Shown one piece after another: positions 1 through 35,048 of a stretch of DNA of 35,048 nucleotides. The stretch is from an uncultured Methanosarcinales archaeon (GTDB lineage: Archaea > Nanobdellota > Nanobdellia > Woesearchaeales > GW2011-AR9): positions 1 through 35,048 of the forward strand of contig CAYFMJ010000008.1 of NCBI GenBank assembly GCA_964344235.1. Direction: 5' to 3'. Each line of letters opens with the position of its first letter. The first letter of the stretch is position 1. The notes beneath the pieces were generated by a model. It worked only from the letters and a program-made list of their open reading frames with translations, did not search any database and was not told the DNA's origin. Made by a program: the position numbers and the translations under genes.

Positions 1-75
1 AGCTAAGAAATGTGTAGTAGTTTCGTGTTGTGTAGCAGTTTCGGGATATTAGAATACGCACAAATAGGCGATATA

Positions 76-83
76 TTTATAAA
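76..83 (+). promoter_or_regulatory. TATA box of rps8e, representative of a window-wide pattern
   Basis: TTTATAAA lies 22 nt upstream of ATG106. Similar A/T boxes precede purF, the NUDIX gene, the RsmB/NOP2 gene, rel, DUF1385, rnhC, the HIT pair and others at similar spacing. Confidence 0.7.
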
Positions 84-105
84 GAGGTTATTATCCAAGA
101 TTACC

Positions 106-483
106 ATGGCACGATCACAAGACAGATCTCAGAGAAAAGCGTCAGGTGGACGATACTGGCAAGCTCGAACAAAAAAGAAGTTTGAATTAGCTGGTTTCGC
201 TGCAAATACGAAAGTTGATGAGAAGAGTAAGGTACGAAGTAAAAGAGTGATTGGTGGGAATGCTAAGCAGTCTTTACTTACAGTGAAAGAAGTGAACGTA
301 ACCGATACAAAAGGTAAGACACAAAAAGCTGTGATTGAGAACGTTATTGAAAACCCAGCGAACCCTAACTTAGTGGGACGAAACATTGTGACGAAAGGAG
401 CAGTTGTTGAGACTAAATTGGGAAAAGTTAAAGTTACATCACGACCTGGTCAGGAAGCGGTTGTGAATGGTGTATTAATTTAG
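106..483 (+). CDS. rps8e: 30S ribosomal protein S8e
   Basis: MARSQDRSQRKASGGRY...ENPANPNLVGRNIVTKGAVVET...VTSRPGQEAVVNGVLI is typical eS8. Start moved to ATG106, which lies 22 nt after a TTTATAAA box. Confidence 0.97.
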   Translation: MARSQDRSQRKASGGRYWQARTKKKFELAGFAANTKVDEKSKVRSKRVIGGNAKQSLLTVKEVNVTDTKGKTQKAVIENVIENPANPNLVGRNIVTKGAVVETKLGKVKVTSRPGQEAVVNGVLI

Positions 484-538
484 ATATATCTTTTCTAGTA
501 TGTAAATGTATTAAAAGTTATTTTATGTTTTAACTTCT

Positions 539-1903
539 ATGTGTGGGATAGTAGGTGTTTACAACGTTGAAGAAGCAGCAGCATTTGCCCGAGAGATTCT
601 ATTACAATTACAGCACCGAGGACAGGAAGCAGTAGGGATTGCAACATCTCATGAAGGTGTTGTCCATGCACGGAGAAAAGCGGGAGATGTGCGAAATGGG
701 TTTGGTACGCCAGTACAGCTAGAGAGGCTTGTAGGAAGTGCTGCCATTGGGCACGTACGGTATTCCACCGCAGGTAAGAAAGGAAATGGAGAAGCAAATA
801 GACAACCGCTAGCCTGGAGTAAAACTGCGTTGGCAGTGAATGGCAATCTTACAAATGCCGGTAGCTTACGAGAAAAACTGGAAGGTGGAGGCGCTTTATT
901 TAGTACACCAGATAGTGATTCTGAAGTTATTGCACACCTTGTAGGAAGGTCATTAGAAGATTCTTTAGAAGGAAAATTTCAAGATGCATTGTCTCATGTA
1001 CAAGGCGCATATTCCCTCGTTGCGTTGTGGAACGGTAATCTGGTCGTTGCGAGGGACCCCCGTGGTTATCGGCCCCTTGCTATAGGGAGATTACGTGAGG
1101 GATACATTGTGAGTTCAGAGGAAGTTACTTTACGTAATATTAAAGCGACAGATATTCACTCTGTGGGGTGTGGAGAATTAATTGTTATTGGAGAAGAAGG
1201 TCTACAAAGTTATTCATTTCCACAAGAAACGCAAAGACAGCATTGCCTTATGGAAGAGATTTATTTTTCTCGACCAGACACAAGAGCGTTTGACCCAACA
1301 AAAGAAACTGCGTTGATTCGAACAGAACATGGTAGGCGCTTAGCAAAAGAGCAGCCGGCGGATGCAGATATTGTTATCTGTGTCCCTGATTCAGGGAGGT
1401 ATGCTGCTCAAGGATACGCTACTGAGAGTGGCATCCCTTATGTTGAAGGTTTTATGCGGAATAGAAATGCCGGAAGAAGTTTTATTGAGCCAACACAAGA
1501 TGATAGAGAATTAACTGTGTTGCGGAAACAGTCGCCAATTAAAGGCCTAATTGAAGGAAAGCGCGTTGTTGTTGTTGATGATTCTCTTGTGCGTGGAACG
1601 ACTTCGAGAACCATTGTCAAAATGCTATATGATGCTGGCGCAGCAGAAGTACACATGAGAATTGCTTCTCCCCCGATAAGATATTCTTGTTTCTACGGCT
1701 TAGACACACCAACAAGGGAAGAACTGATCGCCTCCGACAAAGAAGTTGCAGAGATCAGAGAATTTATTGGAGCAGATTCTCTAGGGTATCTGAGTTTAGG
1801 CGCAACACAGGGGCCAGTCCAAGGCGATAATTATTGCCATGCTTGCTTCTCGGGCAGGTATGCAAATAATTTAGGTGATTTTAAGGGCATAGCTATTCGG
1901 TAA
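539..1903 (+). CDS. purF: Amidophosphoribosyltransferase (Fe-S type)
   Basis: N-terminal MCGIVG with Ntn nucleophile Cys, LQHRGQE, GHVRYST, PRPP loop VVVDDSLVRGTTS, and Fe-S-type Cys in CLMEEIYF, SCFYG and CHACFSG. Confidence 0.97.
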   Translation: MCGIVGVYNVEEAAAFAREILLQLQHRGQEAVGIATSHEGVVHARRKAGDVRNGFGTPVQLERLVGSAAIGHVRYSTAGKKGNGEANRQPLAWSKTALAVNGNLTNAGSLREKLEGGGALFSTPDSDSEVIAHLVGRSLEDSLEGKFQDALSHVQGAYSLVALWNGNLVVARDPRGYRPLAIGRLREGYIVSSEEVTLRNIKATDIHSVGCGELIVIGEEGLQSYSFPQETQRQHCLMEEIYFSRPDTRAFDPTKETALIRTEHGRRLAKEQPADADIVICVPDSGRYAAQGYATESGIPYVEGFMRNRNAGRSFIEPTQDDRELTVLRKQSPIKGLIEGKRVVVVDDSLVRGTTSRTIVKMLYDAGAAEVHMRIASPPIRYSCFYGLDTPTREELIASDKEVAEIREFIGADSLGYLSLGATQGPVQGDNYCHACFSGRYANNLGDFKGIAIR

Positions 1904-1978
1904 ACCCACAACCCACTCGACAACCACGGGTAGAGTATATAAACGAGTTTCTTCACTAAGAATGTCGAGGTGATACCC

Positions 1979-2098
1979 ATGGTAGATCTGAGCACAACGA
2001 CAATTCGACGGTTATTTGAGAAACAAGTCAGAGACTTGACACGACGAACGATTATCCATAAAGAGGATTCGTTCGATGTACAATTTGGTAGGTGGTAA
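1979..2098 (+). CDS. Small protein, 39 aa (MVDLSTTTIRRLFEKQVRDLTRRTIIHKEDSFDVQFGRW)
   Basis: TATATAAA at about 1936-1943 and SD-like GAGGTGAT just before ATG1979. Below the ORF-track length cutoff. Confidence 0.55.
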   Translation: MVDLSTTTIRRLFEKQVRDLTRRTIIHKEDSFDVQFGRW

Positions 2099-2199
2099 TG
2101 ATGAATATGAAACAAAGAATTACGGAATTACTGGCAGTGTATGAGAATAAGCAAACTTACATTGATGATTACACTTTTTCTTGCCTTACACCTCTTTGA
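2098..2199 (+). CDS. Small protein, 33 aa (MMNMKQRITELLAVYENKQTYIDDYTFSCLTPL)
   Basis: TAATG overlap with the upstream small ORF, preceded by SD-like AGGTGG. Confidence 0.45.
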   Translation: MMNMKQRITELLAVYENKQTYIDDYTFSCLTPL

Positions 2200-2217
2200 A
2201 AGAGAACACACACCTTT

Positions 2218-2246
2218 GGGGGAACGATGTTCCCCCGCTTTTTCTT
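2218..2246 (+). terminator. Hairpin plus T-tract
   Basis: GGGGGAAC-GAT-GTTCCCCC stem followed by GCTTTTTCTT, just after the small-ORF pair. Confidence 0.6.
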
Positions 2247-2283
2247 CATAATATTCTTAAATGGTAGTGAAATCCCTGTGTGA

Positions 2284-2847
2284 ATGGAGGTTTTAACAGA
2301 GAAAACAGCTCGTGAGAGAAGAGTCGAATTAGTGGAGAAGATACAAGAAGGAGTATTATTTATCCATCCAACCGATACAATTTACGGTATCGGTTGTAAT
2401 GCATTAGATGAAAAGGCTGTCGCGAAGTTACGAGAAGCGAGAGAAAGGCCAACGTCCCCCCTATCAATTTGGGTGCCTTCATTAGATTGGGTGAAAGAGA
2501 ACTGTGTCGTTGAAGGAAAAGCGCAAGAGTGGATTGATAAGCTACCGGGGCCGTATACGATTATTGTGCCAATGAAAGAAAATGTGGTGGCTAAAAATGT
2601 TGCGCCAGGGTTAGATAAAGTGGGGATTCGATTTCCAAATCATTGGTTTAGTGAAATAGTAACGTTATGTGACTTGCCGATTGTGACGACGTCTGCCAAT
2701 AAAGCTGGAGAGAAATTTATGACTGTTCTTGATAATCTCGATCCAGATATTGAGAAAGCAGTTGAATTTATGGTATATGAAGGAGAGAAGGAAGGAAGAC
2801 CGAGTAAAATAATCCATTGTGATCCAGACAGGATCATCGAACGTTAG
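2284..2847 (+). CDS. sua5: L-threonylcarbamoyladenylate synthase (YrdC/TsaC/Sua5 catalytic domain only)
   Basis: FIHPTDTIYGIGC, PGPYT, VGIRFP, PIVTTSAN motifs. No Sua5 C-terminal domain. Confidence 0.93.
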   Translation: MEVLTEKTARERRVELVEKIQEGVLFIHPTDTIYGIGCNALDEKAVAKLREARERPTSPLSIWVPSLDWVKENCVVEGKAQEWIDKLPGPYTIIVPMKENVVAKNVAPGLDKVGIRFPNHWFSEIVTLCDLPIVTTSANKAGEKFMTVLDNLDPDIEKAVEFMVYEGEKEGRPSKIIHCDPDRIIER

Positions 2848-2860
2848 TTGTTACTCCCGA

Positions 2861-3406
2861 GTGAGAAAGTTTTATATAGAACACGTTCAATTTGTTGAAT
2901 ATGGGAAACGATATATTTTCAGCCTTTTTCCGGTTTGGAAGAGGAATGGGACAGTTATCTTTGAGAATGGTAGCGCTTACTCCATTTTGTCCGTGACCCC
3001 CGCAGTTCCAGGCCATGCACTTGTGATTCCAAAAAGACATGTAGAAAATCTACAAGACTTAAGAGGGAAGGAATTAGAAGATTTTGTTGATGCTTTACCG
3101 GGAACTAAAGATGCAATTCGAGAGTTATACAAAGGAGATGCTAGTAGAATTGTCGAATTTTATCAGGGTTTAGTTAGCAACCCGCCAATACCAATCTCAA
3201 GGGATTTGGGTGAAATGATGTTAGGACATGAGGACTTAAGAGTTCCCCCTGATGAGATTGCCTACAATATTGGGATAAATGTTGGAGAATATGCTGGGCA
3301 AATGGTAAACCATTTTCATGCACAGTTGTTTCCTCGAAGAGAAAGAGGGGCAGGGATTGTTACGATGGTGCGTAGTTATCTCTCTCCAGATTCAAGAGAA
3401 ACTTAA
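2861..3406 (+). CDS. HIT-superfamily nucleotide hydrolase/transferase with HxHxQ motif (start uncertain)
   Basis: PAVPGHALVIPKRH and YNIGINVGEYAGQMVNHFHAQLFPR, with an insertion of about 45 aa. In-frame starts are GTG2819 or GTG2861. Confidence 0.85.
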   Translation: MRKFYIEHVQFVEYGKRYIFSLFPVWKRNGTVIFENGSAYSILSVTPAVPGHALVIPKRHVENLQDLRGKELEDFVDALPGTKDAIRELYKGDASRIVEFYQGLVSNPPIPISRDLGEMMLGHEDLRVPPDEIAYNIGINVGEYAGQMVNHFHAQLFPRRERGAGIVTMVRSYLSPDSRET

Positions 3407-4449
3407 ATCCTCATTTTTTCGCCATCGACGTAATACGTTGGGCTCTTAAAGACTTGATCACCATGGAAGATTGTTTTGATATCACCGCCAAACCAATAAT
3501 TGCTGCCAAAGGCAATATGGCCAGTGCCCATCACTTTCTCGTCCATGATCATTGATCCAATTAATACAGAACCGGGGTTAATGCCAACGCCGAGTTCCCC
3601 CACCAAACGGACTCGGTGAGGACATTTTGCGCGGTCTTCAAATTTTTGAAATGTTTTTTCTAACAAATGAGCGTGTTTACCTTCTAACTTGGTAACAGCA
3701 CCATCTTTAACGTGGACAGTTACCGGTTCGTCTAGTAGGAATGCACCCTCAGCTGTTTTCATGCTGCCGTCAATAACGAAAACACCATTAACTCCTGTTA
3801 AGCCACGTGGAGGGATGTAGACTTCCCCCGCAGGGATGTTTCCTCCAGTTCCAGGTTCATGGTACTCGCCAATATTGGGGATGGCTTGCATGCCCTCAAC
3901 GTCAAAAGTAATGTCTGTACCGGCTTGTGTTGTTACGCGAATTGTTTTTGCTTTATCCCATCTCTTTTTGATAGCCATACCTTTCTTTTTCATACGGGAA
4001 TAATTAATGGACATTGCTTCCATGAATAATTCAAAGTAACTGGTCTTTACATCACCCAAACCAGTTGCTGATGAGAAACGGTGCTTCTGATTTTTACAGA
4101 ACGTTCGGAAACTTTTCTCCAATCCGAATCTTCCTAATTTGTTAGAGACACAGACAATAACAATATTTCCCTGATCTAATTTTTGGATTGCCCTAACGAC
4201 ATGTTCATCGGCATGCATGAAGCCTTTCTTTGGTTCTTGGAATAGGATACTGACGTTAAGGCCTTTCTTTTTTGCGGCATGGTAATAGCCATAGCCAAGC
4301 ATTGTTGCGAGAGTGTTATCTCCATTGCCATAATCGCTGATGATGAGAATCTCTTCGTTTTTTACTTTCAGACAGTTTTTCATAATTTTGTAAAATTTGC
4401 TACTTTGTTTCTCTACTTTTGATGTTAATTCTGAAGGAAGACCAAACAT
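3403..4449 (-). CDS. Peptidase M29-like aminopeptidase
   Basis: NIPAGEVYIPP, GELGVGINP, DEKVMGTGHIAFG and FHGDQV carry the M29 metal-ligand pattern. Confidence 0.85.
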   Translation of the reverse strand: MFGLPSELTSKVEKQSSKFYKIMKNCLKVKNEEILIISDYGNGDNTLATMLGYGYYHAAKKKGLNVSILFQEPKKGFMHADEHVVRAIQKLDQGNIVIVCVSNKLGRFGLEKSFRTFCKNQKHRFSSATGLGDVKTSYFELFMEAMSINYSRMKKKGMAIKKRWDKAKTIRVTTQAGTDITFDVEGMQAIPNIGEYHEPGTGGNIPAGEVYIPPRGLTGVNGVFVIDGSMKTAEGAFLLDEPVTVHVKDGAVTKLEGKHAHLLEKTFQKFEDRAKCPHRVRLVGELGVGINPGSVLIGSMIMDEKVMGTGHIAFGSNYWFGGDIKTIFHGDQVFKSPTYYVDGEKMRI

Positions 4450-4500
4450 AGAGTGATTGTATAGTAAGAGATTAAAAAGATTGTTGTTTGGGAGAAGTGA

Positions 4501-4851
4501 TTAATCGTCGCTGCTAATGATCTGAAAGAGGGTGTGATAAATCTCCCAAAATGCGGAAGTAGTGTTTGTGGCTAGCCACGTTAAAGCCATACCACTTGCC
4601 AAAGTACCGTCGGAATCTGTGAAATAATCAATGCCACCCTTTATCATTACGCCCATGGTTAGCCAAAGAGAAACGCCAAAGCCCTTATTGTACATTACCG
4701 TTGCAATGTCTGCTACATCTTCTCTTAGGCTTTCTCTCTGTAGGTAGAAAAGGTTATCAGCAGTGAAGCGAGCATATAATCGAGCAGCACCTTGAGCGAA
4801 GGGGTTGATGTATGCGTCTTCCCAGAGTTCTATTCGCTCAAGCAGATTCAT
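4501..4851 (-). CDS. Hypothetical protein, possibly membrane-associated
   Basis: 116-aa ORF overlapping the upstream methyltransferase stop, with two weakly hydrophobic segments. Confidence 0.6.
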   Translation of the reverse strand: MNLLERIELWEDAYINPFAQGAARLYARFTADNLFYLQRESLREDVADIATVMYNKGFGVSLWLTMGVMIKGGIDYFTDSDGTLASGMALTWLATNTTSAFWEIYHTLFQIISSDD

Positions 4852-5797
4852 TTTTCTTTATTTTTGCAATAAAAAAGCCTTCCGTGTCATTATCCTGCGG
4901 CCAGAGACGGACGGTGTATTTGACCTGTGTGTTGAATTGGATGCCTTTGAATTCCACTATTGGAGGTTTGTGTTTCAAGCCAGGAAGTTTTATAGGGAGA
5001 ACTTTTGCATTTGGGTGTTTTTCTGTTAAGAGGTGGACGATTGCTTCGTTCTCTTCTGGTTCTAAAGAACATGTAGAGTAGACAAGTTCTCCACCGGGTT
5101 TGAGGTTGTTGAAAGCGTTCTCTAAGAGTTTGATTTGTTGTCGTGCAATTTTTTTTATCATTCCTTCATTCCAGATTTGAATTGTTTTGAGACTTTTTCT
5201 GATTGTACCTGTACCACTGCAGGGAGCATCTACGAGAATTTTATCAAATTGAAATTCTTTGAATCTCTCGCCAGACATTTTGGTAACGATAACGTTCGTG
5301 ATACCGGATCTCTGGAGGTTGATTCCAAGAGATTGTAGACGTTGACCTTTGTAATCGTTTGCTATTAAGAGGCCCTGATTCTTCATCATCGCTGCCATTT
5401 GCGTTGTTTTACTACCGGGGGCAGCGCACATATCTAGAACAATCTCTCCTGGTTTTGGTTGCAAAGCAAGTGGCGGGATCATCGAAGCTGCTTCCTGTAC
5501 GTAGATTTTGCCGAGATGATGTTCAAGAAGATTTCCAACATCTCTCCGTTCTTCATTGGTGATCCAAAACCCTTCTTTACACCACGGGATTGGTTGTAAT
5601 TTCCAGCCTTTTGCTTCAATTGATTTCTTTGTTTCTTTGACTGTTGTTCTGAGAGTGTTGATTCTGATGGAACGTGTAAGAAAAGAGAGGGAGTATTTTT
5701 TGAAGTCTTCCCAATTGGTGAGCTGTTCATATCTCGCTTTGAATTTAGGTTTGAATTTTATTGCATCTGAGTTTGTGATGGGTTCTAATTCTGGCAT
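4838..5797 (-). CDS. RsmB/NOP2/Fmu family RNA m5C methyltransferase
   Basis: YVQEAASM, VLDMCAAPGSKT, LVDAPCSG (motif IV), VYSTCS (motif VI), EGFFIAK. Confidence 0.96.
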   Translation of the reverse strand: MPELEPITNSDAIKFKPKFKARYEQLTNWEDFKKYSLSFLTRSIRINTLRTTVKETKKSIEAKGWKLQPIPWCKEGFWITNEERRDVGNLLEHHLGKIYVQEAASMIPPLALQPKPGEIVLDMCAAPGSKTTQMAAMMKNQGLLIANDYKGQRLQSLGINLQRSGITNVIVTKMSGERFKEFQFDKILVDAPCSGTGTIRKSLKTIQIWNEGMIKKIARQQIKLLENAFNNLKPGGELVYSTCSLEPEENEAIVHLLTEKHPNAKVLPIKLPGLKHKPPIVEFKGIQFNTQVKYTVRLWPQDNDTEGFFIAKIKKNESA

Positions 5798-5829
5798 AGA
5801 TTGAAAGAGAGAGTGGTTTTTATAAGGTT

Positions 5830-6297
5830 TTAGCTAGAGAATGATTTTCCGAGGATGAAACAGGTTTCGTTCCACCGGTAGTGGTTCTTGAGTTCTGCTT
5901 CTTGAGTATAGCCATGTTGTTTATAGAAATCAATACCTTGTTCTGTTTCGGCAATTGTCAATTCGATTTTAGCAGTCTGTGATTTTTCTTTAATGGTGTT
6001 TTCTGCATGTGTCAATAATTCAGCTGCAATCGTTTCGTTGATGAATGCGAAATGTCTGAATTTCCAGCGTGTGTGGGAATTGTCAGTGCTTTTTCCTAGT
6101 AAGACAATGATGAGAGCACCAAGAATTTTGCCATCCTGTTCGTAGATGAGGAAATCCTCCCGTTCTAATGTTTCCTTACGAAGGTATGCTGTAATGATAT
6201 CAGCATCCTGTTGAAATCTATTGTGGGTAGGGAAGAATTCTTTATACAGTGTGATAAGTTGTTCATAATCGGAATCTTGGATTAAGCGGATAGTCAT
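5830..6297 (-). CDS. GNAT family N-acetyltransferase
   Basis: GNAT-like pattern FLIYEQDGKILG...IDFYKQHGYTQEAELKNHYRW. Confidence 0.75.
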   Translation of the reverse strand: MTIRLIQDSDYEQLITLYKEFFPTHNRFQQDADIITAYLRKETLEREDFLIYEQDGKILGALIIVLLGKSTDNSHTRWKFRHFAFINETIAAELLTHAENTIKEKSQTAKIELTIAETEQGIDFYKQHGYTQEAELKNHYRWNETCFILGKSFSS

Positions 6298-6368
6298 AGC
6301 TTTTGAGAGAGCTAGACTTTTTTAAATTTTAGGGTAATATTTAAGAAAAATGAGGCAAAATAAGTAGT

Positions 6369-6821
6369 ATGGACCAAAAAAGAGCAGCATCAGCAATTAT
6401 CTTTAACTTGGAGGGCGAAGTGCTATTTGCACGAAGAGGACCAAATAAAAGACCGTTTCCAGGAGTATAGTCACTGCCCTCATCTTATGTTAGGGGTGAA
6501 GGGGACCCAGTTGATTACCTCGTTGCAGCTACAAAAAGAAAATTAGGAATTGATATTGCAACTGTGGAAGTATTGGGAGAAATGCGTGCCCTACAGGCTG
6601 ATTATGAGCTTCACATGGTTGATTATGTCGCATGGATTTTGGAAGGCACACCAGTACCTGACGGAGAGAATTTTACAGAAGTGGATTACTTTGATCCGCT
6701 TGCAAGACTTGGGCATTTAGACCGATCAAAAATGGGGCTTTGTACTCAAACACTTCTGAGAGAGTTGGAACGTGATCCGTTGTTATGGCAGAGATATGCT
6801 ATTAGAGAACCAACTGCTTAA
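6369..6821 (+). pseudogene. NUDIX-fold protein interrupted by an in-frame TAG
   Basis: MDQKRAASAIIFNLEGEVLFARRGPNKRPFPGV*SLPSS continues in frame into ORF 6564-6821. TAG at 6468-6470 sits where NUDIX proteins have W (PGxWxLP). Confidence 0.8.
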
Positions 6822-6883
6822 TTCTTAATCAAAAAGTTATATAAACCAAAACAATTTACAAATACCATACAAGAGGTGTTGAA

Positions 6884-7897
6884 ATGGTTAGAGTTGCTAT
6901 CAATGGATTCGGAAGAATTGGCAGGATGATGCTGCGAGCAGGGTTTAATGATAAAAAATTAAATGTGGTAGCAGTAAACGATTTAACTGATACAAAAACA
7001 TTAGCGCACCTCTTCAAATACGATTCTGTGCATGGAACGTTTCCGGGAAAAGTGAGTTTTACAAAAAATTCTTTAACAATTGGCAAGAGAAAAATCAAAG
7101 TATTTGCTGAGAAAGATCCCGCACAATTACCGTGGAAAGATCTTAAAATCGATGTGGTTGTTGAAAGTACGGGACGGTTTAGAGATCCCAAAGCTGCAGC
7201 GGCCCATTTAACTGCAGGTGCGAGAAAAGTTCTTCTGTCAGCAACGTTTAGATCAAAAGAGGGTAAGGTGCCAAGTCATGCGATTACGGTAGTGAAGGGA
7301 GTTAATCATACAAAATATAACAGAAAGAAACATACCATCGTTTCCAACGCCTCTTGTACAACAAACAACGTTGCACCGGTGTTGAAAGTTATTCAAGAAA
7401 AAGTAGGGATTAAGAGGTGTTCATTCAATACTATTCATGGATACACCTCTAGTCAAAGAATTGTTGATTTGCCGCATAAAGATTTACGACGAGCTCGAGC
7501 TGCCGCTATTAACATTGTCCCTACAAGTACAAGTGCTGATAAAGCTGCAGTATTAACACTGCCTGGTTTGAAAGGGAAGTTAAGAGGGTTTGCATTCAGA
7601 GTTCCGATAGTCAATGGGAGTGTGACTGAATTTACTATTGAAACGAATAAATCAGTAACGGTTGACGGCGTAAACAAATGGTTTGCGGGTGCTGCACGGG
7701 GAAAAATGAAAAGTGTTATTGCATACTCTGCTGAGGAGTTAGTGTCGACAGATATTATTGGGAATCCACATTGTGCTATTTTTGATTCAAAATTAACAAC
7801 CGTTGTTGATAAAAAGCTGCTACACGTTGTAGCGTGGTATGACAACGAGTGGGGTTACAGTAATCGAATGGTGGAACTGATTAAGCACATTGCGTGA
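6884..7897 (+). CDS. gap: Type I (bacterial/eukaryotic class) glyceraldehyde-3-phosphate dehydrogenase
   Basis: INGFGRIGR, SNASCTTN (catalytic Cys), TIHGYT (catalytic His), AFRVP, WYDNEWGYS. SD GAGGTG upstream. Confidence 0.96.
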   Translation: MVRVAINGFGRIGRMMLRAGFNDKKLNVVAVNDLTDTKTLAHLFKYDSVHGTFPGKVSFTKNSLTIGKRKIKVFAEKDPAQLPWKDLKIDVVVESTGRFRDPKAAAAHLTAGARKVLLSATFRSKEGKVPSHAITVVKGVNHTKYNRKKHTIVSNASCTTNNVAPVLKVIQEKVGIKRCSFNTIHGYTSSQRIVDLPHKDLRRARAAAINIVPTSTSADKAAVLTLPGLKGKLRGFAFRVPIVNGSVTEFTIETNKSVTVDGVNKWFAGAARGKMKSVIAYSAEELVSTDIIGNPHCAIFDSKLTTVVDKKLLHVVAWYDNEWGYSNRMVELIKHIA

Positions 7898-9790
7898 TTA
7901 TTCAAAAAACAACTTCTTGACTCCATTTACCTTTCTCACACGACCAATGAGATTCTGTAAGTGTTCTAAGTCTCGTGGAATAACGTTGAATGAACACTGT
8001 GCATAGTTATTTCCAATTAATTTCGCTTTCGCCTCTTTCACCTCAAAACCAGTATTAGCAATAGTATGAAGTAAATCAGCAAGTAAACCACTTCGTTCAT
8101 CTGCTTCAACATAGAATTTTATTTTTTGGTTGAATGTATTACGCCACTGTACAGGGAGCCATCTATTTGATTCTTTCAGTGCTTGCCTACAGCCGTTCCA
8201 GTGTACAGAGATTATTTTTTTCTTTGTGAGAATACCGACAATCTCATCACCTGGAATTGCTAAACAACATTTTGCCAAGATACAACTTGCTTTAGGAAAT
8301 TCCTCTGAAAGAACAAGCGTTCCCTGTTCCTCCGTAACTTCTGGTTTAAATGACCGGAAATAAATGCCCGGCAGAGATTCATATTGTTTCAAAGACTTTC
8401 TAATTTTCTGACGAGATTTAGCAGAGGTAACAATCTTAATCCAACTTCGCCGCGGTCGTTGATTTTTGTTTGTAACCACTTCGACAACATCCCCCGAAAC
8501 CAGTTTATGTTTGATTGGAACGAACCTACCATTAACTCGTGCACCCACGGTTTGAGAACCAACTTCTTCATGCACCGAGAACGCAAAGTCTAGAACGGTT
8601 GAAGAGCGAGGGAGTTCTTTGACATCTCCCTTTGGTGTGTAACAATAGATTTTGTCACCAAAAAGATCTACTTTAAGAGTTTCAAGAAATTCTTTATTCT
8701 CAATGTTCTTCTGCATGTCAAGAACACCACGTAACCAGGCAATTTTTTTCTCAAACTTCTCTTCTGATTTACTGCCTTTGTATTTCCAATGCGCTGCTAA
8801 TCCCTCTTCTGCAAACTCGTCCATCTCAGGTGTTCTAATTTGTACTTCTGCTATCTTGCCATCAGGTAATTTAATACCAGTGTGTAGAGAACGGTAAAAG
8901 TTTGGTTTGGGATTGGCGATGTAATCTTTCAATCTACCTGAAAGGGGTTCGAAGTTTTCATGTAAGATTCCGAGGAGCGCGTAGCAATCTCTTTCTGTGG
9001 GAACGATAGCACGTAAGCCGATTAAATCATATTGCTGGGAGAAGCTGAGACCCTTCTTCTGCATTTTTTTGTAAATGCTGTAGATGTGTTTCGGTCTGCC
9101 TTTGAGTTTTGTTATTTGGATTTGATCATTAACAATGTCTTTGATTAATGAAAGAGCCCCTTCAACATTTCGCTCTCTTTTCTCTCTGGATTCTTCCAGA
9201 AAGTTCTGGATTTGTTGATGTTTTTTCGGATTGAGGTTCTGAAAAGCAACGTCTTCTAACTGTACTCGAATTCTTTCTAATCCTAAACGGTAGGCCAGAG
9301 GAGCATAGATGCTGAGAACTTCCTCCGAAAGTCGTTTCTGTTCTTCTGGTGGGAAGATGTGGACGCTCCGCATGTTGTCTAACTTGTTTGCAAGTTTAAC
9401 GAGCATAACTCTAATGTCACCCAAAGTGGTTAAGATGATTTTTCGGAGTGCTTCGGAGTCTAACTGCGGGTTTTTTGATTTAATTTCGTTAATTTTCCCA
9501 ACTTCACGGATGAAACTAAAGATGGTTTCACCGAAAAATTTTTTGATATGTTTTGCATGTTCAGTATTCTCAAGTGAATGTAGTATCCCTGCAATGACAA
9601 CCTCAGGTGCCGAATTGTTTTGGATTAGAATTTGGCCAACTCTGCAGTTGTGATCAAAGAACGTGTCTCCTACCAATCGTTTTTTTTCAGAAAGTGCTTG
9701 TTCCGCCAAGAGTACAGCTTGCTGAAATTGTTGAAGATCTTCCTCACTATACTGGTGCTCCTGCGCTAAAGTTTGGATCGCTGTCTGCAT
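7898..9790 (-). CDS. relA: Long RelA/SpoT homolog (degenerate HD, synthetase, TGS, ZFD, ACT)
   Basis: GRPKHIYSIYKKM, YDLIGLR, KDYIANPKPNFYRSLHT, EVQIRT, AAHWKYK. TGS motif TPKGD...DFAFSVH; C-terminal CCLAIPGD and SGLLADL. Confidence 0.95.
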   Translation of the reverse strand: MQTAIQTLAQEHQYSEEDLQQFQQAVLLAEQALSEKKRLVGDTFFDHNCRVGQILIQNNSAPEVVIAGILHSLENTEHAKHIKKFFGETIFSFIREVGKINEIKSKNPQLDSEALRKIILTTLGDIRVMLVKLANKLDNMRSVHIFPPEEQKRLSEEVLSIYAPLAYRLGLERIRVQLEDVAFQNLNPKKHQQIQNFLEESREKRERNVEGALSLIKDIVNDQIQITKLKGRPKHIYSIYKKMQKKGLSFSQQYDLIGLRAIVPTERDCYALLGILHENFEPLSGRLKDYIANPKPNFYRSLHTGIKLPDGKIAEVQIRTPEMDEFAEEGLAAHWKYKGSKSEEKFEKKIAWLRGVLDMQKNIENKEFLETLKVDLFGDKIYCYTPKGDVKELPRSSTVLDFAFSVHEEVGSQTVGARVNGRFVPIKHKLVSGDVVEVVTNKNQRPRRSWIKIVTSAKSRQKIRKSLKQYESLPGIYFRSFKPEVTEEQGTLVLSEEFPKASCILAKCCLAIPGDEIVGILTKKKIISVHWNGCRQALKESNRWLPVQWRNTFNQKIKFYVEADERSGLLADLLHTIANTGFEVKEAKAKLIGNNYAQCSFNVIPRDLEHLQNLIGRVRKVNGVKKLFFE

Positions 9791-9837
9791 TGAGGGTTAA
9801 AAGGGTTGATTATTAAAAAGGTTTAGGAAGGAAAAAT

Positions 9838-11067
9838 CTATTTCCCCAGAAACTCTTCTATTCTCAATAACTGGTTGTATTTCGCTGTGCGTTCCCCCCT
9901 ACACGGAGCACCTGCTTTGATCATACCACAACCTAACGCAACAGCAAGATCAGCAATAAAGGAATCCTCTGTCTCACCGCTTCTGTGAGAAACCATTACG
10001 TTCCATCCAGCATCCATCGCTAGTTTAGCAGCGTCTAACGCTTCCGTTACTGTGCCGATTTGGTTAACCTTAAGAAGAAGACAGTTACCTGCTTTGTTAC
10101 GGATTGCTTTCTCCACTCGTTGTGGATTACTAACGGTAAGATCGTCAGTAACGATTTGAATGTTTGTTTTTTGTTTCAGAGTGTTGAAAGACGTGAAGTC
10201 ATCTTGTTGAAATGGATCTTCGATTGAAATGATTGGAAAGCGTTTGGTGAGGGAGAGGTAATAGGAAGTTAATTGGTCTGCGGTCATTGTTTTACCACCA
10301 AGTTTGTATTTTTTGTTAGAGTAGAAATCAGACGCTGCTGCGTCGATGGCAATGTTACATTTGTTCTTATAGCCAGCCGTGTTGATTGCTTTCGTCAGGG
10401 CTTTGAGAGCGTCTGTTGTGTGTTTATATGGTGGAGCGAAGCCACCTTCATCAGCAACGTTGGTTCCATTTACCCATTCTTTGTGGAGTTGTTGTTTGAG
10501 TGTGTGGTATATTTCCGCTACTATCCTGATATTTTCTTTAAATGATTTTGATTGAGGAACAAGCATGAATTCTTGGATCGCTAAACTGTTATCAGCATGT
10601 TTGCCGCCGTTAATAACATTGCAGAACGGCGTAGGGAGTTTTGCTTTCTTAGAACATTGTGGGAAGAGGTTAAGATATTGAAAGAGAGGTTTACCTTCCG
10701 ACTTTGCCCCAGCTCTCGCACATGCAAGAGAGATAGCTAAGATAGCGTTGGCACCGAAGTTGCTTTTGTTCACAGTGCCGTCTTTCTCCACCATCAATGA
10801 ATCTATTTCTCTTTGTCTAGTACAATCCATACCGCGGAGTAGCGGGGCAATTTTTGTGTGAATGGTGGAGATTGCTTTCTGCACACCTAAACCATTGTAA
10901 CGAGATTTGAAGTCACGTAACTCTTGTGCCTCATGTTCTCCTTTAGAAGCACCACTGGGCACGGAAGCAGTTCCCTGGAAGTTCTCTGTGAAGACAGTTA
11001 CTTCAACCGTTGGGTTGCCTCGGCTGTCAAGAATTTCCCGCGCTCGAATGTCGTTGATGTATGGCAT
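9838..11067 (-). CDS. eno: Enolase
   Basis: ILDSRGNPTVEV, VPSGAS, DEGGFAP, SIEDPF, LLKVNQIG, VSHRSGETED. Confidence 0.98.
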   Translation of the reverse strand: MPYINDIRAREILDSRGNPTVEVTVFTENFQGTASVPSGASKGEHEAQELRDFKSRYNGLGVQKAISTIHTKIAPLLRGMDCTRQREIDSLMVEKDGTVNKSNFGANAILAISLACARAGAKSEGKPLFQYLNLFPQCSKKAKLPTPFCNVINGGKHADNSLAIQEFMLVPQSKSFKENIRIVAEIYHTLKQQLHKEWVNGTNVADEGGFAPPYKHTTDALKALTKAINTAGYKNKCNIAIDAAASDFYSNKKYKLGGKTMTADQLTSYYLSLTKRFPIISIEDPFQQDDFTSFNTLKQKTNIQIVTDDLTVSNPQRVEKAIRNKAGNCLLLKVNQIGTVTEALDAAKLAMDAGWNVMVSHRSGETEDSFIADLAVALGCGMIKAGAPCRGERTAKYNQLLRIEEFLGK

Positions 11068-11145
11068 GTAAAAAAAGAGGCGAGGGAAGCTTATATAGTT
11101 TTAGAACTACTGATGGATTAAAAATGAAAAAAGAAAAAGAAAAAT

Positions 11146-11568
11146 TTAGGCGAATAATGCCTTTACTGGTTTGTTGAAGCCAAGATACCAACCAATTAAT
11201 CCGTGAATGATTAACCAGAAGATACCACCAACATAGCTACCCTGGAATAAACTTGATAATGCAAAGAGCAAACCAAGTGCTGCGAAGATAAGTGCAACGA
11301 TTCTCGCCCAATTCTTCAAATTCCAGAGGCCACGGCCAACAAAGATATCTAAGACTCCCAGTAAGATGAACACAATTCCTACGACGACTGTAAGCGCTAA
11401 AAATCCTGAGCCTAACGCTGCGAAGAATGGAATTTGACTTACGATGGAACCAACGAAACCCGCTCCGAAGAGGAATAGGATTCCAAATAGAATAGCAAGC
11501 GCACCACCAATGTAATATAACACTGAGAGAAATTTAACTCCTCCTGGCGCTGTTTTTCCTTCTGCCAT
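11146..11568 (-). CDS. Hypothetical membrane protein (about 4 TM)
   Basis: Four Gly-rich hydrophobic helices and a strong SD GGAGGT upstream. Confidence 0.85.
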   Translation of the reverse strand: MAEGKTAPGGVKFLSVLYYIGGALAILFGILFLFGAGFVGSIVSQIPFFAALGSGFLALTVVVGIVFILLGVLDIFVGRGLWNLKNWARIVALIFAALGLLFALSSLFQGSYVGGIFWLIIHGLIGWYLGFNKPVKALFA

Positions 11569-11691
11569 GATTTATACCTCCATGAGTTTTTTTACTCAAA
11601 AGGGGAATTAAAGTATTTAAAGCTGTTGGTCTGGTAGAACTATAGTTCTGACTATAATAATCTATAAATACGTTTGTGGAGAAGAATTATT

Positions 11692-14094
11692 ATGCTGTTG
11701 AAAGAGGTGGTGTTACAGAATATTCGCTCATATAGACAGCAGAGGATTAATTTTTCTGAAGGTTCGACGTTATTGTCAGGAGATATTGGTTGTGGGAAGT
11801 CTTCTATCTTGTTAGCAGTTGAGTTTGCGTTATTTGGAACGTCAAGACCGGACCTTCCAGCAGAAGCGTTGTTGAAGAAAGGCGCTAACTCTGGGGCAGT
11901 AGAGCTGACGTTTAGTGTTAATGGAAAAGAAGTCATTGTGAAACGTAATTTGAAGAAAGAGAAGAGGGGCATTAAGCAAGTTGCAGGGTATATTATTGTC
12001 GATGGAGTGAAGAAAGAATTAATGCCAACGGAATTGAAAGCGGAGATTATTACATTGCTAGGATATCCGGGAGAGTTGATTACAAAATCAAAAAATTACA
12101 TTTATCGGTATACTGTCTATACGCCACAGGAAGAGATGAAGTTTATTTTGCAGGAGAATGCAGAGGTTCGGTTAGATGTTCTCCGGAAGATTTTCAATAT
12201 TGATAAGTACAAAAACATTCGAGAAAATGTGTGGTTATATTTACGAGGGATGAGAACGGAGATTACTGTATTGAAGACGAGGATAGAACCACTGGAGGAG
12301 CTACGGGATCAGTTGCAAGTATTTGAGAAAGAGAAGAGGGAGGTCATGAGTTTGTTGAGTGGGTTAGAACCACGGTTGCAGGAGTTGCAGAGAAACATTG
12401 CAGGGAGGAAAGAGGAGATCGCAGTTGTTGAGAAAGAAGAACGGGAACGGCAGCAGTTAGAACAACGAGGGAAGGAATTAGGATTATTGATTGAAGAGAA
12501 GCAGAAACAGATAGTGCAGTTACTGGAACAAGAGAAAAGTTTGCAGGAGCAGCTGCAGGGAGATGTTGGTGTCGGGGAGAAAGAGGTGTTGGAGAAAGAA
12601 GTTGCTGTGTTGGTTGAAGAAGAGAGATCATTATTGACGCAGCAAACGACATTGCAGGAGAAAGTTGCACAAATTCAAATGATGATTACGAAGAGAGGAA
12701 AAGAGGTTCGTTCGTTGGAGGATGCAGGAATTCTGTTACAGGAGAAGCAGACGTTAGTTGAGAAATTGCAGCAGAAGGTTGCGAGTAAGAAAGAGTTAGT
12801 TGAGAAACGACAACAGTTAGAGGAGTTATTTGGAAAGACGTCATCGTTAGTTGTGCAGAACGAGACTTTGTTAGGGAAGTCGAAAGAGTTGCGGGAACAG
12901 ATGAATGGTTTAGGGAGTTGTCCTACGTGTTTGCAGGAGGTTGATTTGGATCATAAGGAGAAGATTTGTGTTGAGGAAGAGAAGAAGATTACGCAGGCAG
13001 AGACGTTGTTATTTGAGTTGAAGAAGAAGCAAGCAGAGATTAGTGAGAAGCGGGAAAATATTGGAAAAGAAATTGAGGAAGTGTTGTTGCAGGAGAATGT
13101 TTTTGTGAGGACAAAAGTTGAATTAGAGAAGTTGCAGGAACAGAGTGATCTGTTGGAAGGGAAGAAAGAAGATATGAAGAAACTCGTGCAAGAAAATAAT
13201 AGTGTGATGGGACGATTGGCAGTGATGAAAGAACAGAATGTTGTGCAAGAAGTGCAGAGTAAAGTGCAGGAAAAGAGGAAATTGTTAGAGAGTATTATGC
13301 AGCGAGAGATGGTTCAACAGCAAATGCAGGAATTGCTGGGAATGAAAGTGGCTCGAGAGAAGGAAGTTGTTGGGTTGCGAGAGGAGTTGGTGGTGGTAGA
13401 GGGGTTATTCCGAGAGAAAGAGGATAAAACCGGGATGGTTGCTGAGAAGCGACGAGAAGTGGAGATGTTATTAGAACAAGAGAAAGCGTTGTCTGTCAAG
13501 AAAGCGGAAGTTATGACGAGGAAACAAAACCTTGAGCAGCGGGAAGCTGAGTTGCAGCGGAAGTTGAAAGAGTTGATGGCAGAGAAGAACAAGTTACTGC
13601 GGTTGCAAGAGTTACATCACTGGTTGGATGAATTTTTTATCAAGTTAACCTATACAATCGAGAAAAGAGTGATGATTCAAATTCATTATTTGTTTAACCA
13701 ATTATTTCAAGAATGGTTTAGTATTTTGATTGATGATGAGAATATGTATGCTAGAATCGATGATGCATTTAGTCCGGTGATTGAGCAAAATGGTTATGAG
13801 ATTGGATTTAGCAATTTAAGTGGTGGGGAAAGAACATCTGCATCTTTAGCATATAGATTGGCGTTGAATAGAGTGATTAATGATATTATCCATGAAGTGA
13901 AGACGAATGACATTTTGATTTTAGATGAGCCAACCGATGGGTTTAGTTCGGAACAGTTGGATAAAGTGCGGGATGTGTTGGAGAAGTTGCGGTTACAGCA
14001 GACGATTTTGGTAAGTCATGAAACGAAAATTGAATCGTTTGTGGAGAATGTGATTAGGGTTAGGAAGGATGAAGGGGAGAGCGTTGTTGTTTAA
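11692..14094 (+). CDS. rad50: Rad50/SbcC-type SMC-like ATPase
   Basis: Walker A GDIGCGKS, long coiled coils, zinc hook CPTC, signature LSGGE, Walker B ILILDEPT, H-loop VSHE. Confidence 0.92.
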   Translation: MLLKEVVLQNIRSYRQQRINFSEGSTLLSGDIGCGKSSILLAVEFALFGTSRPDLPAEALLKKGANSGAVELTFSVNGKEVIVKRNLKKEKRGIKQVAGYIIVDGVKKELMPTELKAEIITLLGYPGELITKSKNYIYRYTVYTPQEEMKFILQENAEVRLDVLRKIFNIDKYKNIRENVWLYLRGMRTEITVLKTRIEPLEELRDQLQVFEKEKREVMSLLSGLEPRLQELQRNIAGRKEEIAVVEKEERERQQLEQRGKELGLLIEEKQKQIVQLLEQEKSLQEQLQGDVGVGEKEVLEKEVAVLVEEERSLLTQQTTLQEKVAQIQMMITKRGKEVRSLEDAGILLQEKQTLVEKLQQKVASKKELVEKRQQLEELFGKTSSLVVQNETLLGKSKELREQMNGLGSCPTCLQEVDLDHKEKICVEEEKKITQAETLLFELKKKQAEISEKRENIGKEIEEVLLQENVFVRTKVELEKLQEQSDLLEGKKEDMKKLVQENNSVMGRLAVMKEQNVVQEVQSKVQEKRKLLESIMQREMVQQQMQELLGMKVAREKEVVGLREELVVVEGLFREKEDKTGMVAEKRREVEMLLEQEKALSVKKAEVMTRKQNLEQREAELQRKLKELMAEKNKLLRLQELHHWLDEFFIKLTYTIEKRVMIQIHYLFNQLFQEWFSILIDDENMYARIDDAFSPVIEQNGYEIGFSNLSGGERTSASLAYRLALNRVINDIIHEVKTNDILILDEPTDGFSSEQLDKVRDVLEKLRLQQTILVSHETKIESFVENVIRVRKDEGESVVV

Positions 14095-15626
14095 TATCCC
14101 TTAGGGCGAGGAGTTCGCCAGGTTAATGCATGTTCTGAGACATCACTCCGGTAGTTACGAGTTAGTTTAATGAGTCCGCTAAATTCTCGGTCTTGATAGT
14201 GGGCTATTGCGTGGGTTAATCCATTTATTTGGTGGGTGCAGCGAGGATTATCTAACTGCAAAGGGTCCCCTAAAACAATAACTTTACACCCAGGACCAAG
14301 ACGTTCAAGAATAGTCTTAAGTTCGTATGGTTCAAAATTCTGTGCTTCATCAACAATAACAATTGAATCACTGAGAGAATAGCCCCTCATAAAACCCGAA
14401 TGCATTAATCTTATGACCTCTCGATCGGGAGGGAGATGCGCTCCTCCTGGTTTTATGTTCTTATATCGTGGTTCACGCATCTCTAGCCCGCCTCTTTTAT
14501 GTTTTGGATCATAAAACATTTGTTCAAATGGCATAAAACCACTTAATGTTGATTCGTCATGAGCATGCTCGAAAGAGGCAAGAACTGGCCCTATTTTTTC
14601 CAATAAACCGCCTGGTAGGTAGCCGACCTCCCTATCCCTGCCACCCATTGTGTTATTTGGCTTAAGAACAATTATTTGATCGTATCTACTCCTTATTTTT
14701 TTGCTATCTTCATCAGTGATATCATAGCCTCTCCGGATACATTCCTCTTTATCATGAAGTAGAACTTGTTCTACGGCGGCAACATAACTCAGCAATGTTT
14801 TTCCAGATCCTTGTGAACCACAGAGGAAAAATATTGAAATATCTGGGTCTAGTAGCCCATACTGAAGTGCGAGATATTGTTCCATATCAAGTGGTTCAAC
14901 TCCGAGTATATCATCGAGTTTCGATTCACCAATACGAAGTTGGCGTCTGTATTCTGAGTGACCAAGTAACTTAACTGTTCCAATGCCCTCTCTTTCGGAA
15001 ACGACAACCCTTCCAAATTGATAACCACGTTTTCCAACAAAGCGAATAAATTGGTTTGGAAGAAGCTGATCATCAACTAGTGTTTGGGCGTGGGCAAGGT
15101 CTATTGCACCGCTGGCTTCATGAAGTGCAGCTTGTAGATCGGCACTTCCTGTAATAAGCCCATTGTTAACAATATCTTCATTAACCTGTAAGAACCGGGG
15201 CGATTCTACAGTAAGACCTAAATCTGCTAATTCTAACCCCTGATAACTATCGGTCGTAATAAAAGTTGGTGAACTACCATCATCACCAATAGCGTTCTGA
15301 ACTAATTCTACTAAACCAGAGTGGTCGAGATCAGCTGCACCATTAACAGAGCGAAGGCGAAGAACATCTAATCCTGCTGAGACACGGTCTAAAGATGTTT
15401 TGTCATCGGGGTCCCTAACACGCTCAGCACCCCCCAATAACTTTAGAATTTCACGGCCACTTTGCCCATACTCGTGTGACTTGCTTAAACTACGGAGAAC
15501 TTTCATTGGGAGAACAACAAGATTTCGGCCGCCAGAGTCGTCAGCAAAGCGTCGGAGAGCATCGCTACCACTCATTTCATAAACATCTTGTAAAGGTATG
15601 TAGACATGCGCATATTGAGTTGACAT
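14091..15626 (-). CDS. PhoH-family ATPase with N-terminal degenerate PIN-like domain (PhoH2-like)
   Basis: GSQGSGKT, VGYLPG, MRGYS, IVDEAQN and LGDPLQLD. N-terminus follows the PIN-like pattern LVVLPMKVLRSL...FITTD. Confidence 0.9.
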   Translation of the reverse strand: MSTQYAHVYIPLQDVYEMSGSDALRRFADDSGGRNLVVLPMKVLRSLSKSHEYGQSGREILKLLGGAERVRDPDDKTSLDRVSAGLDVLRLRSVNGAADLDHSGLVELVQNAIGDDGSSPTFITTDSYQGLELADLGLTVESPRFLQVNEDIVNNGLITGSADLQAALHEASGAIDLAHAQTLVDDQLLPNQFIRFVGKRGYQFGRVVVSEREGIGTVKLLGHSEYRRQLRIGESKLDDILGVEPLDMEQYLALQYGLLDPDISIFFLCGSQGSGKTLLSYVAAVEQVLLHDKEECIRRGYDITDEDSKKIRSRYDQIIVLKPNNTMGGRDREVGYLPGGLLEKIGPVLASFEHAHDESTLSGFMPFEQMFYDPKHKRGGLEMREPRYKNIKPGGAHLPPDREVIRLMHSGFMRGYSLSDSIVIVDEAQNFEPYELKTILERLGPGCKVIVLGDPLQLDNPRCTHQINGLTHAIAHYQDREFSGLIKLTRNYRSDVSEHALTWRTPRPKGY

Positions 15627-15627
15627 T

Positions 15628-16149
15628 TTAACGATTTGGCCTTAAGTACTGATCCATTAACCTCCAATCATCCTCAATACTTGCTCTACCCCCAGAAATC
15701 TGTCCTCTTTCCAAAACAGCTTCTACTAAGGCTAAACTATCTCGGCGAATTCTGTCCTCATAGGACTTTGGTTGTCGCGATAATCGGTCCAGCCAAGGGC
15801 GTAGTAAAGATCGAGCTTTAATTTCTGGTTCTTTAGACTCAAATAACTCTCTCAAGCGTGGGTCAACCCCACTTTTTAGCTCACAAAGATAATCAAAGGC
15901 AGTGGTAGGAGAGCCACGATAGCCAACAGCACTAACTGCTGCTTCCAAGCCAACATAGATGTTTTTTACTTCAGTAACCTGTAGTTCGTCAGGCCTTTGG
16001 TCTCTGCTAGGACTCTCTTCTATACCTCGCAAAAGAGCATTGAGAATTACATAACCAACAACATTTGCTCCCTCATCACCATCAGGCACACCAGAACGAA
16101 GTCTCCGAAAAAGAGTATATAATTGGGTTTCGGTTTTAGGCTTTGCCAC
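15628..16149 (-). CDS. Hypothetical protein, coupled to the PhoH-family gene
   Basis: 173-aa ORF (GTG start) whose stop lies 1 nt before the PhoH ATG. Confidence 0.75.
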   Translation of the reverse strand: MAKPKTETQLYTLFRRLRSGVPDGDEGANVVGYVILNALLRGIEESPSRDQRPDELQVTEVKNIYVGLEAAVSAVGYRGSPTTAFDYLCELKSGVDPRLRELFESKEPEIKARSLLRPWLDRLSRQPKSYEDRIRRDSLALVEAVLERGQISGGRASIEDDWRLMDQYLRPNR

Positions 16150-16205
16150 GAGGATTCTCAGACTATTTTCAATATATAACTATTTCTATGGTAGAATGGT
16201 TACAA

Positions 16206-17030
16206 TCACTTCACAACTGCTTTCAAACTAGCAATCCCAACTTCTAATTGTTCGTCAGTTGGTTCTTTCGTTGTAACACGCTGCAGCCACAACCCTGGTG
16301 CAATAAGAATTTTAACAATGGGGTTCTTTTCAAATTTACTGCTGAGTTTAATTAATTCATAACTAATACCTGCAATTACTGGCAGTAACACAATTCTACC
16401 CAGAAGTTTCACCCACAGCGGGCCCTGAATTAATGTGAAGACAACGATGGAAAGGATCAGGACAATGAATAAAAACGACGTACCACAGCGTGGATGGAAG
16501 CGTGTGAATTTTCGCACATTAGGCACGGTTAGTTTTTTTCCAGATTCATAACAATAAATTGTTTTATGTTCCGCTCCGTGATATTGGAAGAGTGTTTTAA
16601 CATCTTTCATGAAGGAGATAAGTAAGAGGTAGCCGATGAAGAGGATAACACGGAATAAACCGTCGAGTATATCAAACAAAACACCCTCTGACTGGATGAA
16701 ACGGGCTGAGAAAAATGGAATAATAATGAAGATGAGAATAGAAAATAGGAACGAAAGGCCAATGGTGAGGATGATTTCTTTCTTTGTTAATTTCTCTTCT
16801 TTGCCTAAATTTTGATTACTGCTCCAGATTAAAGCTCTGATACCATCGTAAATGGTGTAGAATAAACCAATAATGCCTCGAATGAAGACAATGTTAAAGA
16901 TTTTAGGAAATGTTGAACTTTTTTCTTTCTTAATTTTGATTTTTCCGTTCGGGAGACGCACAGCTACAGCGAATTTTTCTTTATTGCGCATCATCACGCC
17001 TTCAACGACTGCTTGACCCCCGACTTCCAT
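16206..17030 (-). CDS. DUF1385 domain membrane protein
   Basis: GGQAVVEGVMMR, FQYHGAEHK, HPRCGTSF, PGLWLQRVTTKEP. Confidence 0.93.
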   Translation of the reverse strand: MEVGGQAVVEGVMMRNKEKFAVAVRLPNGKIKIKKEKSSTFPKIFNIVFIRGIIGLFYTIYDGIRALIWSSNQNLGKEEKLTKKEIILTIGLSFLFSILIFIIIPFFSARFIQSEGVLFDILDGLFRVILFIGYLLLISFMKDVKTLFQYHGAEHKTIYCYESGKKLTVPNVRKFTRFHPRCGTSFLFIVLILSIVVFTLIQGPLWVKLLGRIVLLPVIAGISYELIKLSSKFEKNPIVKILIAPGLWLQRVTTKEPTDEQLEVGIASLKAVVK

Positions 17031-17060
17031 GTTGTAAGAATAATTGGTTATATTAAAAAC

Positions 17061-18251
17061 CTATTGGTGAACCCCAGGAATTTCTGATTCGGTCCACCAC
17101 TGTGAAACAAACCGCCCCTTGTTGCGCATGTATTCTGCGTAGGCCCTATCGGGAATTAGATTTAGTATTCTTTCCCAACGTTCTCTCACCTCTGGACGGG
17201 AGCTTGTTAATCCACGTAAAAATGATTCCACCTGCCGTGGGTTCTTCGCTTCGGCAGTGCCCAGTGCAAAAATATAGTCGAATTCAGACGCATAACGGAC
17301 TGCTGCACTTTTTACGAGGCCAAATCTTCCTTCATCAATGGTTCCATCTTCTCGACGTATAAACCACTCCGCATGATACGCTACTTGTGCTGCAGCATCA
17401 CCATTATGTTCCGGTCCTAAATAATTGTCTTCTGCAATTGCAATGTCGGCAAACTGCTTTAAGAGATGTAGATCTCGGCCATAGAATATTGCAGCATCAC
17501 CTAAAGAAATTACAGGGCAATAATGAGGGAGAACCATCTTATTAGGTGCAATGCCAATTTCTGCGTCTGCGGAGGGAGCCTGTGAAGCAACGTCAACGAA
17601 AACAGTAAACCTCACGTAGGAGTCAGCAAAAGCATCCCCACAATGTGCCAACCCGCCAATCACGTCACGAGGGAGTTCATCCCTACCCAATTTTGATTTT
17701 GTTATGCTTAGTAAATCAGTAAGAACATTTTCTAATTGATCTCTCTCTGACCCGATAACGCCACTCGCTGCCCTAATTGCGCAATGATAATGAACAAGAT
17801 CTCTCCCACAAAGATATAAAGCTTCTCCCCCTACTTTTTCTGGTTTTTGCCATTCTGATCTCTTTTCCAAGAAAATTCTTTTATATGCGTCAGTAAGCTC
17901 TGCCTCAAACAAGAGGAGTCTCTCGCCAGTTGCTGTAAGCTCCTCTAGGCTTCTTGTGTGAATTGAGCGAAGTGCATCGAGGGAGGTTAGTAGATCTGGT
18001 ACTACAATAAGTTCACGTTCTACTGAGTAATAGTGTCCTGGTCTTGCTTGCCGTGCTTCAAAACTTTCTAAAGAATTTAATAAAGCGCTCCAACTCCAAG
18101 CACCAGATTTTTTAGGGCAGGTAGCCAGCCAATTCGCCGCAAATTGTTCTCTACGCAGACGAAGTTTTTCAGCACCAGACTTGTACATGTCTTCTAATTC
18201 CCAATCCGAGGGATCCTTTTCAAAACTCATTTTACTAAAGAATAGGCTCAT
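17061..18251 (-). CDS. Hypothetical protein
   Basis: 396-aa ORF filling the gap between polB and DUF1385. No motif recognised. Confidence 0.8.
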   Translation of the reverse strand: MSLFFSKMSFEKDPSDWELEDMYKSGAEKLRLRREQFAANWLATCPKKSGAWSWSALLNSLESFEARQARPGHYYSVERELIVVPDLLTSLDALRSIHTRSLEELTATGERLLLFEAELTDAYKRIFLEKRSEWQKPEKVGGEALYLCGRDLVHYHCAIRAASGVIGSERDQLENVLTDLLSITKSKLGRDELPRDVIGGLAHCGDAFADSYVRFTVFVDVASQAPSADAEIGIAPNKMVLPHYCPVISLGDAAIFYGRDLHLLKQFADIAIAEDNYLGPEHNGDAAAQVAYHAEWFIRREDGTIDEGRFGLVKSAAVRYASEFDYIFALGTAEAKNPRQVESFLRGLTSSRPEVRERWERILNLIPDRAYAEYMRNKGRFVSQWWTESEIPGVHQ

Positions 18252-18293
18252 TTTTATTAATGTTCCTCTTGTAATTACTGGTAAGTGATAAAC

Positions 18294-20750
18294 TCACATA
18301 AACTGTCCTAAACCGGTCTGCTTGCCTTTGCCCAATAATTCTTCATCAGAATAGCCTAATACAGCGAAGATGGAAGAAACGGCAGGAAGCAGCTGATGGT
18401 TCAAATAATAGTCAGCGTCATACTCTCCCGGTGGAACGTCATCAGGAATGGCTGCTCTTTCCCGTACTAAGCCAGAGCCTTCAGCAATGATATATTCAAC
18501 CATCGTTCCTGGCGTGATCTTGTGGCCTTGCATCTCCATCTTTCTCGCAACTAAAACGTGCGGGCCAATGGAAGTGTATTGCGATAAGTCACGAGTGATT
18601 TGAGTTTTCATAACCAATTTAGAGTTTGATATTTTCTTTGATTGCAGTTCTGATATTTTTTCTTTAACATATTCAATCGCTTCTTCTTTTTGATCAGATA
18701 ACACCAACTCCAACACGTGTTTCTGTGTTTCCTTCGCTAATGGAGACCAATTTCTCCGTACAAATTCAAACCCAGTGATTTTAAGGCCACCATGTTCATT
18801 GATTAATGCATACTTCTTCTTCGCTCCTTTGTCTGTTCCTTTCACCGCAACAAAAATGCCTCTTGGAAAGTGACCTTCAAACTCTAATTCCATATGGCCA
18901 GGAAGTTCAAAGTTGACTTCATTCATGAATTCCATTGCTTCCGTAAGATGTTTTTCCCCCAGCAATAAGAAGCAGGAATCTGTGTCAGCATAAATTACCT
19001 GGAAGCCCTTCTGTTCCGCTTTTTGGATAGTGGTGTGAATGTAATTTCGTGCATAGGCAGTGGTTGAGGCAGCACATTCTAAGCAATACCAGCGAGCACC
19101 AAAAAAGCCGAGGTAACCATAAAATGAATTCGCAAGAATCTTAAGGGCATAGGACCGTGCTTCCAGTATTTTTGTGTCTTCTCCTTTAGTTTTCTGTTCT
19201 TTAATCAGCCGTTTGAGGTCAACCCTTCGAAGAATAAGGCGTTCCAATACAGAGGGGAGGAATTTCTTTTCTTCTCGACAGAACCAGTAGTTCTCTCTCT
19301 CGGGAACTCTTTCTTTATCTTTACAGCAATCGCATTGGAAACTTTCTGGCCCAATATTATGTGCAGTAATAATTGTCGGATACAAAGAACGGAAGTCAAA
19401 GACGATCACATCTTTGTAGAGGTTAGGTGTTGGTTCATAGACAAACGCTCCCTGGATGTGTTCACGCATTCTTCTCTCCATTTGCTGACCGGAGGCTTTG
19501 TTAGGAGCTAGGACGTTAAATTCCATCGCTCGTTTCATGATGTAGTTCTCTACAAGCTTACTAAAGCGCATGTGGATGATGTCGTAGGAAGGGACGCCAA
19601 CGATTTTGGTAAATTCAATAATGTCAGGGAGAAGTTTTACAGCGAGAGTATGTGTTAGATGTGAATCGTGAAGGTTGTATTCACAGAAGTCATGTAACTT
19701 CTCGGGTTCATTATCCCAAATGTGGGCAAGTTCATCGAGGTTCACGTCATGTTTATTGTGGCCCAGTAACTCTTCCGCCACTGAATCGAGAGAATAACTA
19801 TCGGTTTTGAGATTCATGCCAAGAATGTACTTGATAAATTTGAAAATGTCTAGATGGAGTGTGCCTTTAATCTTTACTTCACTGGAACGGAAACCACTTT
19901 TTGCTCTGATTGTTGGTTCAGAGTAGTCAGTACCAATGTCAAATTTTACTTTATGTTTCTTTGCCCTAGCAAGAATGTACGGGAGATCAAAACCGTCCGA
20001 GAAATATCCGGTAAGGATATCTGGTTGGTATTGCAGAATAATTTCTTTACACCGTTTTAGTAGGTCTATCTCATCAGAAACAAATTCTAAGTACTCTAAT
20101 TTGTGAGAGAATTTTTTCCAAGTTATTACTTTTTTGAACGTTTCATTCTTTTCATTGATGCCATAGAATGCTATCATGAGAATTGGATTTTTTTCAAAAT
20201 TGATTTCCCGATCTTTCGCGTAGGTTTCAATGTCAATAGCAAGTGTTTTCCATTGTTGTAATGCGTCCTTGCCTGCATCCTGTATTGCAGTAGCGTGAAA
20301 TTCTGGAACACGTAAGGAACTGGTTTCTTTGAACTCTCCTTCTGCTTTAACAAGTGTCATCGGGGTGATGTTGACATCACGGAGGTAGCGGTGGATAAAT
20401 AAAACGTCTCGTTCGTAACATTGCATACCTCTCGCTTCTAATTCTTTTGCGATGATGGGAACTGCTTTGGGATAGTTGACGTAAATTTTGAGAAACCGTT
20501 GTGTTTTCCCTAGAAGTTCTTCTTCTGTTTCTTCTATGTTTGTTATTTTTGCAGGTTGATGTCTACCCGGGATAATGATGTCTCTTATTGAGGATGACGG
20601 GATGTTCTTCGGGTCAGCAAAAAAGAATGGTTGATGTTCATGAATCACACAGATTTTTGTACCATCTTCTAGCTTACTGTAGAGGTAGACGAGTACTTTA
20701 TTGTCCTGTAGTTTATAGTCAAAACTGTAGGGGTAGAAGGTTATTTCCAT
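18294..20750 (-). CDS. polB: Family B DNA polymerase
   Basis: Exo I DIETY, Exo II FDLPY, Exo III YNLHD, DFRSLYPT, KILANSFYGY, YADTDS. No intein. Confidence 0.97.
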   Translation of the reverse strand: MEITFYPYSFDYKLQDNKVLVYLYSKLEDGTKICVIHEHQPFFFADPKNIPSSSIRDIIIPGRHQPAKITNIEETEEELLGKTQRFLKIYVNYPKAVPIIAKELEARGMQCYERDVLFIHRYLRDVNITPMTLVKAEGEFKETSSLRVPEFHATAIQDAGKDALQQWKTLAIDIETYAKDREINFEKNPILMIAFYGINEKNETFKKVITWKKFSHKLEYLEFVSDEIDLLKRCKEIILQYQPDILTGYFSDGFDLPYILARAKKHKVKFDIGTDYSEPTIRAKSGFRSSEVKIKGTLHLDIFKFIKYILGMNLKTDSYSLDSVAEELLGHNKHDVNLDELAHIWDNEPEKLHDFCEYNLHDSHLTHTLAVKLLPDIIEFTKIVGVPSYDIIHMRFSKLVENYIMKRAMEFNVLAPNKASGQQMERRMREHIQGAFVYEPTPNLYKDVIVFDFRSLYPTIITAHNIGPESFQCDCCKDKERVPERENYWFCREEKKFLPSVLERLILRRVDLKRLIKEQKTKGEDTKILEARSYALKILANSFYGYLGFFGARWYCLECAASTTAYARNYIHTTIQKAEQKGFQVIYADTDSCFLLLGEKHLTEAMEFMNEVNFELPGHMELEFEGHFPRGIFVAVKGTDKGAKKKYALINEHGGLKITGFEFVRRNWSPLAKETQKHVLELVLSDQKEEAIEYVKEKISELQSKKISNSKLVMKTQITRDLSQYTSIGPHVLVARKMEMQGHKITPGTMVEYIIAEGSGLVRERAAIPDDVPPGEYDADYYLNHQLLPAVSSIFAVLGYSDEELLGKGKQTGLGQFM

Positions 20751-20786
20751 GGTTATGTTGGGAGCGTGATTTTTTATAAAGGTTGT

Positions 20787-21227
20787 TTAAAGATTTTTCT
20801 TAGAATTGAGGAATTCATTAATCGCTTGGAGTATATAATCCCCATATTTTCCTAACTTCTCGGGACCAATACCTGAGATCTTTCGTAATTGTTCTCGAGT
20901 CCTAGGTCGATCTTCCGAGAGTTGTATTAATGTTTTATCATTAAAGATGTGATAAGCTGGGAGTGTTTCTTTACGAGAAAGTTGCATACGAACTCTACGT
21001 AGTTTGTTAAACAATAAGTGATCATCACTCACGAGACTTTCCTCTCGAGAAAGAGGGACCTTCTTCGAGGGGATGGTTAATTGTTTATAACAGTCCTCAC
21101 AATAGTTCTCACCCGTGTTGTAACTAAGTCCACTGGAAGCGCTGAAGAGGTCCTGGCCAGGGAGATAATGGACTTGTAGAATGTTTAATTCCTTTTTGCA
21201 TGACGAGCACTTAACTATCCTTTCCAT
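20787..21227 (-). CDS. HRDC-domain protein with N-terminal Cys-pair (Zn) domain
   Basis: CSSC and CEDC, then LFNKLRRVRMQLSRKETLPAYHIFNDKTLIQL...ISGIGPEKLGKYG (HRDC). Confidence 0.88.
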   Translation of the reverse strand: MERIVKCSSCKKELNILQVHYLPGQDLFSASSGLSYNTGENYCEDCYKQLTIPSKKVPLSREESLVSDDHLLFNKLRRVRMQLSRKETLPAYHIFNDKTLIQLSEDRPRTREQLRKISGIGPEKLGKYGDYILQAINEFLNSKKNL

Positions 21228-21341
21228 GGTATCTAAATGGCGAGCTACTTTAAATAAACTACCCACAGTTGTCTAGTGGGAAGTGGCTATTGCTTTGTTA
21301 ATCGCCCAAAATTTTATATAATTTCTAAATATGGATACTAC

Positions 21342-21521
21342 ATGGGGGTTAGAAAGCGGAAGGATGATCCGCATAACAAGCGGTTGGACTTATTCTTAGA
21401 AGAGTTGCAGATTGAGAAAGATACACGAAAAAAGATTATTGCTCATGTTGAGAACTTAACAATGGATGCGTTGAAGGGCATCAGTAAACCGAAGTTACGA
21501 TTACAAAAGCCAGAGGATTAA
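21342..21521 (+). CDS. Small hypothetical protein (59 aa)
   Basis: TTTTATATAA at 21312-21321, about 20 nt before ATG21342. Charged and probably helical. Confidence 0.65.
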   Translation: MGVRKRKDDPHNKRLDLFLEELQIEKDTRKKIIAHVENLTMDALKGISKPKLRLQKPED

Positions 21522-22036
21522 GGGATTCTTTTGAGAGATTTGAGAAGATAGTTGTCTTTGCCTTTCTTTGAGGTGACTTTTTCTGTGGGGGTTTCTGTTG
21601 TAGGTTCTTCTTTTGGGGCCGAGAGTGTGGGAAGTGTTTCTTTCAGTAAATCAAACGTTGCTTCCAATTCGTCTTCCATCATTTGTTTTGGTTCCCATTG
21701 CAAGTTAAGCCCATCATTCTCCTGACGTGGGATGACTTCAATGCTAAAGTGTGGGACTGTCTGTCCTGCGCCCAAGCCATTTTGAATAACAATGTTTGTT
21801 CCCTGGGCACCAAGAGATTCGAAGACAGCGATGCTGACTTTATTCGCTAACACTGAACATTTTTCGAGGATAACATCTGGAACCATCTCCAGAATAGTAT
21901 GGTGTTCTTTCGGGATGACACTGATTTGGCCCGGTGTAGCAACGTGATCACGGATAGCTACGATAACGTCAATATCTTCTACTAAGATTATTGCGTTACT
22001 ATTTCCCTGGATGATGTCGCAGTATTCACATGCCAT
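21518..22036 (-). CDS. HIT-fold protein lacking the canonical triad (HFSIE)
   Basis: CEYC, PGQISVIPKEH, GTNIVIQNG..AGQTVPHFSIEVIPR. Confidence 0.9.
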   Translation of the reverse strand: MACEYCDIIQGNSNAIILVEDIDVIVAIRDHVATPGQISVIPKEHHTILEMVPDVILEKCSVLANKVSIAVFESLGAQGTNIVIQNGLGAGQTVPHFSIEVIPRQENDGLNLQWEPKQMMEDELEATFDLLKETLPTLSAPKEEPTTETPTEKVTSKKGKDNYLLKSLKRIP

Positions 22037-22755
22037 TATCGAAATAAATTTGCGATGTCGTCTAATGACGCGTCTGTATCTGATTCTTCTGTATCGTCAT
22101 CGCTTTCCTCCTCTGTTTCATCGTCTTCATCTGGTTCATCCATTTCTGGCTCATTATCTTCTTCCGGTTCTTCGGTTGGCTCTTCCTCAGGTTCTGGTTC
22201 CGGCTCCGGTGTTGGTTTTGGCCGTACAACTTCTTTTTGAATTCCCAATAATTCGTTGAGTTTGTTTTCAATTGCATTACGAACGTTTTCTTGCATTGCT
22301 GTGTCGATTAATTTACTATCAAGATCAAGAATACCATCGCCCTCTTTCCGTGGAATAATGTGAATCATAAAATGTTGCGCCCGCTGTCCTGCTGCTAAGC
22401 CATTGGCAATGAACACATTCGTACCAGATACACGCATTGCTTTGAGTAATAATTGGGAAAGAGTTTTAGCGGTGAGGAAAAGGTGGCGAAGCGTTTCTTC
22501 GGGAAGCTGCGGCATAATAGAGTAATGTTCTTTTGGGATCAGTAGGAGATGGCCTTTCGTTGCAGGATTAATATCAAGAATCGCAAAACAGATATCATCT
22601 TCATAGACTTTTTTTGAGGGAATTTTCCCAGAAAGAATTTGACAAAAGATACATTGTTGTTTTTGTAGTTGTGCTATCTCTTCAGGAGACATGTTTTTGA
22701 GTTTTTCTTCTAGCTCTTTCCGTTGTTCTTCTGTGAGTTGGGGAGCTTCTGCCAT
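22036..22755 (-). CDS. HIT-fold protein with HFMIH motif and long acidic tail
   Basis: CIFC, ILDINPATKGHLLLIPKEH, AGQRAQHFMIHIIPR. D/E/P-rich C-terminus ending SLDDIANLFR. Confidence 0.92.
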   Translation of the reverse strand: MAEAPQLTEEQRKELEEKLKNMSPEEIAQLQKQQCIFCQILSGKIPSKKVYEDDICFAILDINPATKGHLLLIPKEHYSIMPQLPEETLRHLFLTAKTLSQLLLKAMRVSGTNVFIANGLAAGQRAQHFMIHIIPRKEGDGILDLDSKLIDTAMQENVRNAIENKLNELLGIQKEVVRPKPTPEPEPEPEEEPTEEPEEDNEPEMDEPDEDDETEEESDDDTEESDTDASLDDIANLFR

Positions 22756-22785
22756 GGTTTTGGAAGGTGAAGTAGCTATTTAAAA

Positions 22786-23613
22786 TTAGTGTTTCTTCGA
22801 CTTTTGTAGGGCTTCTTTCACGTTGTTAAAATGAAGTTTGACAAATTTTTCGGGTGGTAAGTTCCGTTCTTCTAATTCGTGAAGTGCTATTTTGACATGT
22901 GTACTGCCTTTCGGTATAGGGAAACCGGCCACACTACTGAGGTAATGCAGTTGGTGGAGAGCAGCTGCTCGTGCTAAAACGGAAGCAGCGGCAACTTCGA
23001 GATATTTTGATTCCGCTTTGGTCGTAATTACATCACCAGTTGTGCAGCCAGGATACTGATCAACGATATGTTTGCCTGGTCCTAAGTCATTACGGGCAGC
23101 AGCATGAAGTTTGTTGAGCAGATCGGTCACGTTGCCGTCTTTTTTGTTGTACTCTTCTGGGAGAAGGCTTTTAATTTCGCAGGGAACTGCACGTTTAACT
23201 TCTTCTGCTAGACGAAGAACTTCTTGATCTTTGAGTTTTTTACTGTCGGCAACACCGAGTTCTTTAAGTTTGGTTCTGAGCTTGGCATCTGCACGGACGG
23301 CTGCAACAACTAAACCCCCAAATGTATCTCCTTTGAGTGCTTCGTCACTGCCAATAATCCATCCCGTTTCTTTACGAAATGATTCTTTTTTTGTTTCTTC
23401 TCCAATACTTAGCTTTTCTAATTGGCCGGCGATCTTTTCTACAGCTTCCTCTTTTCCTTGTAGCAGAAGTTTGCCTGATTTATACAGAACGAGGGAGACG
23501 TTACTTTTCTTTAAGCGGAGTTCTTCATACGCCGTTTTAGGCGCGTCCATAGTGAAGCCTTTTCTCAATAGTTTAGCGGCATCCTCTTTTGTAACCTTTT
23601 TGAATACGGGCAT
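22786..23613 (-). CDS. rnhC: Ribonuclease HIII-like protein (N-terminal TBP-like domain plus RNase H2 fold)
   Basis: N-terminal VSLVLYKSGKLLLQG, then IGSDEALKGDTFGGLVV, GVADSKKL, IVDQY, KAESKYLEVAAASVLAR. Confidence 0.85.
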   Translation of the reverse strand: MPVFKKVTKEDAAKLLRKGFTMDAPKTAYEELRLKKSNVSLVLYKSGKLLLQGKEEAVEKIAGQLEKLSIGEETKKESFRKETGWIIGSDEALKGDTFGGLVVAAVRADAKLRTKLKELGVADSKKLKDQEVLRLAEEVKRAVPCEIKSLLPEEYNKKDGNVTDLLNKLHAAARNDLGPGKHIVDQYPGCTTGDVITTKAESKYLEVAAASVLARAAALHQLHYLSSVAGFPIPKGSTHVKIALHELEERNLPPEKFVKLHFNNVKEALQKSKKH

Positions 23614-23662
23614 GGGTTGAAGAAGGGAAAGTGTGTTTAAAAAAGTACCGACAATGTGTTTG

Positions 23663-24322
23663 TTAGAAATCTCCTAATGTGCTCTGTTTCTTGGCTTCTT
23701 CGATGTTTTTGTAGGATTGCCATTGTTTGCGGAATAAAGAAGCATGAGTGGAGTGGTGCTCTTTCAGGAACTCTTGTGTTTTAGGATCGGACATATAGCC
23801 AGAACCGAAGTCAATACCAATTTCGGTTTTATGTTTCTCAATAATTCTATCTCGAATGACTTTTGCAATCACAGAGGCAGCGGCAACGGCAATGTAGTTA
23901 AGGTCTGCTTTATGTTCCACAATGAGGGTTTGGTTTGTGATGTTAGCTTTTTGGGTAAAGTAATCTTTGTACGCTTCTATATTTCTGCTAGGGCAATCCA
24001 GAATAATGGTGTCTGCTTTGAGTTCTGACACTAAACGGGCAGAGGTATCCGCTTCCAACCAGTTAAGGTTAGAAGTTTCTGAAGTGAGTGAGAGGTCGAT
24101 TGCATCTGGTTCTACAACCTCAATACGGAAGTCGTGCACGATTTCATGAATTCTATCGAATAATTCTTCCCGTGCTTGTTTGCTGAGTAATTTAGAATCT
24201 TTCACACCCATCCATTCTAATTTCTTGAGATCTTCTTCTTTGAAGGAAAGCGCTACCATGACTAATGGTCCTAGTACAGGTCCTCTACCAGCTTCATCAA
24301 TACCGAGGATTATATTGCCCAT
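23663..24322 (-). CDS. rnhB: Ribonuclease HII
   Basis: LGIDEAGRGPVLGPLV, GVKDSK, KAD..YIAVAAASVIAKV, DFGSGYMSDPKT. Confidence 0.97.
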   Translation of the reverse strand: MGNIILGIDEAGRGPVLGPLVMVALSFKEEDLKKLEWMGVKDSKLLSKQAREELFDRIHEIVHDFRIEVVEPDAIDLSLTSETSNLNWLEADTSARLVSELKADTIILDCPSRNIEAYKDYFTQKANITNQTLIVEHKADLNYIAVAAASVIAKVIRDRIIEKHKTEIGIDFGSGYMSDPKTQEFLKEHHSTHASLFRKQWQSYKNIEEAKKQSTLGDF

Positions 24323-24367
24323 AGTATATCAGAGATTTACTATTTTTTAATAATTGTGTAAGAAGAC

Positions 24368-24661
24368 TTAATCGTACGTGATGTCTGCTGTTGATGCGCC
24401 GGTAAGTTCTATTTTTGCACCGTCCTCCAAAGCAGCAGCATAATTCCCCAAAACTTCCTGTATTAGTGCTTCATTAGGCCAATTGCCAAGACGGTACGCC
24501 CTACCCCATGGCATTCGCACCTCTATGTAATGTCGCTCGCCTTCTGTTCCCCTGGCCAAAATAACATGTGAATCTGCATCTAAAACAACAGAACCAATAT
24601 TTTTTGCAGCAATTCTTCTGGAATCAATAACTTGCGGCCTGGTGTCTGCTGTCTTTCTCAT
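24368..24661 (-). CDS. Hypothetical protein
   Basis: ATG24661 lies 4 nt after the stop of the wHTH gene. Confidence 0.6.
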   Translation of the reverse strand: MRKTADTRPQVIDSRRIAAKNIGSVVLDADSHVILARGTEGERHYIEVRMPWGRAYRLGNWPNEALIQEVLGNYAAALEDGAKIELTGASTADITYD

Positions 24662-24665
24662 TTTA

Positions 24666-24956
24666 TTATAACCCAAAGGCGTCAGTAAACTCGCGCATTC
24701 TTCTGTATTCTGCTAAGAAGCTTAAGCCTTTATCGGTAATCACAACAGTTTTAGTACTTTTCTGTCGTTTCTTGACTTGTTGTTCTTGGATTTCAACTAA
24801 TTCTTTCCCAACAAGTTCTTCAAGATAGTGGTTCAGAAGTTTATGAGAAAGGTTTGATTTATACATTAAATGGGTTGGTTTGATAACTCCGCCTTTATTC
24901 TGAATAGCCAGAAGGATGTCAAAGATAAGTTCTAATCGTGATCGTCTGCCTGCCAT
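24666..24956 (-). CDS. Archaeal winged helix-turn-helix transcriptional regulator
   Basis: RRSRLELIFDIL...KPTHLMYKSNLS...YLEELVGKELV...ITDKG is typical of small archaeal wHTH proteins. Confidence 0.88.
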   Translation of the reverse strand: MAGRRSRLELIFDILLAIQNKGGVIKPTHLMYKSNLSHKLLNHYLEELVGKELVEIQEQQVKKRQKSTKTVVITDKGLSFLAEYRRMREFTDAFGL

Positions 24957-24958
24957 GG

Positions 24959-25663
24959 TTATCGTGATGTTATTTTAATGTATGTAAGGAGTAGTTGGAT
25001 GAAGCCAATTAACATGAACACTTCTCCAACTACGTATAATGTTTCCGAAAGGAAGATGAAGATAAATGCCAAATTTCCTAGGAAAATGAAGATAAACGCG
25101 TTCATTACTTTGAGTGAATTAGGATTCTGGGTTCGTAAGTAGTTTTTGTAGTAGTTAAGCACGATCAAACTTAGTAGGACTGTGCTCGTTAGATAAAAGA
25201 CGGTGTATTGGAAGTTACTCACTACTGAGACTAAAAGTACTAGGTAGATGAATAAGCCAATTTGGGTCATTTCGTGGAATTTCTGTAATCTTCTTCTCCC
25301 CTTTTGTGAGATGAAAAAGACTAACAACCACGCTCCCAACATTGGAGCCATTTCTAGGAAATACCCTAAGCGGTAAAATATAACAGAATATTGTCGGGCT
25401 GTCCCAACAGCAGACCCAAGGACAGCATCTGCTGCTGTTCTGGCCATGCTAAAATATACCGTACTTGAAGTTATTCCTTTCACTAGTAAAGCAAAACTGA
25501 CCATAACAAATGCTAAAGAGAAGTAGAGATATTTTGTTTCCTTAGACAAACGGAAAACACGCCAACTATAACCAGCAATGAATAATGCAATAACTAAACC
25601 TACAAGGTCAAACAAGATGTCCCATCCGTGGAACCATACTGGTGTAACAAACAATCCGTTCAT
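24959..25663 (-). CDS. Polytopic membrane protein (about 7 TM)
   Basis: About seven hydrophobic segments and SD-like AGGGGG. Its stop lies 2 nt before the wHTH ATG. Confidence 0.85.
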   Translation of the reverse strand: MNGLFVTPVWFHGWDILFDLVGLVIALFIAGYSWRVFRLSKETKYLYFSLAFVMVSFALLVKGITSSTVYFSMARTAADAVLGSAVGTARQYSVIFYRLGYFLEMAPMLGAWLLVFFISQKGRRRLQKFHEMTQIGLFIYLVLLVSVVSNFQYTVFYLTSTVLLSLIVLNYYKNYLRTQNPNSLKVMNAFIFIFLGNLAFIFIFLSETLYVVGEVFMLIGFIQLLLTYIKITSR

Positions 25664-25792
25664 GACAAAACCCCCTAAATTACTTAATAGTAACAAATCC
25701 GAAAGTCCATTTAAAAAGTTTATGGTTAATTCTTCTGCACTTACACTTCAGTGTGTTTATATAGATGTTTTCGTCTAAAGACAGTGGTGATT

Positions 25793-25900
25793 ATGATGGT
25801 AAACGATCTGGAGCAATTTGTGAATGGTTTAACGACGCAAGAAATTGTGTATTTACTGTATTCAAAAGGGTTTCGGAGAGAATCCAAAATGGCACCATAA
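25793..25900 (+). CDS. Small protein, 35 aa (MMVNDLEQFVNGLTTQEIVYLLYSKGFRRESKMAP)
   Basis: TTTATATA box at about 25756-25763, SD-like GGTGAT before the ATGs, and a downstream terminator. Confidence 0.5.
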   Translation: MMVNDLEQFVNGLTTQEIVYLLYSKGFRRESKMAP

Positions 25901-25942
25901 ATTCATTTTACGAAAAACACCCTATATACCCACAACCTTCTT

Positions 25943-25967
25943 CCGGATCTTCGGATCCGGTTTTTTT
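25943..25967 (+). terminator. Intrinsic terminator-like hairpin with C(UUCG)G tetraloop and T7 tract
   Basis: CCGGATC-TTCG-GATCCGG-TTTTTTT. Confidence 0.8.
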
Positions 25968-25968
25968 A

Positions 25969-26328
25969 TTATCCTAATTGTTCGAAGAATTTTTGTGCTG
26001 ATTGACCAAGTTCATGACCCAGGTCTGACAACCTTACAACTAGATAATTAACGTCCTCATGAGTAAGTGCGAGAGTAGAGCGAGGTTCAGATGGACAAAG
26101 AGGAATTTCAAGAACAGACTGAGAAAGGAGGTAATCTCCGTCCAGAGAGATGAGGTGCCGATAGTACTGCAAGTGGTCTGCGCCATTTCGTGCTTCCGAG
26201 CAAACCACAACATGGGTACGACTACGATCATATGAGCGAAAACTTGCAACATGACTTTTATCATCAACGTGAACTTCCCAATCTCGGTGTGGCAGATAGG
26301 GGTGAGGAAATGTTAGTACTTTTGACAT
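25969..26328 (-). CDS. Hypothetical protein
   Basis: 119-aa ORF with an ATG about 20 nt after a TATA-like box. No motif recognised. Confidence 0.65.
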   Translation of the reverse strand: MSKVLTFPHPYLPHRDWEVHVDDKSHVASFRSYDRSRTHVVVCSEARNGADHLQYYRHLISLDGDYLLSQSVLEIPLCPSEPRSTLALTHEDVNYLVVRLSDLGHELGQSAQKFFEQLG

Positions 26329-26409
26329 GGGGCCTCATAAGCACAATATAATATAAACATTTCTTTCAAAAAGAAAGATTTATTATGCAAAAGTTTTCTT
26401 GTCCCCATA

Positions 26410-27282
26410 ATGGATCTTGATAGAGAGGTTGCGAAGATTCGGAAATTTGCACAAACGCTGTATGTGAAGCCGAAAGAATATGCGAGGCATAATACTATTC
26501 TGTTTTTTCTGATAACGTTCTTGTTTGGGTTACACTTGCTACTATCGTTTGCAGTTATCTACGTCCCATGGTGGGCTGCGCTGTTGATGGGGTTATTTCA
26601 CGCATACATTCTCTATTATTATTTGGTAACGATAGTGCATGAAGGTTCACATGATTTAGTGTTTTTTGCAAGAGAAGAGAAGAATACGTTACGAATCCGA
26701 GCATTGATGCCTGCCCTTGCACTTGTTGCAGGGTTTCCTGCATTCCGTGTGTATCTGAGAGACCATATTTTACATCACCGCTATTTATCTGAAGAAAGAG
26801 ATCCACAGAACAGTGAGTATCTTAATTTTAGAAAAATCCCAACATATTATCTCACACGGAAAAGACCAGCATTTGATTGGAAACACTTCAGTTCAGAAAC
26901 AAATTGGGTTGCCTATGTTATTGCCGGACTATTATTCCTGGGTCATCTTTGGTTAGTGTGGTTATGGGGAGGAGCATTAGGAATTCTATTTGGCTTAGCA
27001 ATTCCAATGGTTGGAGCGGTATTGTTAAATGCCATTAGAATTTCATTCCGGCATTATAGGTTATATCCAAACCCAATGCCCCTACGATCGAGGGCATATA
27101 CGTTTTTAGGATCGAGAGTCATCGGACCAGGAGGATTACGCTATCATTTCTCTCATCATTTATTTCCTAAAATTCCATCATATAAATTAGGGAGGATGTA
27201 TCGCTGGATTAGAAAGAATTGTTCGCAAGAGTTAGTGGAGAAAGTGCAGTATACAAAATTTCATTGGAAAGACTTTTGGTAA
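26410..27282 (+). CDS. Fatty acid desaturase family membrane di-iron enzyme
   Basis: Three His boxes HEGSH, HILHH and HFSHH, with intervening TM helices. Confidence 0.9.
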   Translation: MDLDREVAKIRKFAQTLYVKPKEYARHNTILFFLITFLFGLHLLLSFAVIYVPWWAALLMGLFHAYILYYYLVTIVHEGSHDLVFFAREEKNTLRIRALMPALALVAGFPAFRVYLRDHILHHRYLSEERDPQNSEYLNFRKIPTYYLTRKRPAFDWKHFSSETNWVAYVIAGLLFLGHLWLVWLWGGALGILFGLAIPMVGAVLLNAIRISFRHYRLYPNPMPLRSRAYTFLGSRVIGPGGLRYHFSHHLFPKIPSYKLGRMYRWIRKNCSQELVEKVQYTKFHWKDFW

Positions 27283-27319
27283 TTACAGAAGGTTAAATGT
27301 ATTACAGAAGGTTAAATGT
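27282..27319. repeat. Perfect 19-bp tandem duplication ATTACAGAAGGTTAAATGT x2
   Basis: Copies at 27282-27300 and 27301-27319, between convergent stop codons. Confidence 0.95.
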
Positions 27320-27688
27320 TTTTAATTTGGGAATATCGTCATTACAGTATGGGCAGGTTCGTGGTCTCTTTCTAAACGGATCGTAGCGAAAAGAAAATTT
27401 ACACTTTAAACATGTGCAACGGACATACTGTGTTCCAGGAATTTTGCTAAACTGTGCCTGGTTTTCTTGCTTCCGGAGTTTCGCTGCTTTCTCTAAATAA
27501 TCATCTTCAGCATCCCACCCAGGAGGCCTTGCGGGTAGTTCTGGTTTCTTCTGTAACTGTTCCTGTCGCTTTTTCGTAGCACCGCTAAAACAGTTCGGAC
27601 ACACCATCATTTTGTATTGATAGTGTAGCTTAAATGAATCAGAATCCGCTTGTTGGTTACAACCCCGACAGTTCACTTTAATTCCCAT
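27302..27688 (-). CDS. Double zinc-ribbon protein
   Basis: CRGC, CPNC, CLKC and CPYC. Confidence 0.8.
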   Translation of the reverse strand: MGIKVNCRGCNQQADSDSFKLHYQYKMMVCPNCFSGATKKRQEQLQKKPELPARPPGWDAEDDYLEKAAKLRKQENQAQFSKIPGTQYVRCTCLKCKFSFRYDPFRKRPRTCPYCNDDIPKLKTFNLL

Positions 27689-27731
27689 GGGGAAAGAGTA
27701 GAAAGTAAATGTATTTATAGTTTTGGATAGT

Positions 27732-28991
27732 CTAGGAGAACTTTGGTTTGGCAATGGTTTTTACGCGTTCTCTTACATAGGGGCGTTTAATAATTGCAAC
27801 AATAGCGTTTGCTAATTGAGGATGTTCAACGGTAACACGAGCCATGATGTGTTTGCCTTTGGTAAATGTGTTTTTATTTTTCTTTTTGAACTGTTTGACA
27901 TGTTCTTTCAGTTCAAGAGGTGGACCCTGTCGGATTTCTTCACTAGGACGTTCGCTTGTTTTTGTGATGTAATAGAATATCGCTTTCTCACCTGGCTGCC
28001 AAGACCAATCTGCCTTCAGTACGGTGAACGGTGCTAATTCTTTTCTAATATGGTTAAATGATTTTACTAACTTGACACCAACAACGTCTTCCTTGCCTTT
28101 GAGTGATGTAACTGTAAGATAAACAAGGTGTTGATTTTTTTTCAGTTGTTTTGAGAGTGTTGTGAAAGACACATCTTCCTGTTCGAAGAATGAAACAGAT
28201 GGTTTTGCGAGATATGCTTTCGCTGTTTTTATGAGTGCTTTGTATTTCTGTTCTGAGAGAGCTGCAGCTGCATTTCTGTTCTTGTCAACTGGATCAATTA
28301 AAACTAGCGGGGAAACGGTTTTTGATTTGTTTAAATGGAATAACGCATCTCCCTTTGGATAGAATTTGCTGACATCGATGATTTGTTTCTTTTTCCATTT
28401 CTGTGTTGTTTGTAATAGTTTTTCAAATGATCCGTAAAATGCTACAAGTACTTCTACCATATATCCACTAAATCCAGCAATGTACGATTCTGCACCATAG
28501 AGTTTGTTGGCCTTGAAGAACTGTTTCGCTATCCTCACTTCATCTTTGAGTTTCTTTGTGTGAGCGTTAACCCATTTTGCATGTAAAGGAGAGACGTCAG
28601 TAATATTGCAGGCTTGGGCTGCTTTGGTGATTGAGAGAATAGGAATTACTTCAAATTCGATATTTTGGAATTGTAGTTGGAAATAGTCACGGCTGCCATG
28701 AAGTCGTTCTATTGTGAGTTTAGGGAATGATTTCTTGACAATCGGCGCAAGAATCTCCGAAAGAGAAGATGATTTATTTGCATATTGTTTGTAGTTAAAT
28801 AATACAAAAACATCAACATCATGATTGCCAGATAACCATGTATCTCTTGATCCACTCCCGCCAACGACTGCTTTTGCATCTTTTAAATTTTTATTGAGTT
28901 TTTCAAGGAAAGAAGTGGTCACTTGCTTGAAATGTTGGATCTCTTCTCCACTCGGTTTTATTGTTTTAAGGACTTCTTGATAAATGGTCAT
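27732..28991 (-). CDS. cca: Archaeal class I CCA-adding enzyme
   Basis: GGSGSRDTWLSGNHDVDVF, HGSRDY, YGAESYIAGFSGY, LIDPVDKNRNAAAALS. Confidence 0.95.
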   Translation of the reverse strand: MTIYQEVLKTIKPSGEEIQHFKQVTTSFLEKLNKNLKDAKAVVGGSGSRDTWLSGNHDVDVFVLFNYKQYANKSSSLSEILAPIVKKSFPKLTIERLHGSRDYFQLQFQNIEFEVIPILSITKAAQACNITDVSPLHAKWVNAHTKKLKDEVRIAKQFFKANKLYGAESYIAGFSGYMVEVLVAFYGSFEKLLQTTQKWKKKQIIDVSKFYPKGDALFHLNKSKTVSPLVLIDPVDKNRNAAAALSEQKYKALIKTAKAYLAKPSVSFFEQEDVSFTTLSKQLKKNQHLVYLTVTSLKGKEDVVGVKLVKSFNHIRKELAPFTVLKADWSWQPGEKAIFYYITKTSERPSEEIRQGPPLELKEHVKQFKKKNKNTFTKGKHIMARVTVEHPQLANAIVAIIKRPYVRERVKTIAKPKFS

Positions 28992-29077
28992 GGACTTAAC
29001 TTTATTTCTCACTATATAAATTTTGTTTACGCAAAGGGGTAACACAGGTTTTTATATGAGCTGTGTTTTCTGCGAGT

Positions 29078-29350
29078 ATGGTCCCCCTACGAATTCCAAT
29101 AGAATGTAGCAGATGTAAGAACACAGTGGATAAAGCACTTACACGAGCCATTGAGGGGAAAAAGAAAGAGTTTGAGTGTTTTGACTGTTTCAGGTCAGCA
29201 CGAGGGCAGGAAAGGCAGCAGAAGATTAAGCGGGATTTGTATTGCCAAAAGTGTAATTATAAGTTTAGTTCAAAGCGGTATATTTGCCCGTATTGTAATA
29301 TGATTGACTTTGTAATGGAAGGGAATGTCTCGGTGCAGGATTTACTATGA
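29078..29350 (+). CDS. Double zinc-ribbon protein
   Basis: CSRC, CFDC, CQKC and CPYC. TATA-like box at about 29050-29057. Confidence 0.8.
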   Translation: MVPLRIPIECSRCKNTVDKALTRAIEGKKKEFECFDCFRSARGQERQQKIKRDLYCQKCNYKFSSKRYICPYCNMIDFVMEGNVSVQDLL

Positions 29351-29700
29351 TACGAAAGTTATGGTCATTTTTTACGTCAAAGTTCTATTGGGGAGTCATG
29401 TTAATAGTACTGAGTTTTGTGTTGGGAAAAGTTGGCCAGTTACTGTTTTTACTGTATCTTGATGTGCCGTGGATCCGCTGGAGTGGTGTGGTGTTGTATG
29501 TGTTGACGTGGCCGATGTTGTTTCTTGGAATTTGGTGGGTTGGTCGAGAGTACGCGGAAGCTATCCAGAAGTATTTTACATACAAATTTTACCATCAAAA
29601 GATGGCGGCTGGTGCGAGGAAAGCAAAGGAAGTTGTGGGAAGGAGGATTAAAGCGCGTAAGGATAAGAAAAATGGCGCCACCGGCCAAGGGCGCAGATAA
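29347..29700 (+). CDS. Hypothetical 2-TM membrane protein with basic tail
   Basis: ATGA overlap with the upstream Zn-ribbon gene and two hydrophobic helices. Confidence 0.75.
   Translation: MIRKLWSFFTSKFYWGVMLIVLSFVLGKVGQLLFLLYLDVPWIRWSGVVLYVLTWPMLFLGIWWVGREYAEAIQKYFTYKFYHQKMAAGARKAKEVVGRRIKARKDKKNGATGQGRR
29673..29686 (-). other. Candidate attachment site resembling a tRNA 3' end (GGCCGGTGGCGCCA)
   Basis: Minus strand reads GGCCGGTGGCGCCA followed by TTTTTCTT. This is acceptor-strand CGGTGGC, discriminator G and CCA. No T-loop is present. Confidence 0.45.
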
Positions 29701-29783
29701 ATTGTAGGTTTACACCAATTCTTTATTATTTTTATATAAGTAGGACCCCCAGCTATTTAATCTCTTCCATTAATTTGTATTCT

Positions 29784-29820
29784 CCAGACTAAGCTTAGAA
29801 TGGTCTCAAAAGTATAAATA
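29784..29820 (+). promoter_or_regulatory. Palindromic operator candidate plus BRE/TATA of the element operon
   Basis: CCAgaCTAAGCTTAGaaTGG (16 of 20 positions symmetric), then CAAAAG-TATAAATA 22 nt before ATG29843. Confidence 0.55.
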
Positions 29821-29842
29821 CATTTTTAATCAAATAGTTTTC

Positions 29843-29971
29843 ATGGCAACATGCACCATATGTAGAAAACAACTTGACGATGTCTGTGAAGACTGTCGCT
29901 TATTTTTAGAAAGAAAGTACAAAGACAAGGCGGCGGAAGCTGAGGAGATGCACAGGAGGGCAAACAAATGA
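29843..29971 (+). CDS. Small zinc-finger protein (42 aa)
   Basis: MATCTICRKQLDDVCEDCRLFL..., SD-like GGAGG before the next gene, and ATGA overlap with the MTase. Confidence 0.7.
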   Translation: MATCTICRKQLDDVCEDCRLFLERKYKDKAAEAEEMHRRANK

Positions 29972-30879
29972 AAGTTCTCGACCTCTTCTCTGGTTGCGGT
30001 GGTTTCAGTTACGGTTTTATGAAAGCTGGTTTTGAGGTAATAGGTTTCGTTGAATGTTGGGAACCTGCGATTCAAACATATAAACAGAATCATCCCGACG
30101 CGATTCACATTGGTACAGATATCACTAAAATCTCAGACAATGTAATTGCGAGGTATAAAGAAAAGATAGATGTTATTATTGGCGGACCACCATGCCAAGG
30201 TTTCTCACTGTGTGGGAAACGTAACAAAAAAGATAACAGGAATCAATTGTATAAAGAGTATTTACGGTTTGTAAGAATCATCCAGCCGAAAGCAGTTGTC
30301 ATGGAAAATGTGCAGGGGCTTCTGAGTATGGATGATTGCAATAATAGGAAAGTTATTGATAGAATCATCCATGATTTGATATCATTAGGTTACTCAGTGT
30401 GTTACAAAGTTCTTAACGCTTCAGATTACGGGGTTCCACAAAGAAGGAAACGATTATTCATCATCGGTTTGAAAATACCTCTCTTTCTTCTTAGAAAAAC
30501 GAAAGAGAAGACAGTGAATGAATCTCTCACAAATCTTCCACATAATGCTCATTTGTTTTTCAATACATCTCAAGAAGTTAAAGCAAGAATAAAACAACTT
30601 AACCAAGGCGAGAGGTTGTCTAAAAATTATAACTTTTCACGGCAACGTCTAGTGGGAGACAAACCTTCAAAGACAGTTGCAACGAAACCACTGTTCATTC
30701 ACCCATATTATGATCGTTTTCTCACTCCAAGAGAATTAGCGAGATTACAATCATTTCCAGATAAATTTCTTTTTGCAGGTTCAAAGACAAATATGGTGAA
30801 ACAGATTGGCAATGCTGTTCCTCCTAAATTAGCACAAACAATTGCCATACAATTGAAAGAGGTGATGTTTCATGTATGA
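29968..30879 (+). CDS. dcm: DNA (cytosine-5)-methyltransferase
   Basis: LFSGCGG (I), GGPPCQGFS (IV), MENV (VI), QRRKR (VIII), RELARLQSFPD (IX), QIGNAVPP (X). Confidence 0.97.
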   Translation: MKVLDLFSGCGGFSYGFMKAGFEVIGFVECWEPAIQTYKQNHPDAIHIGTDITKISDNVIARYKEKIDVIIGGPPCQGFSLCGKRNKKDNRNQLYKEYLRFVRIIQPKAVVMENVQGLLSMDDCNNRKVIDRIIHDLISLGYSVCYKVLNASDYGVPQRRKRLFIIGLKIPLFLLRKTKEKTVNESLTNLPHNAHLFFNTSQEVKARIKQLNQGERLSKNYNFSRQRLVGDKPSKTVATKPLFIHPYYDRFLTPRELARLQSFPDKFLFAGSKTNMVKQIGNAVPPKLAQTIAIQLKEVMFHV

Positions 30880-31123
30880 AGACGTAATTATTGGAATAGT
30901 TATTGGAATCATTATTTCTGTATTTGTGACAGAATTGATTCTGCTTACAATTCTTGTTGTAAGATTGATTAAAAGAAGGAAGGTTCTTCCTGAGAAAACG
31001 GTGACTGGTGTGAAAACTCTTTCTGGTGATACCTCCCCCAGTCCAGTCACTGAAACTCAAGAGGAAGAGCCTTCCCTCCTTTCATTCGTGTTTGATAAAA
31101 ACTTTCGAGGTGGATGTAAATGA
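30872..31123 (+). CDS. Single-pass membrane protein
   Basis: N-terminal TM followed by RLIKRRK. SD GAGGTGA, and overlaps both neighbours. Confidence 0.7.
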   Translation: MYEDVIIGIVIGIIISVFVTELILLTILVVRLIKRRKVLPEKTVTGVKTLSGDTSPSPVTETQEEEPSLLSFVFDKNFRGGCK

Positions 31124-31443
31124 AAAAACTATTTGGGTTAGTTATGCTGTTTATTCTAATTCCGCTTGCAGTGGCGGAAATAGATTTCGAGCAGGAGTTA
31201 ACGGCAGAAGAGAAAGATCAAGTGGATGACATCCTAACACCAATATTGAAAATCTATAATGTCATCAAATACTCCGCAACCGTTATTGGAGTATTGGTGT
31301 TAGTATTTGCTGGCGTGACATTCTTGACATCAGGTGGAGATAAGTTCAAGAAAGATAAAGCCAAGAATATGGGTATGGGGGTCGTGATTGGACTGATTGT
31401 CATCTGGGTGGCGCCGTTGATTGTCCAGTTTATTTTCTCATGA
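31120..31443 (+). CDS. TrbC/VirB2-like pilin
   Basis: Signal peptide (LAVA|E), then two hydrophobic helices separated by the loop TSGGDKFKKDKAKN. Confidence 0.8.
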   Translation: MKKLFGLVMLFILIPLAVAEIDFEQELTAEEKDQVDDILTPILKIYNVIKYSATVIGVLVLVFAGVTFLTSGGDKFKKDKAKNMGMGVVIGLIVIWVAPLIVQFIFS

Positions 31444-33449
31444 AAGGGGCACTGTTTCTTTTTTTTCTTTTCTTGATTCCATTAGCTACTGCGTTTGATT
31501 GTAGTACGGTTAGCAATGTTGAATACTGTGAACAAATACAGAATTCAGATCTCGCTGATTTAGAAAAGAATGAAATTTACTCAGCATTACTCTACCCAGA
31601 ATCCTCAATTCCTAAACACGATGTCATCAAAGAGTATAATGACAATATTGAAATATTTCCTTCACCTGAAAGCAGCAACAGTAAGTATATCAAGAACGCG
31701 TGGTTGTTGTTTGCTTCTCTATCACCCTCAGTGTATGATAATAAACTTTTAGTTCCTCCAGCCGTGCAGGCTTTTAGTCATTTTGATTATAATGTGCATC
31801 TACCGCAGAATTACTACGCTAGCTCGTATCCACAGACCAGTAACGGCGATTGTCAAAGAACGTACTCATTACACAGCAATGACGCAACGCTTAGTTACAT
31901 CGTAAATGGTAATGTTGTGAATAGTGATTTACTGTATATTGAATCATCTGGAACGATCACAGCACAACTACAAATTGATGTTACAGTTAAGCAGGAGCAT
32001 TATCACTGGAAAAAATATAAACAATGGGGAAAATGGAAATATAAGTGCGTTTATTCTCATGATAGTTACGAGGGTGATTCTATTTTCTTAGAAGAGAGTA
32101 AGGATGTTGTGTTGTATGACACACAACCAGAAGTAAATGTTGAAATTTTTGATATGTATGACTCAACAACAAGAGGAAAGTTTTCTGCGAGTGATTTCAC
32201 AACACTCCACGTTGAATTTCCGAACTCTTCCATTACTCAACAGCAGCAAACGTATTCAGTTATCTTTGATGAATTTTATGTTGCAACTCTGAAAGCGAAC
32301 AATAATAACTTCACTACAATATACAATGTGGTAGTAAATGCTAATGAATTCTATGTGAAAGATGCTACTGGATGCACATACAAAGCATATAATCATTTCT
32401 ACACAGTAGAAGACAACTGTAATCTTATAGAGCAAACACAGGAACATTCTCCATTAGAGTTGGAAGAAAAAACAATCGATCTAAGCATTTTCATTTACCT
32501 TCTACTGATTTTCTTGCTCTTCTACTTAATATTCAAAATCATTAAATCACAGGGTAAAAAATTCCTGCCTTTATTCATTCTCTTACTTCTATTACCAATG
32601 GCCTTGGCAGAACCAGAAGAAGATGAGTGCGGTATTTCAAACTTAGGGAGTTGCTTACCAAACCTTATTTACAACATAATTCTTGGCATACTTAATGCGC
32701 CATTAATCCCCCTCTTATTATGGATTAGAGAACTCTTTACTGCTGATACGACCATACAATTATTTCATGGGCTCTGGTCAATCGTGAGATATATCCTTAG
32801 CTTCTTCTACATATTTTTCTTTTTGTACGCTGGATTCACGTTTCTGACGTCCTCAGGCAATCCAGTGAAACGAGTGCAAGCAAAGAATATCCTGAGGGAT
32901 GCGTTCATTATGATTATCTTAATTCAAAGCTCATTCTATTTCTATGAATTACTCATTGCACTAGGTAATAATATGACTTCTTCTATCTTGGGATTTATTG
33001 ATCCTACGTTCTTTTTACTCACAGTAGATTCCATACCAAATATTCTCCTCCAGATTGTCTTTACCATTCCCTATGTGTTTGTACTGTTAACCACAACACT
33101 CTTGCTGATTATTCGTTATATAATTGTTACCGTCGGAGTTGTCATTTTCCCCATTGGCATATTCTGCTACTTCGTCCCGCCACTACGGGATTACGGTCAA
33201 TTCATATTTCACCTACTGGGCACAATGATTTTTATTACGTTTCTTGACATGCTAATTATTCTCGCTTGCTCACAAATTCTAGAAATCACCTTCTTTGCCA
33301 ATATCAAAATTTTGGTGATGACTGCCTGTTTTGGCATTGTTGCCTATACTATTTGGCTCGGTATCAAGATGGGATTCAAGAAATTTTCTGGGAACCTTGG
33401 CGACAAAATTTGGCAGGCAGGGAGATATTTAGGAGGAAGATTACAATGA
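31440..33449 (+). CDS. Secreted-domain / VirB6(TrbL)-like polytopic membrane fusion protein
   Basis: Signal peptide, about 330-aa polar domain, TM, internal signal-like segment, then multi-TM region containing a pilin-like motif and LIIRYIIVTVGVVIFPIGIFCYFVP. Located between the pilin and VirB4. Confidence 0.7.
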   Translation: MKGALFLFFLFLIPLATAFDCSTVSNVEYCEQIQNSDLADLEKNEIYSALLYPESSIPKHDVIKEYNDNIEIFPSPESSNSKYIKNAWLLFASLSPSVYDNKLLVPPAVQAFSHFDYNVHLPQNYYASSYPQTSNGDCQRTYSLHSNDATLSYIVNGNVVNSDLLYIESSGTITAQLQIDVTVKQEHYHWKKYKQWGKWKYKCVYSHDSYEGDSIFLEESKDVVLYDTQPEVNVEIFDMYDSTTRGKFSASDFTTLHVEFPNSSITQQQQTYSVIFDEFYVATLKANNNNFTTIYNVVVNANEFYVKDATGCTYKAYNHFYTVEDNCNLIEQTQEHSPLELEEKTIDLSIFIYLLLIFLLFYLIFKIIKSQGKKFLPLFILLLLLPMALAEPEEDECGISNLGSCLPNLIYNIILGILNAPLIPLLLWIRELFTADTTIQLFHGLWSIVRYILSFFYIFFFLYAGFTFLTSSGNPVKRVQAKNILRDAFIMIILIQSSFYFYELLIALGNNMTSSILGFIDPTFFLLTVDSIPNILLQIVFTIPYVFVLLTTTLLLIIRYIIVTVGVVIFPIGIFCYFVPPLRDYGQFIFHLLGTMIFITFLDMLIILACSQILEITFFANIKILVMTACFGIVAYTIWLGIKMGFKKFSGNLGDKIWQAGRYLGGRLQ

Positions 33450-35048
33450 GCTATGACATACCACCAGAATTACAGCACAAAGAAAAAATCTTTTTCGGAT
33501 TAACGTTTGAGCAGTTAGGCTATGCGTTTCCTGCATTGCTATTGGGTGTATTTTTGCTCAAGTTAGATTTATCTCTGCCTGTACTAATCCCTCTTGCTAC
33601 TTTCGTAGTAGCAATAACTTTCTTCTTAATGTTCTTTGATGGGTTGAAGCGAACAAAGGATTTACTGAAACATCTAACGAATCAAGAAGTGAGTGTCAAT
33701 AGTGAGAAACTCAAACGCCTTGTTGATATTAAAGAAATTAAAAACAGTATTATCACAACTTCAAAGACTAAAGTGGCGATCCTGGAAGTCATTCCGCTCA
33801 ATTTCATGATTAAAGCAGAAGATGAACAAGAAGGTATAATCAAAGTGTTTCAGAGGTTTCTTAACTCACTTGATTTTCCTATCCAGATTCATATTAGTAG
33901 TACAATTATCAACCTGAAAGATCACTTTAAACATCTTGAAACAAAGACAAAGCAATATCCAGAATTCTTTGATTCATATTGTAAGTTCCTTAAGCAATCA
34001 ATACAAGATAATGCTGTTAAGAACAGAAAATTTTACATTATCATTACAGAAAAAGATGATATTACCATGCAGACAAAAGTCTGTGAAGATAAATTAAAAA
34101 GTGTTGGGCTAAAAGTTAAACGGTTAGGGGAGAAAGAATTATTAGAATTATTTTACAAATATGTTGCGCATAATAAGAAAAAAGAATTGAAAGAAGATCA
34201 AGTAGTAGAGGATTACACTCATTTTTTACTTTCCCCAGAAAAAATTACGTTCCATCATGATTCCTTTGAAGTAAATAATCAGTTCTGTAAAGTCATCGCT
34301 GTGAAAGGCTATCCCCACACTGTTGAGATGGGTTTCTTGGATAAAATTATCAGTAGTGGAGATAATTATGATATTTCTATCCACATTCAGCCGTTTCCGA
34401 TCGAAGAAACAATGGTGCAACTCAACCGGGAACTACAAAAACAGCAAGCAGATTTGTATGCTGAAAGTAAGAAAGGAATTATTAATCCCTCCTTGGAAAT
34501 TAAGTTTAATTCAACTCGTAAGGTGTTGGAAGACTTACAGCGAGGTAAGCAGAAGCTGTTTAATGTTTCTTTGTATGTTATGTGTAAAGGTAAAACCAAA
34601 GAAGAAGCGGAGTTAGTTTCTAAACGTGTTAAAGCCGATTTGGAGGGGTTGATGATTCAATCTAGAATTCCTTTGTTTCAGTGTATGCAAGGATATGAAT
34701 CATTGTTACCTCTGGGAAAAGATACACTTAAACTAAAAAGAAATATTCACACGGAAGGATTATCTGCATTCTTTCCGTTTTCTTCTCCCTTCTTAGATAT
34801 CCAAAAGGGTGGAATTCTTCTTGGCTTGAACAAGAACAAAATTCCTTACATCAAAGATGTATTCAAATTGACGAATGCCAATGGCATCATCCTCGCAACT
34901 TCTGGCGCAGGCAAATCCTATTTTACCAAATTAATGATTTCACGGCAGTTCATGAACGGTGCTGATGTCATTATCATTGACCCTCAGGGGGAATATCTTG
35001 CAATTACAGAACATTACAAAGGGGAAACGATTACGATCTCTAAGAACA
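33446..35048 (+). CDS. virB4: PrgI/VirB3-like N-terminus fused to VirB4-like ATPase (3'-truncated by window edge)
   Basis: Open frame from ATG33446 to the end, absent from the ORF track. Reads MSYDIPPELQHKEKIFFGLTFEQ plus 2 TM, then LSAFFPF, Walker A ATSGAGKS and IIIDPQGEY. Confidence 0.88.
   Translation, partial: MSYDIPPELQHKEKIFFGLTFEQLGYAFPALLLGVFLLKLDLSLPVLIPLATFVVAITFFLMFFDGLKRTKDLLKHLTNQEVSVNSEKLKRLVDIKEIKNSIITTSKTKVAILEVIPLNFMIKAEDEQEGIIKVFQRFLNSLDFPIQIHISSTIINLKDHFKHLETKTKQYPEFFDSYCKFLKQSIQDNAVKNRKFYIIITEKDDITMQTKVCEDKLKSVGLKVKRLGEKELLELFYKYVAHNKKKELKEDQVVEDYTHFLLSPEKITFHHDSFEVNNQFCKVIAVKGYPHTVEMGFLDKIISSGDNYDISIHIQPFPIEETMVQLNRELQKQQADLYAESKKGIINPSLEIKFNSTRKVLEDLQRGKQKLFNVSLYVMCKGKTKEEAELVSKRVKADLEGLMIQSRIPLFQCMQGYESLLPLGKDTLKLKRNIHTEGLSAFFPFSSPFLDIQKGGILLGLNKNKIPYIKDVFKLTNANGIILATSGAGKSYFTKLMISRQFMNGADVIIIDPQGEYLAITEHYKGETITISKN

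What the first reader, a model, noticed from the sequence alone, without database searches (positions are those of the whole stretch)
7898..9790. Full-length RelA/SpoT homolog in an archaeon with an intact synthetase and a dead hydrolase
Seen in sequence: the HD motif is ILHSLEN (HD changed to HS) and KLADRLHN has become KLANKLDN, so two of the acidic Mn2+ ligands are lost. The synthetase motifs are intact with the RxKD variant (RLKD), and TGS, ZFD and ACT domains are retained. The protein is only 630 aa, with a short region between TGS and ZFD. Established: long RSHs are bacterial, activated by ribosomes and uncharged tRNA, and archaea are not known for a (p)ppGpp stringent response. Synthesis-only RelA of E. 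coli carries ExDD, whereas RxKD is typical of bifunctional Rel/SpoT. Inference: an archaeal alarmone synthetase that needs a separate hydrolase, or makes a nucleotide acting on a host or partner.
Basis: partly seen in the sequence, partly recalled or inferred. Interest (0 to 1): 0.78.

Follow-up and report, generated by a model that had tools for sequence, protein, structure and literature searches.

The report
Archaeal RelA-like alarmone synthetase, dead hydrolase
A tiny DPANN (Woesearchaeota-type) archaeon carries a complete bacterial-style stringent-response enzyme whose alarm-making half is intact and whose alarm-destroying half is dead, and its genome holds a separate lineage-specific enzyme that probably does the destroying, so (p)ppGpp signalling in archaea becomes directly testable.

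Summary
Window 7898-9790 (-) encodes a 630-aa long RSH: pseudo-HD, SYNTH, TGS, short linker, ZFD and ACT. The hydrolase site is degenerate and the synthetase motifs are intact. The contig is archaeal, from a 1.19-Mb DPANN genome whose homologs are named Woesearchaeota or Nanoarchaeota.

The gene is not an oddity of this genome. Long RSHs occur in about 40% of sampled genomes of the order and phylum, and one 2021 DPANN paper mentions this in a sentence. They form one clan apart from 33 bacterial Rel proteins. All lack about 75 residues of the helical linker between TGS and ZFD.

Hydrolase death is derived. It holds in 24 of 24 genomes of the window's GTDB family and in 7 of 38 other archaeal long RSHs, needing at least two events.

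It is a 391-aa protein on contig 3 with an RSH-type hydrolase fold and every catalytic residue invariant. It is found only in this family.

Best reading: a RelA/SpoT-like division of labour reinvented in an archaeon. No enzyme activity has been tested. Sister lineages have a dead-hydrolase RSH without this partner, which weakens "needs".

Verdict: new variant of a known kind, interest 0.6.

The parts
7898..9790 (-). Long RSH gene, 630 aa, of RelA-like type [hS]: dead hydrolase, intact synthetase
   Evidence: ORF. Pfam domains. TIGR00691 scores 559 bits against a cut-off of 499. B. subtilis Rel 6yxa matches at E 4.5e-119. AlphaFold2 model has mean pLDDT 82.8.
9278..9718 (-). Pseudo-hydrolase (HD_4) domain, aa 25-171. 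HD is HS, ED is EN, KLADRLHN is KLANKLDN and HP is HN.
   Evidence: These positions vary freely among 24 family-f1 orthologs. It is the least conserved domain within f1, at 51.6% mean identity against 70.1% for SYNTH.
8771..9100 (-). Synthetase (RelA_SpoT) domain, aa 231-340, with all catalytic motifs and the RLKD variant of RxKD
   Evidence: It is the most conserved domain within f1.
8471..8650 (-). TGS domain, aa 381-440. His407 is invariant in 22 archaeal long RSHs.
   Evidence: The model shows a beta-grasp strand pattern.
8291..8470 (-). Shortened alpha-helical (AH) linker, aa 441-500: one helix (457-472) and a low-confidence stretch (474-488)
   Evidence: The segment from D434 to C508 is 74 aa here. 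The archaeal median is 74 (63-87, n=48) and the bacterial median is 150 (111-165, n=33). Other orders of the class have 72-75. Model.
8156..8290 (-). ZFD/RIS domain, aa 501-545, with C508 C509 H530 C534 invariant
   Evidence: (second stretch to 8fr8).
7913..8122 (-). ACT/RRM domain, aa 557-626
   Evidence: Pfam ACT_4 at 1.2e-09. The model shows a beta-alpha-beta-beta-alpha-beta pattern.
9810..9819 (-). TATA-like box TTTTTAATAA, 20-29 nt upstream of the ATG in the 47-nt gap after enolase. It is a candidate archaeal promoter for a near-leaderless transcript.
   Evidence: Read directly from the sequence. This is inference only.
9838..11067 (-). Enolase, the conserved upstream co-directional neighbour
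   Evidence: Pfam and TIGR01060. Found upstream of the RSH in 11 of the 22 other f1 loci examined and in none of the non-f1 loci; flanks were short, so absences are soft.
6884..7897 (+). Type I GAPDH, the conserved convergent neighbour. Its last base abuts the last base of the RSH ORF.
   Evidence: TIGR01534 scores 392 bits against a cut-off of 367. Synteny.

Best explanation
The gene encodes a monofunctional, RelA-like long RSH of a DPANN archaeon. The genome has 1.19 Mb, and homologs are named Woesearchaeota or Nanoarchaeota.

Shown: the N-terminal HD domain is kept as a folded pseudo-hydrolase. It has lost two of the four Mn2+ ligands, part of the catalytic ED pair and other site residues. 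The synthetase domain, TGS (with its conserved His), ZFD (CCHC) and ACT/RRM are under strong constraint.

Inferred: the enzyme transfers pyrophosphate from ATP to GDP or GTP to make (p)ppGpp. Its C-terminal sensor domains most likely couple this to uncharged tRNA on the archaeal ribosome. They would do so through an architecture in which the helical linker between TGS and ZFD is about 75 residues shorter than in bacteria. That shortening is shared by all archaeal long RSHs examined.

Inferred: in this genome and its GTDB family, the alarmone is removed by a separate 391-aa protein, here called HD391 (G000 contig 3, 82650-83822, +). HD391 has a small-alarmone-hydrolase fold, all catalytic residues and a family-specific helical C-terminal domain. 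The family would thus have re-created the RelA (make) and SpoT/SAH (break) division of labour.

The long RSH itself descends from one old entry into, or presence in, this archaeal class. Hydrolase loss is a later, repeated event.
For: Identity and domains.

Archaeal setting:
- The window holds cca_archaeal TIGR03671 above its cut-off, a family B polymerase and a Rad50-like gene.
- The genome is 96% complete with 0.6% contamination, and GC content is even across the window.
- Orthologs sit on contigs of 0.4-1.5 Mb.
- The order PolB, DUF1385, Rad50, enolase, RSH, GAPDH, RsmB is conserved in a 63%-identical marine relative.

Hydrolase dead, synthetase alive:
- All 24 f1 long RSHs have variable residues at the HD, ED and KLAD positions, while the synthetase, TGS and ZFD motifs are conserved.
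- The HD-to-SYNTH identity ratio is 0.74 in f1, against 0.90 in intact archaeal and 0.92 in bacterial sets.
- All 33 bacterial Rel proteins keep HD..EDT and KLADRLHN (or a one-residue variant), with the catalytic positions unchanged.

Derived state: in the tree, 33 bacterial proteins separate from 63 archaeal ones (SH-aLRT 96). The f1 clade nests among intact-HD archaeal RSHs, and the dead state needs at least 2 changes.

Short AH.

Partner hydrolase:
- It is the second HD_4 match in the genome.
- R60, H69, H94, D95, E98, E99, D193, H196 and N197 are invariant in 34 sequences.
- The model has pLDDT 87.
- The best structural matches are small alarmone hydrolases and Mesh1, at Z 14.0-14.4 and rmsd 2.2-2.7 A over 165-177 residues. 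Foldseek's top rows are all Rel, SpoT or SAH.
- It is present in 20 of 24 f1 genera. At E 1e-10 it is found in no other family, apart from two distant 430-aa relatives among 198 non-f1 genomes.
- Both genes occur in 19 of 24 f1 relatives.
- No Ppx-GppA is present in the genome.
Against: No activity was measured for either protein.

Co-occurrence inside one family is not independent evidence. Both genes are simply near-universal in f1.

Dead-hydrolase long RSHs in f29, f114, f128 and f138 have no HD391 and no second HD_4 protein, in genomes that are 97-100% complete. An RSH-type partner is therefore not required.

HD391 is not a neighbour of the RSH gene. It reads EE where known enzymes read ED. 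Its clade (with the 430-aa relatives) is separate from both long-RSH HD domains and short SAH-like proteins. The fold family also includes enzymes with other substrates: Mesh1 with NADPH and the (p)ppApp hydrolases.

Ribosome coupling in an archaeon is pure inference, and the AH truncation could equally mean loss of that coupling.

Confidence: 0.62

Rival explanations
1. The RSH is a hydrolase-dead (p)ppGpp synthetase, but HD391 has another job, such as a (p)ppApp, NADPH or other nucleotide phosphohydrolase. The alarmone would then be removed by non-RSH enzymes (Nudix or others), by conversion or by dilution.
For: Four other lineages keep a dead-hydrolase long RSH with no HD391 and no second HD_4 protein. 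The genome has about nine Nudix frames. Structural neighbours of HD391 include Mesh1-NADPH and a (p)ppApp hydrolase. HD391 is not linked to the RSH gene. G006 keeps HD391 without the long RSH.
Against: HD391 keeps the complete RSH-hydrolase residue set invariant. Its sequence matches are to Rel hydrolase domains. It is found only in the family where every long RSH is hydrolase-dead. G006 still has a protein with a divergent RelA_SpoT domain.
Confidence: 0.25
2. The synthetase domain makes a different product, such as pGpp or (p)ppApp. Alternatively the protein is mainly a non-catalytic ribosome or tRNA binding factor.
For: No activity data exist. The archaeal setting lacks the classical bacterial targets (general knowledge). 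The AH linker is remodelled.
Against: All long-RSH synthetase motifs are conserved, and SYNTH is the most constrained domain in f1. The sequence is about 45-50% identical to bona fide Rel over the catalytic half.
Confidence: 0.08
3. The HD domain keeps hydrolase activity through substitute residues, so the enzyme is bifunctional, as NCBI names its orthologs.
For: Orthologs are annotated as bifunctional (p)ppGpp synthetase/hydrolase. H47 and H71 are retained.
Against: Two Mn2+ ligands and the catalytic Asp are lost. The same positions hold G, S, R, K, E, Q, N and Y in orthologs, so there is no selection for any catalytic residue. The annotation is automatic and rests on family membership.
Confidence: 0.03
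4. The gene is bacterial contamination or lies on a chimeric contig.
For: It is a bacterial-type gene, and the neighbouring GAPDH is also the bacterial type I form.
Against: The same window holds an archaeal CCA enzyme, PolB and Rad50. Contamination is 0.6%. Orthologs are present in 21 of 24 genera of the family with conserved synteny. They lie on single-contig or Mb-size archaeal assemblies. The archaeal proteins form their own clan apart from 33 bacterial Rel proteins.
Confidence: 0.01

Closest known systems
Bifunctional long RSH Rel (B. subtilis Rel 6yxa, S. equisimilis RelSeq 1vj7, M. tuberculosis/M. smegmatis-type Rel 8fr8)
   Same: The domain order is the same: HD, SYNTH, TGS, AH, ZFD, ACT. 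The match to 6yxa has E 4.5e-119 over residues 3-470. It has the RxKD-type motif (RLKD) and passes the TIGR00691 cut-off.
   Different: The hydrolase catalytic residues are lost. The AH linker is about 75 residues shorter. The host is an archaeon. It branches outside all 33 sampled bacterial Rel proteins.
E. coli-type RelA [hS] with SpoT [Hs] (Beta- and Gammaproteobacteria)
   Same: The logic is the same: a long RSH with a degenerate pseudo-hydrolase domain that only synthesises, and a second protein that hydrolyses.
   Different: The origin is independent, not in the proteobacterial clade. It keeps RxKD instead of RelA's ExDD; the ExDD rule comes from the literature on RelA and was not tested here. 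It scores 372 bits against the RelA equivalog cut-off of 728. The candidate partner is a 391-aa HD-only protein and not a full-length SpoT.
Small alarmone hydrolases (P. aeruginosa SAH 6yvc, C. glutamicum RelH 7qod, metazoan Mesh1 5vxa), compared with HD391
   Same: The fold matches at Z 14.0-14.4 and rmsd 2.2-2.7 A over nearly the whole SAH. The R, H, HD and D..HN residues are invariant.
   Different: HD391 is twice as long. It has an insert inside the HD domain and a conserved helical C-terminal domain of about 160 aa with no match found. It reads EE in place of ED. Together with 430-aa relatives it forms a separate clan (SH-aLRT 99). Pfam HD_4 scores below its cut-off (24 against 27 bits).
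RelA/SpoT genes reported in DPANN archaea (PMC8407392, 2021)
   Same: This is the same gene family. That paper reports RelA/SpoT in 41.7% of Woesearchaeota and predicts a bacterial origin. I find 44% (89 of 201) in the order.
   Different: That paper gives one sentence from KEGG-type annotation. In the text I read, it describes no hydrolase state, AH truncation, phylogeny or partner hydrolase.

Membership tests
Long RSH (RelA/SpoT family, TIGR00691) | Whole-protein score above the curated family cut-off | tested here: met
   559.2 bits against a cut-off of 499.2.
Long RSH (RelA/SpoT family, TIGR00691) | N-terminal HD-type domain followed by a RelA_SpoT synthetase domain | tested here: met
   HD_4 at aa 25-171 and RelA_SpoT at aa 231-340, both above Pfam cut-offs.
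Long RSH (RelA/SpoT family, TIGR00691) | C-terminal regulatory region with TGS, ZFD/RIS (CCHC) and ACT/RRM | tested here: met
   TGS and ACT_4 are above their cut-offs. C508, C509, H530 and C534 are invariant. The region aligns to Rel 8fr8 residues 657-789.
Long RSH (RelA/SpoT family, TIGR00691) | Full-length alpha-helical (AH) domain between TGS and ZFD | tested here: not met
   74 residues against a bacterial median of 150 (minimum 111). Pfam RelA_AH_RIS scores 19.5 bits, below its cut-off of 23.8. The model has one helix and a disordered stretch.
Bifunctional Rel/SpoT [HS] | Intact hydrolase site: His, His-Asp, Glu-Asp, and Asp plus His-Asn of KLADRLHN | tested here: not met
   The site reads HS, EN and KLANKLDN. 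The SpoT equivalog NF008303 scores 412 bits against a cut-off of 947.
Proteobacterial RelA [hS] | Score above the RelA equivalog cut-off, and placement in the proteobacterial RelA clade | tested here: not met
   NF008124 scores 372 bits against a cut-off of 728. The protein lies in the archaeal clan, away from the four proteobacterial sequences.
Proteobacterial RelA [hS] | Degenerate hydrolase domain with a conserved synthetase | tested here: met
Any (p)ppGpp synthetase | Makes (p)ppGpp from ATP plus GDP or GTP | not testable with these tools
   Only the motifs are conserved.
Small alarmone hydrolase (SAH / Mesh1-like), tested for HD391 on contig 3 | RSH-type HD fold with the catalytic residue set | tested here: met
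   Z 14.0-14.4 to SAH, RelH and Mesh1. R60, H69, H94, D95, E98, D193, H196 and N197 are invariant, and the second acidic residue is E99 instead of D.
Small alarmone hydrolase (SAH / Mesh1-like), tested for HD391 on contig 3 | Single-domain protein of about 170-230 aa | tested here: not met
   391 aa, with a conserved helical C-terminal domain from about residue 270 to 390.
Small alarmone hydrolase (SAH / Mesh1-like), tested for HD391 on contig 3 | Mn2+-dependent hydrolysis of (p)ppGpp | not testable with these tools

The most novel reading that the evidence does not exclude
DPANN archaea of this class run a real, ribosome-coupled stringent response. Their own clade of long RSHs would be remodelled to read uncharged tRNA on archaeal ribosomes, with the helical linker cut by half. 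The window's family would have independently re-invented the RelA/SpoT split by killing the RSH hydrolase and recruiting a new kind of stand-alone alarmone hydrolase with a novel C-terminal domain. (p)ppGpp would then be an archaeal second messenger in a large share of uncultured archaeal diversity.
Probability: 0.3. Interest if true: 0.85.

Novelty: new variant of a known kind. Interest (0 to 1): 0.6.

Why it matters
Reference surveys of the RSH superfamily state that archaea lack long RSHs (PMC3153485). Recent reviews of archaeal second messengers say that (p)ppGpp has not been described in archaea and seems unimportant there (PMC8646023, PMC10249747).

This work shows that a distinct, old clade of full-length RSHs sits in roughly 40% of sampled genomes of one large DPANN lineage. 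It has a clade-wide change in the ribosome-contacting linker and repeated loss of the hydrolase. In one family there is also a matching stand-alone hydrolase candidate.

That turns the question 'do any archaea use (p)ppGpp?' into experiments with two clonable proteins. It gives a natural comparison for how long RSHs dock on ribosomes. It also flags a systematic mis-annotation, since hydrolase-dead proteins are named 'bifunctional'.

Tried and rejected
- Contamination or chimera was rejected.
- I tested whether HD391 is a duplicated RSH N-terminal half with a degenerate synthetase domain. It has the same length as a Rel NTD, but the model is all-helical with no alpha/beta synthetase fold, so this was rejected.
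- I tested whether HD391 is a recent copy of the f1 RSH's own HD domain. The HD-domain tree does not support this. HD391 and the 430-aa relatives form a separate clan (SH-aLRT 99), and the origin is unresolved.
- I asked whether hydrolase loss is unique to this family. It is not. It also occurs in f29, f128, f114 and f138.
- I asked whether those other dead-hydrolase lineages have HD391 or any second HD_4 protein. None was found at E 0.01.
- A Ppx-GppA homolog in the genome was not found.
- The gene neighbourhood of HD391 (an Fe-S assembly-like gene upstream and an OmdA/YdeI-like gene downstream) gave no functional link.
- A first impression that RSH and HD391 lie 2 kb apart on a marine contig was wrong, as the context look-up showed.
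- Foldseek alone gave only E of about 3e-3 for HD391 because only half the model aligns. The VIA-align second look was needed. The C-terminal domain of HD391 was not folded and searched on its own, so I do not claim it is a new fold.
- Literature searches on Woesearchaeota, DPANN or Nanoarchaeota with ppGpp or alarmone found only the one sentence in PMC8407392. The library lacks most subscription journals, so an earlier description cannot be excluded.
Full report
**1. The observation**

Window 7898-9790 (minus strand) is an ATG-to-stop ORF of 630 aa. Pfam places these domains:
- HD_4 at aa 25-171;
- RelA_SpoT at 231-340;
- TGS at 381-440;
- a sub-threshold RelA_AH_RIS match at 429-530;
- ACT_4 at 557-626.

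NCBIfam TIGR00691 (RelA/SpoT family) scores 559 bits against a cut-off of 499. The SpoT and RelA equivalogs are far below theirs, at 412 against 947 and 372 against 728.

The best solved relative is B. subtilis Rel (6yxa, E 4.5e-119, query 3-470). A mycobacterial-type Rel (8fr8) also aligns to the ZFD and ACT part, query 499-626. In the printed alignment the query reads 'gilhsl.ente' where Rel reads 'gflhdvvedt', and 'klankldnmrs' where Rel reads 'kladrlhnmrt'.

From published Rel structures (my knowledge of RelSeq, not tested here), the Mn2+ ligands are one His, the His-Asp pair and the Asp of KLAD. The query keeps both His and has lost both Asp (to Ser and Asn). It has also lost the Asp of the catalytic Glu-Asp pair. 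The synthetase motifs, the ZFD CC..H..C and the TGS His are all present.

**2. Whose gene is it**

The window is contig 8 of a 1.19-Mb assembly with 37 contigs, 96% completeness and 0.6% contamination. The same window encodes an archaeal class I CCA-adding enzyme (TIGR03671 above its cut-off), a family B DNA polymerase and a Rad50-like ATPase. GC content is even across the window.

The nearest database proteins (57-66% identical, 626-645 aa) are named Candidatus Woesearchaeota, Nanoarchaeota or Nanoarchaeia archaeon. Some lie on contigs up to 0.93 Mb. A 63%-identical marine relative has the same gene order: PolB, DUF1385, Rad50-like, enolase, RSH, convergent GAPDH, RsmB. Enolase upstream and type I GAPDH downstream recur in many of the f1 loci examined and in none of the others; flanks were short, so absences are soft. 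The contig is archaeal and not chimeric.

A TTTTTAATAA box lies 20-29 nt before the ATG. This looks like an archaeal promoter for a near-leaderless mRNA, which is inference.

**3. How common it is**

The long RSH is in 21 of 24 other genera of the window's GTDB family, coded f1. A RelA_SpoT domain is in 89 of 201 genomes sampled from the order. About 70 of these are ORFs of 617-690 aa. That tally includes one genome, G206, which the tool flags as unpublished; no other claim rests on it. A long RSH is in 61 of 151 high-quality genomes sampled from the phylum, including 12 from other orders of the class.

This agrees with the only literature mention I found. PMC8407392 (2021) reports RelA/SpoT in 41.7% of Woesearchaeota and other DPANN phyla and predicts a bacterial origin. 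By contrast, the RSH survey PMC3153485 states that archaea lack long RSHs. Reviews of archaeal second messengers say that (p)ppGpp has not been described in archaea.

**4. A distinct archaeal clade with a short linker**

I built a maximum-likelihood tree (IQ-TREE LG+G4, short search, SH-aLRT support only) from 63 archaeal long RSHs and 33 bacterial Rel proteins. The bacterial set came from more than 12 phyla and was chosen as the best tblastn matches in one genome per species. All bacterial sequences fall on one side of a branch (96) and all archaeal ones on the other (the 82-row tree gave 99). No sampled bacterial phylum is a nearer relative, so a donor is not identified.

Segment lengths are the same in archaea and bacteria everywhere except between TGS and ZFD. 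There the archaeal median is 74 residues (63-87, n=48) and the bacterial median is 150 (111-165, n=33). Thirteen further sequences from other families and orders have 72-75. The AlphaFold2 model (pLDDT 82.8) shows well-formed HD, SYNTH, TGS, ZFD and ACT folds. Only one helix (457-472) and a low-confidence stretch lie where bacterial enzymes have the AH domain.

**5. Hydrolase death is derived and repeated**

- All 24 f1 long RSHs examined have non-catalytic and variable residues at the HD, ED and KLAD positions. Examples are HG, QG, NG, RR, QE and YK, and KLAxKLDN with x = N, A, D, T, I, L, K, E, C or S. Their synthetase, TGS and ZFD motifs are nearly invariant.
- Of 38 other archaeal long RSHs, 31 keep LLHD..ED and KLADRLHN.
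- Seven do not: f29, f128, two in f114, and three in f138, which belongs to another order. All seven keep the EVQIRT-type and RxKDY-type stretches. The full motif set was printed for f29 and f114.
- All 33 bacterial proteins are intact.
- On the tree the dead state needs at least two changes. One is f114. The other is a weakly supported group of f138, f29, f128 and f1, and f1 nests among intact forms.
- Within f1 the HD domain is the least conserved domain (51.6% mean pairwise identity) and SYNTH the most (70.1%). In intact archaeal and bacterial sets the two are close, at 52 against 58 and 56 against 60.

This is the signature of a retained pseudo-hydrolase, as in RelA.

**6. The separate hydrolase**

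Searching the whole genome with Pfam HD_4 gives the RSH and one more frame, on contig 3. It is a 391-aa protein, here called HD391, containing ...FLHPLN......LVHDYVEE... and ...KLADRMHN....

- *Sequence.* It scores just below the HD_4 cut-off (24 against 27 bits). Its only PDB and NCBIfam sequence matches are Rel hydrolase domains.
- *Family size.* Its family has 262 members in 5.8 billion proteins. Nearly all are 380-410 aa, mostly 'hypothetical protein' of Woesearchaeota.
- *Conservation.* In 34 aligned members R60, G63, H69, P70, N72, H94, D95, E98, E99, D102, K190, L191, D193, R194, H196 and N197 are invariant. That is the whole RSH-hydrolase site, with EE in place of ED.
- *Structure.* The model (pLDDT 87, pTM 0.87) is all-helical. 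Foldseek's top rows are all SpoT, Rel or SAH. VIA-align gives Z 14.4, 14.0 and 14.1 at rmsd 2.3, 2.7 and 2.2 A over 166, 176 and 166 residues. The targets are P. aeruginosa SAH, C. glutamicum RelH and human Mesh1, and the alignments cover almost the whole targets. Helical proteins can reach such Z by chance. Here the fold match, the motif set and the sequence matches agree.
- *Distribution.* HD391 is in 20 of 24 f1 genera and in none of 16 other families with the protein query. With a profile at E 1e-10 it is in 3 of 3 f1 genomes. Among 198 non-f1 genomes of the order it matched only two, as distant 430-aa relatives.
- *Co-occurrence in f1 relatives.* Both genes are present in 19. The RSH alone is in 2 (91% and 93% complete). 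HD391 alone is in 1. Neither is in 2 (77% and 89% complete). The HD391-only genome, G006, has a 443-aa protein with a divergent RelA_SpoT domain.
- *Wider search.* A profile search of 1.84 billion representatives finds 55 proteins at E 1e-30. A tail of 420-460-aa proteins follows, and one of them carries the name HD domain-containing protein of Woesearchaeota.
- *Origin.* In a tree of HD domains, HD391 and these relatives form their own clan (99). The clan is apart from long-RSH HD domains and short SAH-like proteins, so the origin is unresolved.

**7. Reading**

Shown:
- a full-length RSH in an archaeal chromosome;
- hydrolase residues gone and unconstrained;
- synthetase and sensor domains constrained;
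- a clade-wide linker deletion;
- a family-restricted HD protein with a complete alarmone-hydrolase site.

Inferred:
- the RSH makes (p)ppGpp;
- its TGS, ZFD and ACT domains still sense uncharged tRNA on ribosomes. The role of the TGS His in reading the tRNA 3' end is from the bacterial literature and was not tested here;
- HD391 degrades the product.

The closest analogy is the RelA/SpoT split of Beta- and Gammaproteobacteria, or SAS/SAH pairs. Here it arose independently, and the RxKD-type motif is retained.

The main weakness is that four related lineages have a dead-hydrolase RSH and no detectable RSH-type hydrolase, in genomes 97-100% complete. Either another enzyme class can clear the alarmone (the window's genome has about nine Nudix frames and no Ppx-GppA), or HD391 is not needed for that.

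**8. Verdict**

Presence of RelA/SpoT in DPANN archaea is already in print, and orthologs are in GenBank, mis-named 'bifunctional'. In the searchable literature I did not find the following described:
- the separate archaeal clade with a halved AH linker;
- the repeated hydrolase loss;
- the f1-specific long SAH-like partner.

This is a new variant of a known kind, with interest 0.6.

Noticed in passing
window 6378-6695 (+): A Nudix-like frame (PF00293, E 1.5e-4) has one in-frame TAG. It lies between the acetyltransferase gene and GAPDH and may be a decayed Nudix gene.
   Followed up: no
window 6884-7897 (+): The GAPDH is the bacterial/eukaryal type I form (TIGR01534 above its cut-off) in an archaeon. 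Its last base abuts the last base of the convergent RSH ORF (7897/7898). The enolase, RSH, GAPDH arrangement recurs across family f1.
   Followed up: partly
G020 contig 13 (L030): One f1 genome has a second long RSH with an intact hydrolase. It is almost identical to that of an f80 genome (branch lengths 0.045 and 0.013). This is probably MAG contamination or a very recent transfer.
   Followed up: partly
L078 (CAYIEX010000061.1): A 10-kb contig of a MAG labelled 'uncultured Methanosarcinales archaeon' carries a dead-hydrolase RSH that nests inside family f1. The contig is probably mis-binned.
   Followed up: no
P0294, P0299, P0304, P0311 and others; G166:C14:26622-27536; G210:C67:4525-4986: A wider family of 420-460-aa HD proteins, one of them named from Woesearchaeota, is distantly related to HD391. 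The members have a larger insert after the HD motif. Function is unknown.
   Followed up: partly
G006:C5 (L179:749-2080, -): The smallest f1 genome (0.7 Mb) lacks the long RSH. It has a 443-aa protein with a divergent RelA_SpoT domain (RVKDYIKNPKKNGYRSLH, and DIHMET in place of EVQIRT), alongside HD391.
   Followed up: partly
orthologs P0003, P0015 (GenBank MBT4935582.1, MBT5342315.1 and others): NCBI names the close homologs of this protein 'bifunctional (p)ppGpp synthetase/guanosine-3',5'-bis(diphosphate) 3'-pyrophosphohydrolase'. The hydrolase half of that name is unlikely to hold, given that all 24 family-f1 long RSHs examined are hydrolase-dead; the motifs of these two records were not read.
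   Followed up: partly
archaeal long RSHs of f12, f14, f140, f153 (L027, L032, L160-L163, L166): Several archaeal long RSHs with an intact hydrolase carry ExED, ExDD or ExND-type motifs instead of RxKD. So do three Chloroflexota Rel proteins. The acidic motif is therefore not tied to hydrolase loss in these sets.
   Followed up: no
window 27732-29045 (-): The archaeal CCA-adding enzyme also gives weak matches to SMODS and CBASS cyclase models. This is a shared nucleotidyltransferase fold and probably nothing more.
   Followed up: no

Follow-up and report, generated by a model that had tools for sequence, protein, structure and literature searches.

The archaeon whose DNA is described here, which is of the Woesearchaeota/Nanoarchaeia type (DPANN), as a preliminary description of the sequence had supposed, carries a gene module predicted to encode a minimal type IV secretion apparatus (T4SS) of the monoderm, MPF-FATA-like kind. 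The window, by which we mean the whole stretch of 35,048 nucleotides that was analysed, is an entire contig (C8) and holds the left 5.2 kb of the module; the truncation of the last gene is thus an assembly break and not a biological feature. We are highly confident of the identity of the module's parts. As a whole it is best read as an integrative element that can transmit itself and has a minimal T4SS of monoderm type, a reading which we consider to have an even chance of being right, and we judge a conjugative role for the module to be just as finely balanced.

Six ORFs on the plus strand (29843-35048) are translationally coupled, with overlaps of 4, 8, 4, 4 and 4 nt between successive ORFs, and lie downstream of a TATA-like box. 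All six are intact. The features are as follows.

29808..29820, plus strand: candidate archaeal promoter, a purine-rich BRE-like stretch and TATAAATA, with its end 22 nt upstream of the first ATG
29843-29971, plus strand: Zn-finger protein of 42 aa with a CxxC-x7-CxxC knuckle (ORF)
29968-30879, plus strand: predicted orphan C5 cytosine DNA methyltransferase of the M.HaeIII/HhaI type, 303 aa (PF00145)
30872-31123, plus strand: single-pass membrane protein of 83 aa with an acidic tail (ORF)
31120-31443, plus strand: VirB2/TrbC-type T4SS pilin, 107 aa (PF18895, PF04956)
31440-33449, plus strand: fusion protein of 669 aa, whole ORF
31440..32474, plus strand: N-terminal half of the fusion, with a signal peptide, a beta-rich tandem Ig-like surface domain and a terminal TM helix (AF2, Foldseek)
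32556..33449, plus strand: C-terminal half of the fusion, a polytopic VirB6-like membrane protein (own relic signal peptide; first hairpin pilin-like)
33446..35048, plus strand: ATPase in which PrgI/VirB3 is fused to VirB4, initial 534 codons with no stop before the contig end, with two TM helices, the VirB4 N-domain and Walker A

The promoter fits an archaeal BRE/TATA box, from which a leaderless transcript would be expected; in the copy of the module on contig C9, its conservation is limited to a TATA-like box. The preliminary description had reported the overlap-chained ORFs behind a TATA box and had named their products as a Zn-finger, a C5-methyltransferase, a membrane anchor, a pilin, a VirB6-like fusion and a VirB4-like ATPase, and all of this was borne out. 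The ORFs at 29063-29700 were rejected as parts of the element, being unique to C8, and a GC dip across the element was dropped as evidence because it is mild (0.33-0.41 against about 0.40).

The methyltransferase scores 275 bits with PF00145 (cut-off 22) and 230 bits with TIGR00675 (cut-off 101), its closest solved relatives are 3G7U (5.8e-45) and M.HaeIII (4.8e-37), and its translation shows the motifs FxGxG (I), PCQ (IV), ENV (VI), QRR (VIII) and GNAVP (X). By these scores and motifs it is a predicted C5 cytosine DNA methyltransferase, and there is no restriction enzyme gene adjacent to it. The small Zn-finger protein has no significant family match, its Pfam matches being sub-threshold only. 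A copy adjoining the methyltransferase on C9 is 81% identical to it, with a dN/dS of 0.08, and in the relative G009 a single 362-aa ORF (L030:3121-4209) encodes this finger in frame with, and N-terminal to, the methyltransferase. Because the two are fused in G009, we assign the finger to the methyltransferase as its predicted partner. A 47-aa gene adjoining the methyltransferase in locus L039 was also considered and is not that finger. The operon does have its own C5-methyltransferase, as had been proposed, but enzymes of this type are present in only 8 of 38 full-flank related loci, and the gene is better described as frequent optional cargo than as part of the core.

The 83-aa membrane protein matches no family in Pfam or NCBIfam. 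It has copies on contigs C5 and C9 (39-55% identity), and its position is conserved: a small TM gene stands in the same place on independent contigs. The next gene encodes a predicted VirB2/TrbC pilin, judged by its Pfam gathering scores (38.9 bits with PF18895, cut-off 26.6; 29.6 bits with the TrbC family PF04956, cut-off 27.9) and by the topology of its translation, which has a signal peptide and two hydrophobic helices. The pilin gene adjoins VirB4 in 35 of the 38 full-flank related loci.

The 669-aa protein joins two quite different halves. The AF2 model of the N-terminal half has a pLDDT of about 90 over residues 84-326, and Foldseek aligns it with Ig-like modules from adhesins, S-layer proteins and cell-adhesion proteins (E about 1e-3); on the modelled fold it is a putative adhesin. 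This half is a separate gene or is missing in some relatives, and the membrane half stands as a gene of its own in two relatives, so that the two have genuinely been fused in the 669-aa protein, whose top structural match among 48,161 chains is TrwI/VirB6. No curated VirB6/TrbL sequence model (Pfam TrbL families, NCBIfam CD1112) matches the window protein, and a TrbL match is also absent, in Pfam and NCBIfam, for 26 homologues and 10 distant members of the 623-member family. An hhalign comparison with a CD1112 VirB6 gave a probability of 0.1, a PDB profile search with the alignment of the membrane half returned nothing significant, and some homologues have precomputed weak TrbL_3 matches. Since no curated model of that kind matched, we describe the membrane half as VirB6-like without assigning it to VirB6/TrbL. 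In 36 of the 38 full-flank loci its gene immediately precedes VirB4. Residues 445-495 of the fusion are 31% identical to residues 45-95 of the pilin, and an NCBIfam pilin-like model matches fusion residues 435-504.

In the case of the ATPase, the truncated fragment in the window matches the PrgI model over residues 5-81 (28.3 bits, cut-off 27), has the Walker A motif GAGKS near residue 480, scores 223 bits with VirB4_plasma and 183 bits with CD1110, and is 90% identical to a full-length copy of 1033 aa on C5. Against the CD1110 cut-off of 325, the full-length proteins of C5 (339.5 bits) and C9 (329.9 bits) fall above and that of C4 (295.7 bits) below; with the Mbov_0397 model the score is 349 bits. 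All of the top NCBIfam matches are VirB4, TraC or TrbE families, and among all PDB sequences the monoderm VirB4 4AG5 (1.7e-35) is followed by DptH (4.5e-4) and a HerA-like helicase (0.08). Together these scores identify the predicted ATPase as a VirB4 and not as a protein of the HerA, FtsK, coupling or packaging type. They agree with the earlier assignment to VirB4, and the grouping with HerA/FtsK or viral packaging ATPases that would have overturned it is not seen in either the PDB or the NCBIfam comparison.

The C-terminus of VirB4, which lies outside the window, was looked for elsewhere in the genome, as the preliminary description had suggested, and matching ends were found where contigs C19 and C28 begin; the window gene probably continues on one of these. 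There and in the sister copies, full-length VirB4 ends in a cytoplasmic tail of about 200 aa with a predicted PD-(D/E)xK-like fold. The model of the tail has a pLDDT of 84, its top Foldseek matches are Cdn1, NucS/EndoMS and Can2 (E 4e-4 to 2e-3), and the pattern E..H..D..ExETG..K is 95-97% conserved in 77 copies. Neither Replic_Relax nor any other Pfam model matches the tail, a PDB profile search with its alignment gave nothing significant, and a search of the ESM Atlas, with scores of 0.82 or less, was uninformative. The tail is fused to VirB4 in 77 of the 80 named loci that make up our family-wide survey, 38 of which are the full-flank loci.

The genome, of 1.19 Mb and 96% complete with gaps, contains about five diverged VirB4 copies, on C8, C5 (two), C9 and C4, as well as the matching C-termini on C19 and C28. 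Between copies, dN/dS is 0.04-0.11 and dS is 0.4-1.7, values which indicate that the copies are under purifying selection and, by this estimate, both functional and old. One copy is truncated at its 5' end and adjoins leuS. Recombinase genes accompany several copies: the C5 copy is preceded by a tyrosine integrase and followed by a serine recombinase, a tyrosine integrase abuts the C4 copy, and a serine recombinase follows the VirB4 ends on C19 and C28. The window copy would have its own recombinase through C19 or C28, across the contig break. No recombinase accompanies the C9 copy, inside which stands a diversity-generating (DGR) cassette that diversifies a binding protein. Of the tyrosine integrase and second att copy that the preliminary description had proposed to look for downstream, the former is present beside the sister copies on C5 and C4. 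No convincing att-type terminal or flanking direct repeats were found at the complete C5 copy, where the sole repeat, a 32-nt pair, brackets the two integrase genes. Among public sequencing runs, one small run contained 12% of the sampled words and was uninformative on habitat, bridging and excision.

The module is accessory, being both patchy and multi-copy, and is probably spread horizontally. It is found at no fewer than 193 loci in species-level genomes, and Woese-, Pace- and Nanoarchaeota all have its core of pilin, VirB6-like protein and VirB4. On independent contigs the genes follow one order, namely integrase, methyltransferase, TM protein, pilin, VirB6-like protein, a further slot and VirB4, and cargo varies between loci (UvrD, DGR, RM, Dnd). 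DNA methylases are the commonest large neighbours of the core among 140 flanking ORFs; only 11 of the 38 full-flank loci have a recombinase gene no more than 6 kb away. Full-length VirB4 is present in about 10 of 40 related genomes, and G009 has three copies arranged head-to-head around integrases. This patchy, multi-copy, recombinase-linked pattern is not that of a chromosomal system inherited vertically and in synteny by all relatives with no integrase or att. The search for an empty site, made with the flanks of the C9 copy (HAD, AlaX) in 25 family genomes, found synteny lost at genus distance, and in G019, the closest relative, the HTH10-AlaX block stands in a different context.

Two proteins of conjugation that the preliminary description had thought might lie downstream, a VirD4/T4CP coupling protein and a relaxase, are found neither in this genome nor at the related loci. 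Relaxase models PF13814, PF03432, PF02486 and PF08751 (MOBC, MOBP/Q, MOBT and MOBF) have no match in the 96% complete genome, and neither does the coupling protein model PF02534. An FtsK (PF01580) match at C1:130241-130354 was rejected as a coupling protein, having 16.3 bits against a cut-off of 24 and lying outside the T4SS loci, and the matches to TrwB (PF10412) are only the VirB4s and, on C16 and C18, two P-loop ATPases that a Pfam scan showed to be generic. The 140 ORFs flanking related loci yielded a list of 25 families that includes no relaxase or coupling protein. The proposal of an ICE-like element or a minimal DNA export/import machine is supported by the T4SS core, the patchy distribution and the recombinases beside sister copies, but no VirD4, relaxase or att repeat was found.

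The closest known systems are the MPF-FATA modules of ICEs and plasmids in Firmicutes and Mollicutes, which supply the best-scoring VirB4 families, CD1110 and Mbov_0397, and whose Mbov_0395-type pilin-like proteins match weakly. The gene order VirB6-PrgI-VirB4 is common to our module and to the Firmicutes CD1110-type plasmid pCDC3875, in which CD1112 is upstream of VirB4. The DPANN module differs in several respects. Its host is an archaeon, its pilin is truly of VirB2 type, its PrgI is fused to VirB4 and its VirB4 has an extra nuclease-like tail; an Ig-like surface domain is joined to its VirB6-like protein, for which no curated VirB6 model gives a match; and it has no VirD4, relaxase or cell-wall hydrolase. 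Among archaea, the conjugative plasmids and ICEs of Sulfolobales and Nitrososphaeria are reported to have a VirB4-like ATPase and no recognisable relaxase or pilin (PMC6563490; PMC9905601). These elements resemble the DPANN module in being integrated or plasmid-borne and in combining such an ATPase with no recognisable relaxase, whereas the DPANN pilin passes Pfam thresholds and theirs is not recognisable. Conjugative elements of Sulfolobales and Nitrososphaeria usually also have a VirD4/TraG-like second ATPase.

Ced of the Sulfolobales and Ted of the Thermoproteales are DNA-import systems composed of a VirB2-like pilin, a VirB6-like protein and a VirB4-like ATPase, with no relaxase (PMC9905601), and our module might be a domesticated T4SS of this sort that imports or scavenges DNA from neighbour or host cells, its tail nuclease trimming or degrading the incoming strand and its methylases marking self DNA. 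The incoming DNA would then be used for recombination or as a nucleotide source by an auxotrophic DPANN cell. The same three-part core without relaxase or coupling protein is common to the DPANN module and Ced/Ted, and CedA/CedA1 are reported to have a pilin-like hairpin at the start, as does the DPANN VirB6-like protein (PMC9905601). A cytoplasmic nuclease-like tail carried on the motor, RM and methylase genes as the commonest neighbours, and the lack of a recombinase within 6 kb at most loci would also suit import. Against this, the core is confined to between about a quarter and a third of relatives, with up to five diverged copies per genome, a distribution that fits selfish elements better than housekeeping uptake; integrases or serine recombinases abut several copies; and the VirB4 families nearest to this one are conjugative, from ICEs of Firmicutes and Mycoplasma. 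Among the models available, none of them for Ted, the only Ced match is that of CedD to the C9 VirB4, which at 43 bits falls far below the cut-off of 600. A module that is multi-copy, patchy and recombinase-adjoining is not domesticated in the manner of Ced and Ted, from which it differs too in its motor-fused nuclease-like tail and Ig-like fusion, and we regard an import function as rather unlikely.

We find it improbable that the module serves an episymbiont in host contact or effector secretion, with the Ig-like domain binding the host and with proteins or metabolites, not DNA, being moved. It is a reading with precedents, in giant Ig-domain/VirB4 proteins of Nanohaloarchaeota (PMC10266531) and in the T4SS of Patescibacteria (CPR), which is needed for epibiotic growth and is thought to have been co-opted for epibiosis (PMC12102498). 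The Patescibacteria system resembles ours in being MPF-FATA-derived, in having VirB2-like pilins nearby and mostly no relaxase, and in belonging to an ultrasmall host-dependent organism (PMC12102498). It is, however, near-universal and chromosomal, with VirB4 in 2,417 of 3,035 genomes and 2,474 homologues in total, or about one per carrying genome (PMC12102498), whereas the DPANN module is accessory, patchy, multi-copy and linked to recombinases and methylases. Fusion of an Ig-like surface domain to the channel protein, diversification of a binding protein by the DGR within the C9 copy and the failure to find a relaxase or T4CP would all be expected of host contact; on the other side, the motor has a nuclease-like active-site pattern whose strong conservation points to a nucleic-acid substrate, and the methylase and RM neighbours suggest DNA traffic. 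That the loci are decayed remnants of old elements, with no present function and an operon-like appearance that is a historical leftover, is extremely improbable: one copy is truncated beside leuS and that on C9 lacks a recombinase and is interrupted by a DGR cassette, but the six window ORFs are intact and coupled, the dN/dS values between copies are low, and the core is kept in 35-36 of 38 loci over a phylum-level span.

If the module is part of a self-transmissible integrative element, transfer might proceed as follows. The element would be excised or nicked, and its DNA would be processed by the cytoplasmic PD-(D/E)xK-like tail of VirB4 in place of a relaxase. VirB4, with no separate coupling protein, would then feed the DNA into the VirB6 channel and pilus while the Ig-like domain held the partner cell. 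In the recipient a serine or tyrosine recombinase would integrate the element, and methylation of its DNA by the Zn-finger/C5-methyltransferase pair would let it survive restriction. We suggest, only tentatively, that the polypeptide combining VirB3, VirB4 and a PD-(D/E)xK nuclease may be the missing DNA-processing enzyme of archaeal conjugation, one that nicks or cuts the element and pumps it out via VirB6 and VirB2.

Our literature search found no published description of this module, and none of conjugation-type machines in DPANN archaea in the searchable literature. For the study of how archaea conjugate, the module offers a tractable candidate for relaxase-independent DNA transfer: it is compact (about six genes), widespread and made of clearly recognisable parts. 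It bears on how ultrasmall host-dependent archaea exchange or take up DNA, and the Ig-like domain on its channel protein suggests how partner cells are held. If the tail of VirB4 does take the place of a relaxase in this way, conjugation that is free of both relaxase and coupling protein would be widespread in DPANN archaea of the Nanoarchaeota type and may drive gene flow among host-dependent cells.

Our findings establish the identity of the parts of a T4SS-like module in this archaeon, an operon of six genes on the + strand (29843-35048). As the preliminary description had read it, the six ORFs are chained, with successive stop/start overlaps of 4, 8, 4, 4 and 4 nt, behind a TATA-like box. 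The features are:

29808-29820, + strand: BRE/TATA-like candidate, a purine-rich stretch plus TATAAATA, ending 22 nt before the first ATG
First ORF, + strand: zinc-finger protein of 42 aa, CxxC-x7-CxxC
Second ORF, + strand: C5 DNA methyltransferase (PF00145, 275 bits; TIGR00675, 230 bits)
Third ORF, + strand: single-pass membrane protein of 83 aa
Fourth ORF, + strand: VirB2-type pilin (PF18895, 38.9 bits, cut-off 26.6; TrbC, 29.6 bits, cut-off 27.9)
Fifth ORF, + strand: protein of 669 aa without a family match
Sixth ORF, + strand, open at base 35048: PrgI/VirB3-VirB4 fusion, matched by PrgI and VirB4 models

The break at 35048 is a contig end left by the assembly, because the window is an entire contig (C8) of a 1.19-Mb genome in 37 contigs that is 96% complete. 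Elsewhere in the window, GC skew across 12001-14000 is 0.49-0.53, far above the remainder; the 806-aa product of the ORF there (11674-14094, + strand) may be repetitive or compositionally biased. Small contigs C16-C19, C21, C22, C25 and C26 have a GC content of 0.34-0.37 against about 0.40 and may be further mobile elements.

The host had been called a DPANN-like archaeon, correctly so given its rRNA operon (archaeal SSU model 1396 bits, archaeal LSU model 1041 bits, overlapping matches to related, same-clan models being compared) and the MAGs with homologues of the 669-aa protein and VirB4, which are named Candidatus Woesearchaeota, Pacearchaeota, Nanoarchaeota or Nanoarchaeia. Many clearly Woesearchaeota-like MAGs carry the label 'uncultured Methanosarcinales'. 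Loci L073, L076 and L087, from MAGs labelled Cloacimonadota, Bacteroidota and Bdellovibrionales, encode VirB4s 48-52% identical to archaeal ones; mis-binning or mislabelling is likely, and inter-domain transfer may be the alternative.

By sequence comparison the ATPase of the module is a VirB4, as first proposed, and grouping with HerA or FtsK was not found. The window fragment matches PrgI (28.3 bits, cut-off 27) and two VirB4 models (223 and 183 bits). Full-length paralogues lie on contigs C5 (1033 aa), C9 (1011 aa) and C4 (1040 aa), the C5 protein being 90% identical to the fragment across 534 residues. Those on C5 (339.5 bits) and C9 (329.9 bits) pass the 325-bit cut-off of the NCBIfam CD1110 VirB4 model, and the remaining top NCBIfam matches of the paralogues are VirB4, TraC or TrbE families throughout. 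In a search of the sequences of all solved structures, the monoderm VirB4 4AG5 scored 1.7e-35 versus 0.08 for a HerA-like helicase; tblastn against plasmids matched only Firmicutes- and Actinobacteria-type VirB4s (22-31% identity).

VirB4 homology stops near residue 810, and the roughly 200 residues that follow form a tail with a confident predicted fold (pLDDT 84), whose best Foldseek matches are PD-(D/E)xK nucleases: Cdn1 (4e-4), NucS/EndoMS, Can2, EcoRII and HindIII. A species-level genome scan found 193 loci, the best 80 of which (42-75% identity) come nearly all from Woese-, Pace- or Nanoarchaeota MAGs; 77 of these 80 have the tail, every time joined to VirB4, and conservation of its E, H, D, E-x-E-T-G and K residues is 95-97%. 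In this tail the motor probably has a metal-dependent nuclease at its cytoplasmic end, fold evidence by itself not being decisive.

Contigs C19 and C28 both start inside the C-terminal end of VirB4 (residues 782-1033) and continue with a 61-aa ORF and a serine recombinase, followed on C19 by a TrmB regulator; the complete C5 copy (C5a) has the same gene order after VirB4. Since there are three closely related N-termini (C8, C5a and the truncated second copy, C5b) and three matching C-termini (C5a, C19 and C28), the window VirB4 continues on C19 or C28. Of the downstream parts whose search had been suggested earlier, neither VirD4 nor a relaxase follows. Across the genome T4SS-DNA_transf and four relaxase families, PD-(D/E)xK-type MOBC among them, gave no match, FtsK gave a single weak sub-threshold match outside the T4SS loci, and TrwB-type matches were confined to VirB4s or generic ATPases. 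Coupling protein and relaxase are likewise absent among the 25 families listed for 140 flanking ORFs. Stand-alone P-loop ATPases that weakly resemble HerA/TrwB are encoded on C16 and C18.

Two parts are fused in the 669-aa protein, the second of them VirB6-like. The AF2 model of the protein (overall pLDDT 76) runs from a signal peptide through a confident beta-rich domain (84-326) and a TM helix to a second segment resembling a signal peptide (376-396) and then a bundle of membrane helices (399-668). In Foldseek the beta domain matches Ig-like modules that occur in tandem in adhesins, S-layer proteins and cell-adhesion proteins. Two related genomes (G026 and G030) encode the membrane half separately, in a gene of about 295 aa that begins with its own signal peptide, and a profile of this half gathers 623 cluster representatives, the majority stand-alone proteins of 290-350 aa. 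Curated VirB6/TrbL models match neither the 669-aa protein nor its relatives, and hhalign against a CD1112 VirB6 was negative; its ESM look-alikes are all TrbL-family clusters. The gene immediately precedes VirB4 in 36 of 38 related loci, as CD1112 does on a Clostridium plasmid. The membrane half opens with a hairpin similar to the pilin, a likeness also published for CedA/CedA1 and VirB6/VirB2 (PMC9905601). We call this half VirB6-like by position, topology and probable fold; it stands outside the curated families.

The C5 methyltransferase has a complete set of catalytic motifs, its closest solved enzymes being 3G7U and M.HaeIII. The 42-aa finger has no significant family match; judged from its in-frame fusion to the methyltransferase in the related genome G009, it is part of that enzyme. 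The enzyme itself is cargo, not core: across the 38 loci whose 6-kb flanks are complete, this type of C5 methyltransferase occurs eight times, the pilin 35, the membrane half 36 and the Ig-like half 26 times. DNA methylases nevertheless lead the Pfam census of the 140 large flanking ORFs (N4/N6 9, C5 7, HsdM 4, Dam-like 2), TFIIB (5) and tyrosine integrases (5) coming next, so that methylases tend to accompany the T4SS core. The TFIIB/TFB paralogues within 6 kb of VirB4 (L039 18885-19682 and four loci among L042-L121) may be element-encoded transcription factors.

The module had been proposed as a possible ICE-like element, as opposed to syntenic and vertically inherited without an integrase, and its distribution agrees: full-length VirB4 occurs in about 10 of 40 related genomes, and integrases lie by several copies. 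On C5 a tyrosine integrase and a small partner gene replace the finger and methyltransferase upstream, with a serine recombinase downstream; on C4 a tyrosine integrase abuts VirB4; the C9 copy keeps the finger/methyltransferase head and is without a recombinase. C5b (L011 8697-9797 = C5:44702-45797) is 5'-truncated, beginning at residue ~170 right after leuS, and leaves its contig at the same codon as the window gene, to which it is 96% identical. G009 has three copies, of which two are arranged head-to-head around integrases, each with methyltransferase-pilin-B6-VirB4 (B6, the VirB6-like gene). The pattern recurs on independent contigs, where the cargo varies: UvrD occupies the slot between B6 and VirB4, and RM and Dnd genes lie close by. 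This slot has an insert of more than 300 nt in 14 of the 38 full-flank loci, and in 11 of the 38 iterated integrase and resolvase profiles detect a recombinase no more than 6 kb away.

Several further observations concern these loci. A 32-nt direct repeat (L008, from C5, 10546-10577 and 11866-11897; 94% identical) brackets the small-gene/tyrosine-integrase pair; at the end of each copy is a TATA-like box that points towards an operon downstream, and the repeat may serve as a shared promoter/operator or mark the two ends of a nested mini-element. GGDEF diguanylate-cyclase genes are rare in archaea; one (L008 12120-13028) adjoins the element and a second (L039 21798-22055) lies beside an independent Woesearchaeota copy. 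The B6-VirB4 slot on C9 holds a complete diversity-generating retroelement (L009 7211-10156, + strand) of a 287-aa target, an 86-aa ORF and a 574-aa RT (RVT_1 + HTH_40); its VR (7798-7884) and TR (8281-8367) differ at 14 positions, 13 being adenines in TR. G024 and G009 likewise have an RT within or close to the module. The closest relative, G019, has the HTH_10/AlaX block that follows VirB4 on C9 at 86-88% identity (L037, G019:C106, 8684-10861 versus C9 1947-4102), in another gene context that resembles contig C23 of this genome; the alignment begins inside the final 18 nt of the VirB4 gene on C9. A VirB4 was not found in G019.

T4SS-based ICEs, archaeal MPF-FATA members and Ced/Ted systems are already known; in the searchable literature we found no description of a DPANN/Woesearchaeota conjugation-type module, a VirB4-nuclease fusion or an Ig-VirB6 fusion. 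Ced-type DNA import or scavenging is an unlikely role, and host contact or secretion, as proposed for Patescibacteria and Nanohaloarchaeota systems (PMC12102498, PMC10266531), is somewhat less likely again. That the copies are decayed remnants is highly improbable: dN/dS between them is 0.04-0.11 and dS 0.4-1.7, which makes them old and selected, neither recent duplicates nor wrecks. We give an even chance to the reading in which the module rides integrative mobile DNA and transfers DNA between cells. In such transfer the tail would process DNA, VirB4 would pump it through a conduit of VirB6 and pilin, the Ig-like domain would hold the partner cell, the recombinase would insert the element and the methylases would protect it.
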